This document shows, in pieces, positions 1 to 64,000 of a stretch of DNA of 64,000 nucleotides. The position numbers were made by a program, and so were the translations under genes. Numbering within the stretch: position 1 is the stretch's first letter; the number at the start of each line of letters is the position of its first letter. Under the pieces are notes generated by a model that saw only the letters and a program-made list of their open reading frames with translations, made no database searches and was not told where the DNA came from. The stretch is from the human T2T-CHM13v2.0 reference genome, Homo sapiens: assembly GCF_009914755.1 (NCBI RefSeq), contig NC_060927.1; one strand, written 5' to 3'.

Positions 1-162
1 TTAATTGCATGATCTAAAACTTTAAATCTGGGCAGTTTTGCTCTGTCAACACATCCAGTTAGCCAACTTATCCTCCTATAAATGTAAATAAGACATTTGT
101 GATTTTTTTTTTCAGAGTAACTACAAAAGGAAAATATTTTCTCTAGTTCTAAAAAATTTTCT

Positions 163-782
163 TGGATCCCTGGATATCTTTTTTTTTTTTAAGGTTCAAT
201 CACACTTTATTCATTTATGTTTTTAAGTTTTTTAGGTCATACATTTCCTCAATTCTTCATACATTTTATTTCAGTCAATTAAATTACAAAACAATACAAG
301 CTTTTTAAATTCAAAGTCTAAAGTATATAAAGTAATAATGATTCCCTCTCTTTCTCTTACCCTTCAACTTCACCTTGCTAATGTAACAAACTTAATAATT
401 TAATGTGTATCTTTTTTTATTTTCTACTAGTTTATTCTTTGATTAGAATCCAATAAGATCCAAAAAAAAGAAAGAACCCAATAAGATCCATACATGGCAG
501 TTGGCCAAGTTTTTTTTTAATCTATTGGTTTCTCCTCCATCTCTCTTCTTTTTCTTTCTTTTTTTTAAATTTTATTATTAGTATACTTTAAGTTTTAGGG
601 TACATGTGCACAACGTGGGAATTGAACAATGAGAACACATGGACACAGGAAGGGGAACATCACACACCGGGGACTATTGTGGAGTGTGGGGAGCGGGGAG
701 GGATAGCATTAAGAGATATACCTAATGCTAAATGACGAGTTAATGGGTGCAGCACACCAACATGGATCCCTGGATATCTTTT
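163..782 (-). mobile_element. Severely 5'-truncated L1PA (about L1PA3-5) insertion with 5' inversion and 3' transduction
   Basis: Direct repeat TGGATCCCTGGATATCTTTT at 163-182 and 763-782; poly(T) to 190; non-L1 segment 191-~545; T-rich tail and L1 3' end on the minus strand ~546-617; inverted L1 3'UTR piece on the plus strand 615-765. Confidence 0.9.
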
Positions 783-900
783 ACCCTTATTTTGGTTGCA
801 AATCTGTGAAGAAGCCTTGGAATTAAGAATGGGCATAGTCCACAAAATCATTCTTTAAATTTCTCCTTAGACAAAATTAGAATATAAAGTGCATGCATCT

Positions 901-1205
901 GGTTAGGTGCAGTGATTAACGCCTGTAATCTCAGCACTTGGGAGGCCAAGTCAGGTGGATCACTTGATGTCAGGAGTTTGAGACCACCTGGCCAACATGG
1001 TGAAACTCTGTCTCTGCAAAAATACAAAAATTTACCTGGCATGGTGGTGCGTGCCTGTAATGCCAGCTACTCAGGAGGCTGAGGCAGGAGAATCTCTTGA
1101 ATCTGGGAGGCGGAGGTTGCAATGAGCTAAGATGGCATCACTGCACTCTAGCCTGGGTGACGGAGCGAGACTCCATCTCAAAAATAATAATAACAAAAGT
1201 AAAAA
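901..1205 (+). mobile_element. AluS-type SINE
   Basis: Full dimeric Alu with A-rich tail; TSD AAAGT(G/A)CATGCATCT at 886-900 and 1206-1220. Confidence 0.93.
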
Positions 1206-2630
1206 AAAGTACATGCATCTAATATAAATATGGAAAGTATTTTAAATAATAAAAAATGAAGACATATTTGATACAGAATGAGTTTGATTTTCTCTATTAT
1301 ATTCATATTCAGAACTATAGCGTGTGTTTTTATTTTTTCATGGCTCTTTTGTCAGTATGTACCTTAAAACCCCAAATTATTACTTCCTACTTTCTACTTC
1401 TAAATATTTATGAATGAAGAAAACAATTAAAAATGTTTAAATGGTCAAATAATAACTAAACATTCTATTGGTAAAATGCAGTTACACATTAATCATTGTG
1501 AACATATAAATGCAATCTCAATGTTAGTTTGGTTTCTTGAGCAGAATGAAGAAGGTAGAAGAAAGTGAAGATTTTAGTCCATTTCTTAGAGAGCTAAACT
1601 TTATCTTATAAATTACCCATGGAGAAATAGATTCTCCATGGGTCATTTCACTATTTTTAAACTTCTTCATGTATAATTTTTTTTTTACAATAACTTGCCT
1701 AAAACCTTTATTCTTAAATGTAAATCTTTCAAAACAATTTATTCTTGGTAAGATGGTACATATCTAAATCCAAATATTTGTCCAGGGCCCCTTCATAGAT
1801 ATTGAGTTGCTCTTTGATGAATTCTCAACTCTCTGGAATCAGAACTTTATTATAAACGAAGTAGTCATAACGATCTACATTGTGAGTCTCTTTTAATCTG
1901 AACAAATATAGGACTCTCAAGTACAACTGGCACACCCTGGGATTGTCCTTTGAAATTTTGGTCAATGAAATGCTAGGTCTTGTAAAAGAAAGATTGACAT
2001 AGAGAACATTTCTAGAGGGAAGGTTTTTATGATGGATGCATAATTTTAACACTGGAAAATCTGAATTATTAAAGGGAAAACTTCCATCTTCCCTATTCAT
2101 GTTGCATCTTTAACAAAAAGAAAATTAGAGCTACGTCAAAGACAGAATAATTATGTTGCATTCACCCTCTTAAATATAAACGTATGTCTAAATCTCTATA
2201 GAAACTATGGTGGTCATAATCTTAGAAACATGGTTTGTCTCATGGTATATGAAGTTAACAGAGAGCATTTAGAGCTGTTACCAGTGTGTCAATTGTAATG
2301 TTATGACTAAAATGTTAGAATAAAATATAACAAAAACAATGCAGTGCATCCTGTATATATGGAATGCCATTTTTTGAGGTCTACAGTTTTCTGTAAACTA
2401 TTTTCGTATAAGGTGTGAATATATTTTTAATTTTAGTATAAGTAATAAGCTACAATAATAAATACAAGACATTTAAAAACAGGCAAAGGAATATTTCATA
2501 CTGGACATTGTAGAACTCCAGGTTGCATTTATATAATTTCAAATGAATGATAAAGTATTCAGAAATATGTATTTTATAACCATAGGCTAGCATTTCATAA
2601 GCTTTAAAAAATAATTTTTTTTCTCAACAG

Positions 2631-33750
<31,120 letters not shown>

Positions 33751-33876
33751 TGAATAAAACCATAAATCTTTGAGAGTTTTTTGAAAGCAAATCATTCTGT
33801 ATATATGCTCTCCAGCCTCTGACACAAGATGCGTTCTTAATACAGACTTGTTTGCAAAGAAAAAAAAAAGTATATT

Positions 33877-33913
33877 ATTAAAATCCTGTAAATATCTATG
33901 GTATATTAATAAA
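33877..33913 (+). terminator. Probable CNTN6 polyadenylation signals
   Basis: ATTAAA at 33877-33882 and AATAAA at 33908-33913, followed by T-rich sequence, about 160 nt after the stop codon. Confidence 0.65.
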
Positions 33914-36467
33914 ACAATTTTAAACACTTTTGAATTTTAAAATCCGCACATGATTACATGAATTCCTAGGTGCCACATTAACCTGGGGAGTTGTAACTGC
34001 TGTGTCTTTTAAGTTACTTATATGGAGAAAATAAATAACTCCCCTCAATGATGCTGATGATGAATACAAACTTGGCTCCTAGTTACCATAACTCACATGT
34101 ACATTTTTATGTATTCCAGACAATCACTTCAGTATTTAAAATTTCCACCCTACTTCAAAATAAAATACAATTATTTGTTTATAGTTGGGATTCTTTAAAA
34201 ATACAAACTATTCCAAAGCATGGGGTGCTTTTATCTCTGAATCAAGTTGGAATAAGAAATCTTTTTACTCAAGAATATTTCAATATACATGATGTTCTTC
34301 TCAGCCCACTTTTCAGAAGATTCAGTCACAATAAAGGCAGAAAAAGTATTTTATGGCAAAGAAAAATAAATGATGGGAAATGAGCACCCACCTAAAATAA
34401 TCTTCTAACAACTCTGGTATATATTAAGCAATTGCTCATGGCAAAGTTGAACATTTGAACTGCTGCATGAACAAATCTCAGGTAATTATGACAAGTTGAT
34501 TGCAATGTATGTGGCCTTATTTTTATAATAAAACAATGTGGAAACAGAATTATTTGATCAAGTTTTCTACACTTTGGTCAAAATATTATTTTTTGCCAAT
34601 CTTCTCTGCAGCTATGAAAACAATTCTACATGAACCAGGGTTTAGAAAGATTGTGTGGGTTGACTTTTCTCTAGGGTGAGCCTGTTTCAGTCAGTGACCT
34701 CACTTCTTAGGATTGTGTAGTCTGGAGAAAGCAGTCTGGGAGAAGGTGAGATTAGTGACCTGGCCCATAGAATGCTATGTAACCACCCCCCTTCCTCCAC
34801 AAACAGCCTTGAGAGGTCAGTTCCTGCTGTCAGCCTTCTCTGGCTCCCAGCCAGTCAGGTTTGTTGTCCTTTAGAGCTAAATGTGAGAAATGCTCACGTG
34901 ACTTTTATCTTCTTAACATGGTGCAACCTCTTAATTATGTTGAGAATATTTGAGCTATTCTCACAACCCTCAAATCATACAATCCTCAATATGGGATTTT
35001 GTCATTTGCATGTCTGAGGTATTTTAGAACTCTTTAAAATACCCCATGTAGTCAGCAGCAGATGAACAATGGCTTTCATAGTTCAGAACTTGCTCCTTGC
35101 CTGAACAGTGTGTCAAGCACACAATGCAAATTAATGAGCCTTATTCTCCCCATTGCCATATGATCTGACTGTGCTTTTGTAGAGCAAAACAAATAAGCAA
35201 CAACAAATACTATTTGGCACACCCGTGTTAACAGCTGCCTGGCCAAGATACATCTGAATTGACCAGAGATACCAGTGCTGGCACATGGTCTTAATGGTTT
35301 CCTTAATTTGGTAAGAGACAAGATTTGTGTCCTCCTCCCCAAAGAAGACATTGAGGGTTAAAAATACTGTGAGGTTTTTGTTTCTACTAATTAAGTGAAT
35401 CAGATATACAGTCATTTGTGTGTGAGTTCAAAAGCTAAGTTAGTTTTTATCAATAATTCTTATATGTTTGCAGAGTACTATTTAGTTCATGATTTCTGGA
35501 ATATTAAATGTCTGTATTCACTGTCTAACATATCTAACATATTATTTATCTTTTCATCAGTTCACTAAATTTTTCAGAATATACTTTGGCATTAATAATA
35601 AGCAGCATGGGCTTTGGTGCGATAGGAATCTCTCCTCTTAGTGAAAACTTGGACATATTTCTTTTAACATCTCCATTTCACTAATATCAGAACAATAGAG
35701 TGTTATGTACATAAGGTATTTGGCATGGTGCAAGGAACATTGTAAGTTGTCAATAAATGGAGCTGCTGTTATCTGCTGCTATGAATTAAATCCCAAATGA
35801 CATAAGTTATTACGTTTACATATCCAATATATTATGAAAATAGTTTCAACCTGTGTTTATGTCAAAATCCAAACCAGCTTCAAGAAAAATGAATTGATCA
35901 CCTACTCTCCATACTACATGGCACTCAAGGATGAAAACAGTGGTGATTCTAATAACCTGTTTCAGGGAAATGTTCTACATGATGTGTATACTCCTCTGAC
36001 ATTCAAGAAGGATTTCCAGTGCATCCCTGTATTGACTGAGTAGACTGCTGTTATAAACATGATATGTCATTTCCATACTTCCTACAAAAAAGGGAGATAA
36101 TGTGATTGTACCTGGAAATGGCTGGAGAAGGAACCAGAAATAAGGTTTAGGAGACTCAACACAGTGGAAATACCACTTTAAAGCTATGGACTGCCTAGAT
36201 CGTGTAGAGTTCAAACACAGCTTCATTTTTTTCTCTTTTGTTCACACTCTAATCCTCCATGCTCAGTGTCTCTTTTCTATCTATACAGCAGGGGGTGAGG
36301 AGGGCATGGCTGCTGTCTTTAAAAACAAATGCAGATGGTGAGGGATGACCTGGAACCTATATGGATTCTAAATGTAATAACATAATTATTACTTCTCATA
36401 AGTAAATCTAGTATTTTTATACTTCTATGTATGTCAGTCTTGAGATGCAACATGGAGTACACACTCC

Positions 36468-36837
36468 TGTATTAGTCCATTTTCATACTGCTATGAAGAA
36501 ATACCTGAGATTGGGTAATTTATAAAGAAAAAGAGGTTTAATGGACTCACAGCACCACATGACTGGGAAGGCCTCATAATCATGGTGAAAGGTGAAGGAG
36601 GAGCAAAGACACATCATACATGGCAGCAGGCAAGAGAGTGTGTATAGGGAAACTACCCTTTATAATACCATCAGATCTCATGAGACTTATTCACTATCAT
36701 GAGAACAGAAAAAAAAAAAACCACCCCCATGATTCAATTACCTCCCACCAGGTCCCTCCCATGACATGTGGGGATTAGGATTATGAGAGCTACAAGTCAA
36801 AATGAGATTTTGGTGGGAACACAGCCAAACCACATCA
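36468..36837 (-). mobile_element. THE1/MST solo LTR
   Basis: TGTATTAGTCCATTTTCATACTGCT...ACAGCCAAACCACATCA with a 5-bp TSD ACTCC on both sides. Confidence 0.9.
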
Positions 36838-36938
36838 ACTCCCTGTGTACAATTATTACTTAATGTGCTATAGAACTACATATTGAATTCAGGAGATATT
36901 TTGTTCTAGACAATCACATCTTTGTTGAGGTCAATACT

Positions 36939-36971
36939 TGCATTAGGATTCTCCAGAGAAACAGAGCCAAT

Positions 36972-37009
<38 letters not shown>

Positions 37010-37439
37010 TGGAGAGAGAAAGAAATATATTACAAGGAACTGACTCATGTGATTATGGAGACTGAGAAGTCCAAATGCAAGAGAGCCTTTGATACAGTTC
37101 CAGACTGAGCTGAAGGCTAAGAACCAGGAGGGCCAATAGTGTAAATTCCAGTCGGAGTCCAAATCCAAAGGCAGGATGAAACTTACTTATAATCTAGCTC
37201 AAAGACAATCAGGCAAAGAAGAATAATTGTTTCTTACTCAGGCTTCTTGTCTATTCAGGCCTTCACCAGATTGGATGATGCCCACCTGCAATGAGGAGTA
37301 CAATCTGCCCTACTCCATCTACCAATTAAATGTATTAATCTCATCCGCAAAATCCATCACAGACACAGCTAGAATGTGTAATCAAATATCTGGGCACCAA
37401 ATGGCCCAGTGGAGCTGACACATAAAATTAACTATCACA
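36939..37439 (-). mobile_element. MLT2 (ERVL) LTR containing a (TG)n tract
   Basis: TTAGGATTCTCCAGAGAAACAGAGCCAATAGG(TG)n...TGACACATAAAATTAACTATCACA. Confidence 0.8.
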
Positions 37440-38247
37440 GTATTCTTTGGGCTGATATTAAATAATTCAATTCTGCTTTCATCAGCTTTTGGAATGAAAT
37501 TATTTAAATGCTCCTCTCAATTTATTCATTTGTAAAATCATATGTTGGGATGACAAGATCTCAGAGTTCTTTTAAAACTCTATAATTTTGTACTAATGTG
37601 CATAATGTGTGACTTCTTTGGGTATAAGACAGTATTTCAGAAACCTTCACAACCCACACATACTCTACAGTCCTTTCCCTTTTTTTCCCCTGTGTTTTTA
37701 CCAGTCGTTCCGTGCCTTTTAAACTGGAGTTTACATTACTAAAATTGAGCATGCTTTTTCAAACTACAAAAGACCCTCAGAGTTTCTAACCCGTCTCTGC
37801 ACTCCATTGAGAATCACTGGTGTATTGCAGTGGTTCCCAAGGGCAGGACTATAATGAAGTTTTCACTGTTCAGTGAAAAAAATAAGAAAAACATGTAGAG
37901 TTTGGTGAGCTATTCATAATGAATAATTTGTGAAATATGGCTTTCCTGCACTGTGAAATGCTCATTCTTTGGGGAAACAAAGTTGAGAATGGATCACAGT
38001 TTGTTTTACCTGCTCTGTTTTAAAATAATTTACTTGGGAAAAGAGTAGATTACTTTATATCAAGTTCAATTATTTTTATTATTAAAAATGTTTATCTTCT
38101 AAGGAAAATGAAAAGTTGAAAACCACTGGTGTTGTCATCTTTTTAATATTTCTTTAATCTCATAACCATTAAATTAGCAATTTGACTTTGTGTGTTGAAC
38201 TGTAGTTTATATGCCAAAACACCAAGGTTCTGAGTTCTATAGAATTA

Positions 38248-38380
38248 TTGTTTACTTATATAAATATTTATATTTACTTATAAATTTACTTATATGAATA
38301 TTAATTTACTTATATAATTATATTAATTTACTTATTAATTTACTTATATAAATTACTTATATACATTTACTTATATAAAT
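38248..38380. repeat. Degenerate AT-rich minisatellite
   Basis: Repeated TTTACTTATATAAA-like units. Confidence 0.85.
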
Positions 38381-38787
38381 CTAGGAAATATGGCCTACCA
38401 CTTATAACAAAACATGAATATAATTAGATTGCAAGAAAAATAGAATGTCAAAATCCTGACTTTTTTAATATCTTAAAATATGGAAATTATTTGCTTTCCA
38501 CTTTTCTATGTTAAAAATTATTTCATGAAATTAAATATAGTTAGCTGTTAGGCTTTCTTTAATGTATTTACAAATGATTTTAGCAAAATAATTTTATTTT
38601 AGCAAAATAATTTTTATTGAAAGATACATTTATTTCTTCAGTTTTTTTCAAATATTATTGTTCTTAACAGTGCTTGGTGTGGTCCTGGGCAGAGAATGAT
38701 GCTTAAAACATGTATTTGCTTTCTGGACTGATTTATACAGCCAACTGTTGGCAATTTGTTTTCCCTTGGTTTCCTTAATAAAATAAG

Positions 38788-39145
<358 letters not shown>

Positions 39146-40077
39146 CTATTTTAAAACACATACTTTAAAATCTAGTTAGATGTGCCTTAGAAGATCCTTA
39201 TTTTGTTTGGAGTAAAGCTCTGGAGGAAAGCTCACGCGATGACTCTTTAAATAAAGATAGCAAGTTGCAGCTCAATGAGAGTGAAAAGAAATCTTGATGT
39301 AAAGTGTTTTGTTCCCTACACCCATTAAAGAGAAGGAGTAAGCTAGGCTAAAATGTTTGTGGGTATATCATGTTATTCCTGGAACTGAATGCTCTGTTGG
39401 ATAGAATCCTATTCTTAAGCAGTGATTAATTAATGTTTATAAATCACTTCAAAGATGGAAAGCATTGTATAAAGTCTAATCATTTCTATTATAGTGATTT
39501 TTTTCCAAGAAGTATATTGACTTTTTGCAATAGCAGTTTGAAAAAGCATGCATTTGTGACTGAGGCCAGGTATCATGCCTGGAGGAAAATAGTAATTGGA
39601 AAGTTTGAAAGGTAATAATTCTGAGATACTGAAAATTTAGGTGAATTTATAATAGCAGACTATTATAAATTAGTCCAGTCTGCATGGACTAAATAATTTT
39701 AATTCAAACGTGAAGTAATCTACATCTATTCATGACAGTTTTCAGCCTGTGAAATAAATGTCATAGCAACAGACTGTGTTCCTGAAATGATATATACCTG
39801 TAACAAACCTCAGGTAATCTCAGGGGCTTTCATAGTAACAATAATGAGTTTAGGGAACTTTTATTACCTGTAACTGCAGTAGTTATAAAACCCCCCAAAA
39901 CTAAAACTAACTTGGAACAGATTCATTTTAGCCTATTTTTGTTGACAGAAAGCGTAATTAGATATATTACTGGCCTTTTTTCCTTATCTGTGTAAAAGTG
40001 AAAATGTTGTAATTTAGGCATCAAAATTACTGTTGTATTTAGACTTGCAAACATACTGAGATATTTTCATCTTCTAA

Positions 40078-40453
<376 letters not shown>

Positions 40454-40626
40454 GAGTCTACAATTTTCTAAAAGAGATTCCTAAGTCCGAGGACATGGCT
40501 CAGGTTATTTTGAGTAATGTTTGGACTCACATAATATTTCAAACTAGATGACAGTTGAAAAAAGACTGTAACTAGTTAAGGAAAATCTGAAAACCCACAA
40601 CTTGTTGGTGTCAATAGGTAGACAGT

Positions 40627-40748
40627 ACTCGAGAGGCTGAGGCTGGAAGATGACTGGATCTCAGGAGTTCAAGGCTGCAGTGAGCTATGATCACGCCACT
40701 GCACGCCAGCCTGGGCAACAGAGCAAGACTATGTCTCAAAGAAAAAAT
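40627..40748 (+). mobile_element. AluJ/FRAM right-arm fragment
   Basis: GAGGCTGAGGC...GGAGTTCAAGGCTGCAGTGAGCTATGATCACGCCACTGCAC...GTCTCAAA. Confidence 0.85.
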
Positions 40749-41290
40749 TGACAGAATGGAAATTAATATTCATTTAATATCTGTTGATAACAACTAAGAT
40801 ACCAGATTTTTCTACCTGAAATTGATATTCTTCATCAGAAAACTTCATGCCTTGTATTATATCATGTTACATTAGGTTGCCTTACACCATATTTTATTAT
40901 TTAATTATCATATGTCTCATTTTGTTTTAGAAAATGAATAATGAGTTCCAGAGGCGATGGACCTTATCTTTGCATTTCCCCTTGCATCCATCACACCCAG
41001 AAGAGTACCTGACATCCAGTAGTTGCTCAACACATATGTTTTCAATGAATATACAAACAAAAGAAAGTGTTGAGTGTGCATTACTTAATAAAATCTCATT
41101 GCCACTCCTGGAAAAGTGGCAAAGCTAACCTAAAGAATTTTGTCTTTTGTAAAGCTTTCATATTAAAATATTATATTGTTTTTGCCTTATTATTTTTAAT
41201 AATTTATCATGGGGGATTTAACACACTTTTAAACATTTTTATCATCTTGTTATTATTGCTCTTTTTTGGGGTGTCTTTACTTGGGGGCTT

Positions 41291-41608
41291 TTATTAATTT
41301 TATTTTATTTTATTTTATTTTACTTTAAGTTCTGGGATACATGTGCTGAACGTGCAGGTTTGTTACATAGGTATACATGTGCCATGGTGGTTTGCTGCAC
41401 CCATCAACCCATCATCTAGGTTTCAAGCCCCGCATGCATTAGGTATTTGTCCTAAGGCTCTCCCTCCCCTTGTCCCCCACCCCCAACAGGCCCTGGTGTG
41501 TGATGTTCCCCTCCCTGTGTCCATGTGTTCTCATTGTTCAGCTCCCACTTATGAGTGAGAACATGCGGTATTTGGTTTTCTGTCCCTGTGTTACTTTGCT
41601 AAGGCTGA
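41291..41608 (-). mobile_element. L1PA (about PA8-10) 3'-end fragment
   Basis: (TTTTA)n then TACTTTAAGTTCTGGGATACATGTGC...CCCACTTATGAGTGAGAACATGCGG. Confidence 0.88.
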
Positions 41609-42889
41609 TTGTAAAACAGTATAATTGAATATGACATACAGTTGATGCAGCACTCTCTGCATATAAAATATTTTAATTTTTTAAAGCTTTCTAAGATTAA
41701 AATAAATTTTAAGGGTAATGCTTTTTTAACAGAAAATACCATGTAATTTTATGAGAGTTTCTTTTCCTTCCCCTCAAAGATTTTTAAAAGACAATTCTCA
41801 AAATTTGTATAAACATGGCTATTAGAATTGCATAACCAAGCCAGAGAGCAACATCCATGGTGTCACAGAAGCCATGAGGATCATTCCAAGGTCTAAGTTG
41901 CAATTATTTTCCCTGCAGCCGAATTAACTAAAGTCTATACCCTTGATCATACACATAACAAAATGTAATAATCTTGTCATGCTACAATATTAAATCCATA
42001 TATTCAGCCAGGAAGATATTTTTAGTTGGCAGATATAACACAAACTTATGACTTCCCCTTTTTAGGTGCTACTTCTTTAGGTCATACTGTAAGATTCACT
42101 CAGTTTTATTTCCAAAAGCTCAAAATAACTGATGGATTTGCTGAAAATTTCAGAGAAAAAATAGTTCTTTGGCATTAAGGAAGTGGCAAACTTTCAGTAC
42201 AAGGTCAAACAGGTTAGATGTCATCAGTGCCTCTTTACTTAAAGTTGAAAATAGCTGTCAATGTTTAGATGTCAGATTTCATGTAAATCTCACTGTCCTT
42301 GAACCACTCTCAGTCTGCCTTCCTTCATGGCACTAAGCTGGTGAACTAGTGAGTAAGTCTTCTCTTCGAGAGGGAGCATTCTTCTCTTTACCATGCTCCT
42401 TTCCCAGCTTTCATAATCCATTTATGAACCTATCTGGCCCTTTTAGACATTTGAGTTTTGACCCTTGTTATATATGATGCAATGTACCTAGAAGACAATA
42501 TTTTATGGAGTCATTGTTTTTTACACCATATTACCTTATGCTCATTTATATGAACACCTCATTTCAGCTGTCATGAACTATGAGCATTTAATGTAAGAAA
42601 GTTGAACATTTACATAACAAGAAAAATAAAATTATAATGATAAGGAATTCATCTTGTAAAAATATGTATTTCTTTTTACATTGGGGTCAGAAACATGGCA
42701 ACTACTCATGGAATAGATACATTCACATTTATAATTGATCAAATCTGTCAAGAAAACATTACTTGTTTACCATGTTCTATGCATTGCACTTGACTCTACG
42801 AAAAAAAAAAAAAAAAAAAGCAGTGAAGAAGAGAAACATGCCACCGAGGTGAGGAGCAGGTAATAATTAAGCCAACTCTTCTCACTTCA

Positions 42890-43640
42890 AAACAACAATC
42901 ACCTGTTATGATAAGTGCTGAGGAAAAACAAGGAAGATGCTCTGATAGAGGATAAAACATGGGGCCAGATGGGTACCCCAAACTGGATTGGCAGATGGCT
43001 ATTCTTAGAGAAATATCATTTACAGAGAGACTTGAATGATGCAAAAGGTAGGCATGTTAAAAACGGAGAAAAAAGTATTCCAGACAGAAAAAGAAAAAAA
43101 GTCTGCAAATGCCTTGAGGAGAGGAAGAGCTTGGTATGTTCTAGTTACTCAAGGAAGTCTGGTGTGGATGGAAGATGGAGCTGAAAGGAGACTGAGGCAT
43201 GAGTTCACAGAGCCAACTGGAACCTGGTGATCCTGAAAGTTCCAGGTCTTCAGAAGTAACTTGGATTTAGGTTTTAAACATTACTTATGTTTTAAGAAGA
43301 TCACTCTGGTTACTGTGTGGTAAGTGGATTGCCATGTGTCAAGGAGAGAAACGAAGATTCTAATAGTAGTCCTTGTAATAGATCAGTGGTGGGTAGACTA
43401 GTTTGGTGGCAGGTAATAGACCTGTAGACTTGTCAAGAATTGCCCATTGATGAGATATAAGGAGAGTGAGGGATCCCTCTGAATATTTTAAAGCTACCTT
43501 TATTTTATCACATGGAGAATACCAGGGAATGATCATTCCTAGGAATACAGAAGATAGGGTGGTAGTCAAGATTCAGTTTGGGACATGATAAGTTAGAGAT
43601 CTCTATGAGAGATCTGGGTGGAGTTGTTAAAGAGACAGAT
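42890..43640 (-). mobile_element. L2-like fragment
   Basis: Purine-rich stretch with GATCACTCTGG and AGTTTGGGACATGATAAGTTAGAGAT motifs typical of antisense L2. Confidence 0.5.
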
Positions 43641-43987
43641 CTGGCAATTAGGGTCAAGGAGATCTGGGTTTCCCCAGAAGTTCTAGCTCTTTTATTAATG
43701 AGCAACACTGACCCTTGACTTGGAAGGTGACATTTGAGGTGACCTACTTCACTTTATGAGTCTCAAATTTTTCTTCCATATAATGCACTGCTTTGTTAGA
43801 GGAACACTTACATTATTATTAGTACTCAAGCAGTATAAATGTTGGACATTACTATTTTATGACAAGAACTCTCAAACTGCAAGATACTGAGTCAGTCATT
43901 GAAAGAGTTAAATTCAGATTACCATGCTGGCTTTATTAGGCTTAAGAGTGTTTTTGCCTTTAAGATGTTCAGAAAAAAGTTAACTAT

Positions 43988-44500
43988 AATATACACAATG
44001 GAATACTACTCAGCCATAAAAAAGAAGGAACCCTTGTAATCTGTGACAACATGGATGAACCTGTAGGACGTCTTGTTAAATAAGCCAGGCACCAAAAGAC
44101 AAATATTTCATGATCTCACTAATATGTGGAATCTTAAAAAGTTGATCTCATAGAAGCATAGAGCTGAATGGTGGTTATCAGAGGCTGGGGTGATTGTAGG
44201 GGAATGCACGTGAAGAGTTGGGAAGATGATGGTCCAAGGATACAAGCTTTCCATTAAATAGGATGAATAAGTTCAAGAGATCTGTTGTACCACAAGGTAA
44301 CTACAATTAGCAGCATATTGTATTCTTAAAAATGCTAAGTGGGTATAAAGTGTTCTCTCCACAAAAATGATAGTTACGTGATGTAATGAATACACTAATT
44401 AACTAGATTTAGTTGTTCCACAATGTATATATCATTTAAAACATCATGTTGTGCATGATAAATGAATCTAATTTTATATGTCAACTTACAAATTTTTTAA
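43988..44500 (+). mobile_element. L1MA-type 3' fragment
   Basis: ACACAATGGAATACTACTCAGCCATAAAAAAGAA...ATGAATAAGTTCAAGAGATCTG...AAAACATCATGTTGT. Confidence 0.8.
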
Positions 44501-45082
44501 AGATCATAAAAAGGAATTAACTGGAAAACTCCATTCCAAAATTAAATTGGTCATTAAGATTGAATACTGATAATTAATTCAGAACAAAAAGATTGTTCAG
44601 GTGTGACCAAATTCTAAAATGAGAAATTAACAAGTTTTGTTTTTTATCCTTGACTTGATTCTAAAAACAGAGTTCTCAAACTGTAAACTCATAAGCTTAA
44701 AGTAAACTTACGATTTGCTGGTCCTTGGCATTTTTCTTTTGCACCTTTAGAATTTTGCTTATGCTCCTTTTTCTGCATGGAATGTTCTCTTTCCTTTTTC
44801 TGCCTGGAATATTCTCTTTCCCTTTTCTGTGTGAAATATTCTCTTTCCTTTGCCTGGGGAGCAGCATCTTCAGCTACCAGCTCCAGTGCCAGCCACTGCA
44901 CTGCTGAGACTTTTGCTGCAGCCCACTCTCCTCAGACCACTCTCGCATTTTACTCAGTCCCTGGAGCTCCCTGTGTCCGTCTCAGTCATAGCATTTGGCA
45001 TTTGGTTTCTCAACCGTTGGTTTCCTTTCCTGCTTCTCTCACTTGATGGTGAATTAATTGGGGACTGTAAATTCTTCAGCAC

Positions 45083-45223
45083 TGATTATTATGCTGGGAA
45101 CGTAGTAGGTTCCTGAGATGTATATAAGGTGATTATTATGCTGGGAACGTAGTAGGTTCTTGAGATGTATATAAGGTGATTATTATGCTGGGAACGTAGT
45201 AGGTTCTTGAGATGTATATAAGG
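45083..45223. repeat. 47-bp tandem repeat, 3 copies
   Basis: TGATTATTATGCTGGGAACGTAGTAGGTTC(C/T)TGAGATGTATATAAGG at 45083, 45130 and 45177. Confidence 0.97.
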
Positions 45224-47185
45224 AAGACAAATAGGCAGAGAGGAAAAAAAAGAAATTCAATTTTTGTTTGTTTTTCAGCAAGTCTGACTGTATTTTGCCA
45301 ATCACATATTTTAGAATAAAATGAATCAAAATACAAAAACATAGAATTGTAATACTAAATACTCTAGTTTGCCTGAAATTTTTTTCTAATATTTATAAAA
45401 AGCACACCTTGAAATATCTTGAAATAAGAAGAAAAAAACATATTATCAACACAAATCTTTTATTAGAACATTTCAGGCAAACTGATGAACAAACATTTTA
45501 AGATATTACGATAAGTGGCTCCATATGAATTATTTTCTGGGATTTGTAGTACATAAGACAACTCTGTTGGCTTTGTGACAGTTAAAGAAGCAAGTTTTTT
45601 TCTGTAAACTGATATTTCCAGGCAAACAAAATTCCAGCACTACTGCCTCCTTTGTCCAGAAGACAGGTTAATACCCAAAGGCAAATGATTTAGGCATTTT
45701 CATCACAAAGATCAATGTTTAATTTCTTCACCTAAATAGATTCCTCTTTACCCTTTTGACCTACCTACAGAGTCTTGTCATTCAGCACCCCTAGAATCAC
45801 AGAGTTGGGAGGGTTCTTGATGGGGGGGTAATTCTAGCTCTTCCCAAGCTGCAGTCTCCAGACAGGATGAAATATGTGTCCTTCAAGGTACAGACATTCA
45901 CCAGTTTATGAATAAATTGTATTGTCTTAAGAAATCTGTCATTTAGTTGTTGGGACACACGTTCACTTTGTTAATAGAAATACTGCTGAAAACAGTTTTT
46001 TCTGCAGCCTGTAAAAGCCTATTTATCTTATAATGGATTGACAGTGTAGCACTTCATGGTACTCAAGAACCCAATCTTAAAATGAAACCGCGATTCACCA
46101 ACAAAGCATTTTCAGAGTTCTGGCTTTGCTTATGGGAAAAACATCTTCTTCCAACATACCAGCAACTTGACAGTAGCAACAAGGACTCCACGAGCAACAA
46201 GGACTCCATGACAGCATATATGGCGTCTCTCATGGTGTAGGACAGGAACCCCAGTAAGACAAGAGTGGAGAAGCAGAAACATAAGATCCAGGTTGTAGGA
46301 ATTAAAGAACTGTAAGGAAAGAACCTTCCATCGTGAAACTCACTTTATCAGGTGATCAGCTTTCATCCACACGCCATGTTCCCACTCTTCTCAGGAACTT
46401 TCCAGTCTTATCTTCTTCTGTTACTTTCTCTTTTAATAACCTTTTAAAACCCATCTAGTATCACTTTACTATTAGCTTTTTGTGTTCTAGCCCAAGAAAA
46501 TTTTATTCTCTCCTACTGATAAGCTGGGCCTCCATCTCACCACAGGGCCTTTGCACATGCTAGTACCTTTTCCTGCAATTTCTTTTTGCCCTCAACAATG
46601 TATTCTTGCTCCTTTCATCTGGTTAATTGCTATTCATTCTGATTAGGTAAAACTCTATATTTCTCCACTGCACCAACATTATTCTTCCCTAACACTTATC
46701 ACAGCTATAGTTTATTTATTTCTGTTATTCTCCAATTAATTCCTATAATTTCCAAACAATCTACAAGATCCATGAGGATAGGAATCCTATTGTATTGGGT
46801 TGATCATTGATTGTATCCCCAGTACTTAACATAGTGCTGGCACCTGGGAATCTCTCAGTAAATGGGATTTATTTAGAAACAAGTGAGTCACAATTACAAT
46901 AAATATCTAATTAAATAAACATAAAATTTTACATTATAAAATAAAAAGTTAATAACTTAATGACAATTACTTGTATCTTCTCTTAAAGACTCCTGTCCAT
47001 AGGACTCAATTTAAAGCTTTAATTATGCTACTTTTTCCTCAAAACCAATAGACAGTTTTTCTCATGTTTTCTCATCATTCTTACAGCACTGAAAATAATA
47101 GGAAATCAGAAAAATTTCCATTAAATTCTACTTTGAATGCCTCCTTCACCTTACCTCCAATCTATACTTTTTTCATTAACCCAGT

Positions 47186-47560
47186 TGTATTAGTCTGTTC
47201 TCACACTGTTAATAAAGACATAACTGAGACTAGGTAATTTATACAGGGAAGAGATTTAATTGACTCACCGTTCAGTATGATTGGGGAGGCCTCAGGAAAT
47301 TTACAGTCATGGTGGAAAGGGTAGCAAACATGTCCTTCTTCATATGGTGGCAGGAAGGAGAAGTGCTGGGCAAAGAAGGGGAAAGCCCCTTATAAAACCA
47401 TCAGATCTTGTGAGAACTCACTCACAATCACGAGAACACATGAGGGTAACCACCTTCATGATTCAATTACCTCCCACCAGGTCCCTCCCATGACAAGTGG
47501 GGATTACGGGAAATACAAGTTAAGATGAGATTTGGGTGGGGACACAGCGAACCCATATCA
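47186..47560 (-). mobile_element. THE1 solo LTR
   Basis: TGTATTAGTCTGTTCTCACACTG...GACACAGCGAACCCATATCA with a 5-bp TSD CCAGT on both sides. Confidence 0.9.
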
Positions 47561-47859
47561 CCAGTGGAATGAAGGTGGCAATATCTGGCATGCATAACTC
47601 TGCCTCCTGGTGATCCTTAGAATCCTTCTTCACACAATCATGCAGGCAACTACTACTAATTAATTTTACTGGCACCATGAAATGAAATTGATTTACAATT
47701 CCTTAAAGAGGTAAAATAAAAAGTCTCCTTTCTGTTTACAGCAATATAAACTTTTGGGGAATTGTGATGAGAACTTACTTTCTAATTATTGGCATTTCTC
47801 CAGCTCCACCCATACATTAAGAACAGCTTTAAATTGTTCCATAGTTTTGTTGTAAAAAG

Positions 47860-48176
47860 GTAATCTTGGAATATCCAGGTGGACCCAATGTAGTCACAAG
47901 GGTCTTAAACGTGAGAGACAGAAGATGAGTCAGAATGAGATGATGTGAGAAAGTCCACAGGGGCCACTGCTGGCCTTGAAGATGGAGGAAGGGGACACAG
48001 CCCAAGGAATGTGTACAGCCTCTAGCAGCTGGAAAAGGCTAGAAAATGCATTTTCTTCTAAAGCCTCCACAAGAGATGCAACCCTGCCAAAACCTATATT
48101 TTGGCCCCCTGAGATCCATTTTATGTTTTTGTAAGCTGTTAAGTTTGTGACACAGCAGTAATAGGAAGCAAATACA
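47860..48176 (+). mobile_element. MLT1 LTR fragment
   Basis: TATCCAGGTGGACCCAATGTAGTCACAAGGGTC...TTGAAGATGGAGGAAGGGG...GCAGTAATAGGAAGCAAATACA. Confidence 0.75.
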
Positions 48177-51100
48177 GTGAGTTTAAGAAACTTGCCAAGT
48201 TCACACAGTGAATGGATGGTTAGAAATAAAACCGGGCAGTGTGTTTTACTTAGCTATCATTTTATTTAACTGTCAATGTAAAAACAAATACGTGCATGCA
48301 CACACACACACAGATGTATATATAAACATAGCATAAATATACATATATATGTATATGCATACATAAATGTAATATGTGCATATATCCATGTATACACATA
48401 TATATGCATGTGTCATTTCCAATGTTGTACTGCCTCACTAATTTTGGTAATTTGAAAATAATACATTTCTATGGTAATACAAGAGCAGAGATATACTCGG
48501 TATCAAAGTGGTACTAAATACTGTTTATACAGCCTGTTTCATGAGATGCTGAAGATGTACTGTAAACAGTAATACTTACACGAAATTAAAGTCTACCAGT
48601 GTTATCCTTGGGCTGCCAATTGATTGTGGTTCATGGATTTCATTTACTTTGTGTGAGTGCATCAATGTTCTTTTAAAGCGCAGGGAGAGTTTACAACTAT
48701 AATTTTTACTAATGATTGCTGATAGGTTTTTCATGATTTAGATATCAGGAATCTTGAAATCAAAACTAATAGCAATAGACAAGAAGTGATAAACAGATAC
48801 TTAGAAAGGTATAAGGAAACAAGAGAAGGGCGCTTCATTACAAGAATGAGCTTGGGGAGCAGGTGTGACCAGAGAGTGTAGAAGCTGTGCTAAAAGCCAG
48901 GCTTTGATGTAACTTGGAGGAAGTATTTAGAACAGTTAGAGAATAGCCACTTCCTAGAGCCAGAAAGAAGACAGATCAACTTGTAATTCCATTATTTTCC
49001 AGGTGGATGATACTGAAATGTATAGTTAACCTCTCTGAGCTTGATTCTTATCTCTTTAAAAAGCACATTAATATCTACCGCAGGAGGCTGTTGTGATGAT
49101 TAAGTGAGCCAATGCATGTAAATCACCTAGGATTGGTAGATGTTCAGCAAATATTATTTCCTTTCTTCCTCCCTGCTGTCTCCATTGATTCTTTGCTACC
49201 ATGCTTTAAGGTCATACATCCTGAAATTTGCTGCCATCAAAGGATATAATATAGTTGTTTGCCCACTTTTTAAATAAAGTAGGTTAAATGAATTTATTTT
49301 CTTTTATTATACCACCTCTTTGGGCCTTTCTTATTGAACTATGCATTATGATTCTTTGAGGAACATAACATTATATAATAGAAATCACTTCTCAATTTTA
49401 TTTTTCAACAATTTTTTTCACAGGAAATTACATGAGAGAATTGACATGAGACTAGTTCAACAAAACTTATCACAAGAAGCTCAAACTTAAAGTAAAATCT
49501 TGGAATCAAGCATCAGAATATATGAGTCTATAGTTCTATCTTCACTGTTTTGTGGTTGAGTTGAGTTCAAAACAAATATGTAATGTTTTAAGAACTTTGT
49601 TCTACCTCCGTTGTCTCTTCTATGAAGAGTTTTGAGGATGAAACTGCAAGCAGTATGCAAAAGTACTATCCAGAGTTAAAAAGCTCCATGCAAGCATGAG
49701 ATTATTATTACGTTCTTTTATCATTTGACCCACTATTTGTTCCACAATGTGAAAGGAATATAGCTGATTGCTCCCAAAGACCTTGGTAGGTCAAAGTAAA
49801 GAAAAGTGCATATTATCAGGCCAGAGGCCACAAGGTGTGAGACTGGATGAAATGAACACAATACAATGATCTCTGTGAGAAAATAATTTATTTCAAAATA
49901 AATGCCCTAACTCTAGAGAGCTGGTAGAGTTTGGGACATGAGGTACACAGGCTCTTTTAACATTTTCATTGAATTTTCAAGCATTGTTATGTAGACCATA
50001 ATAATGCACAAAATTCTTCAGAAGAATACCTGGTCTCATAACACCCTCCATCTTGTTGAGAAGCTACATATAGGTCTCTTCTTTTCTCTGAGATTCAGGA
50101 TTGGAAATGTTTAGAGAGATGGTGGGAGGATTATAAATTAACAGATTTTTATAGTTAAAAACATTTCCAAAAATGTGGTCTGTGGAATATTTAAACCTAG
50201 AGAACTCTTCCCCCCCAAAAAATTATTCCACGATCAATGACATTTAGGATGCATGGCTCTATCCCCCCTCTAGGAGCTTCACAAGGCACTTGACCAATCT
50301 AAAAACTCCTGGAAGTCCTGAAGTAATGAAAAAGATTACCTTGTTCTAATGCAATATGTCCACAATTATTTAATCATGTTAAACATTATTTGCAAGAAAC
50401 TTACAAAAATTTCACCAGATAATATTCCACCAAACCTGTGGGGGAAGTGCCCCATGAGATAATATCCCAGGTCCCCAAGTCCTCTACCATTCCTGGAGTG
50501 TATATGGTTCCCCAGGAGGGTGCAGGAAGGACTTGGTGCCTCTACTTCTACAGCCTTGAGACCTTCTTTTATAATAGTATTGGTCCGCCCCCATGGAGTC
50601 AGTTTGTGGCTGGAAGTACAGTTTGCACGATTAGTGTGCGGAACACAGTGTGGGCTGAACAGGCTGGAGGGAAAAGGCTGCTTCTTGGGGACCAATTTTT
50701 AGAAGAAAGTGCCTCCTCTGTCTCTGTCTCAGCCCTTACCAATTCTTCTTGCCAGCTGTGGTGTCTGTGTTTGCCCACTCCAGGGGGATTACACATTCAT
50801 TTTATGTGGCACAAGAGGCTGAGAAGAAAAATTGCTGGCAAATGAGACACCTGTGACATTTGGGGTAAACACAATTACATAAAGCCCTGGTTTATGGGCT
50901 TGTGTCATCACTATGGGAGGATCACCTTCTCCCTCCTCCAATGGATGGGAGACCTGGCTATAAGCAGCAGAAGGGGACTTTATAGGCTGTTAGACAGGCT
51001 TGACATGGGCTCTGGGGGTCTTCCAGTCAGGATTTGCCTACCCACGCAAAGTGCAAAAGAGAAATAAAGCATTTAACCAGAAAATTAAGACCCAACCAAG

Positions 51101-51724
51101 TCACAAGAAGTTGATTGTAGCAAAAGCAATGTACCTTGGTTTTTTCTAATAACTGTTGACACATAAATCTTTAATTGCTAATAATGTATTGCTTATGCAC
51201 TCTGCTATACCATATATATATATACATATATACATACATAATCTCATTTATGCCTCACAATAATGCTCCAAGGAAGGCATTTCTTATACTGGTTTTACAA
51301 ATGAGAAGCTGAAGCTGAGAGTGAAGACACGGTTTGCCCAAGTTACTACATACAGGAAGATAGCAGACCAGAAATTCAGATCAGGTCGAGTCAACTACAA
51401 AACCCATGTTCTGGAACCACTAAGGTATGGACTCTTCCTGTTCTGCATATCTTCCTTGTGTTCCTCCAGATCGATTCTCCACCCTTCTCTGCCCCTCTTT
51501 TTGTCCTAGGAGGATGATCTGCATGGATTATTTTTATAAGTTCCATTTTCTCTGGCTTCTTGTTAAATGTGACCAATAGAGGTCACTGGCAGGGTTGGAG
51601 GGAGTTCCTTTAACTGACTCTATTCTACCATCATTGCTTTTCTCAATGCAGCTAATTCTATGTAATTTTCTCGCTCATAGTTCTGGTAACCACTTTCTTC
51701 TCTTTTCCCTTTGAACCAAGGGTT

Positions 51725-52273
51725 GTGTGTTAGATTGCTCACAGAGATAGCTGCAATTATTATTTTCATTGTTGTATAAATATTCTTTTGTAATGAGACT
51801 TTGTTTCTTCTCCAATATAGGAGTGGAGTCTATTTCCCCATCCCATTAATTAGTGGTGTTCTTATCCCTTGCTTTAACCAAGAGAATGTGACAAAAGTGA
51901 CATTTTCCATACGTAAGTTCCAGAACCATGGCCTCAGGAGGCCTTACAATTTCTGCCTTTTCCTTTTTGAAACTTTAAGGTCATCGTATAAGGAATCCCA
52001 GTTACACTCGAGTATGAATGACCACAAGATGGGACTGCCCCAGCTAACAGTAAAAACAAAACTTCAGTGATGTGAATGAGGCTACCTGGGACCTTTCAAC
52101 CCATTCAATCTGCCAGATCACTGCACTTACATGTACAATCTCATGCCAGGCTAGCAGGAGGGCTGCCCAGATGATCCTAGCCTAAATAACTAAATCACAG
52201 AATTGTGAGCAAATAAATGTTTTAAAACACTAAGATTGGGAGGTGAGGTTGTTATGCAATAGATGACTGATAA
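51725..52273 (+). mobile_element. MLT1 (E/F/G-like) LTR
   Basis: GAGTGGAGTCTATTTCCCC...CACAGAATTGTGAGCAAATAAATG...GCAATAGATGACTGATA. Confidence 0.65.
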
Positions 52274-53824
52274 AGTTGTTCAACTGTCTTATGCTTCCAT
52301 AAGTTCATTTTGTTCATAAATCCCCCTCAAATTATCTGATTTCATGTCTACCACCTGGACCCTGGCTGATACCTCCACCATGACAGTCTGATAATTAATC
52401 GAAGACTTATTTGAAAAAGGATTACCATAGGATCCATCTCCCCATGCTCCTGAATCCATAGACATGTTTCTCTAGGAAATCTTAATTAATAGTTATATAT
52501 AATAGTTACTTGGTGTCTGGTGTGTTGCTTACATTATCACTGCAAAACTGGAATTAAGTATTATTATCATCCTATTTTACTTACAAAAAAGCAGAAATTT
52601 GGAGATAAAATACTTAATTAGGTGCAGTGCTAGTAAGTACCAGGCTCTGAGTTCAAACCTAGATCTTCACTTTACTCCAACACTTATGTTCTTTCCACTT
52701 CGTCAAACTGCCTCAGAAATTGAAATTTTAGTTCTAACAGCTAACCAACCATAGACCTCGAGCACAAACTCTGTCAACTTAGGAATCTCTGGATGTCCAT
52801 TCCATAAAAGGTGTTTTGAAGCTGTAATTTCTTCTCTCAGGGAATAAAGGTCAGATTAGTAAAAGCATATTTTGACACCATCAAATGAATGTAACTTATT
52901 TGGCCTTCAAATGTAGAGATGTCAAATCATTGGTGTAGTTTCCTAATAGGTCACTGCCTAATGTTTGTGCAGTTTCATAGTAAATCTACTCTAGAAATCC
53001 ATCTTGTAGACCCCCAGGAGTAAAAGTAGATGTTCACAAATAGAGGGGGAAGTAGCCTGTGATTCTTTTTCACTATACTTTCTATATTTAACATTTACGT
53101 TTCCTGTAAGAGGCTCCAGACATAAAGAATTTATGTTAACATAGGTCTCTGAGGGAATATATCATCCGAAGTGACTCTAGCAGATTCCTGAGTATGACAG
53201 GAGCAATACTAACTTAAGGATTTGTGCTGAAGTAACAGGCAGCACAGAGCAGATGAAAATATATTCTTGTGACAGAGCACGGACCACATTGTTAAAGGCC
53301 AGTTATAGAGGCTATGATGATAATAGAAACTTTTTTTTCTTCCTTTGGAGAGATAGCATAGATATGGCACAGTACATCTTAGGTTTGGACGCTAGTTATG
53401 ATGTCTTCTCATTGTGTGGCATGAGGCAAGTAACTTGTAACCTACAAATCTTGTTTTCTTTCACTATGAAAAGAAAGAATAACAATGACATCAACTTCAT
53501 ATGCTATTGTGAAGATTAAATGAGACAATGAGTGTAAAAACTTACTTGAATACCTAGTATATAAAATAAATTAAATTGTTCTTTATCATTGGTGTGCCTA
53601 ACACAACAGGGGCTTTACACTTATTGCCCCATTTGGTACTTCCCCATTCCTCTATGGTGAATATATTGTCCATTTCTGTAACTGAGGCAAGTTACCTACC
53701 CAAGGCCTTGCTGCCAGTATAGGTCAAAATTAGAACTTGCTTTGTCCTCTGACTAAATAAAAATCGATCTTTTTCCTCCACATATTGTTTCCCTGCATCA
53801 GTCTGCCTCTCCCTGGATGGTGCA

Positions 53825-53900
53825 TGCATGTGTGTATGTGTGTTTATGTGTGTGTGTTTAAGTTTGTGTGTGTGTCTGTGTCTGTGTGTGTGTGTGTGTG
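53825..53900. repeat. Imperfect (TG)n microsatellite
   Basis: Direct reading. Confidence 0.9.
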
Positions 53901-56900
53901 CCCAATCCCTTTCATAGAAAAAGCACAGCCATCATACCACGCACTTGGCTGGGGGTGGGGGGTGGGAAGGGGGCTTGTCCAACAGAGGGGATGCATTTGT
54001 CAAAATCCATCCTCTCCTATGTGCAGTGACCCCCCACACATTAAAATAAGAGAGCCACTGCAGGAAGCTGGTTCCATTCATAGCTTCAGAACAGAGGGAA
54101 GATAATTGGGCTATGTAGGGAGTGAGCCTATGGCCTTGGCCTCATTAGCAACATAGTTTAATCATCAGAGCCAAGCCACCACAGGTGGCTGTGCCCCATG
54201 CAAGTGTTGTGCATTTCATTTCCTGAAAACGTCAGTGTCTGAGAATATAAATATTACTTATAATCCTGGGATGATTGTGCAGGTACTAATGGAATGGTTT
54301 CATGGTATTGATTTTCAATAGCTCATTTGCTATAATCAGCTTAACTTCATCTGCTAGAAAACGGACTTCTAATTCCAGTCTGAAACATAGTACAAGCAAA
54401 TGATTTTAGCCTAGTCTGCCACCACCTTGAATCCCTTATGGAAGTAGGCTGGGTATAAATCTTAAATAAATAAATCAACTTTAGCTTTTCCCAGATTTTC
54501 ATGATCTTGCAAGACTGATTTTCTTCCCTTTAATCTGTTTTTAATAAAAGAGATATTTTCCTTTGAGACATGGTCCATAATCTTTTCCATGTGTATTATC
54601 ATTCTCATAGACATCCTCTTTTCAATTTCAAGAGAAGCAAGGCCTCTTAGAGGAAGGTAGCTTTTGTGACTAGCCAAATCTGCACAAAGTTGGAGGAATT
54701 CTAGGAAGACGGATGGGCCTTTGGTGTAGGTTGGAAAGAACAATGTTTAAAAATACCCTGTCTCCTCCCTGAGAGGTATGATACCATGATTCTCTCTCTT
54801 TATCTAAAGGTATTAGTCTAAGGAATTAAAAGCCATTTTTCTATGAGAAGAAAAATGAACAAGATATGGGAAGGTGAACTAGCAGAGCAACATATAGAAA
54901 TAATAATAAAAGGCCTTATTCAGAATGTAAAATACACTATACTAAAAGGTTTACCTTGATTATAGCACTCAATCATTCCAAGACTCTGAGATTGTAGCTA
55001 TTATCATATCCATATCTTACAGAAGTTTATAGAGTTACATGAACTTCCTCAATGTCCTGCAGCTAGTGTGAAGGAGTCAGGACTCACACCATAGCACCCA
55101 TATTCCAGAACCCACAGCTAACCACTGGATTCTATGCCTATGAGGATACATAATACTTACTGTTTCAAATAACTTTATAATAGTTTTCAGTTAAAATCTT
55201 GTCTCTAGGCTTTTGGGCAAAGAACTTTAAAAACTCTGAGCCTCCATTCCTCCAGCTTAAAAATGGAGACAGTAGGTAACTCTTACCACTGAGACAATGT
55301 ATGTAAAACACATACACACGCATGCACATATATATACCCCCAAAATACTGGTGTTCTGATTCCCATTTTACAGATGTAGAAACAGGGACTCAAAGTTGTC
55401 AATGTGTTCAACGTTTTATAAAAGCAGATGAAAGAGTCAAGACTCAAACCTAAATCTATCTGACTGCAAAAGGTGTGGCATTACCTGGGCAGCCCATTGA
55501 GGAAGTGCTCGGAGCTCATTGAGTGGGTGAGGATCTTGGCAACCTGGCCAGGGAGGCAATGGGAGAATGACTGGATGCCTACATGTGACTGTGATAACCT
55601 GTGTATGGAATCATTTGAGAGAAGTATCAATTGTCCCAAAATGTCTACCGGAGCAGTAAGGGTGAGGTAAATAATTGAAATGTTTGTTCCTGAAGATGGG
55701 TACAGTATTAAGAGTTTCTAATGATTTCTTATAAGCTCCTGTAACTTTAGGATTTTTTGTTTGATGATGTACTTGAGGGGAATGTGACATCATCTGTGTG
55801 ACGTGATCAATGCAGTAGATGAAATGAGTATTTAAATACCTGACTTAACCTGAAGCAGGATAATTGTTAAACCAGAGGTGAGAACACAGATTGAGAAGGT
55901 GACCATCTCAACCTTGGAAATTTGAACAAGGATTCCCAGAGGAAGAAACATTTGACTCAGGACTTAAAACGTGTAAGAGTTTTACAAAGAAGGTATTAAA
56001 TAAGAGAAAGGGAAAAAAGAAAAATGATGTAGTACATTCTGGTCAGTCAACAAAACATACTTATCTAAAAGCTATGAAGATCCTTATAAATTAAAGGCAC
56101 AGAAAGAAATGCTTTATATTGGTAAAACTCTATATTTTGGAGGGAATAACACTTTAATTTTCAAAGTGCTTTCATTTATATTAACTCATCTGATTCATAC
56201 AACCCTGTATATAGAAGGAAATAATGTTTGGTAAGGGAATTGGGAAATTATTTAAATGAGTTGATCATCAAACAAATAAGTGCCAAAGCTGAACTAGGAC
56301 CCAAAACCTTTACATCTTGATCTACTGCTCCAACTAGATGCAGTATAAACAGGGTGTTTACATGTTTAATACTAGGAGCAAGGGCAGTGCCATACTTTTG
56401 GAAATAGTAAGAAAGAAATAATGCGCTTGTAGATCTTTAATGCTAAGAAAAAGAATCTCCTATGGCATGAGATTGAGGACTTTTAGAAGCAAAGAGGTGA
56501 AAAGTGAGAAGTCTTTATTTCAGAAGCATCATATAACGAATGTTCATAGTCAAGAGATAAATAAATTATTCATTATTCTGAGAGAAAATCAAAGGACTGA
56601 TTTTGAAATATTAGACATTTGTAGCAGTAGACATTTGTATCTAGTGTCCACTATGATAATCTTTCTAATTTATTTTCAACACTACACTCAGAAATATAGA
56701 TTCCTGATTATCAGCAAGTATCAAAATTTCTTCAGGTCCTGGCTGTTTCTTGTGTTGTATTGTTGGTTTCCAGATTTCTAAGTCAATCTGAAGGTTTTTT
56801 CTAAGTAACACGACTTGCATCGTAAGTACTTTTTTAGTAAAAAGTTGTAGTAAAGAGTTACTGGTCTTGCATTAGATATAACCACTTTATATTAGTTTTG

Positions 56901-56953
56901 GTTATCCCAAGCAAACTGCTTGACTTCTGCCTCTCTCTCTCTGTCTCTCTCTC

Positions 56954-57255
56954 TTTTATTTTTTTCTTTTTGAGACAGTCTCACTCTGTTACCCAGGCTG
57001 GAGAGCAGTGGTGTTATCTCAGTTCACGGTAGCCTAAACCTCACAGCCTCAAGCAATCCTCCCTCCTCAGTCTCCCGAGTAACTGGGATTACAGAAGCAC
57101 ACCACCGTGCTAGGCTAATTTTCAAAAAAATCTTTTGTAAAGACGGAGTTTCACTATGTTGCCCAGGCTGGTCTCAAACTCCTGGGCTCAAGCAATTCTC
57201 CTGCCTCAGCTTCCCAAAGCACTGGGATTACAGGCATGAGCCATTGCACCCAGGC
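56954..57255 (-). mobile_element. AluJ
   Basis: Reverse Alu with J-type CTCAAGCAATCCTCC and CCTGGGCTCAAGC motifs. Confidence 0.88.
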
Positions 57256-57528
57256 TGTTTTCTCTATTTTATAGCTAACCCCAATACTAATAACAGCTAA
57301 AATTAATTGAGCACTTACTTTGTAGCATGTATTGTTTTAAACATTAATTCAAACATTACCTAATATAATCATCATGGTACTTTGATACTTTGTGATATTT
57401 TTTACCTCTGTGAATACCAAGAAAGAAGCAATTGTTTAAAAGCAGGAAAATCCCTGAAATTGAGGAGGCATGTGTTCCAACCCCAGGTCGGCTACTTACC
57501 AGCTATATGACCTCTGGAAAAACATATA

Positions 57529-58445
57529 CAGCAAGTCCTCACTTAACATTGTTGACATATTCTTGGAAACTGAAACTTTAAGTGAAATGACCTATAATGA
57601 AACCAGTTTTATCATAGGTTAATTGATATAAAAAAGGTAAGTTCTTATGGCATATTTCTGATCACAAACATATCACCAAACATCAAAATGAATATCCAAA
57701 ACACTTCTAACATTAAACATTGAAATAAATGTGAGCTACACATATATTTAAGAAAGATTAAAGGCCAGGCATGATGGCCTATGCCTGTAATCCCAGCACT
57801 TTGGGAGGCCAAGGCAGGAGGATCACTTGAGGCCAGGAGTTCGAAATCAGCCTGGACAACCTAATAGTCCACTTCTCTGCAAAAATAAAAATAAAAAACA
57901 AATTACCCAGGCATGGTGGTGTGCACCTATAGTCCCAGCTACTCAGGAATCCAAGGCAGAAGAATTGCTTAAGCCCAGGAGGTCAAGACAGCAGTGAGCT
58001 ATGATCATGCCACTGCACTCTAGCCTGGGCAACAGAGCAAGACTCTGTCTCAGTTAATAATTAATTAATCAGTAAGGTCATTATTTACCCACTTATTCAT
58101 AACAGTTCATGGTCTCGGGTGGTCATAGCCTATCACAGCAGCTCAGGGAACCAGATGGGAACCAACCCTGAACAGGACCCTGGACAGCATGCCATCCCAT
58201 TGGAGGGTACACTCACACACACCCGCACTCACTCAGACTGGGACCATTTGGACACAGCAATGAACTGAACATATGCATTTTGGGGTTGTAGGGGGAGACA
58301 TGAGGGTCCTGATAAAACCCACATAGACATGAGGAGAGCATGCAAATTCCATAAACACAGTGGCCCTGGCGGGAATCAATTTTTTCATCATCAATGTTAT
58401 AAGGAAATAACATTGAAAGAAACAAAGTTATTTGAGGACCTGCTT
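57529..58445 (-). mobile_element. Tigger3-like (TcMar) DNA transposon interrupted by an Alu
   Basis: Terminal inverted repeats TA|CAGCAAGTCCTCACTTAAC ... GTTATTTGAGGACCTGCT; internal GCAAATTCCATAAACACAGTGGCCCTGGCGGGAATCAAT. Confidence 0.75.
57763..58052 (+). mobile_element. AluJ nested in the Tigger3
   Basis: GGCCAGGCATGATGG...GAGGATCACTTGAGGCCAGGAG...AGACTCTGTCTC. Confidence 0.9.
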
Positions 58446-61400
58446 AACATAAATAGAATAAAATCAATTTCCTGAACTGGAAAATGCAGATAATAGTCTC
58501 TGATAAGTAGCTTAGGCAGGTAAAAATACCTAAAATAATAAAGCAGAACATACAGCTGTGTGTCTGGTATGTTTCGGAGGCCCAATGTTTTCCGTTGGGT
58601 TTATTTACCAGTACTTTAGTCCACTTGAATACTTAGTTTACATAATCCTGAAAATACAATTGAGAATTTTATTCTCTGCTTAATTACCAGGGTTGATGTT
58701 GTGGATCTAATGAAATAATGCATATGAAATGACTTGAATATTGCAAAGTACCATACACATGTAACTGTTGTTATGATTTTCCTTGCAACTTAGGTGGAAG
58801 CTATTTCCTATTTCAAAACTTTATGATCGGGGAAAAGTAATCCCAAAGGACCTAGAAATAAGTCGTATGCAGTCAAAACATGAGAAAATGGTTGTAATTT
58901 TACTCAGACACTATCAAGATGCAACAACCTGCATATGTGAGCAATGTTTCTTAGAAAGGCTCAGAACACTTTACCATTTTCTGTTGTGTTCACCACCTAG
59001 AAAAAAAAAAACGGTTACAGAAGAGATTTCTGCAATTTAAGGAAGAATTTCTAAGATTGTCAAGGTGATAAAACCCCAGCAAGGATTATTGAATTAAGTT
59101 CTTGAGACTCCTTCCCAGGAGAACTTCAAGATGAGAACAGGCATCTATCTGTCCTACATGGCTCAGACATTTAACTGCTGGAGGGCAAGTTAAAGGCTTC
59201 CTGCCGGACTAGATGAGTCGTCAAGGTCCCTTCTAGCTCATTCATTTCTTATTCACCAATTATATTCCAACTGACAACCTTCCAGTTTTTTAAAGGGACT
59301 CACCATATTTCTTAAATTACAACTCATTGCTAAACTTTAAAATCATTGCCATTGATTACACTTTATATAGGATACACAGAAAATAGATGTAATGATCTGT
59401 AGCTAGATTTGACCTACAGCTTGCGGGTTAATGTGTAGGGAGAGTGGGAAAGGTGACTCTATCTGATGATTCACTACATGTAGAAATTCCATGATATAAA
59501 ACCTGAAGTGACAGAAACCATTGCCATCCCATGATAATAATTTTCTTGGGGTTTACTTTGTGGTTCAATGTCCAGGTCAGACATGATGACATTTTAGCAG
59601 GGATTTTTTTGTGTTTGGAATATTTTCTTTGTTGTTTTTTTTTTCTTACTTTCATAACTAATTTCCCTTGAAAGGGTATGACTTGGATCTGACTTGTTCT
59701 GAATTTTACGCTACAATAAAACATGTTAGGGAGAAACTTCTGTGTCTCTGACAGCCTGTCCTCTAAAAGACATCTCAACATGTTAACTGATGAACCAAAA
59801 TGCCACAACCTTGAGAAGAAATTAACTCAGAGTTATTCATCTTCGAAATCCATGTTTTAGGTGGTTTCCATGGTGACTCCCTGGCTAGCAGCATCTTTGT
59901 CTACCAGATGTCTTATTGTTCAACAGCTCATCTGTCTTCAGAGTTTAAGGTTTGAAAACTGAAGTCCAAGCAGAACACTTTCTCTAAATATCACAGAGAA
60001 GGGGGAAAAAGACAATAAAATCATTAGAATGTTTAACGGACATAAGATGGGAATGGCGAGCAGAGACATTGTTCTGCCATGGTCCAAATCAGTGCATGAC
60101 AAATGATTTAGGTTTTCATTGGGTTCTGAGGGCATAAATATGTTATAATAATGAAAGAAGGCTTAATTATACTTAAAACAGAACTCCTACTCACTTGGCA
60201 AATTTTATCTCCCTATTGGCTCCACGATATATTAGTTCACATGGTAAGCCACTTACTTCTATCAAGTCCTGATTGTTGCAAGACAATCTGCAAGTTGATA
60301 TATGAAAGTAACTTCAATTCAGAGGCTTTTTTTTTTTCTTGAAGAAATGAGAGTAAGTGGCTGCTAAAAAGATTGTACTTATATATTGGCTTCCACGTCT
60401 AAAGTTCTGAAAACATCCTGGAACAAAGTCACTCACTCTGTTATGTTTTAATTCGGTACCAATTATGACTGGCCATGCTTCAACATTGTATTCCAAAATG
60501 AGAAAACAAGCAACAGTAATGATAACCAAAAAGGTTGGAAGCAGTGTAGGGCCAGGTGTGAAGCTGAAGAAAAAGGCTGAAAACCAAAGCTCTGATCCTA
60601 GGGTTCCTGTTCAGTGAAGTGCCTGGTTTGTGTGAAGGCAAGCTGGAAAGAGCCATGCTAGGCTGGGCTCACTTGTCCACATTCCTCATGGAACAGCCAA
60701 GGAAACTAAGATCTAGTGAGATAAGTAAATTATTCAAGGTGACAAAAATTGGTTGTGTGACTGAAATCAGACTTAGGATCAGTGATTTCCCAGTTCACGT
60801 AGGTGGAAATAGGTGATAGAGGTTAAGTGATTCGTACAATATTACCCAGATCTCTAGAATGTAGTTTTCAAAACCATGCCCATAAACTGTAGTTCTGTTT
60901 TGCTTTTTAATGATCACCAGCATTGACTAGTAAACCTCTCTCCCAACCTACTCCACCCCAAATTGTCTTTTCCTTGTTCTTGGAGCCGACTTTGAGACTC
61001 AACCCCTTTCATGCTGAGCTAAATATCAAATATGTGAAAGATGATAACATCCACTAACTATGTTTAAAAGACAAGTTTCAATTTCATTGACTTTCTAGCC
61101 AATGCTACCTGTTAAGTCAATTGCACAAGAGGGATTTGCCAATCGTCTACCATGTATGTGTAGGGAGGGCATGGTGCAGAGCAAAACCATGTACAAAACA
61201 GTCATCGCCCCCTCAGAAAGTTGACACTGTAGCTGATAGAAAAATGAACTGTCCCATAACAAGATGGAATGGTATGCTGTCCCCATATTACAACCTCATG
61301 TGAAAAGATAACACAGTTTGCTAAGAGTTTTTCATGGACGATCAAACTAAGAAGAGATAAATTTCAGCTAGAGTAAGAAAGATAAGACGGTGGGAAACAA

Positions 61401-62800
61401 TGAACGACATTAGATCCTGGAAGAGGAACTGCATTTGGAGGAAGAAAGGAGAGTGAGGAATATTTTTATCTATAAACTTGAGATTCTTACCTCATAGGGT
61501 TATGATGAGAATTAATTCGGAAAATTATATAAACCATTTAGCACCTTGCTTATCATGTTAAAAAATCATGTAAAAATAAATGTCATTTTTATTATTTAAT
61601 GATCCATACAGAGTTGGGGTGGAAAGAATATTATAGAAAGAATCTAAAGTTCTTGGTTCTTAATCCAGTAGCAAACAGAGTAAAATAGGAATATCATCTA
61701 ATATTGCAGGATTTATTTTATCATTGATGAAATGAAAGATTTAGCTAAAATGATCTCTGGGATCCATTTTCACTCATAAATTCTATGATTCTGGGACACC
61801 AAATAAATGTTTTATTCGTCTATATTTGCCCACGATATGCATTTTTTAGACCCACAGGGAATTTTTTCTGAATCGTGGACTCAGAACCAGTTAAGTGCAT
61901 GACTGACACAACACATGAACTTTGAACAATTACATTCAAACATCAGGACAGTCTTTGTTAACATCGCCAACTCTCTTCCTTATTACCAGTAAGTTTTTTT
62001 TTTTATTCGCTGTGTAAGGGCGATTAATTCACATTTCTTATAAAGTTGTACAATACAAATTGCATAAGAAAATAAATGACTCTTTTCTATTACTTGGTGG
62101 AAAAAGTTGATTTATAGTCCCTGAGAGAAAGAACTAAGGAAGAGAGTTAAAATTCCATTTACTATATGAGATTTTTAAAGATCTAGCACTCATGCATGTT
62201 GTGAAAATACTAAGTATCTCAAATAATGTGTGAGATTCTCCTTAGAGGTAAGGTTTTATATTGTCAAGACATTTTTTCTTTTATTTTTTCTATTGAGTTA
62301 CTGTCTTTATGCTTTACTTGTACCTCATACTATAAATTAAAAGATTAGTGTTCGGTGTCATTGCATTAATGAAGATTATTATTTACAACAATAGCTAGAA
62401 AGTGATTGGAGGTTTAAGTCCAGTAACTTGAGCAATTAAAACCCTTGTAGATTCCTATGAGGTTTAAAAAATACATGTTGTTAAGGGAAACCTATGTACT
62501 CAAGAAAGATAGTTATTGCTAGTGTACCTTCTTCAGGAAACCAAAAATGTCTCTCATCAAAAACGGCTTCTGGAAAAGACTGGAGTTTTATTAACATCTT
62601 AGTATAGATTTAAAGAAATGAATCTCTTCTCCTAACAACTAGATTTCAATCCTCTTTTCAGATTCTCTAATCATAAAAGCTAAACATCATAAAATAATTG
62701 AAGACTAAGTGATAATTATAATGAACACCCGCCATTTTACCCACCTACTCTTTCTCTTTTTCTCATGCATTTCTCTTCTCTCTGTAAAAGTAAAAGCACT

Positions 62801-63162
<362 letters not shown>

Positions 63163-63489
63163 TGGCACTTACTTTTCTCTGGGGAACTGCCCCTCTATGT
63201 TTCAGTGTATCCCTTTTGGAAATGTCAACTGCAGTGACTTGCCTCTTCATCCTAACTTCTGGCCAATCAGTGTGGGCTATTGACCTAGACATGAATGATG
63301 ACACTTGTTTTCCCTGAAAGTTGGGTCTTGAGCAAAGTGACACACAATTAAAAATCTGGATGGAGAGTTATTTTGGGTTTTGAGACTGCCAAAGACTTCC
63401 TGCAATGAAGATCTGCACTCTGAACTTCTGAGCTGCTTTGGTTCCCATCTTTCCTGTGGCTGGGTCCCTCCCTCTCTCTGTTTTTCCTG

Positions 63490-64000
63490 TGAGCACAGAT
63501 GACTACATTGGTGAATTCAATCAAACATTTAAAGAAGACATAATACCAGTTGTAACTGTATTCGGACAACAGAGTGTATGTGAACATTTCCCACCTCATT
63601 TGATAAGGTCATTATATCAGATATTAAAGGGGAGAGAAATACATATACTTTCTGCTATATATAAAAATAAATCTTTTTTTATATATAGTGTTGATAAACA
63701 GATATAAATGTATGTACTATAATATAGATATAAAAGAAAAAAACTACATACCAATATCACTCATGAACATAGATACAAATTTTTTTAATTATAAGCACGT
63801 AGTATCTACAGACATATATATCATAAATATATCTATGGAATATATGGAATAATGCACTATAACCAAACAAAAAATGCAAGATTGAATATTTTAAATTCAG
63901 TCAATGTAATCACCCCATTAACAAAAAAAAAGACAGAAAAACCATATTATTTGAATAGATGCTAAAAAAGCATTTGATAAAATTCAACACATATTTATAT
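63490..64000 (+). mobile_element. Old L1M ORF2 fragment running off the window end
   Basis: GGTGAATTCAATCAAACATTTAAAGAAGA...CCAATATCACTCATGAACATAGAT...ATAGATGCTAAAAAAGCATTTGATAAAATTCAACA, visibly homologous to 21270-21690 of the young L1. Confidence 0.8.

What the first reader, a model, noticed from the sequence alone, without database searches (positions are those of the whole stretch)
163..782. L1-mediated 3' transduction: ~360 bp of DNA from another locus placed in a CNTN6 intron
Seen: a 20-bp direct repeat (163-182 and 763-782) ending in TTTT|A, an L1 endonuclease-type site, brackets 580 bp. On the minus strand the insert reads L1 3' end, first A-rich tail (~546-566), ~355 bp of non-L1 sequence, AATAAA (206-211), then a second poly(A) 15 nt later (ending at 190). 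Established: two poly(A) tails inside one TSD pair is the signature of read-through from a source L1. Inference: 191-545 is copied from the 3' flank of a formerly active L1PA and tags that source element. A repeat masker would probably call only the ~220-bp L1 part and miss the true insertion.
Basis: partly seen in the sequence, partly recalled or inferred. Interest (0 to 1): 0.8.

Follow-up and report, generated by a model that had tools for sequence, protein, structure and literature searches.

The report
Two-step L1 transduction fossil in CNTN6
An old, dead L1 jumping-gene insertion in a CNTN6 intron carries two short pieces of DNA picked up from chromosomes 2 and 3, most likely in two successive jumps, which makes it a tidy but ordinary example of a known process.

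Summary
The 20-nt direct repeat (163-182 / 763-782) is exact, ends at a TTTT|A site and is not a chance match. It brackets one L1-mediated insertion, 183-762.

- The L1 part is two pieces in opposite orientation (567-617 antisense, 615-762 sense). 27 nt are missing at the joint, and 3-nt microhomologies sit at both joints. This is twin priming.
- The "first A tail" is only 8 A (559-566). Positions 546-557 belong to the cargo.
- The 355-nt cargo comes from two loci. SegA (419-557) matches chr2:105.86 Mb. SegB (191-416) matches chr3:64.33 Mb.

Each piece ends 12-15 nt after its own AATAAA and starts at an A-run in its donor. The two pieces are equally diverged from their donors (5.7% and 5.5%).

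No L1 lies within 10 kb of either donor, and no sibling copies were found.

Best reading (about 0.55): a two-generation ("serial") 3' transduction, chr2 to chr3 to CNTN6, from two source L1s that were never fixed. The event is roughly 15-38 My old. Main rival (about 0.27): a tripartite chimera made by reverse-transcriptase template switching.

Serial cascades and "parentless" transductions are both already in print, so this is a new member of a known kind. No function is suggested.

The parts
163..182 (.). Left copy of the 20-nt target-site duplication. It ends in TTTT, the first-strand nick site (TTTT|A).
   Evidence: Exact 20/20 repeat. 0 of 200 shuffles gave any such repeat.
183..190 (-). 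Terminal poly(A) of the inserted RNA (T8 on the + strand, continuous with the TTTT of the TSD).
   Evidence: Not templated at the chr3 donor, where homology stops at L002 1500.
191..416 (-). SegB, the outer cargo. It is copied from G000:C3:64,326,834-64,327,068 (minus-strand sense).
   Evidence: 13 substitutions in 235 ungapped columns (5.5%) against L002 1500-1737. It is the only such match in the genome. In the donor it starts at T|AAAAA.
206..211 (-). AATAAA of segB, 15 nt before the terminal poly(A).
   Evidence: The donor has the same hexamer, followed by U/GU-rich sequence after the cleavage point.
417..418 (-). Two A residues templated by neither donor. They would be the remnant of the poly(A) added to segA.
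   Evidence: Comparison of the two junction alignments. The assignment is ambiguous by 1-2 nt.
419..557 (-). SegA, the inner cargo. It is copied from G000:C2:105,862,154-105,862,301 (plus-strand sense).
   Evidence: 8 substitutions in 141 ungapped columns (5.7%) against L003 1489-1636. No other copy was found in the genome.
431..436 (-). AATAAA of segA, 12 nt before the end of chr2 homology.
   Evidence: The donor continues with CA and then a U-rich stretch.
558..566 (-). A-tail of the L1 (A8, plus one G at 558 that matches neither L1 nor the donor).
   Evidence: Chr2 homology ends at 557 and L1 homology starts at 567.
567..617 (-). L1 3' terminal piece, the last ~50 nt of the element including its own AATAAA. 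It is in the same sense as the cargo.
   Evidence: Aligns to the 3' end of the window's L1, 23853-23910. That L1 is verified by Pfam Transposase_22, Exo_endo_phos and RVT_1.
615..762 (+). Inverted L1 piece (twin priming). It overlaps the 3' piece by 3 nt (GTG, 615-617) and shares TGG (763-765) with the right TSD.
   Evidence: Aligns in the opposite orientation to window L1 23675-23825, and 23826-23852 is absent. It is 96-97% identical to 39 other genomic L1 copies.
763..782 (.). Right copy of the 20-nt target-site duplication.

Best explanation
This is a fossil of a two-generation (serial) L1 3' transduction that ended in a twin-primed, dead-on-arrival insertion.

Inferred history:
1. A full-length L1 once sat on chr2, directly upstream of what is now C2:105,862,154. 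Its transcript ran through the weak L1 poly(A) signal and was cleaved 12-14 nt after the next AATAAA. That gave the RNA L1-A(n)-segA-A(n).
2. This RNA inserted full-length on chr3 at a T|AAAAA site (C3: about 64,327,063, minus strand).
3. The daughter element was transcribed through both earlier signals. The transduced segA signal had left its downstream U-rich element behind on chr2. Cleavage came 15 nt after an AATAAA 226 nt further on, giving L1-A-segA-A-segB-A(n).
4. That RNA was reverse transcribed at a TTTT|A nick in a CNTN6 intron. The first primer copied the tail, segB, segA, A8 and 51 nt of L1. A second primer, the other end of the staggered break, annealed by TGG about 30 nt upstream on the same RNA and copied about 150 nt in the opposite direction. 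Joining at a GTG microhomology gave the inverted, truncated L1 between 20-nt TSDs.

Both source elements were polymorphic and were never fixed, so today's chr2 and chr3 loci are the empty alleles. The insertion is antisense to CNTN6, and nothing suggests a function.

Shown: the anatomy, the two donors, the poly(A)-site and A-run coincidences, and the equal ages.
Inferred: the two lost source L1s and the order of events.
For: - One exact 20-nt TSD pair at a TTTT|A site encloses everything.
- L1 3' end, A8, segA, segB and the terminal A-run are colinear and in one orientation.
- Each cargo piece ends at a canonical poly(A) site of its donor: AATAAA plus 12-15 nt, with U-rich sequence downstream in the donor only. 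The background frequency of a position lying 10-30 nt after AATAAA is 0.023-0.026 in 19,900 positions around each donor. A single RNA cannot be cleaved twice, so two rounds of polyadenylation are recorded.
- Each piece begins at an A-run in its donor (background 0.033 per position at each donor). The chr3 junction is a canonical T|AAAAA endonuclease site (background 0.003).
- SegA and segB are equally diverged from their donors: 8/141 = 5.7% and 13/235 = 5.5% (Fisher p = 1.0). The L1 piece is 3-4% from its best genomic relatives. That fits about 2.8% per lineage, so all parts appear to be the same age.
- The cargo is unique sequence, not an abundant RNA. Rfam gave no family, only 1 match at E = 0.76 and below the gathering score. 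The chr3 donor lies about 120 kb on the 5' side of the PET-domain exons on the same strand, so it is not at that gene's 3' end. Physical linkage to an L1 explains why such obscure sequence was retrocopied at all.
- The segA/segB junction is explained with no mutation as segA up to ...T, then 2 A, then the donor's AAAAA. A direct join at the shared GAAAA would need 2 changes within 6 nt.
- Precedents: a 'multigenerational L1 transduction cascade' that retains the first tag and adds a second (PMC13009371, section 10 read whole). Only 3 of 27 mappable canine transductions lay next to a reference L1, and the rest are called 'parentless' (PMC13141329, passages). About 20% of new germline L1 insertions carry 3' transductions (PMC6425141, passages).
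Against: - No L1 lies within 10 kb on either side of either donor in this complete assembly. Two separate source elements must therefore both have been lost.
- No sibling insertion carrying segA or segB was found anywhere in the genome, so the supposed sources left no other surviving offspring.
- The internal A-tracts are very short: 8 A after the L1, and at most 2 untemplated A after segA. A young intermediate would be expected to have had tens of A. A-runs are labile here, though: the T-run inside segA is 18 nt in the donor and about 8-11 nt in the copy.
- The chr2 junction (C|AAAG) is only a loose endonuclease site.
- The chr2 donor lies about 1.4 kb downstream of a 1.2-kb CpG island (68% GC, CpG o/e 0.72) whose GC skew switches sign. 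The chr3 donor is sense-oriented upstream of gene exons. Natural polyadenylated transcripts ending at these sites are therefore conceivable, which helps the template-switch rival.
- No outgroup genome could be examined.
Confidence: 0.55

Rival explanations
1. Tripartite chimeric retrocopy made by two template switches of the L1 reverse transcriptase in a single integration event. Reverse transcription began on the poly(A) tail of a cellular RNA from chr3 (segB). After 226 nt the T-rich cDNA end re-annealed to the tail of a second cellular RNA from chr2 (segA). After 139 nt it re-annealed to the tail of the L1 RNA, which was also twin-primed.
For: - Both switch points are T-rich cDNA ends that could pair with a poly(A) tail.
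- The junction A-tracts are very short (8 and at most 2), and the two donors share GAAAA at the segA/segB joint.
- Both donor pieces end at real poly(A) sites. They lie where natural transcripts are conceivable: 1.4 kb downstream of a CpG island with a skew switch, and sense-oriented upstream of gene exons.
- No source L1 and no siblings exist.
- Single and double template switches by LINE RT are described, including two human tripartite elements that lacked recognisable TSDs (PMC2104539, abstract and Background read).
Against: - It does not fit the published features of these chimeras. [quoted passage not shown] Here the L1 is the 5'-most part and is truncated and inverted, and the 3' parts are obscure unique sequences.
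- The enzyme would have to start in trans on a rare RNA, move to a second rare RNA, and only then reach its own L1 RNA. That runs against cis-preference.
- No small-RNA family is present.
- A join at the GAAAA microhomology needs 2 changes in 6 nt, whereas the poly(A)/TSD reading needs none.
- My prior (my own estimate from general knowledge of how rare such chimeras are; I found no counts in the papers read): transductions accompany about 20% of insertions, while chimeras are very rare and tripartite ones are counted in single figures.
Confidence: 0.27
2. Three independent, nested retro-insertions. A twin-primed L1 inserted first and made the 20-nt TSD. A 5'-truncated retrocopy of the chr2 RNA then landed in its A-tail. 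A retrocopy of the chr3 RNA then landed in that copy's A-tail. Each later event made TSDs of pure A that cannot be seen.
For: - A-tails offer T-rich priming sites for the L1 endonuclease (general knowledge, recalled).
- Every part ends in an A-run, and the outer TSD would be unaffected by later internal insertions.
Against: - SegA and segB show the same divergence from their donors (5.7% and 5.5%). The L1 piece is of matching age. Three events would therefore have to fall close together in time.
- Two separate retrocopies of obscure, unique, non-mRNA-like sequences would both have to hit the same few bases.
- Random 5' truncation does not predict that both pieces start at A-runs (0.033 per position at each donor).
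Confidence: 0.08
3. Single-step transduction from one lost source locus where segA and segB already lay side by side because of an earlier DNA rearrangement. Alternatively, templated DNA-repair patches with no RNA intermediate.
For: The contiguous segA-segB arrangement is found nowhere else in the genome, so a lost composite locus cannot be excluded.
Against: - SegA ends exactly at an AATAAA plus 12 nt site, and segB starts exactly at a T|AAAAA site. A DNA rearrangement or repair patch predicts neither.
- Both pieces have poly(A)-site 3' ends, which points to RNA.
Confidence: 0.05

Closest known systems
L1 3' transduction (read-through of the weak L1 poly(A) signal into 3' flanking DNA)
   Same: One TSD pair, an endonuclease-type target, L1 3' end followed by an A-tract, then unique non-L1 sequence in the same orientation ending in AATAAA plus poly(A). 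The cargo maps uniquely elsewhere. Two poly(A) tails are described as typical of partnered transductions (PMC13009371, passage).
   Different: The cargo is bipartite and comes from two chromosomes. Neither donor has an adjacent L1 in this genome.
Multigenerational (serial) L1 transduction cascade, described for L1HS in colorectal cancer (PMC13009371, section 10)
   Same: A daughter insertion retains the first 3' tag and adds a second tag from the intermediate locus. This is the L1-tag1-tag2 order seen here.
   Different: In the published case the reference source and the germline intermediate are both observed. Here the event is about 15-38 My old, it is germline and fixed, and both source and intermediate are absent and only inferred.
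'Parentless' 3' transductions (PMC13141329)
   Same: The donor sequence maps to a locus without an adjacent LINE-1, because the parent was dimorphic. This was the case for 24 of 27 in the canine comparison.
   Different: Those are recent dimorphic insertions in dogs. This is an old insertion in a human genome, and two parents are missing, not one.
Twin priming / 5' inversion of L1 insertions (name and model recalled. PMC2912911 lists 5'-inverted copies as a class; I saw only its abstract in a search listing)
   Same: Two L1 pieces in opposite orientation, a small internal loss (27 nt) at the inversion joint, and 3-nt microhomologies at the joint and at the TSD.
   Different: Nothing unusual. 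The only notable point is that the first primer traversed 375 nt of cargo before reaching L1, so just 51 nt of L1 remain in the original sense.
Chimeric retrogenes formed by LINE RT template switching, bipartite and tripartite (PMC2104539)
   Same: Several RNA-derived parts joined directly in one orientation inside one pair of direct repeats.
   Different: The published features are not met: 5' part a full-length cellular RNA, 3' part usually a 5'-truncated LINE. Here the LINE is the 5'-most part and is truncated.

Membership tests
L1-mediated (TPRT) insertion | Target-site duplication of about 7-20 nt flanking the whole insert | tested here: met
   20/20 exact repeat at 163-182 and 763-782. 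0 of 200 shuffles gave any such repeat.
L1-mediated (TPRT) insertion | Endonuclease-type nick site (TTTT|A) at the poly(A) end | tested here: met
   The reconstructed empty site reads ...TCTTTT|ACCC (182|783).
L1-mediated (TPRT) insertion | Terminal poly(A) not templated at the donor | tested here: met
   T8 at 183-190 on the + strand. The donor L002 has no such run at that point.
L1 3' transduction | Complete L1 3' end and A-tract followed by non-L1 unique sequence in the same orientation, inside the TSDs | tested here: met
   L1 3' piece 567-617, A8 559-566, cargo 191-557. The cargo has one donor for each piece in the genome.
L1 3' transduction | Cargo ends at a downstream poly(A) signal of the donor locus | tested here: met
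   AATAAA plus 15 nt for segB and AATAAA plus 12 nt for segA, each present in its donor with U-rich sequence downstream. Background 0.023-0.026.
L1 3' transduction | Donor sequence lies directly 3' of a (full-length) source L1 | tested here: not met
   No L1 hit within 10 kb on either side of either donor. The Alu control probe hit 3 of the 4 flanks. The literature shows this feature often fails because sources are polymorphic, so it lowers the claim but does not abolish it.
L1 3' transduction | Orthologous empty site in outgroup species | not testable with these tools
   No primate genomes are held. The own genome 'has no relatives here'.
Serial (multigenerational) transduction | Two cargo segments in tandem from two loci, the inner one ending at its own poly(A) site and the outer one starting at an endonuclease-type site of its donor | tested here: met
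   SegA ends at AATAAA plus 12 nt. SegB starts at T|AAAAA in L002 (background 0.003).
Serial (multigenerational) transduction | A recognisable poly(A) tract between the two tags | tested here: inconclusive
   Only 0-2 untemplated A, within a 7-A run of which 5 are templated by the chr3 donor.
Serial (multigenerational) transduction | Intermediate element observed at the second donor locus | tested here: not met
   No L1 at or near C3:64.327 Mb.
Twin priming (5' inversion) | Two L1 segments in opposite orientation, the inverted one from upstream L1 sequence, with a small deletion or duplication and microhomology at the joints | tested here: met
   567-617 (-) equals window L1 23853-23910. 615-762 (+) equals 23675-23825. 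27 nt are lost. GTG overlaps at 615-617, and TGG is shared with the TSD.
Template-switch chimeric retrogene (features as listed in PMC2104539) | 5' part is a full-length copy of a cellular RNA | tested here: not met
   The 5'-most part is about 200 nt of a truncated, inverted L1. Feature list read.
Template-switch chimeric retrogene (features as listed in PMC2104539) | 3' part is a 5'-truncated copy, mostly of a LINE | tested here: not met
   The 3' part is unique chr3 sequence, not a LINE. 'Mostly' leaves room for exceptions.
Template-switch chimeric retrogene (features as listed in PMC2104539) | Parts directly joined in the same orientation and flanked by short direct repeats | tested here: met

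The most novel reading that the evidence does not exclude
The element is not a transduction but a tripartite chimera. It would have been made by two successive template switches of L1 reverse transcriptase during one integration: from a prematurely polyadenylated intronic RNA (chr3), to a promoter-proximal polyadenylated RNA next to a CpG island (chr2), to the L1 RNA itself. It would then be a human tripartite chimera with an unambiguous 20-nt TSD. According to PMC2104539, the two human tripartite cases known in 2007 lacked recognisable direct repeats. It would also show the enzyme starting in trans and ending on its own RNA.
Probability: 0.27. Interest if true: 0.5.

Novelty: new member of a known kind. 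Interest (0 to 1): 0.3.

Why it matters
If the serial reading is right, this 600-bp insert records the movements of one L1 lineage over three generations around the time apes and Old World monkeys split. It would pinpoint to the base two source loci on chr2 and chr3 that no longer hold an L1.

It is also a practical caution for annotation:
- A repeat masker sees only about 200 nt of L1 in two orientations.
- A simple "map the cargo to one locus" test for transduction fails, because the cargo is composite and both parents are missing.

The finding does not change any concept. Serial cascades, parentless transductions and twin priming are all in print. The insert is antisense in a CNTN6 intron, about 1.9 kb from the nearest listed exon, with no sign of function.

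Tried and rejected
- Source L1 at the donors: I probed 10 kb on each side of both donors with the window's own L1 and found nothing. The Alu control worked.
- Sibling insertions: I searched the genome with the cargo and with extended donor sequence.
  - Apart from self and window, one search gave 7 weak hits (69-74% identity) to old repeats outside segA, plus one 33-nt 97% hit (C1:9,244,442) over a T-run.
  - One search scored 40 of 170 candidates. All 38 others were 72-88% hits outside segB.
  - The tool skips very common words, so 'none found' is not proof of absence.
- Splicing as the origin of the segA/segB joint was rejected. The pieces are on different chromosomes, and no GT follows segA in the chr2 donor.
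- Small-RNA partner: Rfam gave 1 match at E = 0.76, below the gathering score.
- Gene context of the chr2 donor:
  - Pfam found no family in 11 of 11 long open frames scanned, 9 of them in the GC-rich stretch.
  - The Vps39_1 landmark lies about 120 kb away, so the CpG island's gene was not identified.
  - No donor-like MAG|GTRAG motif was found after the island.
- A bacterial promoter/terminator scan is irrelevant to a human intron and is disregarded.
- The L1 subfamily was not assigned, because no repeat library is held. I can say only that the piece is 96-97% identical to its 39 best-scored relatives out of 1,523 candidates.
- Literature:
  - The phrase 'serial transduction' occurred in none of the 15 listed papers.
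  - One search returned only gene-therapy noise.
  - Szak et al. 2003 (PMC156586) is not held.
  - PMC9311842 gave 0 hits for my terms.
  - Passages of PMC13192797 and PMC4866827 were read but not used.
  - For 10.1101/2025.02.02.635956 I saw only the abstract and outline. It concerns sequences 5' of LINE-1.
  - I did not search for this specific CNTN6 insertion in print.

Full report
**1. The observation.**
The + strand carries TGGATCCCTGGATATCTTTT at 163-182 and again, without a mismatch, at 763-782. In 200 block shuffles of the whole 64-kb window, no exact 20-mer direct repeat within 1 kb arose. At local composition this word has P about 1.3e-12 per place. Of the first 40 of the 84 repeated 20-mers listed for the real window, every one other than this belongs to a tandem or simple-repeat tract.

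Removing 183-782 leaves ...TCTTTT|ACCC, which is an L1 endonuclease-type nick site. On the minus strand AATAAA is at 206-211, and the A-run (190-183) starts 15 nt after it.

**2. The L1 part is twin-primed.**
For comparison I used the large repeat at about 18.0-23.9 kb of the same window. Pfam finds L1 ORF1 domains (Transposase_22, 2.6e-63), Exo_endo_phos and RVT_1 (7.9e-47) in its open frames, so it is an L1.

- Window 567-617 aligns to the last bases of that L1 (23853-23910) in antisense.
- Window 615-765 aligns to 23675-23825 in sense.
- The two pieces are therefore head-to-head. L1 positions 23826-23852 (27 nt) are missing.
- The pieces overlap by GTG (615-617). The inverted piece shares TGG (763-765) with the right TSD.

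This is the anatomy expected of twin priming (model recalled). The second primer is the 3' end left by the second-strand nick at the left edge of the TSD. It anneals to the L1 RNA by 3 nt.

**3. The cargo is two pieces from two chromosomes.**
A search of the window's own 3.1-Gb genome with 191-545 gave three places among three candidates: itself, C3:64,326,834-64,327,068 and C2:105,862,166-301.

| Piece | Window | Donor | Substitutions |
|---|---|---|---|
| segB | 190-424 | L002 1500-1737 | 13 in 235 ungapped columns (5.5%) |
| segA | 416-557 | L003 1489-1636, opposite strand | 8 in 141 (5.7%) |

These figures come from base-level alignment.

The nine bases 416-424 fit both donors. The reading that needs no mutation is:
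- segA through the T at 419;
- two untemplated A (418-417);
- then the chr3 donor's AAAAA (416-412).

The untemplated tail behind the L1 is only A8 (566-559), plus one unexplained G (558).

In RNA sense (minus strand) the insert reads:
TSD | inverted L1 | L1 3' end | A8 | segA | AA | segB | A8 | TSD.

**4. Properties of the donors.**
Both donor pieces are unique sequence. Extended donor queries found only self and the window at high identity. All other hits were 69-88% matches to old repeats outside the copied parts, apart from one 33-nt hit over a T-run.

In each donor the copied piece stops at a complete poly(A) site.
- chr2: AATAAA, 12 nt, then CA and a U-rich stretch.
- chr3: AATAAA, 15 nt, then U/GU-rich sequence.

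In 19,900 background positions around each donor, only 2.3-2.6% lie 10-30 nt after an AATAAA.

Each piece begins at an A-run in its donor (3.3% of background positions). On chr3 the start is T|AAAAA, the complement of TTTTT|A (0.3% of positions). On chr2 it is C|AAAGAAAAA, a looser site.

Neither donor has an L1 beside it. The L1 probe found nothing in 10 kb on either side of either donor, while the Alu control scored in 3 of the 4 flanks.

Context of the donors:
- PET-domain exons lie at C3:64,203,597-64,206,743 on the minus strand. By recall this is PRICKLE2. They place the chr3 donor about 120 kb on their 5' side, in the same sense, so it is not at that gene's 3' end.
- The chr2 donor lies about 1.4 kb downstream of a 1.2-kb CpG island (68% GC, CpG o/e 0.72, 100 CpG) whose GC skew changes sign in the middle.
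- The gene belonging to the island was not identified.

**5. Age.**
The two pieces do not differ in divergence (Fisher p = 1.0). Pooled, 21/376 = 5.6% (Poisson interval 3.5-8.5%).

At an assumed 1.0-1.2e-9 substitutions per site per year on each of two lineages, this gives about 24-29 My, with an interval of roughly 15-45 My. The rate is my assumption from general knowledge.

The inverted L1 piece is 96-97% identical to the 39 best-scored of 1,523 candidate L1 copies. That fits about 3% change on one lineage. An unmutated 20-nt TSD has P about 0.32 at this divergence. All parts therefore look equally old.

**6. Mechanism.**
SegA ends at a cleavage and polyadenylation site inside the insert, and one RNA cannot be cleaved twice. 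Two rounds of 3'-end formation are therefore recorded. Three routes can give that.

*(a) Serial 3' transduction (about 0.55).*
An L1 on chr2 reads through to the segA site. Its full-length daughter lands at the T|AAAAA site on chr3. The daughter reads through to the segB site, and that RNA inserts in CNTN6 by twin priming.

This explains:
- the colinear order of the parts;
- the poly(A)-site 3' ends and the endonuclease-like 5' ends;
- the equal ages;
- why obscure unique sequences were retrocopied at all.

It also predicts that the transduced segA signal, having lost its downstream element, would be bypassed in the next round. That last point is inference.

It has precedents:
- a published 'multigenerational L1 transduction cascade' that keeps the first tag and adds a second (PMC13009371, section 10);
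- 3' transductions in about 20% of new germline insertions (PMC6425141);
- donors without an adjacent LINE-1 in 24 of 27 mappable canine cases, termed 'parentless' (PMC13141329).

Its weaknesses:
- two lost sources are required;
- no siblings were found;
- the internal A-tracts are very short (8 and at most 2).

A-run length has changed by 7-10 nt elsewhere in this same element since copying. The T-run in segA is 18 nt in the donor and 8-11 nt in the copy.

*(b) Double template switching in a single event (about 0.27).*
The T-rich cDNA ends, the short junction A-runs, the GAAAA shared by both donors at the joint, the CpG-island and intragenic contexts and the absent sources all fit this model. 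Double switches are described (PMC2104539).

Against it:
- The element fails that paper's own list of features. There, the 5' part is a full-length cellular RNA and the 3' part is usually a 5'-truncated LINE.
- The enzyme would have to start in trans on a rare RNA and end on its own RNA.
- A join at GAAAA needs two changes in six bases.
- No small-RNA family is present.

*(c) Three nested insertions into A-tails (about 0.08).*
The equal divergences argue against this, as does the improbability of two obscure retrocopies hitting the same few bases.

*(d) Other DNA-level origins (about 0.05).*
These do not predict the poly(A)-site and nick-site coincidences.

**7. Comparison and verdict.**
The element works like an L1 3' transduction. 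It meets every structural criterion that could be tested, with one exception. The defining genealogical criterion, an L1 directly upstream of the donor, was tested and is not met in this genome. The outgroup criterion could not be tested.

I therefore file it as a probable two-generation, parentless 3' transduction with a twin-primed L1, not as a proven one.

It is L1-mediated mobilisation of foreign DNA, but from two loci and not one, and no present-day element is tagged as the source.

This is a new member of a known kind. It is of modest interest to people who trace old L1 lineages or build transduction callers, and it has no apparent consequence for CNTN6. The insert is antisense to the gene and lies about 1.9 kb upstream of the nearest listed exon (2631-2806 in the hub table).

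Noticed in passing
window 445-490; donor L003 about 1557-1607: Inside segA, an A-run is flanked by a 17-18-nt direct repeat (AGAATCCAATAAGATCC[A]). The run is 18 nt in the chr2 donor and 8-11 nt in the copy. It looks like a poly(A)-only, extremely truncated retro-insertion with its own TSD, or else a small duplication. It predates the copying, because donor and copy both have it.
   Followed up: partly
window 881-1220: An Alu-like element (about 905-1213, masked 915-1213) is flanked by a 15-20-nt direct repeat ending in GCATGCATCT (881-900 and 1201-1220, 85% identical). This is an ordinary Alu with its TSD, about 100 nt from the L1 insert.
   Followed up: no
L005 7150-8350 (= G000:C2:105,859,549-105,860,749): A 1.2-kb CpG island (68% GC, CpG o/e 0.72, 100 CpG). 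Its GC skew switches from about -0.3 to +0.15 in the middle, as at a bidirectional promoter. It ends 1.4 kb upstream of the chr2 donor piece. None of the 9 open frames from this stretch that were scanned has a Pfam family.
   Followed up: partly
window about 18045-23917: A near full-length L1 on the + strand with an 18-nt A-tail. ORF1 domains (18774-19646), endonuclease (20057-20995) and RT (21244-23742) lie in separate stop-to-stop frames, so its reading frames are broken. It differs by 11% from the L1 piece of the finding over 151 nt.
   Followed up: partly
window 3447-3495 and 45083-45160: Exact direct repeats at short spacing: a repeat of at least 26 nt spaced 22 nt apart at 3447/3469 (intron between the listed exons 3170-3287 and 3936-4094), and a repeat of at least 30 nt spaced 47 nt apart at 45083/45130. 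They are probably small tandem duplications.
   Followed up: no
G000:C1:9,244,442-9,244,474: A 33-nt, 97% match to the part of the chr2 donor that holds the T-run and one copy of the 17-nt repeat. It is too short to be a sibling insertion and is probably chance or low complexity.
   Followed up: no
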